Positions 1-64,000 of a stretch of DNA of 64,000 bases are shown here, in pieces (the stretch's first letter is position 1; each line of letters begins with the position of its first letter). Source of the DNA: an uncultured Muribaculaceae bacterium (GTDB lineage Bacteria; Bacteroidota; Bacteroidia; Bacteroidales; Muribaculaceae); assembly GCA_910587075.1 (NCBI GenBank), contig CAJUKE010000011.1, forward strand, positions 5,071 to 69,070. Reading direction: 5' to 3'. The position numbers were made by a program, and so were the translations under genes. The notes under the pieces are model-generated. The model had not been told where the DNA came from. It did not search any database and saw only the letters and a list, made by a program, of their open reading frames with translations.

Positions 1-2496
1 ATGAAGCGGGCCAACCGCGGCGTGCGCCTATCCGGGGCCACGGCCTCGACAAGAGTGTGGGACGTTACCTCACCCGCGGCGGTGACGCTGGTCGATGCTG
101 AGGCGACCGACGGCACCCTGGTGTGGACCGCCCGCAACACCGACACCCGCCAGTACATAGCCTTCACCCCCTCGGCCGGCAAATTCCCCGTGCCGAAACT
201 CAAGGGTACGGTGGCCAACCAGAACCTCCACGGCATAGCCGACACCCCGGATATGATCATCATCGCGCCCCGCCAGTGGAGCGACCAGGCCGAGCGTCTT
301 GCCGAATACCGCCGCCAGAGCGCCGACTCGCTGAAAGTGCTTGTGCTCGACGCGGATGAAATCTACAACGAATTCTCTTCGGGCACGCCCCATGTGCAGG
401 GTCTGCGCAAGTGCCTGAAGATGTTCTACGACCGCGGGATGGCGGCGGGCAACGCGCCGCGCTTCGCCCTGATGATGGGCCGCGTGTTCTACGACAACCG
501 CCTCCTCACCGCCACCGGGCGCTCCCTTGGCTACCCCATCCTCCCCGGATGGTTCTCGGAGCGCGGACTTAGCGACACCGAAAGCTACACCACCGACGAT
601 ATGCTCGCCTTCCTCGAAGACGGCTCGGGCTCGAATATGGGCAACGACAAGCTGTCGCTCGCGCTGGGGCGCCTCCCGGTGACCTCACGCGCCGATGCCG
701 AGCAAGCCGTTACCAAAATCATAAACTACGAGACCGACGCCCCCTCCGGCACCTGGAAAAACAATATGCTCACGCTGGCCGACGACCAGGACTCGGCGGT
801 GCATATGAAGCAGTCCGACGCCATGTGGAACGCCCTGCTCAAGTCCGAGCACGGCGGCGACGCCTTCTACCGCAAAATCTACACAGACCAGTACGAGCTG
901 GTGTCGAACGTCTACACCCAGGCCCGCACCGAATTCTACCGCGCCCTCGACGAGGGTATCCTCTGGTGGAACTACATAGGCCACGCCTCCCCCACCTCGC
1001 TAACAGCCGAAGGTGTGGTAACCTATACCGACCTTAACGGCCTATACCTGCGCCATCTCCCGGTAATCTACGCCGCGACCTGCGACTTCATGCGCTGGGA
1101 CTCCGGCACGGTTTCCGGCGCCGAAATCCTGTTCAAGAACTCCGACGGCGGCGTGATCGGCGCCATAAGCGCGACCCGCCCGGTGTTCATCACCGAAAAC
1201 GGCTACCTCTCCGAGTCGATGGGCCGCGAGATAATGCTCCGCGACGACAGCGGCAAGCTCCGCCCGCTGGGCGAAATCTACCGCCAGGCCAAAAACAACT
1301 TCTCCAAGGATAAACCCGTCTCCGACACCAACAAGCTCCGCTATGTGCTCCTCGGCGACCCCGCTATGAGGCTCGCGATGCCGGCCCTGCGGCTCGTTGT
1401 CGACGAAATCAACGGCGCGGAGGTGGCCGACCCCGACGACGACTCGAAAGACCCCACCATAATCATGGCCCGCCAGCGGGTCACCATTAAGGGACACATC
1501 GAAAACAGCCGCGGCGAGGCGCTTACCGACTTCACCGGCCAGGTGAACTCGGTGCTCTACGACGCCGACCGCTCCATCACCACCCTCGGCAACGGCGAGA
1601 AGGGTGAACCCTATGCCTTCGACACCCACGGCGGACGACTCCACATGGGTAGCGACTCGATAGTCAACGGCGTGTTCACCATCAACATACCGATGCCCGC
1701 CGAGGTGGCCGACAATTTCCGCACCGCGACCCTCAACATCTACGCCCGCTCGACCGACGGCCGCGAGGGTGCCGGTGTCGACCGCCGCTTCTACGTCTAC
1801 GGCTCCGACCCCGACGCGGAGGAGGACAAGCTCCCCCCGGTGATTGAGAGTATGTACCTCAACCACCCGTCGTTCCGCGACGGCAAGACCGTCAACCAGT
1901 CGCCGATGCTCCTGGCCCGCGTCAGCGACAACCGCGCCATAAACCTCTCGACCTCCGGCGTGGGGCACCAGATGTGCCTCATACTCGACGGGAGCCGCAC
2001 CTACACCGATGTGGCCAATTTCTACACCCCGTTTGCCGACGGCGCCCCCGGCGGCGACATCGCCTACCAGTTTGACAACCTCGCACCGGGGCTGCACACG
2101 CTCAAGCTCAGGGTTTGGGACACGGCGCCGAACTCCGCCGAGGCCGAACTGTCGTTCGTGGTCGAGAGCGACCTCGCCCCCTCGATCCACGAGGTGTACA
2201 CCGACGCGAACCCCGCGCGCGACCACGCCAACTTCTTCGTTACCCACGACCGCCCCGACCAGTCGACCACCGTCACCATCGAAGTGTACGATATGATGGG
2301 GCGCCCGGTATGGAGCAGCACCCGCACCGGCCGCAGCGATATGTTTGAGTCGGCCCCCATCGCCTGGGACCTACGCAACTCGGCAGGCCACAGAGTGCCC
2401 CGCGGCCTCTACATATACCGCGCCACGATCACCGACGACAGCTCCGGCGAGAAGTCGTCGACCGCCTCGCGACGCCTCGCCGTGGCAGCTCCCTGA
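1..2496 (+). CDS. porU: Type IX secretion system sortase PorU (C25 peptidase family), 5' part probably outside the window
   Basis: Gingipain-like C25 motifs (IYNEFSSG, LGRLPV, YIGH catalytic His, ATCDF catalytic Cys, LLGDPA) and a C-terminal T9SS CTD (GLYIYRATI). ORF begins at base 1. Confidence 0.9.
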   Translation: MKRANRGVRLSGATASTRVWDVTSPAAVTLVDAEATDGTLVWTARNTDTRQYIAFTPSAGKFPVPKLKGTVANQNLHGIADTPDMIIIAPRQWSDQAERLAEYRRQSADSLKVLVLDADEIYNEFSSGTPHVQGLRKCLKMFYDRGMAAGNAPRFALMMGRVFYDNRLLTATGRSLGYPILPGWFSERGLSDTESYTTDDMLAFLEDGSGSNMGNDKLSLALGRLPVTSRADAEQAVTKIINYETDAPSGTWKNNMLTLADDQDSAVHMKQSDAMWNALLKSEHGGDAFYRKIYTDQYELVSNVYTQARTEFYRALDEGILWWNYIGHASPTSLTAEGVVTYTDLNGLYLRHLPVIYAATCDFMRWDSGTVSGAEILFKNSDGGVIGAISATRPVFITENGYLSESMGREIMLRDDSGKLRPLGEIYRQAKNNFSKDKPVSDTNKLRYVLLGDPAMRLAMPALRLVVDEINGAEVADPDDDSKDPTIIMARQRVTIKGHIENSRGEALTDFTGQVNSVLYDADRSITTLGNGEKGEPYAFDTHGGRLHMGSDSIVNGVFTINIPMPAEVADNFRTATLNIYARSTDGREGAGVDRRFYVYGSDPDAEEDKLPPVIESMYLNHPSFRDGKTVNQSPMLLARVSDNRAINLSTSGVGHQMCLILDGSRTYTDVANFYTPFADGAPGGDIAYQFDNLAPGLHTLKLRVWDTAPNSAEAELSFVVESDLAPSIHEVYTDANPARDHANFFVTHDRPDQSTTVTIEVYDMMGRPVWSSTRTGRSDMFESAPIAWDLRNSAGHRVPRGLYIYRATITDDSSGEKSSTASRRLAVAAP

Positions 2497-2533
2497 CAAT
2501 AAACAGCAACCTAACTTCTAAAAATATACCGCA

Positions 2534-2977
2534 ATGATTATCGGAACATTGGAAAACGCCGAGCGCTACTATCCGCTCCACCCCGGCTTCAAGCCCCTCT
2601 TTGAATTCGTCAAAGGCAACGACTTCGACAAACTCCCCGCCGGGAAAATCTACCTCCAGGGCAAGGACGTGTTCGTGAACAACGCCACCATCGAGCCCAA
2701 GAAGGCCGAGAACCAGCCCCTGGAGATGCACCGCGACTACATCGACGTGCACATCGCCCTCGAAGACGGCGAAGTGTTCGGCTGGAAGCCCATCGAAAAC
2801 CTCAGCAAGCAGGGCGAATACAACGAGGCCAAGGACTGCGCCCTCGTCGACGATCCCGCCGAAATCTACGTCACCCTCAAAAAGGGCGACTTCGTGATCG
2901 TCTACCCCGAAGACCCCCACGCCCCCAACATCGGCACCTCGACCATCCGCAAAGTCATCGGCAAAATCCGCCTCTGA
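2534..2977 (+). CDS. YhcH/YjgK/YiaL (DUF386) family protein
   Basis: 147 aa; LEMHRDYIDVH and FVIVYPEDPHAP..IRKVIGKI motifs. Confidence 0.88.
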   Translation: MIIGTLENAERYYPLHPGFKPLFEFVKGNDFDKLPAGKIYLQGKDVFVNNATIEPKKAENQPLEMHRDYIDVHIALEDGEVFGWKPIENLSKQGEYNEAKDCALVDDPAEIYVTLKKGDFVIVYPEDPHAPNIGTSTIRKVIGKIRL

Positions 2978-3019
2978 TACCCCCATTCCCCGGCCCACCC
3001 CGGCACGGGCAAAAATACC

Positions 3020-3065
3020 CCGGCACGCGCCCTGCCCCTCGGCTCAGCGCGTGCCGGCTTTCTTT
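3020..3065 (+). terminator. Intrinsic terminator-like hairpin between convergent genes
   Basis: CCGGCACGCGC / GCGCGTGCCGG 11-bp stem followed by CTTTCTTT. Confidence 0.6.
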
Positions 3066-3079
3066 ACGCCCATTTATGC

Positions 3080-4033
3080 TTACGCCATCACCGAAGCGCC
3101 CGCCGAGGCCGCTATAGCTTCGGCCAAAGCGTTCATTGAAAGCGCCTGTGAGCGGCTTACCACAGTTCTTCGCAGTTTGTCGGGCCAAGGGGCGAGCAGC
3201 AACAACCTACCCTCGGCACAAAGATCAAACTCCCGGCCCGCAGGTTTGAAGCGCTCCTCGAACCCCTCGTTGCGAAGAACTATAACGCGGCCACCCATCT
3301 CTATCGCCCGGTTGCGGACCTCCTTTTCTGCCTTACTGATGAACGGCGATACCAGAACTCCCCCGTTGTCTGCGCAGGCCAGCCATTCATCAACCTTACT
3401 GCTTCGGACCTCTTCCGTATCGGCTCTGTGGATAATCACGGCTCTAATATCATAGTCGTGCAGTAGGAATATATTGCCGTAGGCCGCTAACTCCCTGCCG
3501 GCGATTGAGATATGGTTGAATCGCTGGAAAAGGTCAGGGTTCGCGGCCTTTACAGCCGCCCGGCGGGGATTGTCGGCTATGTACCGCGTGGCCGCTACCA
3601 TATGTGCGTCGTCCCAGATAATGCGGTCGTTAAAGCCCCGACAGAAAAGCGATTTTACCTCGTTGTGCCCCCCGAGTAGCGCCCATCGCTTTGAGCAAGC
3701 CCCCTTGAATCCGCCTATATACGCGCCTAATGGTTTTGGCATAGTATGGGTTACCGCTGCGGTGAAGTGTATATGGTCAGGCATTATAACAGAGCCTATA
3801 ATCCAAATATATGGTTGCCGCTCATGAATGCCGAGCATCGCGTCGCGCACGTCCATACCCAAGGGGGTGAGGCTCAATACCCTCCTTTGGAAATCAAATA
3901 CCGCCAACGGCGGTGCTCCCGCTACCCTGGTGATGGTAATCATATACCGCCCCGGCCTGGTGTAGTCATGAAAGAACGCCCTGTGGGTATTCCGGTGTAC
4001 TGGCTCCCGCGACGCGAAACGAGAATTTCTCAT
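3080..4033 (-). CDS. HUH/Y1 tyrosine transposase (RAYT-like) fused to a C-terminal DprA/SMF(SLOG)-like domain
   Basis: N-half: HDY..PGRYMITI, VIMPDHIH (HUH), FNDRII, RYIADNP (catalytic Tyr). C-half: GNIFLL, VLVSPFISKAEK, GGRVIVL, GRLLLLAPW, SMNALA follow the DprA Rossmann-fold pattern. Confidence 0.75.
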   Translation of the reverse strand: MRNSRFASREPVHRNTHRAFFHDYTRPGRYMITITRVAGAPPLAVFDFQRRVLSLTPLGMDVRDAMLGIHERQPYIWIIGSVIMPDHIHFTAAVTHTMPKPLGAYIGGFKGACSKRWALLGGHNEVKSLFCRGFNDRIIWDDAHMVAATRYIADNPRRAAVKAANPDLFQRFNHISIAGRELAAYGNIFLLHDYDIRAVIIHRADTEEVRSSKVDEWLACADNGGVLVSPFISKAEKEVRNRAIEMGGRVIVLRNEGFEERFKPAGREFDLCAEGRLLLLAPWPDKLRRTVVSRSQALSMNALAEAIAASAGASVMA

Positions 4034-4080
4034 TGGTTAAGAGGGTGCTAAGGGTTTAAACTTGGGGGAGTGAATTGAGC

Positions 4081-4123
4081 GCTCGGCTTTCGCCTCGCCA
4101 CAGTGGCGAGGCGAAAGCCGAGC
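4081..4123. repeat. Perfect palindrome, 21-bp arms, 1-nt spacer
   Basis: GCTCGGCTTTCGCCTCGCCAC-A-GTGGCGAGGCGAAAGCCGAGC. Confidence 0.95.
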
Positions 4124-4131
4124 TAAAGAGT

Positions 4132-5211
4132 TTAGGAGGGTGAAGAGGAAGAAGGAGAGGAGGGAGAGGAGGGAGAGGAGGGAGAGGAGGGGGAAGAGGG
4201 GGCGGGAGGGAACGGGAGGGCGCTGAAGGTTTTGCGGCGGAGGAGGTAGTAGGAGAGGATGACGTTGCGGCGCTGGAGGGGTTCGCGGAGGAGGTTTCGG
4301 TCGGGGTGGGTGGTGTAGAGGCGGCGCATACGACGGAAGTCGCGGTGGGCCTTGAGGATGGCGCGGGCGTTGGCGAAATCCAGGGAGGCCATAAATTTGA
4401 ACCAAGCGATGGTGTCGAGGAGCCGCCGGCGCAGAAGGGTACCGAATAGGTCGCGGCGGGGTATGTTCTTATGCAGCAACAGGAGGTTGTTGCGGAAGTT
4501 GAGGTAGGTTTTCCGCGGGTTGGAGGCGGGGAGCGAGCCGCCTCCGAGATGGTAGACACTCGAAGCGGGCACAGCGTCGACGGTGTAGCCCGCGAGCTGT
4601 ATGCGCCAGCAGAGGTCGATTTCCTCCATATGGGCGAAGAATTCCTTATCGAGCCCCCCTACCCTCTCGTAAAGGTCGGAGCGGGTCAGCAGCGCCGCCC
4701 CGGAGGCCCACATAACCTTCATTGGCGTGTCGTACTGGCCGCGGTCGGCCTCGGTGGTGTCGAAAATGCGTCCGCGGCAATAGGGATAGCCGTCGCGGTC
4801 GAGCAGCCCTCCGGCCGCCCCAGCGTATTCAAACGAGCCCTTATCCCTGTAGCTTAATATTTTCGGCTGACAGGCTCCGCACTCAGGGTGCTCGTCCATA
4901 TAGGCAGCGAGCGGCTCCAGCCACCCCGAAGGCACCTCAACGTCGGAGTTTAGGAGCAGCGTCAGTGGGTAGCGCGTGGCCGCGATGGCGCGGTTGTAAC
5001 CCTCGGCGAAACCGTAATTCTCGTCGAACGCGAGTACCTTTACGCCCGGAAACTCCTCCCGGAGCACCGCGAGCGATTCATCGGTACTGCCGTTGTCGGC
5101 CACTATCACGTCGGCCAATCCGGCATCGGTATTGGCAACCACTGAGGGGAGGAACTCGCGAAGCAGTTTCGCCCCGTTCCAGTTAAGGATGATTACCGCT
5201 ATTTTTTTCAT
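4132..5211 (-). CDS. Glycosyltransferase family 2
   Basis: IAVIILNWNG, VADNGSTD, NYGFAEGYN, LLNSD, FFAHMEEIDLCWR; C-terminus runs into a (SSP)n repeat. Confidence 0.92.
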   Translation of the reverse strand: MKKIAVIILNWNGAKLLREFLPSVVANTDAGLADVIVADNGSTDESLAVLREEFPGVKVLAFDENYGFAEGYNRAIAATRYPLTLLLNSDVEVPSGWLEPLAAYMDEHPECGACQPKILSYRDKGSFEYAGAAGGLLDRDGYPYCRGRIFDTTEADRGQYDTPMKVMWASGAALLTRSDLYERVGGLDKEFFAHMEEIDLCWRIQLAGYTVDAVPASSVYHLGGGSLPASNPRKTYLNFRNNLLLLHKNIPRRDLFGTLLRRRLLDTIAWFKFMASLDFANARAILKAHRDFRRMRRLYTTHPDRNLLREPLQRRNVILSYYLLRRKTFSALPFPPAPSSPSSPSSPSSPSSPSSSSPS

Positions 5212-5223
5212 TTTCTTATTATG

Positions 5224-6048
5224 TCAATCCTCCTCGGGAGCCTGCTTCGGCACGAGGGTCGCGCTGAACTCCCAGAGCAGATAAATCGGGATGAATACGG
5301 CGAAGAGCGTGAAGGGGTCGCCCGTGGGGGTAATCACCGCGGCGAGCACCATCAGGGCCACTATGGCGTGGCGGCGGTAAAGCGAGAAGAACCGCCTGGT
5401 GAGCAGCCCCATGCGCCCTAACAGCCAGGCCAGCAGCGGAAGCTCGAACACCACGCCCATCAAAAACACTATGGTGATGAATGTGTCGGTGTAGCTGTCG
5501 AGCGAAATCACGTTCGGCACCAGATCGCTCAGCTGATAGTCGGCCAGGAAGCGCACCGTGAGGGGGAACACCAGGAAGTAGCCCGTGCAGACCCCGAGGT
5601 AGAACATCACCACCCCGAACATAAACGCCGCCGAAGCGCCGCGCCGCTCGCGCGGGTAAAGCCCCGGTTTGATGAAGGTCCAGAAGAGATAAATCACCAC
5701 CGGGAACGAGAGCACCAGCGCGAGCCAGCACGTCATCGACATATGGATGAAGAACTGCGACGCGAGCTGGTAGTTGACCAGCTCGACCGAGAAGTCGCCG
5801 CCGGGGCCATCAATGGCCCCAGGCCACTTGGCCGACAGCCACTCCAGCGCACGGTAGGTAGGGAATCCGGGGGTACAGGGGGCGAGAATCACGCCGTTGA
5901 AAATCTCCGGCATAAAGGCGAAAAGCGCCGCGGCAACCACCGCGAACACGGCGATTGCCTTCAGCAGCACGCCCCGCAGAGCGTCGAGATGGTCCCAGAA
6001 AGTCATCTCCCCGGCCTGGGCGGGGGAGTTTCCGACATTATCCGACAT
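5224..6048 (-). CDS. tatC: Twin-arginine translocase subunit TatC
   Basis: MTFWDHLDALR, FIKPGLYPRE, FELP, RRHAIV, ITPTGDPFTL; multiple TM helices. Confidence 0.95.
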   Translation of the reverse strand: MSDNVGNSPAQAGEMTFWDHLDALRGVLLKAIAVFAVVAAALFAFMPEIFNGVILAPCTPGFPTYRALEWLSAKWPGAIDGPGGDFSVELVNYQLASQFFIHMSMTCWLALVLSFPVVIYLFWTFIKPGLYPRERRGASAAFMFGVVMFYLGVCTGYFLVFPLTVRFLADYQLSDLVPNVISLDSYTDTFITIVFLMGVVFELPLLAWLLGRMGLLTRRFFSLYRRHAIVALMVLAAVITPTGDPFTLFAVFIPIYLLWEFSATLVPKQAPEED

Positions 6049-6063
6049 AGCGGGCGCTCGCTA

Positions 6064-6306
6064 TCACTCAGCCTTAGCGTTCTTGTCGGCACCGGCATCG
6101 TCCTTCTTCCCGACCGGCTTGTTGATTTCCTCGCTCATATCGTTGAGTCCTTCCTTGAAGCCGCGAATACCTTTGCCGAGGCCGCGCATCAGTTCGGGAA
6201 TCTTCTTACCTCCGAACAGGAGCAGTACAAGCAGGGCGATGATGAGCCATTCCCAGCCGCGGAGGCCGCCTAAAAACAGGGGTACAAGAGCGTATATCAT
6301 GTTCAT
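6064..6306 (-). CDS. tatA: Twin-arginine translocase subunit TatA/E
   Basis: EWLII..LLLFGGKKIPELMRGLGKGIRGFK. Confidence 0.95.
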   Translation of the reverse strand: MNMIYALVPLFLGGLRGWEWLIIALLVLLLFGGKKIPELMRGLGKGIRGFKEGLNDMSEEINKPVGKKDDAGADKNAKAE

Positions 6307-6331
6307 ATCGTATGGTTGTATTGTCAGAGTG

Positions 6332-6339
6332 CAAAATTA
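6332..6339 (-). promoter_or_regulatory. Bacteroidetes -7 promoter element for tatAC
   Basis: TAATTTTG on the minus strand upstream of tatA. Confidence 0.55.
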
Positions 6340-6401
6340 CGACAAAATGAGTAAATTCGCGCTAACAGATTCTCTAAATAACTTTAACGCTTTGACGAGC
6401 G

Positions 6402-7181
6402 ATGGCTGAAAGGAAGAAGACAGTGTTTATAACCGGGGGCGCTACAGGCATCGGAGCCGCCTCGGTAAAGAAGTTCATAGCCGAGGGGTGGAACGTGGCT
6501 TTCGCCGACATCAACGAGGAAGCCGCCCGTGCGCTGGCCGAGGAGATCGGCGAGCCCGAGCGCCTGATGTTCAGCGTGGCCGACACCCGCGACCGCGAGG
6601 CCGTGAAGCGTGCGGTCGATGCCGCCGCGGAGCGGTTCGGGTGGATCGACAGCGTGTTTGCCAACGCCGGAATCCACCGCCGCAACTCCCTGCTCGACAT
6701 CACCGACGAGGAGCTCGACCTGATGATACAGACCAACATCTACGGCACCTTCAACACCCTGCGCGTGGCGGTGCCCCGCCTCATCGAGGCCGGAGGGGGC
6801 ACGGTGGTCATCAACGCCTCCGACCAATGGTTCATCGGCAAGGCCAACAGCTTCGGCTACGGCCTCACCAAGGGGGCCCTCGGGCAGATTACCCGCGGCC
6901 TCTCGATCGACTTAGGGCAGTACGGCATCAGGGTTAACGCCGTATGCGCCGGCACGGTGCGCACCCCGCTGGTCGACAGCCTTTTCCAGCGGCTCGAAGC
7001 CGCCGACCCGGAGCACGTCAGCGCCGAAAAACTCTGGGCCGAGGAGAACGCCCTATACCCGCGCGGCCGCGTCGGGGAGCCGGAGGAGATAGCCGAAGTG
7101 GTTTACTTCCTGGCCTCCGACGCCTCAAGCTTCTGCACCGGGGGACATTTCCTGGCCGACGGCGGGCTGGTGGCCCGCTGA
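6402..7181 (+). CDS. SDR family NAD(P)-dependent oxidoreductase
   Basis: TGGATGIG, ANAG, YGLTK (YxxxK), IRVNAVCAG. Confidence 0.92.
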   Translation: MAERKKTVFITGGATGIGAASVKKFIAEGWNVAFADINEEAARALAEEIGEPERLMFSVADTRDREAVKRAVDAAAERFGWIDSVFANAGIHRRNSLLDITDEELDLMIQTNIYGTFNTLRVAVPRLIEAGGGTVVINASDQWFIGKANSFGYGLTKGALGQITRGLSIDLGQYGIRVNAVCAGTVRTPLVDSLFQRLEAADPEHVSAEKLWAEENALYPRGRVGEPEEIAEVVYFLASDASSFCTGGHFLADGGLVAR

Positions 7182-7183
7182 GG

Positions 7184-8038
7184 TCAAAGACCCGCGAGCA
7201 GCGACAGTGCCTCGGCGCGGGACGCGTCGACGAGCGCCGGAACGTGCGCGTCGGAATTGACAAGGATAGTGTTTCCCGCCGCTTTCAGCCGCGCCAGATG
7301 GCGCGGCGCGGGGAAGAAGCGCCCTGTCCCCTCAGGCGCGCCCGCGGGGTGCCCCACGGCGTCGGCCGGAGCGGTTTTGGCGTAAATCTTGGTGTTGACC
7401 TCCACGGCCAGGCGGCGCTCGATAATGAGGTCCACCAATGAATCGACCAGCGAGCGGTACCAGGGTTCCTCCTCGATGCCGGGGCGGTAGGCCGAGGCGT
7501 TCATACCGATTTTGTCGAAATGCCCGATGAAGTCGAACCCGCCCGCCTCGATCATACGGTGGTTCTGCGCGTAGAAAGTCTCCACCACATAGCGTATGTC
7601 GCCCCCGAAGAGGGTTTCCATATTGCGACAGAAGCGTTCGGGGGAGCCGTCGATGTCGACCACCTCCCCGCTCTTTGTCGGGATGAAATGCGCCGAGCCT
7701 ATGCGGAAGTCGAGCGGCAGCTCCTGAAAATACGGGGTCGCGGGTCCCCAGGACTCATCAATAAAGTCAATCTCCATGCCCGCGTAGAAGCGGCAGCGGT
7801 CGCCATACTCGCCGCGTATCCGCTCAACTTCAGCTAAATAGCGGGGCACATTGGCCTCCGACATATTGCAGGGGGAGTAAAACCGCAGGGGGGAGTGTGG
7901 CGAGAAACCATAATGGGTGAACCCGCGGGCCACAACCTCGCGAGCGAACGCCTCCATCTGGGCCCGCCCGTCGCAAAATTCGGTATGTGAGTGAAAACAA
8001 TAGCGGTCGGAGCCGCCCAATTCCTTTATGAAATCCAC
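7184..8038 (-). CDS. PHP-family histidinol-phosphatase-like protein
   Basis: HSHTEFCDG, GFSPHSP, IGSAH, GHFDK, NSDAH metal-binding motifs. Confidence 0.85.
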   Translation of the reverse strand: MDFIKELGGSDRYCFHSHTEFCDGRAQMEAFAREVVARGFTHYGFSPHSPLRFYSPCNMSEANVPRYLAEVERIRGEYGDRCRFYAGMEIDFIDESWGPATPYFQELPLDFRIGSAHFIPTKSGEVVDIDGSPERFCRNMETLFGGDIRYVVETFYAQNHRMIEAGGFDFIGHFDKIGMNASAYRPGIEEEPWYRSLVDSLVDLIIERRLAVEVNTKIYAKTAPADAVGHPAGAPEGTGRFFPAPRHLARLKAAGNTILVNSDAHVPALVDASRAEALSLLAGL

Positions 8039-8064
8039 GATACAACTATTTGGTTAAGAGCCGC

Positions 8065-9513
8065 TCAGTCGGCGGCGAGACGCGCAGCGCCGCGGCGCAT
8101 GGCCGGAAGCCTCGCGGCGAACCAGCAGAGGAGCACCGCCGCCGCGCAACCCCCTATGGCGAGCGACAGCGTCGGGTCGAGGGAGAATCCCTCGGGCGCC
8201 ATAAATATGTAGCTCACAGTAACAACGGTCATAAACAGCGCCGGGAGTAGCGTTATGTAGAAGAAACGGCGGTTGCGGGCCAGGTAGACAGTCACGGCCC
8301 ACAGGGTGAACACCGCCAGCGACTGGTTGCTCCAGGCGAAATAGCGCCATAGCACCTGGAAGTCGACCATCATCACGGCGAACGTCACCGCGAAGAGCGG
8401 CACGCAGATCGCGGCTCGCTTGAGAAACGCCTTCTGGTCGAGGCGCAGCGTGTCGGCCACTATGAGGCGCACCGAGCGCAGGGCCGTGTCGCCGGTGGTA
8501 ATAGGCGCTGCGACCACCCCTATTATGGCGAGCACGCCGCCGAAAGCGCCGAGCCAGCCAATCGAGACATCGTGCACGAGCGTGCCGGGCGTATGGCCTT
8601 CGACGGCCATATACTCGGCGAGCTGCTCATAGCCACCCGTGAAGGCAATCGCCGCGGCGGCCCATATCAGCGCCACCACCCCCTCGGCCACCATAGCGCC
8701 GTAGAACACCGGGCGGGCGAGTTTCTCGCTCTTGAGGCACCGGGCCATCATGGGCGACTGCGTGGCGTGGAAGCCGGAAATCGCGCCACACGCGATGGAG
8801 ATGAACAGCATCGGGAATATGGCGTGGGTAGCGCCCTGCGGGTGGCGGTTATGGAGCCCATCGGCGAGTCCGTCGGGAATCCCGACACCCCCGAAAAGCA
8901 TCACCCCCATCAGCGCCGCGGCCATAAACAGCAGCGCGCCGCCGAAAAGCGGGTAAAGCTTGCCTATCAGCTTGTCGATGGGGAGCATCGTCGCGAGAAG
9001 GTAGTAGAGGAAAATGGCCACGGCCCAGAACGTCACGTCCATATAGCCGGGGGTCATCGAAGCGAGCAGACCCGAGGGGGTGAGCACGAACACCGCGCCC
9101 ACAAGCACAAGGAGCACCACGGAGAACACGCGCATCACCTGACGCGCGCCTCCACCCAACTCATTGCCGACAACTTCGGGGAGCGAGACCCCGCCCTGCC
9201 GCAGCGAGAGCATCGCGGAGGTGAAGTCGTGGACCGCCCCGGCGAATATCGTGCCGAACACGATCCACAGGAACGCGGCCGGGCCGAACATCACCCCCAT
9301 GATGGCGCCGAAAATCGGTCCCACCCCGGCGATGTTTAGAAACTGTATCATGAACACCTTCCAGGTCGGCAGCGGCACGAAGTCGATGCCGTCGGGACGG
9401 CTCATGGCCGGAGTGAGCCGCTTGGGGTCGATGCCGAAAACCTTCTCGACGAGAAGGCCGTAAACGAAATATCCGCCGATGAGGATGGCGAGAGAGAGAA
9501 GGAAAGTTGTCAT
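8065..9513 (-). CDS. cstA: Carbon starvation protein A (CstA) family transporter
   Basis: IQFLNIAGVGPIFG, GAVHD, IACGAISGFHATQSP, AEGVVALIW; polytopic membrane protein. Confidence 0.9.
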   Translation of the reverse strand: MTTFLLSLAILIGGYFVYGLLVEKVFGIDPKRLTPAMSRPDGIDFVPLPTWKVFMIQFLNIAGVGPIFGAIMGVMFGPAAFLWIVFGTIFAGAVHDFTSAMLSLRQGGVSLPEVVGNELGGGARQVMRVFSVVLLVLVGAVFVLTPSGLLASMTPGYMDVTFWAVAIFLYYLLATMLPIDKLIGKLYPLFGGALLFMAAALMGVMLFGGVGIPDGLADGLHNRHPQGATHAIFPMLFISIACGAISGFHATQSPMMARCLKSEKLARPVFYGAMVAEGVVALIWAAAAIAFTGGYEQLAEYMAVEGHTPGTLVHDVSIGWLGAFGGVLAIIGVVAAPITTGDTALRSVRLIVADTLRLDQKAFLKRAAICVPLFAVTFAVMMVDFQVLWRYFAWSNQSLAVFTLWAVTVYLARNRRFFYITLLPALFMTVVTVSYIFMAPEGFSLDPTLSLAIGGCAAAVLLCWFAARLPAMRRGAARLAAD

Positions 9514-10925
9514 TGTTCTTCGAGTCTGATGATTTCGTTGCGCATATCCAGGAGCTGTCCGCGGGCCTCGTCAATCTGGGCCTCGGCCCGGAGTATGGCG
9601 TCGGTCACGGAGCGGTCACCCTTTGAGAAGGCCGTGCGGAGCTCGCCGAGCCGTTCGAGCGCGAGGTCGAAGCGGCGCTGCGACTCGACGTAGTCCTTCA
9701 TCAAGGCCCGCGAGCGGGGCGAGTGGAGCTGCGAATAGTTGGTGAGCACCCCGCGTCCGGGTACCGACAGCTCGAAGTCGGCCCCTCGTTCCCTACCCGC
9801 CCCGGGCTTGATTGCGGCGATGCGGCGCAGCAGCGGTCGGTAGTCGGCACCCTCCTGCCAGGTCGAGCGAATCGAGCTCAGCGAGGCGCGGGCCAGCAGG
9901 TCGGGAGCGTCGGGGCTCACGTTGACCCTAAGCTCCTGAGGCACGAAGAGATAAATCGTGACCTTGCCGGGGATGCGGTTGCGGTCGGAGGCCCACCACC
10001 CGGCCCCGGTAAGCTCGTCGATGGCGAGCAGGTAATCGTTGTAGGGCGAGTTATAGGGCATGCCTATGTTGGCGGGTTGCAGAAAGTTACCCTCGTCGTC
10101 GCACCGCGAGATGAAAATATCGTAGCCGCCGAGCGAGTTCTCGCCGTCGTTGGCGTAATAGAGGGTTATGCCGTCGGGCATCAGGAAGGGATAGTTGGCG
10201 TCGCCACCCTCGTTGAGCTGGTCGCCCAGCGGGGCGGGTTTCTCCCAGGCGTCGCCGTAGAGCGCTCCCGACGACACCAGGCGGAACACTCCCGCCGTGT
10301 CGGGCATCGACCAAATCATCTGGCGGCGGCTCTCCGGCTCGTAGACAACCGTCGGCTCCGCGGCGGCGAACCCTTCGGGGAGCACCGAGGTCGGCTCGTT
10401 TAGCGATCCGCTCTCGGGCGAGAGGCGGTAGTAGCGGAAAAAGTCATCCGCGTCGACCACCACCGAATCGACTACTTCGAGCTGCTGCACTCGGGCGAGC
10501 ATATTCTCGGTGCGGAGTATGCGGTCCTCGATGTCGCCCGACTGGTCGGGGGCGAGCTGTCGCTTCCCCTTCTTGAGTGTCTTGCGATAGGCTTCGAGGA
10601 GCTCGCGGGCATCGTCGAGGCGGTACTGGAGCACGGCGGCGTTGGCCAGGGCGAGAATGGCCATGCGGTCGCCCTTGCGGCGCCCCTCGGCATACGCGTC
10701 GAGCGCCTCGCGGTCGCGGCCGAGCTGCCACAGGCAGTCGCCCAGCATGATGTCGGCCTCGGAGTTCTTGGGCTCGGCGGCTATCACTTCGCGGAGCGCG
10801 GCCTCGGCGGCAGCGGCGTCGCCGTCCTCCATCAGGCGTCGGGCGTCGTCAATTGTCGCCCCCTGGGCCGTGATGGCGCCGCAGAGGGTTAACGACAGCA
10901 GTATATGTCTGATTGTCAGTTTCAT
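9510..10925 (-). CDS. Secreted TPR + PD40/WD40-like repeat protein
   Basis: Signal peptide, N-terminal TPR-like helices, NYPFLMPDGITLYY..GGYDIFIS..NIGMPYNSPYND. Confidence 0.75.
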   Translation of the reverse strand: MKLTIRHILLSLTLCGAITAQGATIDDARRLMEDGDAAAAEAALREVIAAEPKNSEADIMLGDCLWQLGRDREALDAYAEGRRKGDRMAILALANAAVLQYRLDDARELLEAYRKTLKKGKRQLAPDQSGDIEDRILRTENMLARVQQLEVVDSVVVDADDFFRYYRLSPESGSLNEPTSVLPEGFAAAEPTVVYEPESRRQMIWSMPDTAGVFRLVSSGALYGDAWEKPAPLGDQLNEGGDANYPFLMPDGITLYYANDGENSLGGYDIFISRCDDEGNFLQPANIGMPYNSPYNDYLLAIDELTGAGWWASDRNRIPGKVTIYLFVPQELRVNVSPDAPDLLARASLSSIRSTWQEGADYRPLLRRIAAIKPGAGRERGADFELSVPGRGVLTNYSQLHSPRSRALMKDYVESQRRFDLALERLGELRTAFSKGDRSVTDAILRAEAQIDEARGQLLDMRNEIIRLEEQ

Positions 10926-10938
10926 AACAATGATATTA

Positions 10939-11997
10939 TCAAAGTTCCACGCCCTTTTGGCCCAGCGGATGCAGAATCCTTACGGCCAGGTCGTTGAGCA
11001 GGTCATAGGGGTCTTGCCGGGAGCCTACGCCCTTGGTGCGGCAGTCGAAGCGGCGTATCTCCTGCACGATTTCAATCGCGTGCCAGGGCCCGTAGTTCCC
11101 CATCGCGGCCTTAATGTCCTTTAACTGGCCGGGCCAGCGGAATCCGAGCTCCTGCATCAGCCCCCGCTCCGAGCGGTCAGTGGCGTAATATGCCGCCAGG
11201 AGGTTGGAAAACAGGGTGAAGATGTTGACCGCCAGCGGTTGCACGGGGTGGTTCTTGGGGTCGGCGCGGAAATAGCGCAGAATCTTCATCACCTTGGCCT
11301 CGTCGCGGTTGGCCAGGGCCGACACGAATTCGAAATTGTTATACTCCTTCGACACCCCGATGTTGCGCTCCACGGCCTCAGGGGTGACCATGGCGCCAGG
11401 CCCGAGCGACACGGTGAGCTTGCCCACCTCGTTGTAGAGCCTCGACAGGTCGGTGCCCACGAAATCGCAGAGCATCGCCAGCGCCTTGGGGTCGACGCTC
11501 AGGCCGCGGTCCTTGATGAACTGCGCCACCTGCGCGCCCACGCGGTCCTCGCGCACCTTGGCCGACTCGAACACCACGCCCCCTCCGGCCTTCATGGCCT
11601 TCATGAACTCCGCCCCCTTGGCCTCCTCGCCGCGGAAGCACACGCAGAGCACCGTGGTGGGCGAAGGGGAGGCGGCATACGCGGCAAGCGCCTTGAGGTA
11701 GGCCGCGGCGCCGAAGCGCGGGGGCATGCCCGACTGCGCCTCGCGGAGTATGACCACCTGCCGCTCGGCCATCATCGGATAGCGGCGGCACGCCTCGACC
11801 ACCTTGGCGGGCTCGGTCTGCGGGGCGTAGAGCACCGTGAGGTTGAAATCGCGGTCGGCCTCCGGCACCAGCGCCTCGATGTCGCGCGACAGCTGGTCGA
11901 TAAAGAAGCCCTCCCTGCCGTGGAGCAGGTAGACCGGGGCCGGTTTGCCGGCCTTTATTGAGCGTCGCAGGGAATCGAATGTTACCGCTTCTGCCAT
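10939..11997 (-). CDS. holA: DNA polymerase III subunit delta
   Basis: PVYLLHGREGFFID, DFNLTVLY, CRRYPMMAERQVVILREAQ, IGVSKEYNNFE; start reset to MAEAV (11997). Confidence 0.92.
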   Translation of the reverse strand: MAEAVTFDSLRRSIKAGKPAPVYLLHGREGFFIDQLSRDIEALVPEADRDFNLTVLYAPQTEPAKVVEACRRYPMMAERQVVILREAQSGMPPRFGAAAYLKALAAYAASPSPTTVLCVCFRGEEAKGAEFMKAMKAGGGVVFESAKVREDRVGAQVAQFIKDRGLSVDPKALAMLCDFVGTDLSRLYNEVGKLTVSLGPGAMVTPEAVERNIGVSKEYNNFEFVSALANRDEAKVMKILRYFRADPKNHPVQPLAVNIFTLFSNLLAAYYATDRSERGLMQELGFRWPGQLKDIKAAMGNYGPWHAIEIVQEIRRFDCRTKGVGSRQDPYDLLNDLAVRILHPLGQKGVEL

Positions 11998-12100
11998 ACA
12001 GAGATCAGGTGTTAGAGGTCGCGTGATTGCGAAAAGTTTCGTAAATTTACGGAGTTTTTCCCATTCCCGCAAAATTAGCCCACCATACCCTACTTAAAAA

Positions 12101-12628
12101 ATGCAAAGCGCCCGAAAACCCGAAAACGCCGTCGCGAGGCTCAACCTCCCCCCGATCACCCCGCGGATCACCCGCGGAGCCGACGGGGTGACGCGCATCC
12201 TCGACCCCCTGCGAGGGCGCCCCGTGGCGCTGACCCCCGAGGAGTGGGTGCGCCAGCATTTCGCCGCCTATCTCACCGGCGAGCTCGGCTACCCGCGGGA
12301 ACTGACGGCCAACGAGGTGTCGCTGCGCCTCAACGGCACCCTTCGCCGCTGCGACACTGTGGTGTTCACCCGCGAGGGGCTACACCCGCTGGTAATCGTC
12401 GAATACAAGGCCCCCTCGATAGCCGTCACGCAACGCGTGTTCGACCAGATCGCCCGCTACAACATGGTGATGGGCGCGCCCTGCCTGATGGTGAGCAACG
12501 GCCTGGCCCACTACTGCTGCCTGCTCTCCCCCTCCGCCGAACCGGGCCGCCCCCCCTACCGCTTCCTACCCCGCCTCCCGACTTTCGCCGAGCTCCAGGA
12601 GCTGGTTTCCCCCGTAAACCGCCCCTGA
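12101..12628 (+). CDS. Stand-alone HsdR N-terminal (PD-(D/E)xK-like) domain protein
   Basis: LTPEEWVRQHF, RRCDTVV, IVEYKAP, FDQIARYN, SNGL. Confidence 0.85.
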   Translation: MQSARKPENAVARLNLPPITPRITRGADGVTRILDPLRGRPVALTPEEWVRQHFAAYLTGELGYPRELTANEVSLRLNGTLRRCDTVVFTREGLHPLVIVEYKAPSIAVTQRVFDQIARYNMVMGAPCLMVSNGLAHYCCLLSPSAEPGRPPYRFLPRLPTFAELQELVSPVNRP

Positions 12629-12763
12629 ACCGCGTTCAGCGGGGCACCGCGGCGAAAAAAGCGGGGCGGCGCGAGCGCTGTTTGTGGGGAATTTGCTAAC
12701 TTCGCGGGAATATCAGGCGTGCGCGCCCCGCGCGTACGCTATAAGCGCACAACCACGAGTGCA

Positions 12764-13210
12764 ATGGAACAGAACGTAAAACAGGAAATACTTGACCGGC
12801 GCTACCTCCGCATGGCCGGCATCTGGGCTGAAAACTCCTACTGCCAGCGGCGCAAGGTCGGAGCTATCATCGTGAAAAACTCGATGATTATCTCCGACGG
12901 CTTCAACGGCACACCCTCGGGCTTCGAGAATGTATGCGAGGACGAGAGCGGCGCCACCAAGCCGTATGTGCTCCACGCCGAGGCCAACGCCATCACCAAG
13001 GTAGCCCGGAGCAACAACTCCTCCGACGGGGCGACGCTCTACATCACCGCCTCCCCCTGCGTGGAGTGCTCGAAGCTGATTATCCAGGCGGGCATACGCC
13101 GCGTGGTGTTCAACGAGCTCTACCGCATAACCGACGGCATCGACCTGCTACGCCGCGCGGGAGTTGAATGTGTGCACATCCCCGAACTTTCCTACCCCGC
13201 CGAAAGTTAA
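12764..13210 (+). CDS. dCMP deaminase family protein
   Basis: HAEANAI and PCVEC zinc motifs, GFNGTPSG; start reset to MEQNV. Confidence 0.92.
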   Translation: MEQNVKQEILDRRYLRMAGIWAENSYCQRRKVGAIIVKNSMIISDGFNGTPSGFENVCEDESGATKPYVLHAEANAITKVARSNNSSDGATLYITASPCVECSKLIIQAGIRRVVFNELYRITDGIDLLRRAGVECVHIPELSYPAES

Positions 13211-13292
13211 CATTCCGTAACCTACGCCATCGGGCGCCGCGCCAACCCCGGGGCGCCCATCCACACAAGGTTTTCAATAATACACCACTGTT

Positions 13293-14975
13293 TTGAACCA
13301 CATCAAGAAAACATCGGTCTGGGTGCCGCTGATCGCGGCCCTCGCCTTCGTGCTCGGCCTACTCACTTCCAACCTGCTGAAGGTGGGGAGCGGCCCGACT
13401 CCGGCCCAGAAGAAGTTCCAGACCGTGCTCAACCTAATCCGTAACGACTACGTCGACGAGGTCGACCTCGACAGCCTTCTGGAGAACACCCTCCCCAGCC
13501 TGCTGACAAACCTCGACCCCCACTCGGCCTACATCCCCGCATCCGACCTACAGGCGGTCAACGACGACCTCGACGGCTCCTTCTCGGGGGTCGGCATCCA
13601 GTTCATGATCAACAACGACACGATCGTGGTACTCGAAGTAATACCCGGCGGCCCCTCCGAGAAGGTGGGTATTCTGCCGGGCGACCGCATAGTGAAGGTC
13701 GACGACGAGCAGGTGGCCGGAACCGGAATCACCAACGAGCAGGTGCTCAAGAAGCTCCGCGGCGATAAGGATACCCGCGTGAAGCTCGGCATAAAGCGCC
13801 TCAACTCCAAGAAGACGCTGAGCTTCGAGGTGACCCGCGGCGACATCCCCGTGAACTCGGTAGACGCCGCCTACCTGCTGAACGACTCGACGGGCTACAT
13901 TCGCGTCAACAAGTTCGGCCGCACCACCTACGACGAGTTCTGGCAGGCGCTTAACTCGCTGGCCCGCGACGGCGCCGCCGACTTCGTGATCGACCTCCGG
14001 GGCAACACCGGCGGCTTTATGGAGGTGGCCTTCCTGATGGTCAACGAGTTCCTGGAGAAGGGTCAGCCCATCGTGTCGACCCGCGGCCGCGACTACTACG
14101 CGACCTCGGCCGTGGGGGCCGACGGCAACGGCTCCTTCACCGACGCGCAGGTGGTGGTGCTCCTCGACGAGTTCTCGGCATCAGCCTCGGAGATTTTCGC
14201 TGGAGCCATCCAGGACAACGACCGCGGCCTGGTGATCGGGCGCCGCTCCTTCGGCAAGGGGCTCATCCAGCGCCAGAGCGTGCTCCCCGACAGCAGCGCC
14301 ATACGCCTCACCATCGGGCGCTACTACACCCCCTCGGGGCGCTCGATACAGAAGGACTACTCCAACCACTCGCTCTACGAGCATGACCTGATCGACCGCT
14401 ACAACCGCGGCGAGATGTTCTCGCAGGACTCCATACGCCAGAACACCGACCAGGTGTTCACCACCCTCCACGGGCGCACCGTGTTCGGCGGCGGGGGTAT
14501 CATGCCCGACATCTTCGTGCCCAACGACACCTCGGGCATCACCTCGTACTACATCAACGTGGCCAACGCCGGGCTCTTCCAGAAGTTCGCGTTCGACTAC
14601 GTCGACACTAACCGCGAGAAACTCGAACAGGCCTCCGGGGCCGACGAGCTCCTGGGCCTCCTACCCTCCGACGACGCCCTGCTGCGCCAGTTCGTGAACT
14701 TCGCGGCCCGCAACGGCATCCCCGCCCGATGGTACTACATCAACATTTCCCACGACTTGATTGTTAACCAACTGAAAGCGCTGATCGCGCGCGACGCCTT
14801 AGGCTACGGCGCGTACTTCGAAATCGCCAACCGGGCCGACACCAACGTGGCCCGCGCGGTCGAGGAGCTCGCCAAGGGCACGGCGGCCTTCCCGGTGACC
14901 ATACCGCTGAAGGCCCCCGCGTCGGGCAAAGCCGCGGCCGACAGCGCCTCAAACACTAACGTCAAGCAACCCTGA
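13293..14975 (+). CDS. S41 family C-terminal processing peptidase
   Basis: LDPHS, PDZ (FSGVGI), IDLRGNTGG, SASASEI, RSFGKG, RYYTPSGRSIQ. Confidence 0.93.
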   Translation: MNHIKKTSVWVPLIAALAFVLGLLTSNLLKVGSGPTPAQKKFQTVLNLIRNDYVDEVDLDSLLENTLPSLLTNLDPHSAYIPASDLQAVNDDLDGSFSGVGIQFMINNDTIVVLEVIPGGPSEKVGILPGDRIVKVDDEQVAGTGITNEQVLKKLRGDKDTRVKLGIKRLNSKKTLSFEVTRGDIPVNSVDAAYLLNDSTGYIRVNKFGRTTYDEFWQALNSLARDGAADFVIDLRGNTGGFMEVAFLMVNEFLEKGQPIVSTRGRDYYATSAVGADGNGSFTDAQVVVLLDEFSASASEIFAGAIQDNDRGLVIGRRSFGKGLIQRQSVLPDSSAIRLTIGRYYTPSGRSIQKDYSNHSLYEHDLIDRYNRGEMFSQDSIRQNTDQVFTTLHGRTVFGGGGIMPDIFVPNDTSGITSYYINVANAGLFQKFAFDYVDTNREKLEQASGADELLGLLPSDDALLRQFVNFAARNGIPARWYYINISHDLIVNQLKALIARDALGYGAYFEIANRADTNVARAVEELAKGTAAFPVTIPLKAPASGKAAADSASNTNVKQP

Positions 14976-14980
14976 GAGAG

Positions 14981-15544
14981 ATGAACAAGGATGAGATACG
15001 CGACCGCGTGAAGGCCCGCAAGAGCCTCCTTTCCGCGGCGGAGAAAATCGAGGCGGCACGCCGGGTATTCAGCAGGCTGGAACAGTCGGCGGCTTTCATG
15101 CTGGCCGACAAGGTGCTCCTCTACCATTCGCTACCCGACGAGCTCTCGACCCGCGAGTTCATCGACAAATGGAGCTCGCGCAAGCGTTTCTACCTCCCGA
15201 GGGTCAACGGGGTGAACCTCGACATCCTCCCCTATGACCGCTCGCGGCTGGCCATGGGGGCATTCCACATCGAGGAGCCGCAGGGCGACGACCTGGCCGA
15301 CATCAACGAGATAGAGCTGATGGTGATTCCCGCCGTGGCCTACGACCGCCGCGGCAACCGCGTGGGGCGCGGCAAGGGGTATTACGACCGCCTATTGGCC
15401 GACACCCGCGCCACCAAGGTCGGGGTTGGCTACGACTTCCAGCTTATCGAGGGTGACGGCATCGACGCCGAGCCCCACGACGTGGCTGTCGACATCGTGA
15501 TCACCGAATCGCGCCGCCTGGTGATCCACCACTACCGCCGCTGA
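14981..15544 (+). CDS. 5-formyltetrahydrofolate cyclo-ligase
   Basis: IPAVAYDRRGNRVGRGKGYYDRLL, EPHDV. Confidence 0.93.
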   Translation: MNKDEIRDRVKARKSLLSAAEKIEAARRVFSRLEQSAAFMLADKVLLYHSLPDELSTREFIDKWSSRKRFYLPRVNGVNLDILPYDRSRLAMGAFHIEEPQGDDLADINEIELMVIPAVAYDRRGNRVGRGKGYYDRLLADTRATKVGVGYDFQLIEGDGIDAEPHDVAVDIVITESRRLVIHHYRR

Positions 15545-15683
15545 GGCCCGCCCCGCTCTACCCATCTCGCCTCGCCATCCCGCCATCCCGCCTCCGCGCT
15601 CCACGCCTCCGCGGTGCCCCGTGTGGAGCGAGCGTAAGCGAGCGGCTTCCCGCTCCTTTTTCCAATCAAGCCAATCATTACCG

Positions 15684-17678
<1,995 letters not shown>

Positions 17679-17705
17679 CCGCGGCCCGACTGAAGCCGAT
17701 CGGGT

Positions 17706-18623
17706 TCAGTTGACGCGGAAGCGGTCGACGCCATCCTTCAGGAAGGCCACAACCTGGCGCGCGGCGGCGATGCCGGCGTTGATGTTGGCCTCGGAGGTCT
17801 GCGCACCCATCTTCTTGGGGGTGAAGAACACGCGTCCGGCAAACTCGCTTTCGAGCGCCTCGGCGTTGTCGGGCTTCACGTCGGCCACATATTTGAGGTC
17901 GGGGCGGTCGGCCAGTGCGCGGCGCAGCCCCTCCTCGTCGATCACCTCCTTGCGGGCGGTGTTGATCAGCAGGCCGTTCTTGGGGAGCATCGTCACCAGG
18001 TCGTAGCCCACCGAGCCGCGGGTTTCGGCCGTGGCGGGGATATGCAGCGACACCACCTTGTTATTCTTGTAAAGCTCCTCGACGGAGTGTACGGGCTTCA
18101 CGCCGGCCTCCTCCATAGCCGAGTCGGGGCAGTAAGGGTCGAGCGCGCTCACCTCCATGCCGAACCCTTTGGCGATGCGGGCCACGTTGCGCCCCACCTG
18201 CCCGAAGGCGTGGATGCCGAGGGTCTTCCCCTTCAGCTCCCAGCCGGAGGTACCGTTGTACATATTGCGGGCGGCCATCACCGCCATACCGAACACCAGC
18301 TCGGCCACGGCGTTGGAGTTCTGGCCCGGGGTGTTCTCGACCACCACCCCGTGGGAGGTGGCGGCGGCGAGGTCCACATTGTCGTAGCCGGCGCCAGCGC
18401 GAACCACGATTTTCAGTTTCCCGGCGGCGTCGAGCACCTCGGCGTCCACCTTGTCGGAGCGGATGATGAGAGCGTCAGCGTCGGCCACTGCGGCGAGCAG
18501 ATCGGCCTTCGACCCATACTTTTCGAGGAGCGCCAGCTCATAGCCGGCCCCTTCGACGACTTCGCGGATACCGTCGACGGCCACAGCGGCGAACGTTTTC
18601 TCGGTAGCGACAAGCACTTTCAT
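17706..18623 (-). CDS. serA: D-3-phosphoglycerate dehydrogenase (short form)
   Basis: VRAGAGYDNVD, NTPGQNSNAVAEL, LINTAR; directly downstream of serC. Confidence 0.85.
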   Translation of the reverse strand: MKVLVATEKTFAAVAVDGIREVVEGAGYELALLEKYGSKADLLAAVADADALIIRSDKVDAEVLDAAGKLKIVVRAGAGYDNVDLAAATSHGVVVENTPGQNSNAVAELVFGMAVMAARNMYNGTSGWELKGKTLGIHAFGQVGRNVARIAKGFGMEVSALDPYCPDSAMEEAGVKPVHSVEELYKNNKVVSLHIPATAETRGSVGYDLVTMLPKNGLLINTARKEVIDEEGLRRALADRPDLKYVADVKPDNAEALESEFAGRVFFTPKKMGAQTSEANINAGIAAARQVVAFLKDGVDRFRVN

Positions 18624-18637
18624 AGCTGTTCCGGGCA

Positions 18638-19708
18638 TTATAGTTTGTTTTCAAATTCCTTCATCGCGGCAACCAGGGCGTCGACCGACTCCATGGGGAG
18701 AGCGTTGTAGAGCGACGCGCGGAAACCACCTACCGAGCGGTGACCCTTGATGCCCACGATACCCTTCGAGGTGGCGAGCTCCATGAACTGCTTTTCAAGC
18801 TCGGCGTACTCGGGCTTCATCACGAAGCAGACGTTCATGATCGAGCGGTCCTCGTGGTCGGGCACAGTAGCCTGGAACACCTTGCTGGAGTCGATTGCCT
18901 CATACAGCTTGGCGGCCTTCGCGAGGTCAAACTTCTCAAGCTCCTTCACGCCGCCCATCTCCTTGTAGTAGCGGAGGGTCTGCAGGGCCGAGAAAATCGG
19001 GAGCACGGGGGGAGTGTTGAACATCGAGCCCTTGTCGACGTGGGTCTTGTAGTTGAGCATCGTTGGGATGGGGCGGGGAGGATTGTTAAGCACCTCGTCG
19101 CGAACGATTATGAGGGTAGCGCCGGCGGGGGCGAGGTTCTTCTGAGCTCCGGCGTAGATGAGGTCGTATTTGGCCACGTCAACGGGGCGGGAGAAGATGT
19201 CGGACGACATATCGGCCACCAGGCGGACCTTCGTCTCGGGGTCCTTGCGGATTTCCGTGCCGTAGATGGTGTTGTTGGTGGTATAGTGGAAGTAGTCAGC
19301 GTCGTCGGGCACGGCGTAGCCTTTCGGGATATAGTTGTAGTTGCGGTCCTCCGATGAAGCCACCACGTCGACCTCGCCGAAGAGCTTGGCCTCCTTGATT
19401 GCCTTGTGGGCCCACACGCCGGTGTCGAGGTACGCGGCCTTGGTGCGCATCAGGTTGTAGGGAACCATAGCGAACTGGAGCGAAGCTCCGCCGCCGAGAA
19501 ACAGCACGCTGTAGCCCGCGGGAACGTCGAGCAGCTCCTTCACGAGCGCCTGGGCCTCGTCCATGACAGCCTGGAACTCCTTGGAGCGGTGGGATACTTC
19601 GAGGATCGACAGGCCGGTATCAGCGAAGTTCAGCACCGCGTCGGCGGTATTCTTGATGGTGTACTGGCTCAGAATCGAAGGTCCGGCATAAAAATTGTGC
19701 TTCTTCAT
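18638..19708 (-). CDS. serC: Phosphoserine aminotransferase
   Basis: [41 protein letters not shown]. Confidence 0.96.
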
Positions 19709-19791
19709 CCTTGTAATAATTTAATATGGTTTTTAATCTGATGCGGAGGTCGGGCCGCGGGGTGTCACATCGTAACCTCGCGCCCCGGCAG

Positions 19792-19799
19792 CAAAGGTA
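19792..19799 (-). promoter_or_regulatory. -7 promoter element for serCA
   Basis: TACCTTTG on the minus strand upstream of serC. Confidence 0.55.
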
Positions 19800-19883
19800 A
19801 TGAAAGTTTGGGAAAGCGCAAGCCGCCGGGCGGAAAATTTCGCGGGTGGAGCGCGACTTATGATGAGCGCGGGAAAAGGGGCG

Positions 19884-19915
19884 AAAAAAAGCCGCGCCCG
19901 GGGTGGGCGCGGCTT
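19884..19915 (-). terminator. Intrinsic terminator of the susC/susD/lipoprotein operon
   Basis: AAGCCGCGCCC / GGGCGCGGCTT stem with an A7 run (U tail on the minus strand). Confidence 0.75.
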
Positions 19916-19954
19916 GATTATGGCGGGATGCCGGATTAGCGGCTGATTGTCGGA

Positions 19955-21607
19955 TTAGCGAGCTACTTTGTAGCTGGCGCGGGGCTTCGCAAGGGAGATT
20001 TTGCCCTTGGGAGCAACGTAGTTGGATGCCTCAGCGGCCTGACCCTCGGCGGGGAGAACGATTACGGCGGGCTGGAAGTTGGCCACGTTAGGATCGTTCC
20101 AAACGGTGAACCAAGTGCTGCCGGCGTTGCCGGAGATCATCGGGTGGCTGATGGTGATAGTGCGGGTAGCGGCATCGTAGGTATCGTTGAGACCTGCGGC
20201 GATTACCTGATCCTTGGTCATCTTCTTGGTGGCGTCATCGGTTGTGGTGTAGTAACCGGCGGCGTTGGCGATGTACTGTTCGGTACCAGCCGAGAAGCCG
20301 GAGGCCATAGGTTCGATGATCACGAAGTTGGGATCGGTGCAGTCAACAACCATATTCCAGGGGCCTTCGCCGGGAGCGTCAGACGAAGTACCTGCCAAAG
20401 GATAGGTACCGAAGCGGTAGGGGTTCTGGAGGCGGAATACACCGGGTGTATTGGTGTTCTCCATAACCGCAACCTGATAGGTGGGAGCACCCTCACCCCA
20501 GTACTGCGCGATGATACCATCGGTGTAGGTAGCCATGCCGAGCGAGCTCCAGCCGAGCGACGAACCGCCTGCGAGCTTGAGGGTCCATTCGGAGCCGTTC
20601 CAAAGAGCTTCGTCGTCGTTAGTGAAGCTGCCAAAGATACCTTCCTTATTGTTGAACTCGATGGTTTCGCCGGTGTACTTACCAAAGGCGTTTTCAAACA
20701 CGGTGTAGGGATAATAGCCGTCGGGGAGATCGATGTTTTCCTTGTTCACGAAGTAGTACATACCGTTCATTATGGCTATGTTGCCATAAGCGGCCCATTC
20801 ATCGCTCATAAGGAGCTGGACACCGGTATCATACCACTTGAGGTTACCAATCTCGCCGTTACGCTCACACATATAAACGCGGTTGGCGTTTTCGGCATTG
20901 AGGTACATATAGTTCGGAGCGTTGGGGTCCAGGGTGAACCTCGAGTTCTCACCACCGGAAGCCGTGTTGAACGCGCCTACCGCGTTAAGGTAGGGGCAGG
21001 TGATGCGGAAAAGGTTCTTGCTGGGATGCTTCTCAACCACTACGTCGAGGGTTATTTTAAGGCCGGAGGCACCGCTTGTCCATCGAATGGGGCTGAAAAG
21101 GACATCGTCAGTAAGGACAGAAAGAGCGCCGGTAGCGGGATCCTCCATCGAAATCCAGGGAACGTAGGAAACCACGAACTCGTTGGATGTGATGAAGTAG
21201 GGAGTGCTCTCCCCTTCGAGCTTGAAGAGGAAGGAATACTCGACCAGATCGACTACCTGTGCCATATCGACTGCATACTTGATGGCGCCGGTAGTAGCAC
21301 CCTCGGGGAAGATGGGGTCTGTATCGCTGTTGAGCGGAGTGAAGCAGCTGGTGGTTGATACGCCGTCGCCGCTGATGATTTCAACAGCCACATTGGGGTT
21401 CATAGCCGCTCCCGCATCGGCGCGGTAGATGGGGAAGCTGATCTCGGTGGAGTTCTTCTCCAGGTCTACCTCCTTGGTGTCGGAGATGTTGAAGTAGGCG
21501 GGGGGAGTCACCACCGCGGAAGCGGGGGTGTACTCCTCATCGTCGCTGCAGGAGGCAAGAGCCAGGGCCACAACGCCGAGAGCCATATATAATTTATTGA
21601 ATTTCAT
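19955..21607 (-). CDS. SusCD-associated surface lipoprotein of unknown function
   Basis: Lipobox LALASC followed by acidic SDDEE export-like signal; beta-rich, with two similar internal modules. Confidence 0.75.
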   Translation of the reverse strand: MKFNKLYMALGVVALALASCSDDEEYTPASAVVTPPAYFNISDTKEVDLEKNSTEISFPIYRADAGAAMNPNVAVEIISGDGVSTTSCFTPLNSDTDPIFPEGATTGAIKYAVDMAQVVDLVEYSFLFKLEGESTPYFITSNEFVVSYVPWISMEDPATGALSVLTDDVLFSPIRWTSGASGLKITLDVVVEKHPSKNLFRITCPYLNAVGAFNTASGGENSRFTLDPNAPNYMYLNAENANRVYMCERNGEIGNLKWYDTGVQLLMSDEWAAYGNIAIMNGMYYFVNKENIDLPDGYYPYTVFENAFGKYTGETIEFNNKEGIFGSFTNDDEALWNGSEWTLKLAGGSSLGWSSLGMATYTDGIIAQYWGEGAPTYQVAVMENTNTPGVFRLQNPYRFGTYPLAGTSSDAPGEGPWNMVVDCTDPNFVIIEPMASGFSAGTEQYIANAAGYYTTTDDATKKMTKDQVIAAGLNDTYDAATRTITISHPMISGNAGSTWFTVWNDPNVANFQPAVIVLPAEGQAAEASNYVAPKGKISLAKPRASYKVAR

Positions 21608-21631
21608 ATTCTTTAGTCTGAAAAAGTTACA

Positions 21632-23296
21632 TTAAAGAACAAGCGAGGCGTTGGGGTCGTCGGCTACCGGCGAGGGGATCGACGAGCCGTTGGTGTTGGT
21701 ACCGATCTGCGGGTTGCGCTGAACCTCGGCCTGGGGGATGTCGTAAAGGAGCACGGTGTTGGTGGGCTCGATGTTGAACACGATGGAAGAGGTGAAGCCG
21801 CCACCGATACGGTTAAGAGGCTTGCGGAGACGCATCATGTCGTAGTACGAGAAACCTTCGCCCCACAGCTCGATTCGACGCTGGAACCAGATTTCGTTCT
21901 GCAGATCCTGGAAAGAGGAAGCGGTGCAGTTGTAGTCGGGGTCACGGTAGGTCTTGATAAGGTTGGTAAGGGTCTGCGCACCGGTGGTAACGTTGGTGTA
22001 ACCTTCGCCCTCGGCCTTGATGAGGTAGAGCTCCTCGATTCGCATCAGGGGGTTGTCGATAGCGCCGGAGTTGGTAGAGGGATCGCCGTCGACAGCGCCG
22101 ATTTTAAGCTGCGCGTAAGGGGGGAAGGGAGCCATACCGTTAGCCTCGGCATTATTGATGTAAGAGGAGTACTGCGGAGGGAGGGAAGCGCGGATGGAGC
22201 CGTCGCCGCCAATCCACCAGCCCTTGCGGACATCCATAACGGGGATTTTGTCGTAGAGAGCCTTGTTGACGCAGCGGTAGAAACCGGCGGCGGCGTAGCC
22301 GTTGACGGTCCAGCCGGTTACGAACGAAGCGTAGTTAACAACGCCGCGGTACATCGAGGAAGAGACATCGGAATAGGTACCCCAGAGCCAAGCGTTGTCA
22401 GCGATGTTGTAGAACTGGGGCTCAACGAGAGCCTCGCGGGTGTAGGGAGTGGCACCCTGAGCCTCGGCCAGGCGGATAGCCTCGGTAGCGTCGGCGGCAG
22501 CGGCGGCATACTCTGTTTTGAACAGGTTGGCGCGGGCGCGGAGACCGTAGCATACAGCCTCGTTGACGAAGGTCTTGACGATGGCGGCCTCAGCCTGCGA
22601 CTGACGGTTGTAACCCTCGGCGTCAGCCTCGTGGAGGTACTGGATCGCCGTGGTCAGGTCGCCGATGATCTGGTTGTAGAGCTGCTCGGCGGTAGCGCGG
22701 GGGCAACCCTCGGCGGGAGCCGTGGTCATGTTCTTCTCGGTGAGGATGGGAACGGTGAGCGCGTTGGGGTTGGCGGCGTAGGTGAACTGGTACATCTGCG
22801 CGAGGTTGAAGTAGGCCCACGAGCGGAACGCGAGAGCCTGGCCGCAGAAGTACTTGGTCAGGGGTTCGGTGGGTTCAACGTTGAGGAGCACCGAGTTGGC
22901 CGAGTGGATCAGGTTGTAGAAGGTATACCAGAACTCAAGGTTGAGGTAGTAACGGCCGTTGAAGTCCTCCAGTTCGAGGGCTGGCTGGTACTGCTGGTAG
23001 TTACCGAGGTTCGAGGGCATGTCCATGCCTCGGGTGTCGGTAGAAATCATAATCGAGGGGTAGCCGAAGTCGATGTGCACGTTGCCCCAGCCGTTGCTGA
23101 GAGCTGCGGGAGCGACCATCGAGGGGAGAGTGGCCACACTGGCGGCGGCCATCGAGGGATCGTTCTTGATTACCTCGCTTTTCTGTTCCTCAGTGACGAT
23201 GTTGCTCTTGGGCTCCTGGTCCAGGTCGAGACACCCGGTGAAGGCGAAGCCTGAGAGCGCCAGCGCGCAGGACAGATATATATTCGTCTTTTTCAT
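21632..23296 (-). CDS. RagB/SusD family nutrient-uptake lipoprotein
   Basis: Lipobox FTGC, FRSWAYFNLAQMY, MRIEELYLIKAE, QRRIELWGEG. Confidence 0.93.
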   Translation of the reverse strand: MKKTNIYLSCALALSGFAFTGCLDLDQEPKSNIVTEEQKSEVIKNDPSMAAASVATLPSMVAPAALSNGWGNVHIDFGYPSIMISTDTRGMDMPSNLGNYQQYQPALELEDFNGRYYLNLEFWYTFYNLIHSANSVLLNVEPTEPLTKYFCGQALAFRSWAYFNLAQMYQFTYAANPNALTVPILTEKNMTTAPAEGCPRATAEQLYNQIIGDLTTAIQYLHEADAEGYNRQSQAEAAIVKTFVNEAVCYGLRARANLFKTEYAAAAADATEAIRLAEAQGATPYTREALVEPQFYNIADNAWLWGTYSDVSSSMYRGVVNYASFVTGWTVNGYAAAGFYRCVNKALYDKIPVMDVRKGWWIGGDGSIRASLPPQYSSYINNAEANGMAPFPPYAQLKIGAVDGDPSTNSGAIDNPLMRIEELYLIKAEGEGYTNVTTGAQTLTNLIKTYRDPDYNCTASSFQDLQNEIWFQRRIELWGEGFSYYDMMRLRKPLNRIGGGFTSSIVFNIEPTNTVLLYDIPQAEVQRNPQIGTNTNGSSIPSPVADDPNASLVL

Positions 23297-23329
23297 TGTT
23301 ACTTGTGGTATCTAATAGTTAAACCCGGA

Positions 23330-26300
23330 TTAGAACACTACTTTCAGACCGCCGGAGATGTTGCGGATGATCGAGTAGTCGCCGGTACCGGCGGAAACGA
23401 AGCTCATACGGGGGTCGAGACCCTTGCGAGCGCTCCAGAGAGCCACATTGTCGGCGGCGCCGTAAACGCGGATGCTCTCGATACCGATCTTCTTGGTCCA
23501 CTTCGAGGGGAAGGTGTAACCGAGGGTGATGTTGTTAAGCGACAGATAGTTCGACGACACCAGGAGGAAAGTGGTGGTCTGGGTGCCGAGGTTGTACTTC
23601 TCCATCGAGTTGAGGGCCGGGATGTCGGTGTTACGGTTGGAGGGGGTCCATGCGTTGAGCATATCCTTGTGCCAGTTCTGACCGATCACGTCGCTCTCAC
23701 CGCCGTAGATGTAACGGCCGTAAGCCTCGTCGTAGGTGCGGCCGCCGAGCTGGAAGCTGAAGGCAACCGAAAGGTCGACGCCGTAGGCCTGGATGCTGGT
23801 GCCGAAGCCGCCGTAGAAGGTGGGGAGCACGTTGCCGGTTTCCTTCATATTGGTGTCGGCAGCAAGGTCATAGTTCTCGGTCTTGTACTCCTTGCCATAG
23901 ATCGCGTTGCCGTCAGCGTCGGTGCCGACAGTCTCGCGGGCCCAGAAGAGGGCGGCGCCGTTGTCGGGGTTAACGCCTGCATAGTCAACCATGTAGAAGT
24001 TGTAGAGCGAGGAACCCTCCTTGAGGATACGCATGCCGGAAATCATCTGGCCGCCCAGGTCGGGGTGGAGCTTGATGATCTTGTTCTTGAGGTAGGTACC
24101 GTTGACATTGATGTCCCAGGTGATGTTCTTGGTGTTGATGGGGCGGTAGTTGAGCTCGAACTCAAGACCCGAGTTACGCATCGAACCAACGTTCATCGGC
24201 ACGGAGGTGTAACCGTTCGAGGGAGCCACGGGCTTCATATAGAGCATATCCTTGGTTTCGCGGAGGAAGTACTCGATGGTACCCGAGAGTTTGCCCTGCC
24301 AGAAGCTGAAGTCGATACCGGCGTTCCAGGCGTTGGAGGTCTCCCAGGTGAGGTCGGGGTTACCCTTCTGCACGAGCTGGCCGTCGGACCAGGTCTGCGA
24401 GCCGGAGATTCCGTAGATGTCGGTGTAGTAGTAGCCGTACGACATACCGGGAGCGAGGTTGTCGTTACCCTGCTGACCGAAGGAGAACTTCACCTTCAGG
24501 AGGTCGAGCCAGGTGGCGGCGGGCTGCATGAACGATTCCTTGGCGGCGTCCCAAGCGGCCGACACCGAGAAGAAGTCACCCCAGCGGTGGTCGGGATGGA
24601 AGTGAGAGGAAGCGTCGCGGCGGTAGGAGACGCTGGCGAAGTAGCGCGAGTCGTAGTCGTAGTTCAGACGGCCGAAGAAACCGCGGGTCGAGTAGCCTAC
24701 AGCGGCGCCGGAACCGGTGCGGTTCTCGTCGTTGAGGGTGTTGCTGACAGCCCAGTTGTTGGGGTCGTAGAGGTGGTAACCCATAGCGGTAACCGATTCG
24801 GAGTTCTGCTCATAGGTTTCATAGCCGACCATGATGTCGCCGTGGTGAACGTCGTTGAAGGTGCGGCGGTAGGTGCCGAGGAACTGGAGGTTGAGGCCGC
24901 TCAGACGGCGGAACTGCTGCTGGGCGAGACCACCGTTGGACTTAACCGAACCGTAGAGGGGCGACATGATCACATGTTCGCGGGTATTGTCGAGGAAGTA
25001 GCCGACGTTGCCGGTGATGTTGAGGTTCTCGATAGGAGTGATGGTGGCGCCCCACTTGGCGTCGAGCACGTCCATGAGAGTCTCATTAGTGTCGTAAACG
25101 AAGCCCGAGGCGGGGTTCGAGCCCGACATGAAGTTACGGTTGGCACCGGGGAAGTAGGTGTTGTTGTCACCGTAGTCGTAGATGGGGTGGCCGGTGGCGC
25201 GGTCGGTGAGGATCTTGCCGTTGCCGTCGCGGATGAACATCGGGTAAACGGGACCCATGTTGTCAACGATGAAGAAGGCGTTCGACACGTTCTGTGTGCC
25301 GGAGTCCTGGCCGGTGGGGGCCTTCATATCGACGTGGTTGAACGAGAGCGAGGCGTTGAGCTTGAGCCACTTCTTGGCCTGGTACTCGGCGGTAACGCGC
25401 GAGGAGAGGCGGTTGTAGTTCGAGTTCTCGATGATACCTTCGTCGCCGAGGTAACCAACGGAAGCGTAGTAGCGGAAGCGCTCCGTGCCGCCGCGAACCG
25501 AGAGGTTGTACTCCTGGCGGAGGCCGTGGATGAAGGTGTTGTCATACCAGCTGTCGGGGCGCACGAGGTTCTGCGAGATAATCTCGCCGGTCTCGGAGTT
25601 GCGGGTGGTGATGACGTTGCCGAGGGTGGCGTTGGGGTTGAGCTTGCCGTTGGTGCCGACAATCTGCTGGCCGGCGGGTACGTTCCAAATCTGGTAGCCC
25701 GAACCGAAAGCGGTGTAGAGCGCGTTGTTGGCGGCGATGTGGGCGGCGTTGCTGTCGAGACCCTGGCCCCAGGCGTAGCCGTTGCGGAGGGCGGTGTACG
25801 CCATCTCGGTGTAGAGCTCGGGCGACTTGATAACGTCGTAGCCCTTCACCTGGCGGGAGTTGGAACCCCAGCGGGCGTCGAAGGTGATCACGGCGTCACC
25901 CTCGCCACCCTTCTTGGTGGTGATAAGGATCACACCGTTGGCACCGCGGGCACCGTAAAGGGCGGCGGCGGCGGCGTCCTTCAGGACGGTCATCGACTCG
26001 ATGTCCATGGTGTTAAGCGAAGCGATGTCGCCGTCAAAGGGCATGCCGTCGACCACATAGAGAGGGGTCGAAGAGCCGTTGATCGAACCGATACCACGGA
26101 TGCGCACCGAGGGGGAGGTACCGGGCTGGCCGTTGGTGGTGAGCACCTGCACGCCGGAAACAGTACCGGCGAGAGCCGACACGGCGTCGGTCACGAGGCG
26201 CCCTTCGATCTGGTCGGCCTTCACTACGGACGCCGAACCGGTATATGCTGACTTTTTGGCGGTACCATATGCGACAACCATCACCTCGTCGAGGTTGGTG

Positions 26301-26590
26301 GCGCTTTCAGTAAGGGCGACCTTGACACCGTTCTCAGCCTTCACGGTCTGCGGCGCCATGCCGACATAGGTAACCTGGAGCTGGGTGACCTTTGCGGGGA
26401 TGGTCAGCGAGAACTGACCGTCGATGTCGGTGGCAGTACCTTGACCGCCCCCCACAGGGTGCACTGTAGCTCCCACGATAGGCTCGTCATCAGCGGCGGA
26501 CACGACGGTGCCGGTGATGGTGCGTGTCTGGGCGGTCATCGTAACCGCTGCCAGCAGCAGAGCCGTCAGTAATAGAAACAGCTTTTTCAT
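23330..26590 (-). CDS. SusC/RagA family TonB-dependent outer-membrane transporter
   Basis: N-terminal extension, PLYVVDG, VLKDAAAAALYGARGANGVILITTK plug motif, LTWET, terminal F. Confidence 0.96.
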   Translation of the reverse strand: MKKLFLLLTALLLAAVTMTAQTRTITGTVVSAADDEPIVGATVHPVGGGQGTATDIDGQFSLTIPAKVTQLQVTYVGMAPQTVKAENGVKVALTESATNLDEVMVVAYGTAKKSAYTGSASVVKADQIEGRLVTDAVSALAGTVSGVQVLTTNGQPGTSPSVRIRGIGSINGSSTPLYVVDGMPFDGDIASLNTMDIESMTVLKDAAAAALYGARGANGVILITTKKGGEGDAVITFDARWGSNSRQVKGYDVIKSPELYTEMAYTALRNGYAWGQGLDSNAAHIAANNALYTAFGSGYQIWNVPAGQQIVGTNGKLNPNATLGNVITTRNSETGEIISQNLVRPDSWYDNTFIHGLRQEYNLSVRGGTERFRYYASVGYLGDEGIIENSNYNRLSSRVTAEYQAKKWLKLNASLSFNHVDMKAPTGQDSGTQNVSNAFFIVDNMGPVYPMFIRDGNGKILTDRATGHPIYDYGDNNTYFPGANRNFMSGSNPASGFVYDTNETLMDVLDAKWGATITPIENLNITGNVGYFLDNTREHVIMSPLYGSVKSNGGLAQQQFRRLSGLNLQFLGTYRRTFNDVHHGDIMVGYETYEQNSESVTAMGYHLYDPNNWAVSNTLNDENRTGSGAAVGYSTRGFFGRLNYDYDSRYFASVSYRRDASSHFHPDHRWGDFFSVSAAWDAAKESFMQPAATWLDLLKVKFSFGQQGNDNLAPGMSYGYYYTDIYGISGSQTWSDGQLVQKGNPDLTWETSNAWNAGIDFSFWQGKLSGTIEYFLRETKDMLYMKPVAPSNGYTSVPMNVGSMRNSGLEFELNYRPINTKNITWDINVNGTYLKNKIIKLHPDLGGQMISGMRILKEGSSLYNFYMVDYAGVNPDNGAALFWARETVGTDADGNAIYGKEYKTENYDLAADTNMKETGNVLPTFYGGFGTSIQAYGVDLSVAFSFQLGGRTYDEAYGRYIYGGESDVIGQNWHKDMLNAWTPSNRNTDIPALNSMEKYNLGTQTTTFLLVSSNYLSLNNITLGYTFPSKWTKKIGIESIRVYGAADNVALWSARKGLDPRMSFVSAGTGDYSIIRNISGGLKVVF

Positions 26591-26833
26591 ACACTTTTAT
26601 TTGTTAAACTTATAAATTCTGATGTCCTGAAGCGCCGGGGGCGCGATAGAAATGGTTTGAGCGAAATCGGTTGAAAGCCGTCCGCGGAGCGGGGCGGGCT
26701 GGTTAAAAAATCAAACTTTAAGTTGCCTGAAATTAAAATCTCATCATCTGATGCGCGAGCAACCGCTTACACAACCGCCGAAAGACCTCCGTCAATCGAG
26801 CGGATTGTCACGTCTAATTGCTACCGCATTGTG

Positions 26834-26841
26834 CAAAGTTA
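26834..26841 (-). promoter_or_regulatory. -7 promoter element for the susC operon
   Basis: TAACTTTG on the minus strand in an AT-rich stretch. Confidence 0.55.
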
Positions 26842-27254
26842 AAACAAAAAGTCAAAAAAATAAACACTTTAAAAGAAATTTTGCTCGACTTTAAGCTAAA
26901 AAATCTTCATGCCGTAAAACATATTTTAAAAGCATATCGGGCGGCGGTGCTGTGGTTCAACGTTTTACGAGCTTGATACGATGAATAATTATCCAAAACG
27001 CATAATCGAGACCGAGAGTATGCGTTAATAAAAGTTAAATACCGATTTCAGGGAGGGTCTGGAAGCGGGAAACAGGCATAGCGGGAGATGTGGGTTCGGG
27101 CCGAAGAAGGAAAAGCGGGACACGGGAAGCCGCGGCCCTCCTCAATAGAAAAAAGCTACCAGAACAACCTGATCAGTTCGCGCCTCTATATTAAATAAAG
27201 TGAAAAAGACGGGAGATTAACGGGCAAAATGACCGTCATTAACCAACTTTTTAT

Positions 27255-27262
27255 TACCTTTG
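27255..27262 (+). promoter_or_regulatory. -7 promoter element for the S8 peptidase
   Basis: TACCTTTG about 100 bp upstream of the ATG. Confidence 0.55.
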
Positions 27263-27361
27263 CAATTAGTACGCCCCATTTCGCGAGCCTTTTGACACCG
27301 GTCGCGAACCCCGGGGGCACTTTCCAACGCTATCAACAAACCATTCCTAATAGAAATCAGA

Positions 27362-29605
27362 ATGAAGAACCTCCTTATCTGCGGACTTTTAGCAGCCGGC
27401 TGCTGCCTCTCCGCCGGAGCCCAGAGCAAAATCAACGGCCCGGGGCGCCTTATGCTTGAAGAGTTCAAGGAGCGCGCCGCCCTCTCCCGCGGCCTCGAAG
27501 CTCCCCGGACAATGGTTATCGTGACGCTCGAAAAGGGTGTTACCGCATCCGACATCGCCGCCCTCGGCTACGAGGTGGTTTCGGACTTCGGCGACATGAT
27601 CATCGCCGCCCTCCCCCTCGACAAGGTGGAGGAGTTCGCCGCCCTCGACGAGGTTTACTCCGTAAGCTTCGGCACCAAGTCGTTCCCGATGCTCAACGTG
27701 GCCCGCGCGCAGACCGGCGTCGACGCCATCCAGACCGGAACCGGCGAAGGGCTCAACGGTGTATCGTACACCGGCAAGGGGGTTGTTTGCGGCCTGTATG
27801 ACACAGGTCTCGACCCCAACCATATAGCATTCAAGAACGCCGACGGCACATCCCGCGTGAAAGGCGTGTATGTGCTCCGCGGATACTCCAACGTGCAGAC
27901 CACCGCTTACACCACTCCCCAGCAGATCGCGTCGTTCACCACCGAGGACGAGAACGAGACCCACGGTACACACGTTCTCGGCATAATGGCCGGGTCGCAG
28001 GGCGTCAACGGCAACTTCGGCGTGGCTGAGAACGGCCGCGTGACCGCCGTCACCGACCAGCCCATCCCCTACTACGGCTCGGCGATAGACGCCGATCTCC
28101 TGGTTGGCTGCGGCGATTTCTACGATGCCTCGATTCTCGCCGGTGTCGAAAAGATTGTCAACGAGGCCGTGGCACTCGGCAAACCCGCCGTGGTAAACCT
28201 CTCGCTGGGCAACAACCGCGGCTCTCACGACGACAACGACCCCGCCTCCAAGATTCTCGACCGCCTGGGCGAAAAAGCGATCATCTGCATCGCCGCCGGC
28301 AACGAGGGTCTCAACAATATGTCACTCTCTGAGCCTATGGGCAGCTTCGGCAAGAAGACAGTAAATACCTTCTTCACCCCCGTGAGCAACGCATCCAGCC
28401 AGCTCAGCTACGACGCACAATTCTGGAGCAAAAACACCGACCCCTTCGAATTCAAGATCGTGCTCTACAGCGCGCTCGACGGCAAGGTGGTAAAGGAATA
28501 CACCATTCCCGAATCCGGGGGCAGCATCTCCCTGAGCTCTTCCGACCCGGACTTCGCAGCCAACTATACCGGCACGCTCCGCGCTACCGGCGCGGTTGAC
28601 CGCGACGCCAACCGCTATTGCGTGACCGTGACCGGCAACTATCAGATGGTGCCCACCGGCGGCGGCGGCAAGGGTTGGACCATCGGCGCCAACATCACCG
28701 CCGGAAGCGCCATGGTGGCCGCCCGCGGCAAAATCGACGCCTACATAAACACCACCCGCAACTACCCGACGATGACTTTCACCTCCAACAATGTCGCTGG
28801 CTACGTCAACGGCAATCCCAATGGCTCGATCAACGGTATGGGTTGCGGCAAGAACATCCTCTCGGTAGGTGCCTACGTTTCGCGCACATCCTGGCCGATG
28901 GCCAACGGCACCCTCGCGTCCTGGACGACCTCCGGCTCGGTTGGCGAAGTGGCAAACTTCTCGTCGTACGGCACCACCAACGACAACCGCTCCCTCCCCC
29001 ACTGCGTCGCTCCCGGCTCGCAGATCATCGCCCCCATCAGCTCCTATTATTATAAGAGTATGAAGATGACTCCCACCCAGCTCCCCGCCTACGCCAACCA
29101 GGGCAACAATCTCAACCCCTACCTCAATATGGAGGGAACTTCGATGGCGACCCCGTTCGCGGCCGGCGTGGTAGCGCTTTGGCTTGAGGCTTGGCCCGAA
29201 ATGACCATCCAGGAGGTGCAGTCGATCATCGCGATGACCAGCACCGTCGACAACGCCCTGGCCTCCTCCCCCAACAAGGTGCGTTATGGATCCGGCAAGC
29301 TCAACGCCCTCGAAGGCATGAAGAAGGCTATCGCCCACTCCGCCTCGATCAACACCGTGCTCAACGACAAGGCCGACAAGAACCTCATCTACGAGCTTCT
29401 ACCCGGCAAGCAGCTTGAGGTGACCATCCCCGGCATCAACGGCTTCGACGCGGCCCTCTACAACCTGAGCGGGGCGAAGGTGGCCTCCGCCGAAACCTCC
29501 GGCGAGGCCCTGACCCTCGACGGCTCGGCCCTCTCGGAAGGTGTGTATGTGCTCTCGGCCAACACACCCGCAGGACCCGTCAGCAAGAAAATCGTGCTGA
29601 AATAA
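27362..29605 (+). CDS. S8 (subtilisin-like) serine peptidase with T9SS C-terminal domain
   Basis: Signal peptide; triad YDTG, HGTHV, GTSMATP; oxyanion AAGNEG; CTD LYNLSG..GVYVL..KKIVLK. Confidence 0.92.
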   Translation: MKNLLICGLLAAGCCLSAGAQSKINGPGRLMLEEFKERAALSRGLEAPRTMVIVTLEKGVTASDIAALGYEVVSDFGDMIIAALPLDKVEEFAALDEVYSVSFGTKSFPMLNVARAQTGVDAIQTGTGEGLNGVSYTGKGVVCGLYDTGLDPNHIAFKNADGTSRVKGVYVLRGYSNVQTTAYTTPQQIASFTTEDENETHGTHVLGIMAGSQGVNGNFGVAENGRVTAVTDQPIPYYGSAIDADLLVGCGDFYDASILAGVEKIVNEAVALGKPAVVNLSLGNNRGSHDDNDPASKILDRLGEKAIICIAAGNEGLNNMSLSEPMGSFGKKTVNTFFTPVSNASSQLSYDAQFWSKNTDPFEFKIVLYSALDGKVVKEYTIPESGGSISLSSSDPDFAANYTGTLRATGAVDRDANRYCVTVTGNYQMVPTGGGGKGWTIGANITAGSAMVAARGKIDAYINTTRNYPTMTFTSNNVAGYVNGNPNGSINGMGCGKNILSVGAYVSRTSWPMANGTLASWTTSGSVGEVANFSSYGTTNDNRSLPHCVAPGSQIIAPISSYYYKSMKMTPTQLPAYANQGNNLNPYLNMEGTSMATPFAAGVVALWLEAWPEMTIQEVQSIIAMTSTVDNALASSPNKVRYGSGKLNALEGMKKAIAHSASINTVLNDKADKNLIYELLPGKQLEVTIPGINGFDAALYNLSGAKVASAETSGEALTLDGSALSEGVYVLSANTPAGPVSKKIVLK

Positions 29606-29630
29606 GCAACCTGCTGGAAATATACCCCAT

Positions 29631-29670
29631 AAAAGCGGGGCGCTCCTTAAACCATGGAGCGCCCCGCTTT
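29631..29670. terminator. Intrinsic terminator hairpin
   Basis: AAAGCGGGGCGCTCC / GGAGCGCCCCGCTTT. Confidence 0.75.
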
Positions 29671-29737
29671 GTCATATATATGTACCGCTCGTGATATGCG
29701 GGATAATATTTGACAGTCACCTTAACGACATAAGACA

Positions 29738-30442
29738 ATGGACAGAAAACTGAACGTTTCAACCGTGATCGGCGCCCTTCTGATAGGCGCCGGAATCTTC
29801 TTTTTAGGGCTCTTCATCAAGGGGGGTATCGACAATATGGCTTTTCGCGACAGGGAGGTGACCGTGCGCGGCCTGGCCGAGCGCGAGGTGCCCGCCAACC
29901 GCGTCACCTGGCCCATAACCTACAGCGTGGCCGGCAACGAGCTGACCAACGTGTACGACCAGGTGACGGCCAACAACAACGCCATCGTGAAGTTCCTCAC
30001 CTCCAACGGTATCGACAAGTCGGAGATAACAATAGCCCCCCCCGACACTTACAACGCTACCACCAACCAGTACGCCTCGCAGAACATCAACTTCAAGTAC
30101 TCGCTTAGCAACACCATAACGGTGACCTCGTCGAAGGTCGACAAGGTGCGCGCGCTGATCGACCGCTCGACCGAGCTCCTCAAAGCCGGAATACCCGTTT
30201 CCAACGGCTACATCGACTATGAGTACACCGCCCTCAACGACATCAAGCCCGAAATGATCGCCGAGGCCACGAAGAACGCACGCGAGGCCGCCGACCGCTT
30301 CGCTGAGGACAGCGGCTCGAAAGTAGGCAAGATGAAGACCGCCAACCAGGGTCAGTTCTCAATCGAGAGCCAGTCGTCGTCGGTACCCTTCATCAAGAAA
30401 GTGAGGGTGGTTTCGACTATCGTTTACTACTTGGAGGACTGA
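29738..30442 (+). CDS. SIMPL (DUF541) domain protein
   Basis: N-terminal TM, VTVRGLAEREV, KPEMIAEATKNAR, ANQGQFSI, KKVRVVST. Confidence 0.88.
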   Translation: MDRKLNVSTVIGALLIGAGIFFLGLFIKGGIDNMAFRDREVTVRGLAEREVPANRVTWPITYSVAGNELTNVYDQVTANNNAIVKFLTSNGIDKSEITIAPPDTYNATTNQYASQNINFKYSLSNTITVTSSKVDKVRALIDRSTELLKAGIPVSNGYIDYEYTALNDIKPEMIAEATKNAREAADRFAEDSGSKVGKMKTANQGQFSIESQSSSVPFIKKVRVVSTIVYYLED

Positions 30443-30545
30443 CAGGTAGCCGCCTGAGCGGCCCGACAGCCATACGAATAAAACATCAGTGCGTTCCATA
30501 GCGGCAAGTCGCTATGGAACGCACTTTATTTCAGGAGGGTAGGAA

Positions 30546-31775
30546 TCAGAGGAGGAGGGAGGCGTCGCCGTAGCTGAGGAAGCGGAAGTCGCGGGAGAGG
30601 GCGAAGTCGTACATCGGGCGCCAATCGCCCCCCGTGAAGGCCGACACCAAGAGCAGCAGCGTCGACTGCGGCTGGTGGAAGTTGGTGACCATACCTTTGA
30701 CCACCCGGAAGCGGTAGCCGGGGGCGATGATGATGCGTGTCGATGCCAGGAAGGTATCCACTCCCTGCTTTTCAAGCATTTCCGCCAGGGCAGAGAGCGC
30801 CTCGGAGGTGGAAAGGTCGGGGAGCGAGGGGTCGTAGGGGGTCCACTGGGGCACCTCGCCGTCCCAACACCCGGCCGCGGCGAGCCGTCCCGCGTGGTAG
30901 AGGCTTTCGAGGGTGCGCACCGAGGTGGTGCCGACGGCTATCACGCGGCGCTCCCCGGCGGCCAGTTCACGGATGAGCCCCAAAGGCACGGCTATGAACT
31001 CGCTGTGCATCAGGTGCTCGCCGATTTTCTCCGACTTGACAGGCTGGAACGTACCCGCCCCGACGTGGAGGGTGAGCTCGCGGCGGGGTATGCCGCGGGA
31101 AGCGATAGCTTCGAGCACCTCGGGGGTGAAGTGCAGCCCGGCGGTCGGAGCGGCCACGGAGCCGTCGATATGGGAGTAGACCGTCTGATAGTCAGACGCG
31201 TCGGAAGCCTCGGTTGAGCGGTTCAGGTAAGGGGGGATAGGAATCTCGCCCGCCGCGGCGATGATGGATGAGAAAGTTACCTCGGGAGCGTCCCAGGAGA
31301 AGCGCACAACCGACGCGTTCCCCTCGCGGGCCTCGCGCTCGGCCCGGAGCACCAGCTCCGTACCCTCCACCGTCAGCGGCAGCTCCAGCGCGCCCCGCTT
31401 CCATTTCTTCGAGTTTCCAACGAAGCAGGTCCAGGAGCACGAAGCGGTAGAGGCGAAGTTGCGGGCATAGTCGGCGGGTTCGACCGGTTCGAGCACGAAA
31501 ATCTCGATCGGCGAGCCGTTCTCCCCCGCCTTGCGGAAGCGGAGGCGGGCGTTGATCACCCGGGTGTTGTTATATACGAGCACCGAATCCTCCGGGAGCA
31601 GCGCGGGAAGCTCGGCGAAGACGCGCTCCTCGATCGAGCCGTCGGGGCGGCGCACCAGGAGCTTGCAGCGGTCGCGGTCGGCCAGGGGGTGCTTCGCGAT
31701 CCGCTCGTCGGGGAGCGGATAGTTGAAATCCTCTATCTTTATGTCGGTTACGCCTTTCAGGAGGTCTTCGCTCAT
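30546..31775 (-). CDS. queA: S-adenosylmethionine:tRNA ribosyltransferase-isomerase
   Basis: YNNTRVINARL, PIPPYL, AAPTAGLHF, TLHVGAGTF, VGTTSVRTLES, TNFHQPQSTL, FLSYGD. Confidence 0.95.
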   Translation of the reverse strand: MSEDLLKGVTDIKIEDFNYPLPDERIAKHPLADRDRCKLLVRRPDGSIEERVFAELPALLPEDSVLVYNNTRVINARLRFRKAGENGSPIEIFVLEPVEPADYARNFASTASCSWTCFVGNSKKWKRGALELPLTVEGTELVLRAEREAREGNASVVRFSWDAPEVTFSSIIAAAGEIPIPPYLNRSTEASDASDYQTVYSHIDGSVAAPTAGLHFTPEVLEAIASRGIPRRELTLHVGAGTFQPVKSEKIGEHLMHSEFIAVPLGLIRELAAGERRVIAVGTTSVRTLESLYHAGRLAAAGCWDGEVPQWTPYDPSLPDLSTSEALSALAEMLEKQGVDTFLASTRIIIAPGYRFRVVKGMVTNFHQPQSTLLLLVSAFTGGDWRPMYDFALSRDFRFLSYGDASLLL

Positions 31776-31874
31776 ATATATTGGTTCCTTTTAGTCTATA
31801 TTATATATGTATATGGCGCGAAATTACTCATAAATTGTTAAATTTGCATCCAAACAGACAGAATATAACCTAAA

Positions 31875-32969
31875 ATGGCAAAAATAGGAGATACCGTGCG
31901 CTTCCTCAGCTCGACAGGGGGAGGCCGCATCGTGAAAATCGAGGGCAACATAGCCCACGTCGAGGAGGAGGACGGCTTCGTAACACCCGTGCTGATCAAG
32001 GAATTGGTGGTAACCACACCCGCCGGGGCGGAAAACGCCCGCCGCGACTACTTCGGCGGCACGGCCCAGGCCGCGCAGAAAGCCGCCGCCGAGAAACAGA
32101 GCAAGTTCGTGCCCACGGCAATGCCCGAGGTGCCGAAACCCGCGCCCGCGGCCGAGACCCCGGGGGGCGACAAGCTCAACGTGGTGCTCGGATTCGAACC
32201 GATCGAGCCGAAGCACATCACCACCACCGACTTCGAGGTGTACCTCATCAACGACTCGAACTACTACCTTTACTTTACCTTCCTGAGCCGCGCCGACGAC
32301 GAGGAGGGGTGGACCACCCGCTTCGCCGGGGTGGCCGAGCCGAATATGGAGCTGTTCCTCGAAGAGCTCACCCGCGAGAAGGCCGGGCGGCTCGACCGCG
32401 TATGCGTGCAGTACATCGCCTTCAAGCGCGACAAGGAGTTCGCTCTGAAGGCCCCGGTGGCCATCGAGTACCGAATGGACACCACCAAGTTCTTCAAGCT
32501 CCACTGCTTCCGCGAGAACCCCTACTTCGAGGTGCCCGTGATAGCCATCGACGTGGTGAAGAACGATATACCGCAGCGCCCGATGGCCATTGACTCCTCG
32601 CGGATGGAGGACGCCATGCGCCGCAAGCGCGAGGCCGACCGCCCCCGCCAGCGACCCGTGAAGAAGCGCCGCCCCGACCCACGCGACGGCGTGCTGGAGG
32701 TCGACCTCCACATCAACGAGCTGCTCGACACCACCGCCGGGCTATCGACCGCCGACATCCTCAACTACCAGATCGACACCTTCCGCCGCACCATGGACGA
32801 GCACCTGCGCGACAAAGGGCTGAAAATAGTATTCATCCACGGTAAGGGGGAAGGGGTGCTCCGCCAGGCCATCAACAAGGAGCTGGCCCACCGCTACAAG
32901 GGGCACGACGTGCAGGACGCCTCGTTCCGCGAATACGGCTACGGCGCCACCCAGGTAACCATACGCTGA
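31875..32969 (+). CDS. DUF2027 / Smr domain protein
   Basis: IGDTVRFL N-terminus; C-terminal Smr: VDLHI, FIHGKGEGVLR, GYGATQV. Confidence 0.88.
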   Translation: MAKIGDTVRFLSSTGGGRIVKIEGNIAHVEEEDGFVTPVLIKELVVTTPAGAENARRDYFGGTAQAAQKAAAEKQSKFVPTAMPEVPKPAPAAETPGGDKLNVVLGFEPIEPKHITTTDFEVYLINDSNYYLYFTFLSRADDEEGWTTRFAGVAEPNMELFLEELTREKAGRLDRVCVQYIAFKRDKEFALKAPVAIEYRMDTTKFFKLHCFRENPYFEVPVIAIDVVKNDIPQRPMAIDSSRMEDAMRRKREADRPRQRPVKKRRPDPRDGVLEVDLHINELLDTTAGLSTADILNYQIDTFRRTMDEHLRDKGLKIVFIHGKGEGVLRQAINKELAHRYKGHDVQDASFREYGYGATQVTIR

Positions 32970-32974
32970 CGGCC

Positions 32975-33745
32975 ATGATATTCTGTTTCAGCGGCACAGG
33001 CAACTCACTGCTCGTGGCCCGGGAGCTGTCACGGCACCTCGGCCACGGCATCGTGATGCTTGAGAAAGACACACTTCTGCGCCCCAAGGAACGGCTCTAC
33101 GAGTTAGGCGATGGGGAGGACGCGCTGTGGGTGTTCCCGATCTACAGCTGGGGCGTGCCCCCGGTTGTGAGGCGCTTTATGCGCAAAGTGAAGTTAAAGA
33201 CCCCCGCCTCGACCCTGCACTGGATGGTGGCCACCTGCGGCGACGACATAGGCCGCGCCGACGACCAGTGGCGCCAGGAAATCGGGCGCCGGGGATGGAC
33301 TCCCCGGGGTGCCTTCTCTGTGGAGATGCCCAACACCTACGTCTGTATGAAGGGGTTCGAGGTAGACCCGCCCGAGACCGAGCGGCGCAAACTCGACGCG
33401 ATGCCCGCGAGAGTCGCGGAGATTGTCGCGGAGATACGCCGGGGCTTCTCGGAGAGCGACGTCGTCAGGGGTGACTACGCCTGGCTGAAAACCGCCGCCG
33501 TCTACCCGCTGTTCCGCGCCTTCTGTATGTCGCCCGCCCAGTTCCGCACCGACCCGGCCAAATGTTCCGGGTGCGGAGCGTGCGCCAAGGGTTGCCCCCT
33601 CGACAACATCGCGATGAAGGATGGTAAACCCCTGTGGGGCCCGGTGTGCGCCCTATGCCTGCGATGCTTCCACGGTTGCCCCTCGCGGGCCGTGGACTAC
33701 GGGAAAGCCACCGAGGGGAAAGCCGCCAAACGGGTCTACAGGTAA
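32975..33745 (+). CDS. EFR1-family ferredoxin (flavodoxin + 4Fe-4S)
   Basis: FSGTGNS, FPIYSW, MPNTY; CSGCGACAKGCP and CALCLRCFHGCP. Confidence 0.9.
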   Translation: MIFCFSGTGNSLLVARELSRHLGHGIVMLEKDTLLRPKERLYELGDGEDALWVFPIYSWGVPPVVRRFMRKVKLKTPASTLHWMVATCGDDIGRADDQWRQEIGRRGWTPRGAFSVEMPNTYVCMKGFEVDPPETERRKLDAMPARVAEIVAEIRRGFSESDVVRGDYAWLKTAAVYPLFRAFCMSPAQFRTDPAKCSGCGACAKGCPLDNIAMKDGKPLWGPVCALCLRCFHGCPSRAVDYGKATEGKAAKRVYR

Positions 33746-33835
33746 ACCAAAACCACTCACGGGGCGTTATAACGACGTATCGCCCCGGCGACTTACCCCA
33801 TCCATTACGTTTCAACCACTTATTCATCACCGATT

Positions 33836-36800
33836 GTGAAACGCTTACCGCGCATATTAGGCAAAATTCTTCTCTGGACTGTCTTCGGGATAGTCGGGCT
33901 TGTCACGCTCGCGGTTGTGCTTCTCTACATCCCCCCGGTGCAGGATTTCGCCACGCGCCAGGCGCTCTCCATGATCAACAAGGGGGGAGATATGAAAATC
34001 GGTGTTGGAAAACTGCGCCTCCGCTTCCCACTCCGCGTCGCCATCGACTCCGCGAGCTTCGCAACCCCCGGAATCGACATTTTCGCCGGGCGAGCCGAGG
34101 CCGACATCGCCCTGATGCCGCTGCTGAAAGGCGAAATCAGGGGTGAGCGCGTCGAGCTTCGCCGCGCCAGGGTCGATATGGGTGGCCCCGACTCGGCTTT
34201 CCAGATGAACGCCGCCCTGAGCTACGCCCGCGTTATCGACGGCGGCTACAACCTCGTGACGCAGAACATCGCCGTTGACCGTCTGCTGGCCGACGGCGCC
34301 GACGTGGCCATAAAGATTCTCCCCGACACGGTGCCCGAGCCGGAACCGACCGACACCGTCAGCTCGCCGCTCACCATCACGCTGAACCACGGCGTGCTGG
34401 AAAACGTGCGCTACCGTATGAGCATCGAGCCTATAATCACCGACCTGGGCGCTTTCATGAGCCGCGCGGTGGTCAACAAGGCATCGTTCGATATGCTCCC
34501 CCACCTCATCCACGCCAACGACATCACCGTCGACAGCATCGACGCGAAATATATCTACCCCTCGGCCGAATACCTCGCCGCGCACCCCGCGCCGGAGGAA
34601 CCGGCTGACTCGGCCGACATCGCCGCGTCGCTCCCCTGGACGGTCACCTGCGACAAGGTGCGCCTTATGGCCGGCAACGGGCTCTACGCCGTCGACGGGG
34701 CCAAACCCGCCGGACGGAGTTTCGACCTCGACTACATTCAGGCGGCCGAAATCCACGTCGCCGTTGACAGCTTTATGAACCGCGGCACCGAGATAAGGGT
34801 GCCCATACGCGGCATAAGCGCCCGCGAGCGGTGCGGCGTACGCGTCAACCTCACCGGCCTGTTTGAAATGGACTCCGCCGCGATGCGGGCCGAGAACATA
34901 GCGCTTACGACCGGCGCCTCCCGCGTCAGCCTCGACGCGATGATGGGTATGAACGCCGAGAAGGCCGAGGATATGCCCGTGAGCCTGCGGCTCAAAGCCG
35001 ACCTGGCCAACGAGGACCTGCGCCGCCTGGCACCCGCCCAGATGGCCGAAATAGCCGATATGCTGCCCCCCTACCAGCCCCTCCTGGTCGAAGCCGACCT
35101 CAAAGGGTCAATGGCCGACCTCGACGTGAAGTCAGTTTCGGCGGAGATACCGCAGCACGCCGGAGTCAAGGCATCGGGCCAAGTGGCGGGCCTCACCGAC
35201 ATCAACCGCGCCGTGGGGAATGTCGAGATTTCCGGCTGGATCGCCGACGGCAAATGGGCCAAGCCCCTGCTGCTCGACGCTAAGAGCGGCCGCGGCATAA
35301 ACATACCCCCGCTGACCATCGAAGGTGACGCACGGCTCGACCGCGGCGTGATCGACGGCGGCATCACCGCCCACACCGGCAGCGGACGGCTCGCCCTCGA
35401 AGCGCTCTGGAACAACCGCGCCACCGCCTACGACATCGACCTCCGGGCCGACGACTTCCCCGTGCAGGCCATCCTCCCCGACCTCGGGCTCAAGGATGTG
35501 ACCGCCACCATCAATGCCTCGGGCCAGGGATTCGACGTGATGAGCCCCAAAACCGACATTGACGCCAAAGTCGATCTCGTGAAGGCCACATATATGGGCC
35601 ACGACTACCGCGACGTGACCCTCACAGCCAACCTCGCCGCCGGGCACGCCGCCGTCGAGGCCCTCAGCCGCAACCCCTACGCCGCGTTCGACCTCAAGGC
35701 CGACGGCGAAATCGGCGCCCTCCCCTACCGCGCCCGTATCGACGGCGACATCACCAACCTCGACCTCAAGGCCCTCGGTATGGCCGACACCGCCACCACC
35801 GTTGCCGCCCGCCTCTCGGGCGACGTGAGCTTCGACCCGGCAACCAAGACGCGCCCGATGCTCGCCTCGGCCGACATCGACATAGCCTCGCTCAACTACC
35901 GCGCCGGCGCGATGAAGATCGACGCCCGCGACATCGGCCTGAAATTCAACGCCGACACCGCCGCTACCGACGCGCGGCTCACCAACCGCGACCTCGCCCT
36001 TACTTTCAACTCCGGGGTATGCCTCGACACCCTCCTGGGACGCTTCACCGCGACCTCCGAACTGCTCGACCGCTGCGTAAAGCGCCAGCGCCTGGCAGTC
36101 GACTCGCTCCAGCGCGCCCTGCCCCCCTTCCGGCTCGACCTTACCGCCGGACAGGACAACGTGCTCGCCAGCCTCCTGGCCGACAGCGATATGGAGTTCC
36201 GCTCCGCATCGCTCCGGGCCTCCAACGACTCGCTGATCGCCCTCGACGCGCGGGTGCTCAAATTCCGCACCGGCGAGACCCGCCTTGACACCATAACCTT
36301 CGACATACGCCAGCGCGGCGCGTACCTCACCTACGAGGCCAACGTGAACAACGCCCCCGGCACCTTTGACGCGTTCGCCAAAATCGGCGCCAACGGCTAC
36401 ATTAGCTCCGACCGCGTTGCCCTCCTCTTCAAGCAGCAGAACATACAGGGGGAGACTGGCTACAGCTTCGGCTCGATAATCAATATGCAGGACTCCTCGA
36501 CCGTGGCGCTCCGCTTCGTGCCCTACCACCCCGTGATCGGCTACAAGGATTGGGAGATGAACCGCGACAACATCATCACCTACAACCTCGACAACCACCA
36601 CATCGACGCCAACCTCTACCTCCACAACGATGTAAGCTCGCTGAAACTCTTCACGAACCACACCGAAGAATCCGACTCAACCCAGGAAGCCATAACCCTG
36701 CGCCTGAGCGATGTCAAGCTTCAGGACTGGCTCGCCATCAACCCCTTCGCACCGGCTATGGAGGGTGACCTCTCGGCCGATATGAACTTCTCCTGGACCG

Positions 36801-38683
36801 ACAAGAGCCTCGACGGAGCAGGCAAACTAACCCTTGCCGACTTCACCTACGGCAAACAGCGAGTGGGCACCTTCGACATCGACACCAAGGTGCAGACCGC
36901 CGGAGGCATCGTGCGCGCATCGGCCGATATGTTCATCGACGGGCAGAAGTCCCTCACCCTCAACGGCAACCTCAATGACTCCACCAAGAGCGACCCATTC
37001 CTGCTCGACCTGCGGGTGATCCGCCTCCCGCTGAACATCGCCAACCCCTTCTTAGGGCCCGACGTGGCGAGCCTCTCCGGCACGCTCAAGGGCGAGATGG
37101 ACGTTACCGGGCAGCTCTCGTCGCCCGTGCTCAACGGCTGGCTGAAATTCGACTCCGCCGCCGTGAAGGTGCCGATGCTCGGGTCCACATTCAAATTCTC
37201 CGGCGGCGAAATCCCCGTCGACAGCTCAGTTGTGAAATTCGGCAACTACACCATAGGCGGCCTCAACAAGAACCCGCTGGCCATCAACGGCACCGCCGAC
37301 ATATCCAACTTCGCCAACATACTGCTCGACCTATCGCTCAACGCCCGCAATATGCAGGTGGTCAACGGTAAGAAGGGGGGCCGCGGAGTCGACGTATACG
37401 GCAAGGCGTATATCGACCTCGACGCCTCTGTGAAAGGCTCGACCAGCTTCCTCAACGTCGACGCGGCGCTGAAGCTTCTCCCGGGCACCAACGTCACCTA
37501 CGTCATGCCCGACGCCGTGAACACAATCTCGTCAAAGGGGGAGAACGATATGGTGCGGTTCGTGAACTTCGCCGACACCGCCGCCGTGGCCGCCGCCGAC
37601 TCAATCGTCAACAAGGGCATGCTGCTCAACCTCGACGCGTCGCTCACAGTGTCGTCGGGCACAACCATCGGCGTTGACCTCTCGGCCGACGGCAAGGACC
37701 GCGTGCAGATCCAGGGGGAAGGCACCATAAACTACACCCTCGACTATCTCGGCGACGAGCGCACAACCGGGCGCCTGAACATCAACCAGGGGTACGCCCG
37801 CTACTCCCCCCCGATGATTTCCGAGAAGGACTTCACCTTCCGCGAAGGGAGTTATGTGGCCTTCAACGGCGATATGCTCAACCCCGTGCTCAACATCCAC
37901 GCCGACGACGACCTCCGGGCCAACGTAAACTCCTCGGGCAACTCGCGTATGGTGACATTCGACATCATACTCAACGTAACCGGCTCGATGGAGCAGATGA
38001 ACGCCTCCTTCGACCTGGCGTGCGAGGACGACATCACCATCGAGAACGAGCTCAAGAGCATGACCGCCGAGCAGCGCGCCAACCAGGCCATGAACCTGAT
38101 GATCACCGGCACCTACTCCGGCGCCAACACCAAGACCGTGAGCGGCTCGGCCACCAGCTCGCTCTACTCCTTCCTGGAGTCGCAGATCAACAACTGGGCC
38201 GCCTCGACCATCAAGGGTGTCGACCTCTCGTTCGGCATCAACCAGTACGAGAAGACCATCGACGGCAACCAGACCCAGGCGATGACCTACAGCTACCGAG
38301 TCAGCAAGTCGCTCTTCGACGACCGTTTCAAAATCGTGGTCGGAGGCAACTACACCACCGACGCCCAGGCCGACGAGAACTTCGCCGAGAACCTCATCGC
38401 CGACATCTCGTTCGAGTATATGCTCAACAAGCAGGGCACGATGTATGTGCGCCTCTTCCGCCACACCGGCTACGAGAGTATCCTCGAAGGGGAAATCACC
38501 CAGACGGGCGTCGGCTTCGTGTACAAGCGCAAGCTACACCGCCTGAGCGATATGTTCCGCTTCCTGCGCCGCCGCAAGCCCGCGCCGCTGCCGCTCCCCG
38601 CCGAGGCACCCGCCGCGGCTCCCGCACCCGCCGCCACCCAACCCAAACCGACAACCACCACGACAGATACCGCGAAACAATGA
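33836..38683 (+). CDS. tamB: Translocation and assembly module TamB-like protein
   Basis: 1615 aa, N-terminal anchor (LLYIPPVQ), beta-taco-like repeats, DUF490-like C-terminus (ESILEGEITQTGVG); ATGA-coupled to an Omp85 gene. Confidence 0.85.
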   Translation: MKRLPRILGKILLWTVFGIVGLVTLAVVLLYIPPVQDFATRQALSMINKGGDMKIGVGKLRLRFPLRVAIDSASFATPGIDIFAGRAEADIALMPLLKGEIRGERVELRRARVDMGGPDSAFQMNAALSYARVIDGGYNLVTQNIAVDRLLADGADVAIKILPDTVPEPEPTDTVSSPLTITLNHGVLENVRYRMSIEPIITDLGAFMSRAVVNKASFDMLPHLIHANDITVDSIDAKYIYPSAEYLAAHPAPEEPADSADIAASLPWTVTCDKVRLMAGNGLYAVDGAKPAGRSFDLDYIQAAEIHVAVDSFMNRGTEIRVPIRGISARERCGVRVNLTGLFEMDSAAMRAENIALTTGASRVSLDAMMGMNAEKAEDMPVSLRLKADLANEDLRRLAPAQMAEIADMLPPYQPLLVEADLKGSMADLDVKSVSAEIPQHAGVKASGQVAGLTDINRAVGNVEISGWIADGKWAKPLLLDAKSGRGINIPPLTIEGDARLDRGVIDGGITAHTGSGRLALEALWNNRATAYDIDLRADDFPVQAILPDLGLKDVTATINASGQGFDVMSPKTDIDAKVDLVKATYMGHDYRDVTLTANLAAGHAAVEALSRNPYAAFDLKADGEIGALPYRARIDGDITNLDLKALGMADTATTVAARLSGDVSFDPATKTRPMLASADIDIASLNYRAGAMKIDARDIGLKFNADTAATDARLTNRDLALTFNSGVCLDTLLGRFTATSELLDRCVKRQRLAVDSLQRALPPFRLDLTAGQDNVLASLLADSDMEFRSASLRASNDSLIALDARVLKFRTGETRLDTITFDIRQRGAYLTYEANVNNAPGTFDAFAKIGANGYISSDRVALLFKQQNIQGETGYSFGSIINMQDSSTVALRFVPYHPVIGYKDWEMNRDNIITYNLDNHHIDANLYLHNDVSSLKLFTNHTEESDSTQEAITLRLSDVKLQDWLAINPFAPAMEGDLSADMNFSWTDKSLDGAGKLTLADFTYGKQRVGTFDIDTKVQTAGGIVRASADMFIDGQKSLTLNGNLNDSTKSDPFLLDLRVIRLPLNIANPFLGPDVASLSGTLKGEMDVTGQLSSPVLNGWLKFDSAAVKVPMLGSTFKFSGGEIPVDSSVVKFGNYTIGGLNKNPLAINGTADISNFANILLDLSLNARNMQVVNGKKGGRGVDVYGKAYIDLDASVKGSTSFLNVDAALKLLPGTNVTYVMPDAVNTISSKGENDMVRFVNFADTAAVAAADSIVNKGMLLNLDASLTVSSGTTIGVDLSADGKDRVQIQGEGTINYTLDYLGDERTTGRLNINQGYARYSPPMISEKDFTFREGSYVAFNGDMLNPVLNIHADDDLRANVNSSGNSRMVTFDIILNVTGSMEQMNASFDLACEDDITIENELKSMTAEQRANQAMNLMITGTYSGANTKTVSGSATSSLYSFLESQINNWAASTIKGVDLSFGINQYEKTIDGNQTQAMTYSYRVSKSLFDDRFKIVVGGNYTTDAQADENFAENLIADISFEYMLNKQGTMYVRLFRHTGYESILEGEITQTGVGFVYKRKLHRLSDMFRFLRRRKPAPLPLPAEAPAAAPAPAATQPKPTTTTTDTAKQ

Positions 38684-40971
38684 GACTCCGAACACTGAAA
38701 TCCCTGCTGCCGCTCGCGGGAGCCGTGCTGGTTTTTGCGGCCTGCTCCACCACCTCGCGCCTCCCCGAGGGGGAGGTGCTCTACACCGGCGTCAAGAAAA
38801 TCGACATCTCCGCCCCCGAGGGCGACAAAGTGCCCGAATCGGTGAAGTCGCAGCTCAACAGCGCCGTGAGCGTGCCCCCCAACAATGCGATTCTCAAATC
38901 GCCCAAATACCGCTTCCCCTTCCCTATCGGGCTGTGGGTCTGGAACCACTGGAGCGACTCCTGCAAAGGGATCAAGCGCTGGTTCTACGACCGCCTGGTG
39001 TCCGAGCCGGTGCTCATAAGCACCGTGCGTCCCGACGCCCGCACCCATATGGTCGACGAGATACTCGACAACAACGGCTACTTCCGCGGGTCGGCCACCT
39101 ACGAGACCATCCCCGGGCGCAATCCGAAGACGGCCAAGGTGTCGTACACCATACAGACCGGGCCGGCCTACCACGTCGATTCCATAGAGTTCCTCCCCGA
39201 CACCTGCCGGCTTAACCACTACATCGACTCGCTGGCCCGCCGCGACAGCTACCTCAAGCCCGGGGCGCGCTACTGCGTAGACTCCCTCTCGGCGGCACGC
39301 ATACGCATCACAAACTCCCTGCGCGACAAGGGATACTACTTCTTCCGCCCCGAGTATATCGAATATCTTGCCGACTCGCTCCAGAAACCGCAGTCGATCA
39401 ATATGCGCATGACCCTGGCCTCCAACGTGCCCCGAAATATGTTCAAGCGCTACCGCACCGGCAAGGTCACCGTCTACGCCTACCGCAACCAGGGTGGAGG
39501 CACCCCCGACACCATAGTCACCGACCACGCCACCCTCATACAGATGATGCCATCGCGGCTGCGCAAGGGGGTGATCCACGACTGCGTGACCTTCCGCCAG
39601 GGGCGCTACTTCGCCGTGAGGAATATGAACAGCACCCAGACCCGCTTCGCCCGCCTGGGGATATTCAACAACATCGACATGGCGGTGGTGCCCGACACGG
39701 CCGCGGTCGAGCCAACCCTCGACGTGAACATAGCCTGCACGTTCGACACCCCGCTGGAAGCCACCGTCGAGCTCAACGCCTCGTCGAAGTCAAACAGCTA
39801 CATCGGCCCGGGCGTGCTCTTCGGAGTGCAGAACCGCAACCTCTTCGGAGGGGGTGAGCAACTCGGAGTGACCCTCACCGGCTCGTATGAATGGCAGACC
39901 GGCCGCGAGCGCTCGTCGGTGTTCAACTCCTACGAGGTAGGGCTCGCCGCAAACCTGAGCTTCCCGAGAATGCTCGCGCCCAACTTCATCAAAAGGCGCA
40001 ACCGCAACCTCAACTGGACCCGCTTCCAGCTCTCGGCCGACCTGCTCAACCGCCCCCACTACTTCAAGATGGCGCAGTTCAACGCCTCGATCAGCTACGA
40101 ATGGCAGTCGAGCCGCCACTCGTCGCACTCGCTCACCCCGCTGAAACTGACCTACACCAACCTGATGCAGACCACCCACGCCTTTGACTCGGTGGTGGCC
40201 GCCAACCCGGCTATAGCCCTCAGTTTCCGTTCGCAGTACATACCCCAGTTCTCCTACACCTACTCCTACGACCGCCAGTTTGACTCCGACAACACCCTCA
40301 ACTGGACCTTCACGGCCCAGGAAGCTGGTAACCTCTTCTGGTGCATCTACGAGGCGGCGGGCAAGCACAAGGAGAAGCGCCTGTTCGGCACCCCGTTCTC
40401 GCAGTTTGTCAAAGGGTCGACCCAGGTGGTGTTCGGGCGTCGCCTGTGGGGCGATAACTGGATAGTGACCCGCGGCATGGTGGGCGCCGCCCACGCCTAC
40501 GCCAACTCGTCGGAGGTGCCGTATGCCGAGCAGTTCTACGCCGGAGGCGCCAACTCGGTGCGCGCCTTCCCGGTACGCTCGATAGGTCCCGGCTCATACC
40601 GCCCCCCGAAATGGGTGAGCGACAGCTACTTCGACCAGACAGGTACGTTCAAGTTCGAGCTAAATGTGGAATACCGATTCCCGATCATCGGCCCGCTGCA
40701 CGGCGCGGTGTTTATTGACGCGGGCAACGTGTGGCTGCTGAAAAAGGACCCCCTCCGCCCCGGCGGCGAACTCCGCGGAAGCACCTTCCTGCGCGACCTC
40801 GCGCTCGGCACCGGCGCCGGACTCCGCTTCGACATAGGCATGCTCGTGCTCCGCGGCGACCTCGGCATAGGGATCCACGCGCCCTACGACACCGGCAAGT
40901 CGAGCTACTACAATATGACCTCGTTCAAAAACTCGCTCTGCTTCCACCTCGCGATCGGCTACCCGTTCTGA
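38680..40971 (+). CDS. tamA: BamA/TamA (Omp85) family outer-membrane lipoprotein (TamL-like)
   Basis: Lipobox FAAC, POTRA-like region, QFYAGGANSVRAF, FIDAGNVW, GAGLRFD, terminal IGYPF; start MRLRT at 38680. Confidence 0.88.
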   Translation: MRLRTLKSLLPLAGAVLVFAACSTTSRLPEGEVLYTGVKKIDISAPEGDKVPESVKSQLNSAVSVPPNNAILKSPKYRFPFPIGLWVWNHWSDSCKGIKRWFYDRLVSEPVLISTVRPDARTHMVDEILDNNGYFRGSATYETIPGRNPKTAKVSYTIQTGPAYHVDSIEFLPDTCRLNHYIDSLARRDSYLKPGARYCVDSLSAARIRITNSLRDKGYYFFRPEYIEYLADSLQKPQSINMRMTLASNVPRNMFKRYRTGKVTVYAYRNQGGGTPDTIVTDHATLIQMMPSRLRKGVIHDCVTFRQGRYFAVRNMNSTQTRFARLGIFNNIDMAVVPDTAAVEPTLDVNIACTFDTPLEATVELNASSKSNSYIGPGVLFGVQNRNLFGGGEQLGVTLTGSYEWQTGRERSSVFNSYEVGLAANLSFPRMLAPNFIKRRNRNLNWTRFQLSADLLNRPHYFKMAQFNASISYEWQSSRHSSHSLTPLKLTYTNLMQTTHAFDSVVAANPAIALSFRSQYIPQFSYTYSYDRQFDSDNTLNWTFTAQEAGNLFWCIYEAAGKHKEKRLFGTPFSQFVKGSTQVVFGRRLWGDNWIVTRGMVGAAHAYANSSEVPYAEQFYAGGANSVRAFPVRSIGPGSYRPPKWVSDSYFDQTGTFKFELNVEYRFPIIGPLHGAVFIDAGNVWLLKKDPLRPGGELRGSTFLRDLALGTGAGLRFDIGMLVLRGDLGIGIHAPYDTGKSSYYNMTSFKNSLCFHLAIGYPF

Positions 40972-40972
40972 T

Positions 40973-41293
40973 TCATACGGGTCGGTCGAGCGGCGAGGGG
41001 GTATCGGGAGCCTGCGGTTTCGGGCCGCGGGGCTTCTTGGCAGACTTGGGTTTTCGGGAGGAGTGGGAGTTTTGGGAATTTTGGGAGTTTTGGGAAGATT
41101 GGGGCTTCAAGTCCGACTTGTCCGACCTGTCCGACCCGTCCGACGGCTCCGATTGCTCCGCCGGCAGCGGTGTAGCGGCGGGGAGCGGCTCGGGACCTCC
41201 GCACCTATTGGCGAGTATCGCGGCGGCGAGGGCCAGCGCGCATATGGCGGCCAGCAGCCAGGTGCCCCTTGTTTCTGTGCGGGTAGGTTTCAT
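40973..41293 (-). CDS. Small membrane-anchored hypothetical protein with low-complexity tail
   Basis: Hydrophobic N-terminal helix ending in Cys; SDx and SQN repeats; co-directional with the upstream gene. Confidence 0.5.
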   Translation of the reverse strand: MKPTRTETRGTWLLAAICALALAAAILANRCGGPEPLPAATPLPAEQSEPSDGSDRSDKSDLKPQSSQNSQNSQNSHSSRKPKSAKKPRGPKPQAPDTPSPLDRPV

Positions 41294-41312
41294 ATCGGCA
41301 ATGATAGTTTCC

Positions 41313-42419
41313 TTACCAGAGGTTGAACCTGAAGCCTACCGAGGCTTCGGCCGACAGAGTGTTGGCTATCAACGTGTGCTCGGGGTCGTTGATGATGCCG
41401 GTCATGGAATAGCCCGCGACCCCGAAGAACCAGCGCTTCTTGTAATTGTATACGATGCCGATTTTGAACCTGTTGTTAAGCGAGAAGGTAGTCTCCTTCT
41501 CGCCGGGATGGTTGATGTTCCCCTTCCTGACACCCACCACGGGCGACTCCGACACGCCCAGGCACCAACCGCGGTGGAACACCCAGTTGTAGGCGTAGCC
41601 GAACTTCAGCGCGTAAGTCTGGCTGGACACGCGGTAGTTGTGGTCCCAGTCGGTCGGTATTTCCGTGTCGGCCTCCGGGAGCGAGGAGAAGTCGAAATGG
41701 TAGTCCTCGGCGAAATATGAAAATCCGGCATACATCGAGCCGGAGCTTTTGAGCTGTATTTTCGAGTAATTGAACGCCGCCGCCTGCGAGTAATGCTTGT
41801 GGTTGAAAAAGTAATAGAGGTCAACCCCGAGAGCCCTGTTGTTCACCCCGGAGAAGTCAAGGTTCACTTTCTCCACCTCGCCGGGCATACCCATGGGGCG
41901 TATGGTGGTGCCCACGTCGTTCTCGACCGTGTAAACCTCGGCGGAGAAGAGCGAGCAGTTGAACTGGAAATTGAAGCGCTTGCGCACCTTGTCGTTGCCG
42001 GTGAAGTACTTGCTGACGTTCACGTCGTAGCCCACCGACACCGCCATATACGAGAGATAGAAACCGAGCGAAGTTGAAGGGTCGGAAATCATCTCCATAC
42101 GGTAGCGGTTGTCGAGCCGGAAATCGTAGGCGTCGGTCCACGATTCGCTTTTGGCCTTGATGTTCCAGGCTTTCCCGGTCGACTCAACATAGGTAGAGTC
42201 GTAGGAGTTGAAAGTTCTGTCGCCCCAGCGGTACACGTTGACGCAGAACCGCGGGAACTTGCCCATCGCGGCGATGCTGTCGAGGTCGAAGCTGAGAGCG
42301 CTCCCCGCGGGAGTGGCCGCGAATAAAGCCGCGATGAAAAGCAACGCCCGCGCCAGCCGTTGCGTACGGAGGCGGGGCGTCGCTTCATTATGTCGGTTGT
42401 TTCTTTCGAAACGATCCAT
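41313..42419 (-). CDS. DUF4421-like outer-membrane beta-barrel protein
   Basis: YYFFNHKHYSQAAAFNYSKIQLKSSGS, GYAYNWVF, terminal VGFRFNLW. Confidence 0.8.
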   Translation of the reverse strand: MDRFERNNRHNEATPRLRTQRLARALLFIAALFAATPAGSALSFDLDSIAAMGKFPRFCVNVYRWGDRTFNSYDSTYVESTGKAWNIKAKSESWTDAYDFRLDNRYRMEMISDPSTSLGFYLSYMAVSVGYDVNVSKYFTGNDKVRKRFNFQFNCSLFSAEVYTVENDVGTTIRPMGMPGEVEKVNLDFSGVNNRALGVDLYYFFNHKHYSQAAAFNYSKIQLKSSGSMYAGFSYFAEDYHFDFSSLPEADTEIPTDWDHNYRVSSQTYALKFGYAYNWVFHRGWCLGVSESPVVGVRKGNINHPGEKETTFSLNNRFKIGIVYNYKKRWFFGVAGYSMTGIINDPEHTLIANTLSAEASVGFRFNLW

Positions 42420-42478
42420 TAGCGGCTTGATTAGTGGGAACGTACGGCGGCTTCACGCCGCCGGGTGACGCGTCCCGG

Positions 42479-44431
42479 TTACTTTTTGGCGGCTTCCTGG
42501 TTTTTGCGCGCCTGCTTGAGCACCTTCTGGTTGATTTTCGCGGGATACTTGTCGCGCAGCGTGGCCACCCACTTCTCTTCGAGATAGTTCTGGTAGTCGC
42601 CCGTCACGGCTCCGCGCACGTCGCCGGCATCCTCGGGCTGGAGAATCACGCGGTTCTGGTAGGGGAAGTAATATGCCCAGCGCCCCTTGGGCTGGGGCTT
42701 CTCGCCACCGAAGGCGATGAAGTCGGTGATGGGGTTCTCACCCTTGGCGGCGAGCACGCGCTCAACCTTGATGTTGTTGCCGAACTCGCGGCGGAGCACC
42801 AGCCCTACCGAGTCGTTGGCCACCTTGTTGTTCTCCAGGTATGCCTTGGCTGCGTCGCGGATTGAGTCGGAAGTGGCGAACACCACGAAGCTCTTCAGGC
42901 GGGGCTTGTCCCAGGTGTATTTCGAGCGGTTGGCCTCGAAGAATTTCTCCAGGCCCTCTTTGTCCTCCTTGGCCTTGGACCACACGTTGCGGTCGGAAAT
43001 CTCGAAGAGGAGCATACCGTCGCGGTACTCGTTGAGGAGGTTGCCGTACTGGGGCTCCTCGCGGGCGAGGTCTTCGCGGGCGGCATCGAGAACGGCGTTC
43101 TCAACAGCCTTGTTGACGAGACCTTCGAACTGGTCGGCCTGCTGCTCGCCGGTGCCGATGAAGGGGTTGCCCATCTCGGCCATGACCTCGGAGAGCATGA
43201 GGGGCTGCTTGTTGACTTTCGCCATAGGGGTCTCGCTGGCGAGGAACTTCGCGGTAAGCACGGAGTCGAGGCCCATATTGGCGGCGATTTCGGCCTTCAC
43301 GGCGTCAATGGCCTGGCGGTCGAGCTGTACGCCGTATTTCTTGCTGAGCTGCTCGATGCGGCGCTGGCGGGGGAGCTGGCCGCGCTCATCCTGCGAAATC
43401 ACCTTCTTGAGCATCGGATGCACAGTTTCGTAGGGGTCGATACCCTTACCTTCGAGGCGCTTGATTATGTGGTAGCCGTAGGCGGTGGCGAAAGGCTCCG
43501 AGATGGCGCCGTCGGCCAGCGAGAAGGCTGTCTTCTCGAACTCGGGCACCATCTGGCCCGAGCCGAACCAATTGAGGCGGCCACCGTTCTTGGCCGAGCC
43601 GGGATCCTCGCTCTCGCGGGTGGCCACATCCTCGAAGTCGGCACCGCCGGTGGTCACCAGGGTGTAGATCGAGTCGATTTTGGCCTTCTGGGCGGCAGCG
43701 GCGGCGGGGTCCATCCCCTGGGTGAGCTTTAGGATATGCTCAACGAGCACCTGACCCTGGGCGGGACGCTCGCCGTTGACCTTCACGATGTGGAAGCCGA
43801 AGGGGGTGCGGATCACCGGGGAGATTTCGCCCACGTTGGTGTTATAGGCGGCCTCCTCGAAAGTGTAGGGGAAGCGGGTGGCGGTGATCCAGCCCATATG
43901 TCCGCCGTTGCGGGTAACGGAGCGGTCGATGGAGAATTTGCGGGCGAGCTCGGCGAAGTCGCTGCCGCCGAGGATGGCGGTGCGTATCGAGTCGAGGAGC
44001 GCGGTCTGGCGGGAGTCGGCCACCGGGTTTTCACCAAGTGAAATCATGATATGGCTCACGTCGCGCTCGGTTTTCATACGCTCGTATTCGGCGCGGAGGA
44101 GCGAGTCCTCCACGGCCTGATCCTTGAGGTAAGGCTCCGAAAGGTCGCGGCGGTACCCTTCGAATTCATTCTGGAAGGCCTGGGTCTTGTCGATGCCGGC
44201 TTCCTTGGCGGCGGCCACCTTCTGCTTGTAGGCCACGAACATATCGAGGTATTCGTCGACGGTCTGCGGCTGGAGCTGCTGGGTGTTGTTCTTATTGTAG
44301 AGATACTCAAATTCGCTGAGTTTCACAGGCGTGCCGCCGATAGTCATAAGCTCGGGGTCCTTCGGGCCTTTAGCGAACGCCACCGAGGAGGCGGTCGCCG
44401 CGAGGGCTAATGACAGAAACAGTTTGTTCAT
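42479..44431 (-). CDS. Periplasmic parvulin-type peptidyl-prolyl isomerase
   Basis: Signal peptide; two rotamase domains (VSHIM..FSID..GFHIVK; VEHIL..SED..MVPEFE..GYHIIK). Confidence 0.9.
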   Translation of the reverse strand: MNKLFLSLALAATASSVAFAKGPKDPELMTIGGTPVKLSEFEYLYNKNNTQQLQPQTVDEYLDMFVAYKQKVAAAKEAGIDKTQAFQNEFEGYRRDLSEPYLKDQAVEDSLLRAEYERMKTERDVSHIMISLGENPVADSRQTALLDSIRTAILGGSDFAELARKFSIDRSVTRNGGHMGWITATRFPYTFEEAAYNTNVGEISPVIRTPFGFHIVKVNGERPAQGQVLVEHILKLTQGMDPAAAAAQKAKIDSIYTLVTTGGADFEDVATRESEDPGSAKNGGRLNWFGSGQMVPEFEKTAFSLADGAISEPFATAYGYHIIKRLEGKGIDPYETVHPMLKKVISQDERGQLPRQRRIEQLSKKYGVQLDRQAIDAVKAEIAANMGLDSVLTAKFLASETPMAKVNKQPLMLSEVMAEMGNPFIGTGEQQADQFEGLVNKAVENAVLDAAREDLAREEPQYGNLLNEYRDGMLLFEISDRNVWSKAKEDKEGLEKFFEANRSKYTWDKPRLKSFVVFATSDSIRDAAKAYLENNKVANDSVGLVLRREFGNNIKVERVLAAKGENPITDFIAFGGEKPQPKGRWAYYFPYQNRVILQPEDAGDVRGAVTGDYQNYLEEKWVATLRDKYPAKINQKVLKQARKNQEAAKK

Positions 44432-44521
44432 TGCTATGAGGTTTTGCTAATGCGTTTTTTCACTAACGATATAACGGCGATACGCCCTCTTTATTATATA
44501 CCCGCGCAATAAATATATGCG

Positions 44522-44556
44522 GACGGGCCGCGCCGGAGCTTCCGGCGCGGCCCGTC
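44522..44556. terminator. GC-rich hairpin downstream of dcp
   Basis: GACGGGCCGCGCCGGA / TCCGGCGCGGCCCGTC. Confidence 0.6.
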
Positions 44557-44578
44557 GATGGGTTGTCGCGGTAAGGGA

Positions 44579-46696
44579 TCAATTGAGGCCGCGCTGGCGT
44601 ATCACGGCGGCGGGCTCGGGACGGTGGCCGCGGAAGGTCTCGTAGAGCACCATCGGATCCTGCGAACCGCCGCTCTCAAGGAGTGTCTTCATCTTGGCAG
44701 CGGACTCGGGGTCGAAGGCACCCTTCTCCTTGAAGAGCTCGAAAGCGTCGGCATCGAGCACCTCGGCCCAGAGGTAGGTGTAGTAGCCCGAAGCGTAACC
44801 CTCGTCGCCGAAGATATGCTTGAAGTAGGGGGAGCGGTAGCGGAAGGTGAGTTCGGCGGGCATGCCGAGCTTCTCGGCAACCTTTGCCTCGAAGGCCTCA
44901 ACATCAACGGGGCCGTCGGTCTCAGGGTTGTAGTGGCCCCATGCGAGGTCAAGCAGGGCGGCGCCGGCGAGTTCGGCGGTCATGAAGCCCATATTGTGCT
45001 TCGACGCGGCGTTGATCTGGTTCACGAGCGAGTCGGGGATGAGTTCGCCGGTCTTGTAGTGGTGGGCGTACTCTGCCAGGAGCTCGGGCTGGAATGCCCA
45101 GTGCTCGTGGAACTGCGAGGGGAATTCCACGAAGTCACGGTCGACGTTAGTGCCGCTCTGGCTCTTGAGGCGGGCCTTGGAGAGCATGCCGTGGAGGCCG
45201 TGGCCGAATTCGTGGAAAGTGGTCTGCACGTCGTCGATGGAGAGCAGTGAGGGGGCGTCGGCCGTCGGGGGCGCGTAGTTACCCACGTTGTAGATGATGG
45301 GGCGCTCAACGGAGCCGTCGGCATTGACCCACGAAGCTTTGAGCTGCTCCATCCAAGCGCCCTGGCGCTTTTCGGGGCGGGTGAAGTAGTCGGTGATGAA
45401 GATTGCCACATGGTTACCCTCGTTGTCGGTAACCTTGTAGGTCTTCACGTCCTTATGGTACTTGGGAGCGTCAATCTCCTCGAAGTTCACGCCGTAGAGG
45501 CGCTTGGCCATTGCGAAGATACCCTTGCGCACGGAGTCAACGGCGAAGTAGGGGCGCAGGGCGCTCTCGTCGAGGGCGTACTTCTGCTGGCGCACCTTCT
45601 CGGCGTAGTAGTAATAGTCCCAGGGAGCGATCTTGAAGTCGTTGCCCTCGGCGTTGGCCACGGCCTGCATCTCGGCCACCTCTTCGGCCACCTTCTTCTT
45701 GGCGGGCTCGAAAATCTGGGTCAGCAGCGCCTCGGCGGCCTCGGGGGTCTTGGCCATCTTGTCGGCGGTGGCGTAGGCGGCGTAATCCTTGAAACCGAGG
45801 AGTTTCGCCTTCTGCGCACGGGCCTTGAGGATTTCAGCGATCACGGGGCGGTTGTCGTTTTCCCCTTGGGTGGCGTTGGTGGTGTAGCCGCGCCACATCT
45901 GTTCGCGGAGCGAGCGGTTGTCGGCATACTGGAGCACAGCCAGGCGCGAGGGAGCGTGGAGGGTGAACACCCATTTCCCCTCCTTGCCGCGGGCCTTTGC
46001 CTCGGCGGCGGCGTTCTCGACGGTGTTGGCGGGGATACCTGCCAGGTCGGCCTCGTTGTCAACCACGATTTCGAAGGTGTTGTTGGCGTTGAGGAGGTTC
46101 TTGTTGAACTTCAGGTAGAGGTTCGCGAGGGTGTTGTTGATTTTCTTGAGTTCCTCCTTCTGCTCGGGCGAGAGGAGGGCGCCAGAGCGCACGAAGTCGT
46201 TGTAGCTCTGCTCGATGGCGCGGCGCTCGTCGAGGGGCTGGTTCACGGTGTCGATGTTGTTGTACAGCACCTTGACGCGCTCGAAGAGGGCGTCGTTCAT
46301 CATCAGCTCGTCGGTGAAGGCGGTGTAGCGGGGGTAGAGTTCCTCCGAAACGGCCTGGAGCTCGGGGGTGGAGTGGGCCTCGGTGAGCGACGCGAGAACG
46401 CTCATGACGCGCTCAAGCGTCGGGCTGAGGCAGTCCATGGGGAGCATGGTGTTCTCGAAAGTCGGAGCCTCGGGGTTGGCCACGATGGAGTCGATCGAGG
46501 CTCTGGCCTCGGCGATGCCGGCGTCGAAGGCCGGAACGTAGTCTTCGATCTGAATCTCCTCGAAGGGGGGGATTCCGTACTCGTTGGCATAGGACTGCAT
46601 GAAGGGGTTCTGGCGCTCGTGTCCGCACGAGGCGCTCCCCAGTCCGATAGCCGACGCGGCGGCGGCCGCGCAGATGCTCATAATGATTGGCTTCAT
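44579..46696 (-). CDS. dcp: M3 family metallopeptidase (peptidyl-dipeptidase Dcp), lipoprotein
   Basis: FHEFGHGLH (HEXXH), DFVEFPSQ, HIF..GYASGYYTYLWAEVLDAD. Confidence 0.92.
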   Translation of the reverse strand: MKPIIMSICAAAAASAIGLGSASCGHERQNPFMQSYANEYGIPPFEEIQIEDYVPAFDAGIAEARASIDSIVANPEAPTFENTMLPMDCLSPTLERVMSVLASLTEAHSTPELQAVSEELYPRYTAFTDELMMNDALFERVKVLYNNIDTVNQPLDERRAIEQSYNDFVRSGALLSPEQKEELKKINNTLANLYLKFNKNLLNANNTFEIVVDNEADLAGIPANTVENAAAEAKARGKEGKWVFTLHAPSRLAVLQYADNRSLREQMWRGYTTNATQGENDNRPVIAEILKARAQKAKLLGFKDYAAYATADKMAKTPEAAEALLTQIFEPAKKKVAEEVAEMQAVANAEGNDFKIAPWDYYYYAEKVRQQKYALDESALRPYFAVDSVRKGIFAMAKRLYGVNFEEIDAPKYHKDVKTYKVTDNEGNHVAIFITDYFTRPEKRQGAWMEQLKASWVNADGSVERPIIYNVGNYAPPTADAPSLLSIDDVQTTFHEFGHGLHGMLSKARLKSQSGTNVDRDFVEFPSQFHEHWAFQPELLAEYAHHYKTGELIPDSLVNQINAASKHNMGFMTAELAGAALLDLAWGHYNPETDGPVDVEAFEAKVAEKLGMPAELTFRYRSPYFKHIFGDEGYASGYYTYLWAEVLDADAFELFKEKGAFDPESAAKMKTLLESGGSQDPMVLYETFRGHRPEPAAVIRQRGLN

Positions 46697-46725
46697 AGTT
46701 AATGGGTTATGATTAAATCGGTGAA

Positions 46726-47877
46726 TTATTTCATCAGGAATGTCGCGAGCACCGGGTAGTGGTCCGACTCGGGGCAGTCGCCCCTCCCGCAGTCAATGGC
46801 CTCCATATCGCCGCGGTAGAGTATATGGTCGATATGGAAGTAGAAACGGTCGGAGTGGAAGGTGATCATCGGGCCGTTGGCGGCGTCGTTGAAGGCGTTG
46901 CGGAAGTCGTCGCCCGCGATCTGCCGTATGGCGTAGCATCCGGGTATGTCGTTGAAGTCGCCCGCCACGATCACGTTGGGCACCCCGATGGAGTCGATCG
47001 CGTGGCGCAGCGTGCGGGCCTGCCGGGCGCGGTAACGCATAGCCAGCGACACCTTGCTGAAGAGGGTGTTGCGGGCGGCTATTACCTTCCCCTTGCTCCC
47101 CTCCCCCTCGGTGAGTTCGAGGTAGAGGTCCTTGTCCTGCCGGCTGAGGCCGATCGACTGCAGGTGCACGTCGACAACGAGCGTCTCCATGCCCCGGATG
47201 TCGATTATCGCCGCCGACCACTCCGAGAAGCCGTTGGCCTCGGGGAGCGCCACGCGGCGCATCGGGAACTTCGAGAATATCATGCAGCGGTGCTCGCCAT
47301 AGGTTCCCCTCGGCCCCTCGGCGAAAAGGCGGTGGGGGTACACGGTGTTAAGCGTGTCGACCATCCGCTGTGAGAAACCGAGATAGAGGTTCTCCTTCAC
47401 GTCGACGAATTCCTGGGTGAGCACGATGTCAGCCCCGCTGTGGATTATGTAGTCAGCTATTTTGTTGGGCGAGGAATCGGTGGTGAGAGTCCCGGCGGCG
47501 CGGCGTTGCTCCCGCTCGATGTCGACGAGGGCGGCGGTGTTGAACGTCAGCAGGGTGAACACCTTGGCGGAATCCTGGTCGGAAACTTTCTTTTTCACGA
47601 GGTTCACTGGCGCGTAGCTCGCGATCGGCCCCAGGGAGCACGCGAGGGCTATGGCCGGAACCACCGCGAGCCACCGCTGGCGCAGCAGCAGGTCGGCGAT
47701 CACGAGCGCCACGGCTCCGCCGAACCAGAAGGGGAATGTCATGGAGAAGAGGGCCGGGAGGGTCGACACCTCCGGGGCGACCTTCCCGCCATAGGCGGCG
47801 CAAAGCAAGCCGAGAGCCACACCCAGGTTGATGATGAGGCCCGCCGCGAGCAGTATGCGCTTGGTCCAGATTCCCAT
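46726..47877 (-). CDS. Membrane-anchored endonuclease/exonuclease/phosphatase family protein
   Basis: N-terminal TMs; LTFN, LTQE, VHLQS, AGDFND, IDHILY, SDHYPV. Confidence 0.9.
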   Translation of the reverse strand: MGIWTKRILLAAGLIINLGVALGLLCAAYGGKVAPEVSTLPALFSMTFPFWFGGAVALVIADLLLRQRWLAVVPAIALACSLGPIASYAPVNLVKKKVSDQDSAKVFTLLTFNTAALVDIEREQRRAAGTLTTDSSPNKIADYIIHSGADIVLTQEFVDVKENLYLGFSQRMVDTLNTVYPHRLFAEGPRGTYGEHRCMIFSKFPMRRVALPEANGFSEWSAAIIDIRGMETLVVDVHLQSIGLSRQDKDLYLELTEGEGSKGKVIAARNTLFSKVSLAMRYRARQARTLRHAIDSIGVPNVIVAGDFNDIPGCYAIRQIAGDDFRNAFNDAANGPMITFHSDRFYFHIDHILYRGDMEAIDCGRGDCPESDHYPVLATFLMK

Positions 47878-47888
47878 AGTCGACAGAT

Positions 47889-48620
47889 TCAGTTATGCCG
47901 CGAGCGGCTGAGGGTGAGTTCGTAGAGGTGGCGCTGCTCGGCGGGGGTCAGCGCCTCGTAGCCTCCGGCGTTGGCCTTGGCCACCAGCGCGGCGTACTCG
48001 TCGGCAACGGGTGCCGGAGCGGGCTCCGCAACAGACGGGCGGGTTTTGGCCAAATATCTCCACCACAGGGCGGCGGCCACGCCCGACAGCAGCCCGCCCG
48101 CGTGGGCCATGGCCTCGGGTATCGAGCAGAAGAAGAACGCCAGGAGCGCCAGGGGCACTATGCGGCGCAGTTCCAGCTCGCCCATAAACGCGAATTTAAC
48201 CATTTTGCTGGGCGACATTATCCCCGCGGCCACCGTGAGGGCTATCACCGGGCCGGAAGCTCCGGCGAGCGGCTCGCCCGAGGCGAACGGGGTAAGGGAG
48301 CAGAGGAGGAACATCGCCGCGGCGGCAACTCCGCCGACGATATACAGCGCGAGCACGCGGCGGGCGCCAACGTCGGCCCCGAGCAGGGTGCCGAAGCCCC
48401 CGAGCCACAGCATATTCACCAGCAGATGGCGGAAGTCGCACTGGGTGAACATATAGGTCAGCACCGTCCACGGGCGCCCGGCCACCCCCGCGAAATCCGA
48501 CGGGAGCAGCAACCCGGCCACGGCGGCGTCGAAATCGACCCCCGCGGCGGGGGCTACGAGCCACAGCAGTTTTAGGCCGAGGTACACCAGGGCGTTTATT
48601 ATTACGAGGCGCTGAATCAT
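47889..48620 (-). CDS. Rhomboid family intramembrane serine protease
   Basis: PWTVLTYMF, HLLVNMLWL, GASG, AHAGG; start reset to MIQRL. Confidence 0.85.
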   Translation of the reverse strand: MIQRLVIINALVYLGLKLLWLVAPAAGVDFDAAVAGLLLPSDFAGVAGRPWTVLTYMFTQCDFRHLLVNMLWLGGFGTLLGADVGARRVLALYIVGGVAAAAMFLLCSLTPFASGEPLAGASGPVIALTVAAGIMSPSKMVKFAFMGELELRRIVPLALLAFFFCSIPEAMAHAGGLLSGVAAALWWRYLAKTRPSVAEPAPAPVADEYAALVAKANAGGYEALTPAEQRHLYELTLSRSRHN

Positions 48621-48630
48621 CTGTTGATTG

Positions 48631-49398
48631 TCAGAAATGGTACGGCCCCCCGATAACTCCCTTCTTGCGCCAGTAGAGCAGTATGGCGAGACCGAAGAGC
48701 ATGCCGCCGAGATGGGCGAAATGGGCCACGGTGTCGGCCTGGTTGTTATACACGCCGAGCACAAGCTCGATGGCGGCATATATCAGCACGAAGGTGCGAG
48801 CCTTGAGTGTGACAGGGGGGAAGAGGAGCGACAGCCGGGCCTGCGGGAACATAAACCCGAAGGCGAGCAGGATGCCGAACACGGCGCCCGAGGCTCCGAT
48901 GGTCGGGGTATGGAAAAGCTGGTAAAGCATCCCCACCTCGGCGTCGGTAGGCACCACGCCTATTTCATACAACTGGTTGTACATCACCTGCGAGTGCGAC
49001 AGCAACTCCTTGACAGCCCCGGGGTTGGGGAACATCGAGGCGTAATGCGCTATCATGCCAGCGAACACCCCCTCCTGTACCAGCGCCGCGCCGAGACCGC
49101 ACGAAACGTAGTAGAACAGGAACTTCGGGGAGCCGAGCACCCGCTCCATGGTCATACCGAACATCCACAGGGCGAACATATTGAAAAACAGGTGCATGAA
49201 GTTCGCGTGGATAAACATATAGGTGATCAGCTGCGAGGGCACGAACTGGTCGGAGGTGAAGTAGTACAGCGCCCCGTACTGCTCCAGGAAGCCGCTCACC
49301 GGGCGCACGATACCCATCGCCAGCCATATAATCACGTTAATAATCAACAGATTTTTCGTTACCGGGGGTATCTGGTCAAATAAGTTTCTGAAATTCAT
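48631..49398 (-). CDS. Rhomboid family intramembrane serine protease
   Basis: TYMFIHANFMHLFFNMFALWMFG, GASGAVFG, AHFAHLGG. Confidence 0.93.
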   Translation of the reverse strand: MNFRNLFDQIPPVTKNLLIINVIIWLAMGIVRPVSGFLEQYGALYYFTSDQFVPSQLITYMFIHANFMHLFFNMFALWMFGMTMERVLGSPKFLFYYVSCGLGAALVQEGVFAGMIAHYASMFPNPGAVKELLSHSQVMYNQLYEIGVVPTDAEVGMLYQLFHTPTIGASGAVFGILLAFGFMFPQARLSLLFPPVTLKARTFVLIYAAIELVLGVYNNQADTVAHFAHLGGMLFGLAILLYWRKKGVIGGPYHF

Positions 49399-49469
49399 TG
49401 TCGCGAACTTTTCACATATCGCCCGACACCGCGGCCAGGGCTTTTCTTTCTGATGGTTTACTCAAATCG

Positions 49470-49477
49470 CAAATTTA
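49470..49477 (-). promoter_or_regulatory. -7 promoter element for the rhomboid operon
   Basis: TAAATTTG on the minus strand. Confidence 0.5.
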
Positions 49478-49691
49478 CATATTTTTTCCGACTCACAGCT
49501 TAACCGCTTAGTTAAAGGAGGTGAACGCCGGGGTGCGGAATGGGCAAAAGCGGGCCGGGGATTCCGCCCGGCAGAGTGTACCGTGCGGAGTCCCCGGCTG
49601 TGCATGCGGGCAGTCGCGCCAAGCGTCAGCTCCCCGCTCCATTTTCCGCACCATTTTCTGCTCTACTTAACTGTATATGAGAAAATTTGGT

Positions 49692-49699
49692 TATCTTTG
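49692..49699 (+). promoter_or_regulatory. -7 promoter element for the tRNA-like RNA
   Basis: TATCTTTG, 5 nt before the cloverleaf. Confidence 0.65.
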
Positions 49700-49704
49700 C
49701 ACAT

Positions 49705-49784
49705 GGAATGATGGTCGCAGGTTTGGTAGCGAGGCGATTGTTTCACAACCGCATATAGAAGGTTCGAGTCCTCTCCATTCCGCA
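49705..49784 (+). ncRNA. Atypical tRNA-like RNA (non-canonical cloverleaf; apparent anticodon UUC)
   Basis: Acceptor GGAATG/CATTCC plus G; D arm TCGC-AGGTTTGGTA-GCGA; anticodon arm GCGATT-GTTTCAC-AACCGC; T arm AGG-TTCGAGT-CCT. Confidence 0.65.
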
Positions 49785-49811
49785 TAGGGGCGAAAGCCCC
49801 TATTTTATTTT
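49784..49811 (+). terminator. Intrinsic terminator after the tRNA-like RNA
   Basis: ATAGGGGC-GAAA-GCCCCTAT followed by a T-rich tail. Confidence 0.85.
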
Positions 49812-49882
49812 GCGATATTGTTGATGGTTAAGGTGATGAGCATCTACTACTCCAATGGACTTGGTCTTATTGAAATACCTTT

Positions 49883-50482
49883 TCACCTCTGGCGGCGGAA
49901 ATTCAGGTCCTTATGGCCTATCTCGCACGACATCATATCGCCGTCGATGCGAATGTCGTCAATCTCGTCGAGGTTGAAGAACACCTCCTGCGCGGCGCGG
50001 TTGATCTGCTGCTGGGCCAGCCTCAACGCCCCGGGGCGTAGCGCCTCCAGCGACGAGCCGCTGTTGCCGTCGATAATGTCGTAACTGAGCTTCACTGCTT
50101 CGGGGTCCACCGAGATCGAGAGCGAGGTCGCGTCGAGGTTGAGGTTGACCTCGTCGTCGTCCTTGACGTTGTACACGCCGGTAATCACAGCCGTACCCGA
50201 CGCGGTGATAGTCAGCGGGGTCACTATCGAGTCGTTGGCCTGGATGGTATTTTCGACGGTGATCAGAGCCGTCATAGTCACGGTGCCCTGGGTCTGGTCG
50301 GCGGTGCGGTTGAAGTCCATCACCCGCACCAGCGAGGCGCGGGCGGCGCCGGTGTTGACCAGCAGTTCGGGAGTCGAGGACCATTCCCCTTGCAACTCTT
50401 TGGCGAGCTTCGATTTCGAATCGCAGCCGGCGAGGGCCGCGGCGCCCATCAGGGCCAAAGCGAATAAAGCGGTATTTTTCAT
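49883..50482 (-). CDS. Hypothetical lipoprotein
   Basis: MKNTALF..ALAGC lipobox; beta-rich mature domain; start reset to 50482. Confidence 0.75.
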   Translation of the reverse strand: MKNTALFALALMGAAALAGCDSKSKLAKELQGEWSSTPELLVNTGAARASLVRVMDFNRTADQTQGTVTMTALITVENTIQANDSIVTPLTITASGTAVITGVYNVKDDDEVNLNLDATSLSISVDPEAVKLSYDIIDGNSGSSLEALRPGALRLAQQQINRAAQEVFFNLDEIDDIRIDGDMMSCEIGHKDLNFRRQR

Positions 50483-50690
50483 ATTTTTATCCTTTGTGTT
50501 ATAAAAATATAACGCCGCCGGGGCATAATCGTTCACGACAAGCCCCGCCATCCGCCCCGAACCACATTTTTCGCGACATTTTTCAGCAACGGCACCTTTC
50601 GAAACCATTATTTTTTATAACTTTGTCGTTAACTCGCGCCCGCCGCGAACCCGAATAAACTTCACTTACCTAATAATACCCCAAAAAGCA

Positions 50691-51728
50691 ATGAGCAAAC
50701 CTTATGTTGTCGGTATCGACATAGGCGGTACCAACACCGTCTTCGGCATCGTTGACGCCCGCGGCGTCGTTATTGCCAGCTCCTCCATCAAAACACGCAA
50801 ACACGCCACCGTTGAAGCCTACATCGACGAGCTCAACACCGAGCTCACCAAGCTGATGGAAGCCAACGACGCCGTCGGCAAAATCTACGGCATCGGCATC
50901 GGCGCCCCCAACGCCAACTACTACACCGGCGTGATCGAGCAGGGCGTCAACCTTCCCTGGCCCACCCCCATACCCCTGGCGCAGCTCGTGCAGGAGAAAA
51001 CCGGCATACCCGTGGCCGTTACCAACGACGCCAACGCCGCCGCCATCGGCGAGATGACCTACGGCGCGGCCCGCGGCATCAAGGACTTCATAATGATAAC
51101 CCTCGGCACCGGCGTAGGCTCCGGCATCGTGATCAACGGGCAGCTCGTCTACGGCCACGACGGCTTCGCCGGCGAGCTCGGCCATGTGATCGTGCGCCGC
51201 AACAACGGCCGTCTCTGCAACTGCGGCCGCCGCGGATGTCTCGAAACCTACTGCTCGGCCACCGGCGTGGCTCAGAGCGCCCGCGAGTTCCTCGAAGCGC
51301 GCCCCAACGAGCCGTCGCTGCTGCGCAACATCCCCATCGACCAGATTACCTCCAAGGACGTTTATGACGCCGCCATCAACGGCGACAAGATCGCTAAGGA
51401 CATCTTCGAGTTCACCGGCGAGATTCTCGGCGAGGCGCTTGCCGACTTCACCGTGTTCTCCGCCCCCGAGGCGTTCGTGCTCTTCGGCGGTCTCGCCAAG
51501 AGCGGCGACATGCTTATGAAGCCGATGCTCAACGCCATGGAGAAGAATATGCTCGGCATCTGGAAAGGCAAGGTCAAGGTGCTCCCCTCCGAGCTCAAGG
51601 AAGCGGACGCCGCCGTGCTCGGCGCTTCGGCCCTCGGCTGGGAAGCGAAGCCCGCCGCCACTGCCACCGCCAGCGCCGTGCCCGTCACCCCCACCCCCTC
51701 CGTCCCCCAGATTCCCCAGGCCCTCTAA
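50691..51728 (+). CDS. ROK family sugar kinase (glucokinase-like)
   Basis: GIDIGGT, NDANAAAIGE, TLGTGVGSG, GELGH, CNCGRRGCLE; TAACTTTG promoter at 50618-50625. Confidence 0.93.
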   Translation: MSKPYVVGIDIGGTNTVFGIVDARGVVIASSSIKTRKHATVEAYIDELNTELTKLMEANDAVGKIYGIGIGAPNANYYTGVIEQGVNLPWPTPIPLAQLVQEKTGIPVAVTNDANAAAIGEMTYGAARGIKDFIMITLGTGVGSGIVINGQLVYGHDGFAGELGHVIVRRNNGRLCNCGRRGCLETYCSATGVAQSAREFLEARPNEPSLLRNIPIDQITSKDVYDAAINGDKIAKDIFEFTGEILGEALADFTVFSAPEAFVLFGGLAKSGDMLMKPMLNAMEKNMLGIWKGKVKVLPSELKEADAAVLGASALGWEAKPAATATASAVPVTPTPSVPQIPQAL

Positions 51729-51738
51729 GGCGAACCCC

Positions 51739-51805
51739 ACCGCCTCTGACGGCATATCCCTACCGCCTCCGAAGCACATCCTAACCGCCTCTGAGGCACA
51801 TCCTC
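51739..51805 (+). repeat. Three imperfect ~22-bp direct repeats
   Basis: ACCGCCTCTGACGGCATATCCCT / ACCGCCTCCGAAGCACATCCTA / ACCGCCTCTGAGGCACATCCTC. Confidence 0.75.
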
Positions 51806-51814
51806 CTTAACAAA

Positions 51815-52035
51815 CAAGGTCGGAGACCTTGCATATTATTAGCCCCACCATAAGCCGCGGTAAGCGGCGGTTGGTGGGGTTATTCATCGTCCTGAAAATC
51901 AAGGTCGGAGACCTTGCACAGGTGTATATCGTGCAAGATCTCCGACCTTGCCATAATGCGACACCACAGCACCCCACCAACCGCCGCTGGCGCGGCTTAT
52001 GGTGGGGCTAATAATATGCAAGGTCTCCGACCTTG
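51815..52035. repeat. Nested REP/REPIN-like palindrome with four copies of a 19-bp hairpin unit
   Basis: CAAGGTCGGAGACCTTGCA at 51815 and 51900; reverse complements at 51932 (1 mismatch) and 52017. Confidence 0.9.
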
Positions 52036-52114
52036 ATTGTAAATTCAAAAATCGGGGCGTCTAACTATCAGTCAGGCAAGGGCATAACATCAGTCAAACA
52101 GGGGTGGTTAACCG

Positions 52115-55100
52115 TCAGTCAAGCAAGGGGTCGTCACCTTCCGAACCCTCGGGGTAGTCGGGAAGCACTACGGGGGCCGGGGTCGGCTTTACCGCGGGGA
52201 TTGGCGCAACCTCAGGGATTACCGCGGGTGTTGGGGCGGGCTTCGCTACAGGCGCGGGCGACTCGGGCTTCGGCGCAGGCGCGGGCATGTCAGTGGGTAC
52301 GGGTGCCGCGGGTGCGGGCACTGGCTCGGCCTCAGGCTGAGGTTCAGGTGCGGGTTCAACCTCGGGTTGGAGTTCAGGCTCAGGCGTTGACTCCGCCTCG
52401 GGTTCGGGTTGGGGTTCCGGCTCCGCAGCGGGTTCTTCGGGCTGCGCTGAGGGCTGTTCTTCGGGCTGCTCCGAGGGGAGGGGCGACGGCTCGTAGAGGT
52501 CGGGAGGGAGAACGCGCTGCTCGGTGTCGGAGTAGGTTTTGTCGCGCATATATTCGAAATACTCGTCGAAGGAGCCGCCGGAGCGCAGCAGGGCGTCGAA
52601 GTTGGCCTGGGAGATGATTACGGGTCGCACCTCGGGGGGGAGCTTGAAGTTGCGGTTGTCGTTGAGCACCGATATATAGTGGTTCATCTCGCGGATGTTC
52701 GCGAAGCCTTTGATAATCAGCAGCCCGAGCCGACCGAAATTCATCTGTTCGAGGTCGAAGTCGCGCACGGCGAACGAGGTGAAGTTGTGGCGCGCTATAT
52801 CGTAAAGCAGGGCGTTGGGCGAAATCACGTCGGTCGGATAGAGGAGCACCAACAGCTGGGGTGCCTCGGCATTGACCTCGAACCGGGGCACGGAGTCGGT
52901 GGCCGAAGCCGCCGAGTCGGCGCTCAGGCGCGTTTCCCACACCATGCCGCGCATATTCCTGGCGCCCTGGCGCAGGTCGCGCCCCTGGGCGAGACCTTTG
53001 AGGTAGGCCGAGGCGTAGGGGGTGAGGTCGGTGTCGGGGTAGCGCTCCAGCATCTCGCGGAGGGTGGTCTTGAACCCTTCCTGGTTCTTGTCGGAGACGC
53101 ATGCCAGGGCTTCGAGGAACATGAATTTGGGCATCAGCTTGCTCAGGGGGTAGTCGGTCGACACCGTGCGGTATACGGCGTGCACCTCGCGGTTGCGGTT
53201 GTCGAGATACGCCTCCAGGGCCTGGTCGTAGAGCTGCTTCTCGGCGGCCTCCATCCGGCGCAGCGAGCCGATGTAGTCGGGGTCTCGCATAGCCATCCCA
53301 TACTTCGTGTCGGGGAATTCGGCGAGTATCAGCTGTCGGTAGCGCTCGGCGCTGGCGGTGTCGCCGGCGCGGGTGTACATCAGGTAGAGGTTATAATATG
53401 TGTCGAGGCGGTATATGTTGTCGGGGTAACGGGTCATTAGGGTCTCGAACTCCCCCTCGGCGGCGGGGAAGTCCTCCATCTTGTCCTTCAGGATCACACC
53501 CATATTGTAGAGACCCTCCTGTATGATGTCGTTGGCGGTGAGCCGTTCCTCGTCGGTTTTCGGAATCTGCTTGAGGTAGTATTCCGGGTAGTGGGGGTCG
53601 TCGGCCTGCTTGGCCTTCTCGGCATCCTCCGGCTCGGCGGCGCCATTCTCCCCCCCGGCGGTCTCCTCGCCGTTCTCCTCCTTACCCTCCTCGGCATCGG
53701 CGGAGGCGGAGTCGAAGTCGTTGAAGTCGAAGGTCGATTTATTGCGGCGGCGCCAGTTGTCCTCCAGCTTGCGGTTGCCCCATCGGCGCTGGAACTCGGT
53801 TTTGCCGGCGTTCTTGGTCATAGTGTTGTAGAAGTACCATGAGTCGTCGCCGGTGTTCATAGTGAAGTTCTGGGTGTTGGTGCTCTGGAGCTCGTTGCCC
53901 TGGTTCTTTGCCAGGAATTCCTCGCGGGCGGCGGCCTCGGCCTCCTCCTTCTCCTTCTTCTTCAGCTCGTCGATGATTTTGTTGACCACGGCGAGCTGCT
54001 GCTCGGGGGTCATGGCCGAGAGGCGCAGCAGGGAGTCCTGGAGCTCGACGTTCTGCGAGTACACGGCCAGCTCGTCGAGCACGTCGCTGCGGCGCTTCAA
54101 CACCCTATAGTCGGGGTAGGTGTCGGGAATCAGCGGCATGGCCTCGGAGTAGCAGGGCTGGGCCTTGGAGTACTGGCGCAGTCCGTAGTAGAGCCCTCCG
54201 AGGGTGAGCTGGGCGAGCGCCTTGTCGATGCCCGAGCGGGTCGACTTCTCGACGGCCAGCTCGTAGTTCTCGATGGCCTTCAGCGTGTCGGCCCTCGACA
54301 GGTAGAGGTTGCCTATGGCGTAGTATATCTGGTCGAGGTACTCCTTGTTGCGGTCGTAGCGGGTCATGCGGCGGAGCGCCTTCACCTCGGGTGCGATGTC
54401 GGCCCCGGAAAACACCTCGCTCTGCTTGATGCGCGCGTTGAATTTCGTGCGGTAGGTGGCCGCGCCGCTGCTTCCGGCTTTTTTGAAAGCCTCGTAGGCG
54501 GCTGTTTTGTCGCCCACCAGGGCATAGAGCTGCCCCAAGAGGAAGTTCAGCCTCACTTTCTGCTGCCGCCCGGCCATCTTGGCGGCCTCGGCCACGCGGG
54601 GTATCGCTTTCTGATAGTCGCCCGAATGGATGAGGAAGTCGGCCCACGCCAGGGCGTTGAGCTCTCGGAGTTTTTTGGAGGTGAGCTGGTCCTCCTTTAC
54701 GCGGGTAAGGATGGTCTCGGCCTCAAAGAGCCAGCCGAGCGCGGCGTAGGAGCGCGCCTCCCAGAGCTTGGCCTCGGTTACGGTCTCGGGGAGCCACACG
54801 AAGTGCTTCGATATGTAGAAAAAAGTGGATGCGGCTCCGAGGAAGTCGCCGTTGAGAAACTGCGAGCGCCCCATCATGAGCCACGAGTTGTGGAGAAACG
54901 GATTATACTCGTCGCGCTTCATCCAGGCCTTGTATTTGGGGTCGTTCCCCTTCCCGGCCTGTTTTTTGGGCTTCTTCTTTATGGAGCGGAGCTGGATGGC
55001 CTTCTGCGCCTTCTCGATCGAGCGGTCGAAGTTGCCCGAGGGCTGGGGCGCTTTCTCGTCGGCCTTTGCGTTGGCGGGGTGCACCGGCAGCAGACGCGAG

Positions 55101-55315
55101 TAGTCGTCCTCGTAGGTGAGCTCCATCTCCTCAAGGGTCTCCTTGAAGTGCTTGTCGCCGTTGTAATGTATATTGTAGCGGGTGATGAACTCCTGATACT
55201 TGCGGGTGGCGGCGTTGTTGCGCTTGTTGGAACACGACGAAAGCGCTCCGGCTGCCGCGACGAGCAGGAGGAGCAACAAGGGCCATACGCGGCGGAGTTT
55301 GCGGAAGTGTCCCAT
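52115..55315 (-). CDS. porW: T9SS periplasmic TPR lipoprotein PorW/SprE
   Basis: Lipobox LSSC; TRYNIHYNG, IEKAQKAIQLRSI, WYFYN..GKTEFQRRWGNRKLEDNWRR; many TPRs; Pro/Glu-rich tail. Confidence 0.82.
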   Translation of the reverse strand: MGHFRKLRRVWPLLLLLLVAAAGALSSCSNKRNNAATRKYQEFITRYNIHYNGDKHFKETLEEMELTYEDDYSRLLPVHPANAKADEKAPQPSGNFDRSIEKAQKAIQLRSIKKKPKKQAGKGNDPKYKAWMKRDEYNPFLHNSWLMMGRSQFLNGDFLGAASTFFYISKHFVWLPETVTEAKLWEARSYAALGWLFEAETILTRVKEDQLTSKKLRELNALAWADFLIHSGDYQKAIPRVAEAAKMAGRQQKVRLNFLLGQLYALVGDKTAAYEAFKKAGSSGAATYRTKFNARIKQSEVFSGADIAPEVKALRRMTRYDRNKEYLDQIYYAIGNLYLSRADTLKAIENYELAVEKSTRSGIDKALAQLTLGGLYYGLRQYSKAQPCYSEAMPLIPDTYPDYRVLKRRSDVLDELAVYSQNVELQDSLLRLSAMTPEQQLAVVNKIIDELKKKEKEEAEAAAREEFLAKNQGNELQSTNTQNFTMNTGDDSWYFYNTMTKNAGKTEFQRRWGNRKLEDNWRRRNKSTFDFNDFDSASADAEEGKEENGEETAGGENGAAEPEDAEKAKQADDPHYPEYYLKQIPKTDEERLTANDIIQEGLYNMGVILKDKMEDFPAAEGEFETLMTRYPDNIYRLDTYYNLYLMYTRAGDTASAERYRQLILAEFPDTKYGMAMRDPDYIGSLRRMEAAEKQLYDQALEAYLDNRNREVHAVYRTVSTDYPLSKLMPKFMFLEALACVSDKNQEGFKTTLREMLERYPDTDLTPYASAYLKGLAQGRDLRQGARNMRGMVWETRLSADSAASATDSVPRFEVNAEAPQLLVLLYPTDVISPNALLYDIARHNFTSFAVRDFDLEQMNFGRLGLLIIKGFANIREMNHYISVLNDNRNFKLPPEVRPVIISQANFDALLRSGGSFDEYFEYMRDKTYSDTEQRVLPPDLYEPSPLPSEQPEEQPSAQPEEPAAEPEPQPEPEAESTPEPELQPEVEPAPEPQPEAEPVPAPAAPVPTDMPAPAPKPESPAPVAKPAPTPAVIPEVAPIPAVKPTPAPVVLPDYPEGSEGDDPLLD

Positions 55316-55344
55316 CACCTATATATAACGCCCCCGCCGCGGGT

Positions 55345-55917
55345 TTATTGCCCCAGGGCGCCGACCCCGGCTCCCGGGCGCATCAGTCGGTACAGCTCAG
55401 CCTCCGAGGGGAGCCGCTCGGCAAACGAAGCCTCGATGCGCGAGTCGACACCTATTATATATACGCGCGGGATGAGGGACGAGGCGAAAAGGCGGTAAAC
55501 CCGGTCGTCGCCCGCGGCCGAATATGGGAGCGTGAGCCCGTTCGCACGCCAGTAGGCCGCCACCGACTCCGCGCCTTCGCCGCGCGAAACGCATATGACC
55601 TCCGGCACGCCGCCGACTGAGGCGTCGCCATCGGACGACAGGCGGTCGGCCACGCACTGTATCTCGGGGAGCTCGCGGCGGCAGTCCTCGCACCCCGTGT
55701 TGAAGAACACCAGCATCACGCGCCTCCCGGCGAAGTCGGCGCTCGACAGCACCGAACCGTCGGACATCGCGAGCTCGAACCGCGGGCAACGGTCGCCGAC
55801 GCCGAGCGACGGCTCCGACGCGGGGTCGTCGTTGACGCACCCCGCCAACAGGGCGGCTACGAACAGCCACAGGAGCGCCCAGACGGGCTTCGACCCTACA
55901 GAGTATGAATAACACAT
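55345..55917 (-). CDS. TlpA/peroxiredoxin-like thioredoxin-fold lipoprotein
   Basis: LLAGC lipobox, LVFFNTGCEDCRRELP (CxxC), IPRVYII; start uncertain. Confidence 0.8.
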   Translation of the reverse strand: MCYSYSVGSKPVWALLWLFVAALLAGCVNDDPASEPSLGVGDRCPRFELAMSDGSVLSSADFAGRRVMLVFFNTGCEDCRRELPEIQCVADRLSSDGDASVGGVPEVICVSRGEGAESVAAYWRANGLTLPYSAAGDDRVYRLFASSLIPRVYIIGVDSRIEASFAERLPSEAELYRLMRPGAGVGALGQ

Positions 55918-56265
55918 GTTAATAATATTCTCGCGGCAGATTGAAATTTTACAATTTCGAGAGGCCAGCCCGGTTTAACGCAAAAAGGGATAATTTTAAC
56001 CCATATTTACCAAAAACAGGCATCCGCCTCGCGAAGCGGGAAAGCGTCCGGAGAGCGATCCCATACGCGAAGTTAACCATCGCCGCCGAGTAAAGCAAAC
56101 CGCCCCGCCCGCGAAACTCGAATAATACGGAAAAACGCCCCCAGAAGCCCCTGAGAGGGGGAATATTCATTCTGTATACGTTAAAATTGCGTTAAAATTC
56201 GTTAAATGGGGGGGGGGTAAAAGGCGCCATCGCTTGCACAGTTCGAAAATAATGAGTTCCTTTGC

Positions 56266-56345
56266 ATGTGTGTTTTTCATAGTATTAGATTAAGATAAAG
56301 GTTTAAAGGAAATGGATCGTCGTGAGACGCTCCATTTTTTCGTTT
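56266..56345 (+). ncRNA. Candidate small regulatory RNA
   Basis: TTG..TTCCTTTG promoter-like motifs, AU-rich 5' part, terminator AAATGGA.CGTC-GTGA-GACG.TCCATTTTTT; no credible ORF. Confidence 0.55.
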
Positions 56346-56570
56346 ATTTCACCATTATCCTTACACTTTCTCAAACACTACACCCCCGCGCCTTCCACCA
56401 CGCGCCCAGCTCCACTCCACCACCCGCTTCCGCGAAGCCACCGGGCGGAGCGAACGCTAGCGAGCGGCCTCCACTGCCCCTGCCGCCGCGCCGAGTGCGG
56501 AACCGCCTCAAAAACCTCAAAAACAGAGGCGAAAGTGAGCGAAACACTTGCGGGAACCGGGGAAAATTCG

Positions 56571-56578
56571 TAACTTTG
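56571..56578 (+). promoter_or_regulatory. -7 promoter element for the rpsF operon
   Basis: TAACTTTG, with CTTG about 20 nt upstream. Confidence 0.65.
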
Positions 56579-56649
56579 CGGGCGTTTTGAGGCCGCTTTG
56601 GCCGCAAACGCCCAAATAACACTAAGTTACATAACTTTCAGTTAACAAA

Positions 56650-57030
56650 ATGAACCACTACGAAACCGTTTTCATTTTAACTCCCGTTTTGTCTGAAGCT
56701 CAGATGAAGGAAGCGGTAGAAAAGTTCACCAAAGTGCTGACCGACAACGGCGCCACCATCGTGAACGAGGAACTGTGGGGCCTGCGCAAGCTCGCTTACC
56801 CCATCGAGAAAAAGTCGACCGGCTTCTACACCCTGGTAGAATTCGACGGCGAGCCCACCATCGTCAAGAAAATCGAAACTGCTTTCCGCCGCGACGAGCG
56901 CGTAATCCGTTTCCTGGTTTTCCGCAACGACAAGTACGCCGCTGAATACGCCGCCAAGCGCCGCTCGCTCCGCGCCAACAAGCCCCAGGAAGCAGCCGCT
57001 CCCGCCGAGGCCGAAGCCAAGGAGGCTTAA
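56650..57030 (+). CDS. rpsF: 30S ribosomal protein S6
   Basis: [31 protein letters not shown]. Confidence 0.98.
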
Positions 57031-57060
57031 CCCAGTTTCTAACCCGTTCACTTTAAGAAA

Positions 57061-57330
57061 ATGGCACAGACACAGTCAGAAATCCGTTACCTCACCCCCC
57101 TGTCGGTTGACGTAAAGAAGAAAAAATACTGCCGCTTCAAACGCAGCGGTATCAAATACATCGATTACAAGGATCCCGAGTTCCTCAAGAAGTTCCTCAA
57201 CGAGCAGGGCAAAATCCTCCCCCGCCGCATCACCGGCACCTCGCTGAAGTTCCAGCGCCGCGTGGCCCAGGCCGTTAAGCGCGCGCGCCACCTGGCCCTC
57301 CTGCCCTTCGTAACCGACCTTATGAAATAA
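57061..57330 (+). CDS. rpsR: 30S ribosomal protein S18
   Basis: [30 protein letters not shown]. Confidence 0.98.
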
Positions 57331-57379
57331 GGCGCGGCCGCCAATCTTAAGCCACCCACTACTTTAAGACTTTGAGAAA

Positions 57380-57823
57380 ATGAAAATCATACTGAAAGAA
57401 AACATCCACGGCCTCGGCTACAAGGACGACGTGGTTGAAGTAAAGGACGGTTACGGTCGCAACTACCTCATCCCCCAGGGGAAAGCCGTTATCGCGAACG
57501 CATCCTCCCTCAAGCAGCTCCAGGAAGTACAGCGCCAGCGCGCCCACAAGCTCGCCGAGCTCAAGGCAGCCGCTGAGGCTACCGCCGCTTCCCTGGCCGA
57601 CGTAGAACTCACCATCGGCGCCAAGGCTTCGGCCACCGGCACCATCTTCGGCTCCGTGAACAACATCCAGATCGCCGAAGCACTCGAAAAGCTCGGCCAC
57701 GAGATCGACCGCAAGGCTATCGAACTCAAGGAAGCTGTCAAGGAACTGGGCAAGTACACCGCCAAAATCAACCTCCACAAAGAGGTTTCGGTGGAAATCC
57801 CCTTCGAGGTTGTCGCCGAATAA
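57380..57823 (+). CDS. rplI: 50S ribosomal protein L9
   Basis: MKIILKE..LG..VEVKDGYGRNYLIPQG, IFGSV. Confidence 0.98.
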   Translation: MKIILKENIHGLGYKDDVVEVKDGYGRNYLIPQGKAVIANASSLKQLQEVQRQRAHKLAELKAAAEATAASLADVELTIGAKASATGTIFGSVNNIQIAEALEKLGHEIDRKAIELKEAVKELGKYTAKINLHKEVSVEIPFEVVAE

Positions 57824-57975
57824 GGCGCGACCCCGCACGAAAAGACTCCAAAATACCCCAACGTCCCTCCCATTCTTTACCCCACCCGCGGGAGGGACAC
57901 CCCAATCCCAAATTGGTGACAGGCGACTCGCGTGAGCAAGGCGCCTGTTTTTTTATACCCCTACCGACACGGCGC

Positions 57976-58007
57976 AAAAAAGAGTCTGTTAGAAAAGAAC
58001 AGACTCT
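57976..58007 (-). terminator. Terminator hairpin between convergent rplI and the yaaA-like gene
   Basis: AGAGTCTGTT / AACAGACTCT with an A run on the left. Confidence 0.6.
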
Positions 58008-58044
58008 CGCTTATAAACTGTTTAAAATGTCGTTTATGGCGGCT

Positions 58045-58827
58045 TCAGTCGGCAACGGCGTGGAAGAGGAGCGTGCCGGGCTTCTCTCCCGGTCCGACGC
58101 CGACAAATCCGTCACCCTCCACGGCATGCAGACCTTCGACCGAGCCGATACCCTCACGGACGATTTGTCGCAGAAGGCGCCCGCGGAGCGTTTTCAGCCG
58201 CCCGGCGTTGGGGGTGCGCTCGGCACCTCCGGGAAGCAGTTCGCGGAAATCGGCCTTCCACACCCCGGCGACCGCGGCCACGCGGCGCCAGTCAACGCAC
58301 ATTGAGGCATCGCCGGGGAGCAGGTCCAGCACCTCGGTGTGGCCGCCGCGGCGCAAATCTGCCAGTAGCGCGTCGGTAACCATCCTGCGCCAATAGGAGG
58401 CGAACGCGCCGCCGTCGGGCGCGAGCCGGGTAGTGAAGTCAAAACGGTACGGTTTCACGAAATCGCCAGGACGCAGCCATCCGTAGAGCGACGATATGAC
58501 GCGCGTGTTTTCATCAAGCCGCCCCCTCGCGTCAGCCGCAAGCGCCTTGTAATCGAGCGCCTTGAACACCACGCCGGTGAATGCCTCTATGGCGCGGGAG
58601 CCACGCCCCTTGCAGGGAAAATCATAAATCATCGAGTGGAGACCGCGGGCAAGCGCCGCGCTGATTTTCACATCGCGGGCAAGTTCATCGACCGAAGCGC
58701 CGCGCAACGACTCCATAATGGCGTCAGCCTCCGCCCCGTACAGCGGGGCGTGAAGGGCGTATTCACCTTCGGGCACCGCGCCGTCGCACGGGCCCATTGT
58801 TTTCGACTCGGCTATCAGCGCAAGCAT
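58045..58827 (-). CDS. YaaA (DUF328) family peroxide-stress DNA-binding protein
   Basis: AESKTM, AIEAFTGVVFKALD, ISSLYGWLRPGD..PYRFD, KTLRGRLLR; start reset to MLALI. Confidence 0.85.
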   Translation of the reverse strand: MLALIAESKTMGPCDGAVPEGEYALHAPLYGAEADAIMESLRGASVDELARDVKISAALARGLHSMIYDFPCKGRGSRAIEAFTGVVFKALDYKALAADARGRLDENTRVISSLYGWLRPGDFVKPYRFDFTTRLAPDGGAFASYWRRMVTDALLADLRRGGHTEVLDLLPGDASMCVDWRRVAAVAGVWKADFRELLPGGAERTPNAGRLKTLRGRLLRQIVREGIGSVEGLHAVEGDGFVGVGPGEKPGTLLFHAVAD

Positions 58828-58882
58828 ACTGGCGGGTATTTTCCCACAGTAAGGCTGCGGCACACCGTCAGGCACCGGCCAT

Positions 58883-59770
58883 TCATTTGGGAAGGGAGTC
58901 AAAGAGGGTGATCAGGCGTGCGAGATCCTCCTCGTTGGCGAACTGGAACGTGATGCGCCCCTTGCCGGAGCGGTCGCAGGAGAAGCGCACGGGGGTCTGG
59001 AACGCCGAGGAGAGGTGCTTTTTCAGCAGGTCGAAATCGTGGCTCGACGGCGCCGCGGGGCGCTTCGCGGCGCCATCCTTGGCAGCGGGAGCCTCCCCGG
59101 CGGCCTCCTTGGCCAACTCCTCGACGCGGCGCACCGAGAGCCCCTCGGCGAGAATCTGCTTGTAGATGCGCAACTGAGCGTGAGGGTCGTCGATAGCCAG
59201 CAGGGCGCGGGCGTGACCCATGTCAATGCGGCGGTCGCGGAGCCCGAGCTGCACCTCGGCGGGGAGGCGCAGCAGGCGCAGGAAGTTGGCTATGGTGGCG
59301 CGTTTTTTGCCGACGCGCTCCCCGAGCCGCTCCTGGGTGAGCGAATACTGCTCGATAAGCTTTTTGAACGTCAGGGCGATTTCAATCGCGTTGAGATCCT
59401 CGCGCTGGATGTTCTCGATGAGCGCCATCTCCGTAAGCTCGCTGTCGGAAGCCTGGCGTATGTAGGCGGGCACCGACGAGAGCCCGGCACGCAGGGCGGC
59501 GCGGTAACGCCGCTCTCCGGCGATAATCTGGTAGGAGTCGGGACCCGTTTTGCGCAGCGACAGGGGCTGGATTATGCCCAGCTCGCGTATCGAAGCGGCG
59601 AGCTCGTCAAGCGCCTCCTCGTCGAAGGTCGTGCGGGGCTGGTCGGGGTTGGGCGAAATCTGCTCCAGAAGGATGTCGTTGATGGCCGACGCGCCGCGCG
59701 CGGGGGTGTCGTCCATCGAAATCAGCGAGTCAAGGCCGCGGCCGAGCGCGCTTCTGTGGTTTACTGCCAT
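58883..59770 (-). CDS. parB: Chromosome partitioning protein ParB
   Basis: ALGRGLDSL, PNPDQPR, IIAGERRYRA, ENIQREDLN, HTH, GHARALL. Confidence 0.96.
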   Translation of the reverse strand: MAVNHRSALGRGLDSLISMDDTPARGASAINDILLEQISPNPDQPRTTFDEEALDELAASIRELGIIQPLSLRKTGPDSYQIIAGERRYRAALRAGLSSVPAYIRQASDSELTEMALIENIQREDLNAIEIALTFKKLIEQYSLTQERLGERVGKKRATIANFLRLLRLPAEVQLGLRDRRIDMGHARALLAIDDPHAQLRIYKQILAEGLSVRRVEELAKEAAGEAPAAKDGAAKRPAAPSSHDFDLLKKHLSSAFQTPVRFSCDRSGKGRITFQFANEEDLARLITLFDSLPK

Positions 59771-59783
59771 CGGTTATGGTGGG

Positions 59784-60563
59784 TTACTTGTGAGAGTGAG
59801 GTTTGTTCTTGGCTATAAGCTCCTTGGCGAGCATGGTGTGCGACGTGGCGCCGCGGCTCTCAGGGTCGTAGAGTATGGCGGGGAGCCCGTGCGACGGAGC
59901 CTCAGACAGACGGATGTTGCGGGGAATAACGGTGTTGAACACCATCTGCCCGAAATGGCTCTTCAGCTCCTCGAAAATCTGGTTGGCGAGGCGCAGGCGG
60001 GCGTCGTACATCGTCAGAAGGAACCCCTCGATTTCGAGCGATGGGTTGAGCTTCGACTTGATGATGCGGATCGTGTTGAGCAGCTTCGAAATCCCCTCCA
60101 GGGCGAAATATTCGGCCTGCACGGGGATGATCACCGAGTCGGCCGCCGTGAGGGCGTTCACAGTGATCAGGCCCAGCGAGGGGGAGCAGTCGATCAGCAC
60201 GAAGTCGTATTTGGGAGCCACGCTCTCAAGCAGGCGGCGGAGCACCTTTTCGCGGTCGGGCTTCTGGACCAGCTCAAGCTCAGCCCCGGCCAGGTCGATG
60301 CGCGACCCCACGAGCTGGAGCCCGTCGACACAGGTATCGACCTGCGAGCCGTCCATCGGATAGTCATCGACCAGGCATTCGTAAATCGACGATTTCATAG
60401 TCCGGGGGTCGATACCGTAGCCCGAAGTAGCGTTGGCCTGCGGGTCGGCGTCGATGATGAGCACCTTCTTACCCTCCAGCGCCAGAGAGGCGGCGAGATT
60501 GATGGTGGTGGTGGTTTTCCCCACACCCCCTTTTTGATTGGCTATGGCTATTATCTTTCCCAT
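59784..60563 (-). CDS. parA: Chromosome partitioning ATPase ParA/Soj
   Basis: NQKGGVGKTTT, DADPQAN, IDCSPSLG, IPRNIRLSEAPSHG. Confidence 0.96.
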   Translation of the reverse strand: MGKIIAIANQKGGVGKTTTTINLAASLALEGKKVLIIDADPQANATSGYGIDPRTMKSSIYECLVDDYPMDGSQVDTCVDGLQLVGSRIDLAGAELELVQKPDREKVLRRLLESVAPKYDFVLIDCSPSLGLITVNALTAADSVIIPVQAEYFALEGISKLLNTIRIIKSKLNPSLEIEGFLLTMYDARLRLANQIFEELKSHFGQMVFNTVIPRNIRLSEAPSHGLPAILYDPESRGATSHTMLAKELIAKNKPHSHK

Positions 60564-60588
60564 ATCAGAGTCTAAAGGTTTGATACCG

Positions 60589-60596
60589 CAAAGTTA
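60589..60596 (-). promoter_or_regulatory. -7 promoter element for parAB
   Basis: TAACTTTG on the minus strand. Confidence 0.55.
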
Positions 60597-60783
60597 ACAC
60601 CTTAAACAATATAGCGCCCCGCGGCCGACGCCGTTTTAAACATTTTTGTTGATAAATACCCCCTATTGTTAATAACGCTTCAACCATCCGCCGGGGTTAA
60701 CAAAAGTTAAAGCGCTCCGAAAAATTGTCTAAACGGCCCGAAACCCCTACCTTTGCACCTCGGTAAAATGCACCATCTGCCAT

Positions 60784-60856
60784 CGGGGTGTAGCACAGTT
60801 GGCAGCGCGCCACGTTCGGGACGTGGAGGTCGGAAGTTCGAGTCTTCTCACCCCGA
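60784..60856 (+). tRNA. tRNA-Pro (anticodon CGG)
   Basis: CGGGGTG acceptor pairing with CACCCCG; anticodon arm CCACG-TTCGGGA-CGTGG; GTTCGAGTC T loop; TACCTTTG promoter at 60748; CCA not encoded. Confidence 0.95.
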
Positions 60857-60868
60857 CATTCTACCGCC

Positions 60869-60911
60869 GTCGGCGGCTTCAGTCATTCGCTGAAGCCGCC
60901 GACTTCCTTTT
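60869..60911 (+). terminator. Terminator after tRNA-Pro
   Basis: GTCGGCGGCTTCAG / CTGAAGCCGCCGAC followed by TTCCTTTT. Confidence 0.75.
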
Positions 60912-61004
60912 ACCCCGACGCCGCGCGCCGATTAACCGCGGACCACTATAGTTCTCCGAACCAATTATCGGGATAATTGGCGCAAAATCGCTACTTTCGC
61001 GTTT

Positions 61005-62624
61005 ATGGAGAAAACGCTTTACAAATTGGTGATCGCGCTGTGTGTTTTTAGCTCGACACATGCCACGGGCAAGCCGATAAACGCCGAACAGGCTTTGGAA
61101 CGCTCATTGGTTGAGCTGACTTCGGTGACACACACCAATGCCGATCCTTCGCGGATGAAGCTGGTCGGACTGCGAGAATATAACGAAGTTACAACTCTTT
61201 ATATTTTCTCCTCCCCCTCGATGTTTGTAATAGCGTCGGCCGACGACAACGCGCCCGGATTATTGGCCTACTCACTCGACGGTGGCTTCTCACAGGAAAC
61301 ACCTACGTCGATGGAATGGTGGATGGAGCAATATTCCCAATGCGTCGCGACGGCCGATATTTCATCAAAAGCAGCCGGCGATGCTACCCGGCGCCCCATA
61401 CCACCCTTGATCACCTCTGAATGGGACCAGTGCGCCCCTTACAACAATTTGATTCCGCGCCATAACGGGAACACACCTTACACCGGGTGCGTGGCCACCG
61501 CGATGGCTCAAATCACGCGCTACCACAAATGGCCCGACAAAGGCGAGGGCGCGATTCAGTGGACTTGCGACCGGGACTACGCCGCCCACGACCATATCTT
61601 TAATTTTGAGGACGCTCAATTCGATTGGGATAATATGATCGACAGATACGATGAGAGCGCGACGCCCGAACAAGAAAACGCGGTAGCCGAGTTGATGCAC
61701 GCTTGCGGTGCGGCGGCGGAAATGCAATATGGCTACGGCGCGAGCGGCTCTTTCCTCTACTTGGCGGCCAGCGGAATGATTGCGCACCTTAAATACGATC
61801 GCGGGATGGAGTATTTGGAAAACAAATGGTTTGAAAGCCTTGATGAATGGGATAATATCTGTTACACGGAACTTGCCGAGGGGCGTCCAATCCTGTATGG
61901 CGGGGAAAATGACGAAAGGCATACCCGGCATGCGTTTGTGCTCGACGGGTACTCCGAGGAAGGCTTGTACCACATCAATTGGGGCTTCGGCGGGCAGAAC
62001 AACGGCTACTTCAAACTGGCCGACTTCTCCTATCCCGGAGGGAACTACCGCCTCAACCACGCTATGGTGATAGGCATTAAGCCATCAAGCGAGGCATCCT
62101 CATTTATCCCGGCAATCTCTATGGAAAGCCGGTTCAGAACGAAAGAGCCTCACTATACTCGCGATGCGGAAGTTGAAGTATGGTTTATGGGAGACTTCAG
62201 GAACGTATCGCTGACCGATTTTTGGTATTCGCATGGGGTTAAGTGCGTGCCCGCCGACGGCTCTCCCGCGTTTTATATCAGCTGCGAAAACGAGCAATGG
62301 CATCGTCCGCGCGCCCTGAATCGTTTCTATACCATCTCAGCCGACAATTTCCCGGTCGGGACATATGACGTTTACCCGGTTTTCAAGACTGAAGCCACGG
62401 AGTGGACACCCTGTTACCAAGATCGCGCCAATGCCGGGAGCGGCATTCGGTTCGAGGTAACCGAAACCGCCATCAACTCATCGACATCCTCTCTCGACGA
62501 CATCCCCGCCGACGACGCGGAAAACAATGCCTACTACGACCTATTCGGCAACAAAGTCACCCATCCACGGAACGGCATCTTCATCAAAGTCACAAACGGC
62601 ACCGCGACCAAAACCATCCTTTAA
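61005..62624 (+). CDS. C10 (streptopain-like) cysteine protease with propeptide and T9SS-type C-terminus
   Basis: Signal peptide; propeptide FVIASADD; WDQ, TGCVATAMAQ (Cys), HAFVLDG (His), HINWG; CTD-like YYDLFGNKV..GIFIK. Confidence 0.9.
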   Translation: MEKTLYKLVIALCVFSSTHATGKPINAEQALERSLVELTSVTHTNADPSRMKLVGLREYNEVTTLYIFSSPSMFVIASADDNAPGLLAYSLDGGFSQETPTSMEWWMEQYSQCVATADISSKAAGDATRRPIPPLITSEWDQCAPYNNLIPRHNGNTPYTGCVATAMAQITRYHKWPDKGEGAIQWTCDRDYAAHDHIFNFEDAQFDWDNMIDRYDESATPEQENAVAELMHACGAAAEMQYGYGASGSFLYLAASGMIAHLKYDRGMEYLENKWFESLDEWDNICYTELAEGRPILYGGENDERHTRHAFVLDGYSEEGLYHINWGFGGQNNGYFKLADFSYPGGNYRLNHAMVIGIKPSSEASSFIPAISMESRFRTKEPHYTRDAEVEVWFMGDFRNVSLTDFWYSHGVKCVPADGSPAFYISCENEQWHRPRALNRFYTISADNFPVGTYDVYPVFKTEATEWTPCYQDRANAGSGIRFEVTETAINSSTSSLDDIPADDAENNAYYDLFGNKVTHPRNGIFIKVTNGTATKTIL

Positions 62625-62894
62625 AGGCAACGCATCAGCCATCAAGCTGAGCTATATGTTTGGCTATCCCTGCTTTAGGGCATTCAAAAAAATCACGGCT
62701 GTTCCTTTTTTTTGCACACCAGGACATTTCATTGTTGTTGACTACGTCGAATCCTTCGGATTTCGTATATCCATAACGCAAAGATAGCAATAACAGTCTG
62801 GTTTAATGCTATTTCCAGCATTAACAATTATCATCGTGCGCCACCTAGAAGCCTTAGAGAACACTTAGGCTTATACTTGGGCTGTACTTATATC

Positions 62895-64000
62895 CTACTT
62901 AGGCTCTTTACTCAGGCTCAAATAATATGCAAGTGCCTTATCGCTCAATCTATATCGTTGATTAGGTGCATTTGGAGAATTAGGATATTCAAGCCACAGA
63001 GCTTCATCTTCCAATGCCTTGTGAAGATAATTTGCTCTAAAGTAGCGCATTGATTTATATCCACACATATTCATTATGTCATTTGCGCGTAGGATTCGTG
63101 TTCCAACAGCTAAGATTAGTTTTTCTACTTGGGCTGTACTTGGGCTGTACTTGGGCTGTTGTAAACCTTTACTTTCCTCTACTGTGCCATTTTCAACGGC
63201 TGCCGTGACCTTATTTACTCCAACTTTATCCTTACTTACTCCTACTGTGTCATTTTCAGCGGCTACTGTGTCATTGGCAAAGCCGTTATGAGTCCATTTC
63301 GACATATCGGGGCGCTTGAATACTATGCGGACGAAATTTTCAGTGTTGAAATAACGGGGACGCTCCACACCCGTACGATCGCACTCGTCATACATAAGTG
63401 CAAGTCCACGCCCCCAGTGTTCGGTGGTGCCGGTGAGGTATAGAACATTGGCGATAATCTCATTTTGCGGCTGGGAGGTGTTTTTCTTGTTTTCCTCCTC
63501 GCTCCATTCAAGCTCGTTGGGATTGATGTCCGCCGGGAAACGTCCCGGGTTTTCAATCTCCACACGGTCGTCATATATAGCTATATTCACTTGAAGGTTG
63601 TCAAATTGCCAAGCCCTGTGGGTGAAGGCATTAAGGCAAGCCTCTCTCAACGCGTTTGACGGCACTTCAAGTTCTTCCTTGCGACGTATGCGGTGATGGG
63701 TGGTGCCCGTCAACGAAAGATGCTTGAAGAAGAACGTCATCGCAGCATCCATAAGTTCAAAGATATTTCCCGCCACCCACTGGTTATCAAGAAAATCCAC
63801 TTTCTTAACACCCTTGAACCGCGCCATGCGTAGCGAACACTGAGGATACTCGTGGCGCATATCTTTACCGAACAATATGGCGGCAGCATTACGCAGCCCC
63901 TCGTCAGTCATCAGATTCAGGCGGCGTAAGGCAGTCACGGTATCATCGCGCAGTGCCAGCCCGGTAAGGCGATTCTCATTGACAGCGGCATAAATCATCT
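62895..64000 (-). CDS. ATP-binding 'RecG C-terminal' (HATPase_c_4-like) protein with C-terminal wHTH; N-terminus beyond the window
   Basis: NAAAILFG, ALREACLNAFTHR, DDRVEIENPG, NEIIANV, EHWGRG; C-terminal LEYPNSPNAPNQRYRL. Confidence 0.8.
   Translation of the reverse strand, partial: MIYAAVNENRLTGLALRDDTVTALRRLNLMTDEGLRNAAAILFGKDMRHEYPQCSLRMARFKGVKKVDFLDNQWVAGNIFELMDAAMTFFFKHLSLTGTTHHRIRRKEELEVPSNALREACLNAFTHRAWQFDNLQVNIAIYDDRVEIENPGRFPADINPNELEWSEEENKKNTSQPQNEIIANVLYLTGTTEHWGRGLALMYDECDRTGVERPRYFNTENFVRIVFKRPDMSKWTHNGFANDTVAAENDTVGVSKDKVGVNKVTAAVENGTVEESKGLQQPKYSPSTAQVEKLILAVGTRILRANDIMNMCGYKSMRYFRANYLHKALEDEALWLEYPNSPNAPNQRYRLSDKALAYYLSLSKEPK

Follow-up and report, generated by a model that had tools for sequence, protein, structure and literature searches.

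A predicted RAYT-type nuclease fused to a shortened DprA-clade domain in Muribaculaceae, with dispersed hairpin repeats as candidate substrates

The fusion gene and its nuclease half

The window, i.e. the entire stretch of 64,000 nucleotides under study, belongs to a genome (G000) that was compared with four close genomes (G002, G206, G207 and G209). It carries the open reading frame that the sequence-only reading had described as a transposase fused to a DprA-like domain; the frame stands as delimited there, and so do its neighbors, a yhcH and a GT2 glycosyltransferase gene that border it as a variable slot (Table 1), and the missing tnpB partner, none being seen among the ORFs beside the fusion gene. 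The weaker GC bias noted earlier is likewise found (GC3 of 0.63 versus 0.77-0.87 in four neighbors; GC of the gene 0.557), an equally low GC3 occurring in 13% of the 1598 ORFs of the genome. A promoter and terminator scan gave no promoter upstream of the fusion gene with sigma-70 patterns, which are not known to cover Bacteroidota. The hairpin downstream of the gene is terminator-like, with a degenerate and mismatch-closed tip; long copies of it are absent elsewhere in the genome, and it is also present in G207, which is devoid of the fusion gene at this slot. DNA of the window was found in mouse-gut metagenomes. Two metatranscriptome runs shared words with positions 2500-4800 at fractions of 0.35 and 0.31, which is no evidence for expression of the gene. 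At positions 4125-4215, a 9-bp purine-rich tandem repeat adds a Ser-Pro-Ser tail to the GT2 reading frame; G207 is without this tail.

Table 1. Features of the fusion locus in the window (positions of the window; residues numbered along the fusion protein).
Feature	Position	Strand	Basis
RAYT-DprA fusion gene	3080..4033	-	317 aa ORF; homologs; AlphaFold2 model, pLDDT 90
HUH-Y1 nuclease domain (predicted), residues 14-165; H87, H89, Y151	3539..3994	-	NCBIfam; Y1_Tnp in homologs; fold
Shortened DprA-clade (SLOG) domain (predicted), residues 167-311; R203, E236, R294, N301	3101..3535	-	Fold search; residue counts; profile match to short stand-alone DprA-like proteins
yhcH/DUF386 gene, border of the variable slot	2534..2977	+	PF04074, E 2e-44
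GT2 glycosyltransferase gene, other slot border, upstream of the fusion gene	4132..5211	-	PF00535, E 3e-21
Hairpin 3' of the fusion gene, between the convergent yhcH and fusion genes	3020..3057	.	Fold z -3.1
Perfect 43-bp palindrome, two inverted REP-like units	4081..4123	.	+ unit 4103-4123; - unit 4081-4101

A Pfam search with the fusion protein alone gave no domain match, and single-sequence searches of PDB and Pfam yielded nothing useful. The NCBIfam model NF047646 (REP_Tyr_transpos) matched residues 50-160 (E 2e-9; 37.4 bits, below the curated cut-off of 80), and Y1_Tnp was matched by 96 of the 110 aligned homologs (E <=1). The best structural match of the AlphaFold2 full-length model (pTM 0.86) was the E. 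coli TnpA-REP 4ER8 (Z 12.9, rmsd 3.7, 135 residues aligned; Foldseek rank 1), whereas the TnpA of IS608 reached a lower Z (11.2; rmsd 2.8, 104 aligned); the IS200/IS605 TnpA proteins of IS608 and ISDra2 share the Y1 HUH core (Foldseek E 2e-5 to 1e-3). H87, H89 and Y151 are kept in 108 of 108 non-redundant full-length ORFs, a set chosen for intact frames in a family in which broken copies occur, and N155 and P156 are present in 100%. An HUH motif combined with a single catalytic tyrosine within YxxNP is the arrangement of class 2. According to motif and model, the N-terminal half is a RAYT/TnpA-REP-type HUH-Y1 nuclease of predicted activity, in agreement with the sequence-only call.

Hairpin repeats and the yhcH-GT2 slot

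The perfect palindrome, which had been overlooked before, lies 47 bp upstream of the start codon of the fusion gene (DNA fold z -9.1). Each arm consists of a GTGG foot, tandem G.A mismatches, a 3-bp stem and a GAAA loop; the single unit folds as two pairs, the tandem mismatch and three pairs, its foot being of the GTAG/GTGG kind, and it departs from the canonical REP rule of a fully paired basal stem of 7-20 nt, as given in the accessible text of Quentin 2018 (PMC6006769). When compared with Rfam, the palindrome drew only sub-threshold matches to miRNA precursors, which any long hairpin attracts.

The 18-nt repeat core has 11 exact matches in the genome, two of them at the locus, versus 0 for the reversed control, so that the fusion gene is flanked by REP hairpins with further genomic copies. 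The same genome holds four further full-length paralogs of 37-45% identity, five fusion genes in total, each with a different repeat at its side. Most of the repeats occur dispersed (63 exact copies for the four G.A-type families; only 3 copies, at one mismatch, for the repeat beside the paralog on contig C16), and the copies have spread without an accompanying gene. In the dispersed copies of G000 and G207, one arm is whole and the other is shortened or decayed, the full palindrome being found only at the gene; the one-armed form may mark the position of the cut or a strand-biased decay. Pyrimidine-rich flanks surround 58 of the 63 copies. In a Marinomonas enzyme, a GTGG foot is reported to have shifted the cut to CC (accessible part of PMC8266576), and these flanks would fit a CC cleavage guided by the foot.

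Of 104 loci of the family, 38 have the strict motif no more than 250 bp away (about 7 of them source loci of the motif or their orthologs), compared with 1.6 expected from shuffling and 1 of 48 far controls; the remaining 66 are without it. Any repeated 12-mer was detected in the flanks of 72 of 99 loci versus 5 of 72 controls; a flanking repeat is absent at 27 of the 99, and other clades carry other repeats. Independent checks gave a paired stem at 50 of 122 GA-NNN-GNNA-NNN-GA sites, and GA on both sides of 50 of 95 short C-GNNA-G hairpins. GTG precedes 56 of 68 hairpins on the 5' side and follows 3 of them; the feet of these 68 are GTGG (27), GTGC (17), GTGA (7), GTGT (5) or free of GTG (12). 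Hairpins within the genes are rare: the motif occurs in 4 of 108 genes and a 14-mer common to gene and flank in 12 of 108, the gene of the window having neither. In a tree of the N-terminal domain, obtained by quick search and with long-branch warnings, the type of hairpin stem tracks the clades, a pattern that kinship alone would also produce; the WQ-type RAYTs that stand alone in this genome fall into a clade of their own on a long branch.

Several further observations concern the repeats of the window's genome. Repeats of different paralog families cluster on contigs C20, C46, C48, C42, C41 and C38; 27 of the 63 copies have another repeat family within 250 bp, always on the same strand, and C20, the contig holding comM, carries 15 of the 63. 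The repeat family that belongs to the C3 paralog is also represented in the window, by one copy in an intergenic gap (15623-15643). Two stand-alone WQ-type RAYT genes (C35:11290-11808 and C16:25633-26200) are associated with classical GTAG repeats, of which 14 and 11 copies were found at one mismatch; another short Y1 gene, on C32, has repeats of its own. No Y1 gene was linked to the 16-mer family that is most frequent in the genome (72 matches with one mismatch, counting both strands) or to a second family, of 15-mers; these repeats lie mainly on C18, C22, C2 and C8.

Orthologs of 59-63% identity to the window protein occupy the position between yhcH and GT2 in G002, G206 and G209, with slot borders that are 95-99% (yhcH) and 84-87% (GT2) identical; with G207 included, the ranges are 95-100% and 84-96%. 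In G207, the site is filled otherwise: between flanks of 94-95% identity, its slot (L119:3029-3708) holds no fusion gene, but an AT-rich segment with a 52-aa ORF and a gene for a 172-aa GNAT acetyltransferase, and part of one hairpin arm is left. The hairpins of the orthologs differ from that of the window by paired changes on both sides of the stem. The window variant was matched 11 times in G000 (2 at the locus), once in G002 and 0 times in G206 and G209; a second variant 12 times in G002 (2 at the locus) and 0 times in G000; and a third variant 7 times in G206 (1 at the locus) and 0 times in G000. The variant of G209 is confined to its locus, and G207 contains 20 copies of the window variant despite the missing gene at the slot. 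The variant beside an ortholog is thus usually the variant that has spread in that genome. Of G207, 19 regions were compared with G000 and 7 of these aligned in detail. Two differ by the presence or absence of 48 and 38 bp; both lie in C-rich tracts, in which slippage may have caused a deletion, and neither has clean junctions. In four others a stretch is replaced or a larger indel is seen, and the last is common to both genomes.

Set beside the described TnpA-Y1 proteins, the fusion comes nearest to subclass 2.4 of class 2, to judge from the accessible text of Quentin et al. 2018 (PMC6006769). With E. coli TnpA-REP/RAYT it has in common the HUH and YxxNP motifs, the fold, the low copy number, a paralog identity of about 40%, and dispersed flanking hairpins with a GT[AG]G-like foot and a stem mismatch. 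It differs by a 145-aa DprA-like domain in place of a short C-terminal tail, by phenylalanine and a variable residue in place of the WQ motif, and by a hairpin stem of 2-4 bp with tandem G.A closure and a C-GN(N)A-G loop; the GTAG repeats set the WQ-type RAYTs of the same genome apart as well. All features of class 2 RAYTs that were tested are present except the canonical long stem and a score above the NCBIfam cut-off.

The added DprA-like domain

Modeled alone, the C-terminal half reached a pLDDT of 93. Its top match was the antitoxin ShosA (8ZVA; Z 11.0, rmsd 4.1, 136 residues aligned), followed by three DprA structures (Z 9.6, 9.2 and 8.2), with the next match at Z 5.0; among 48161 chains, the four at Z >=8 are all DprA or ShosA, and the DprA/SMF-like fold on which the sequence-only reading depended was found. 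By sequence, the link to DprA is weak, as PF02481 was matched by 1 of 107 C-domains (E 0.03). The earlier reading had not recorded that the domain is truncated at its C-terminus: the structural match stops at residue 153 of H. pylori DprA and 218 of S. pneumoniae DprA, and in 150 of 150 cases the proteins end 0-28 residues past the C-domain profile. The acidic RecA-binding triad (E235/D243/E265) and the dimer zone of pneumococcal DprA, as described in the accessible part of PMC4066776, lie beyond the matched range and are therefore absent here.

The ssDNA pocket of H. pylori DprA includes R52, N144, K137, R143 and F140; its R143E exchange lowers binding about 170-fold, and tight binding is attained only by the dimer (all from the accessible text of PMC3950713). 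As assigned via alignments and spacing, and counted over 107 rows, the place of R52 corresponds to R203 (Arg in 102 of 107), that of N144 to N301 (Asn in 107 of 107) and that of K137, seven residues before the asparagine, to Arg in 73 of 107; at the R143 place Met or Leu is found in 107 of 107, and phenylalanine occupies the F140 place in only 38. Both DprA signatures named in the same part of PMC3950713, G-S/T/A-R and F/L/Y-x-x-R-N, are altered, with Arg and Asn remaining and the Gly and second Arg lost, and the Gly-rich SGLAxG loop is replaced by SPFIS. Compared with DprA/Smf of H. pylori (4LJK) and S. pneumoniae (3UQZ), the domain shares a Rossmann-type fold over 128-130 residues, the Arg at the R52/R115 place, the Asn and, mostly, the Arg at the K137 place, whereas it is without SAM domain, C-terminal part, RecA triad and dimer zone, and stays below the Pfam cut-off. 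Compared with ShosA, in the accessible text of PMC12961424, the R139 place is kept, the R234 place is Met or Leu, and the domain is fused to a nuclease; a ShosT PRTase partner was found neither beside the window's fusion gene, whose neighbors are yhcH and GT2, nor among the 25 commonest neighbor families listed. Based on the models, the C-terminal half is a C-terminally shortened member of the DprA clade that falls outside DprA proper.

The genome carries a separate full dprA; hhalign of the C-domain gave 89% for short stand-alone DprA-like proteins versus 0.7% for the host dprA. Three of these Bacteroidota proteins (L155-L157; 154-178 aa) are the closest sequence relatives of the domain (E 6e-10 to 3e-8) and share its GN..L, EK and GRLL motifs; they differ by retaining C-S-R, S-G-x-H and R-N, by an extra strand and helix, by being unfused and by their location in defense-like islands. 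A family name for them was not found. Together with L154, they possibly represent an unnamed defense-island family that was the source of the fused domain.

Because the Arg and Asn of the pocket are kept and the pneumococcal dimer and RecA surface is missing, an ssDNA clamp acting in cis is likelier than a RecA loader. The conserved pocket Arg and Asn also make the earlier suggestion that the module protects ssDNA plausible as a prediction; its second part, a hand-over to recombination, is conjectural: the match ends before the RecA triad, and a complete dprA is already present in the genome. The residues K200/R206/N211, through which ShosA was modeled to contact RecA (accessible part of PMC12961424), fall within the matched range of the C-domain, so that a contact with RecA is possible for the fusion as well; these places and the many relatives behind comM keep the hand-over conceivable. 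A complex prediction of the C-domain with the RecA of the genome scored 0.00, which is evidence neither for nor against a contact.

Proposed mechanism and alternative readings

The reading that we favor, at a probability of roughly 0.6, is that of a REPtron retained by its host and equipped with a DprA-derived ssDNA clamp in cis; its first part alone, a REP-associated tyrosine transposase kept by the host, is very probable. The observations that carry it are the two domains, the conserved catalytic residues, the cognate dispersed repeats, the repeat polymorphism and the purifying selection described below. By homology to characterized enzymes, the HUH domain would bind its cognate GTG-footed, G.A-closed hairpin on transiently single-stranded DNA, nick near the hairpin through a phosphotyrosine link at Y151 and rejoin the strands, with slow spread and reshuffling of the repeat as the outcome. 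The DprA-derived domain would offer a second ssDNA pocket in cis that holds the flanking or incoming strand, and would occupy the place of the autoinhibitory tail of E. coli TnpA-REP, an enzyme that the accessible text of PMC3479197 portrays as monomeric, with a C-tail that inhibits it and a route of strand transfer that still lacks an explanation. The idea of a one-gene module that nicks hairpins is thereby supported as a prediction, a candidate hairpin substrate adjoining the gene. Points that count against the REPtron are the loci without motif, the locus-bound variant of G209, the copies in G207 without a slot gene, slippage and the broken copies; for the clamp, they are the only partly kept pocket, with its changed R143 and F140 places, and the missing dimer region.

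The earlier statement that such a fusion lacks a functional description agrees with the literature search, which gave none and did not extend to the 2015 SLOG-defining paper that possibly lists it; 'DprA' does not occur in the main text and two supplements of the RAYT classification (PMC6006769), and PMC9503650 contains neither 'RAYT' nor 'HUH' nor 'DprA'. New here are the placement of the fusion behind comM with allele swaps (see below) and the GNAT pair in the equivalent slot of G207. The accessible parts of PMC8266576 and PMC3479197 name as open questions by what route REPs spread and for what reason RAYT genes are kept by their hosts. For these questions, the family offers a natural add-on domain exactly where the E. 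coli enzyme has its inhibitory tail, several pairs of enzyme and repeat within one genome that allow specificity swaps, and a compact hairpin that gives a testable prediction of the cut site.

The most serious alternative, which we consider unlikely, couples the nuclease to recombination: the DprA-like domain would tie it to the natural-transformation machinery (ComM or RecA) and place it as a hairpin-guided nuclease on ComM-driven D-loops, where it would cut its own REPs on ssDNA in or entering the D-loop, set recombination ends there and favor the exchange of its own locus. It draws on the genomic neighborhood, in which comM is the commonest neighbor (14, in a scan of 150 of 196 neighbor ORFs). 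In a direct search, 18 of 96 non-redundant loci had comM upstream of the fusion with both genes on one strand, and among the 201 sampled genomes from the host family the two are adjacent in 10 of the 24 fusion genomes with a listed comM place, in 9 genera (cross-read from two listings, with comM unlisted in 12 further genomes and no comM match in 2). The comM-adjacent fusions have 31-88% mutual identity and differing downstream genes. Since the distances of comM and fusion barely correlate (Spearman 0.14, Mantel p 0.05), the sequences indicate that fusion alleles are exchanged at the comM site: in L021/L032, comM is 65% and the fusion 84% identical, in L028/L044 88% and 57%. DprA is reported to recruit ComM to the D-loop in transformation (bioRxiv 10.1101/2024.02.06.579203, accessible part), and the modeled ShosA-RecA contacts belong to the retained region. 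However, the gene of the window, its four paralogs and 78 of the 96 loci are not at comM, and the adjacency is explicable without functional coupling by an old site that was refilled repeatedly, as at the yhcH-GT2 slot; the location of the pneumococcal RecA triad and dimer zone outside the match and the greater nearness of the domain to stand-alone proteins than to host dprA likewise argue against coupling. Should this doubtful reading be true, REPs would be programmed recombination ends, the locus behind comM would be repeatedly exchanged and RAYTs would have a host function. Owing to the recurrent site, it can be tested directly in gut Bacteroidales whether RAYTs are connected with natural transformation.

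A defense or stress switch, with the SLOG-type domain as a sensor of a nucleotide or of phage ssDNA that would release the nuclease for an abortive or anti-element role, appears quite improbable. It would account for the defense antitoxin as top fold match, for the stand-alone relatives L154-L157, which lie beside genes for a macro-domain protein, an R-M methylase, an NYN nuclease and a DUF5655/NucS-like protein, and for the 52-aa ORF and GNAT gene in the slot of G207, a pair that we take to resemble a toxin-antitoxin module. The nucleotide-binding SLOG folds (LOG, Moco carrier, YpsA), however, matched the C-terminal half at only Z 3.5-4.9, the loop replacement by SPFIS speaks against nucleotide sensing, and no family occurred on more than one ORF among the PADLOC matches listed (150 of 196 neighbor ORFs); PADLOC applied to the C-domains themselves gave no consistent match (3 of 107 at best). 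Restriction operons were not seen as neighbors of the fusion in this set, in which Muribaculaceae predominate. In one clade (L020, L031, L033, L043 and L045), the fusion lies next to or between paralogs of the endonuclease I family.

Distribution and copy number could suggest an autonomous element of the IS200/IS605 kind, which would move on its own between its hairpin ends. The search recovered 707 homologs at E <=0.001 among 5969 candidates; full-length fusions were counted, from the listing, in 38 of the 201 sampled genomes of the host family in a patchy pattern, with up to 6 copies per genome, and in 0 of 400 other genomes of the phylum, 4 of which have a short DprA-like gene that stands alone. 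With five paralogs, the fusion gene is not confined to one copy, nor is it fixed, a result in line with the sequence-only reading; its neighborhood is diverse (102 clusters among 150 neighbor ORFs) and its GC3 low. Self-mobility is nevertheless very improbable, given that near-identical copies as in IS200/IS605 are lacking, that the orthologs stay in the same slot while their sequences have diverged, that the YxxNP motif and the closest fold are those of the class 2 TnpA-REP proteins, unlike the TnpA of IS608 and ISDra2, and that the repeats are mobile without the gene.

That an otherwise ordinary RAYT merely carries the C-domain along as an inert or purely structural part, as its truncation and the change of two of four H. 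pylori signature residues might be taken to mean, is scarcely credible: both domains are under purifying selection, with a median dN/dS of 0.12 for the nuclease half (20 pairs) and 0.11 for the DprA-like half (21 pairs), these being the usable pairs of 30, with the remainder saturated or too close; mean identity is higher in the DprA-like half (0.40) than in the nuclease half (0.36); G186, N187, E236 and N301 are invariant; and the C-domain profile is matched by 1755 clusters at 50% identity. Within the best 150 of these matches, HUH and YxxNP were detected upstream by pattern in 119 and as variant motifs in 4, while 27 fragment-like cases are without all or part of the N-terminal half.
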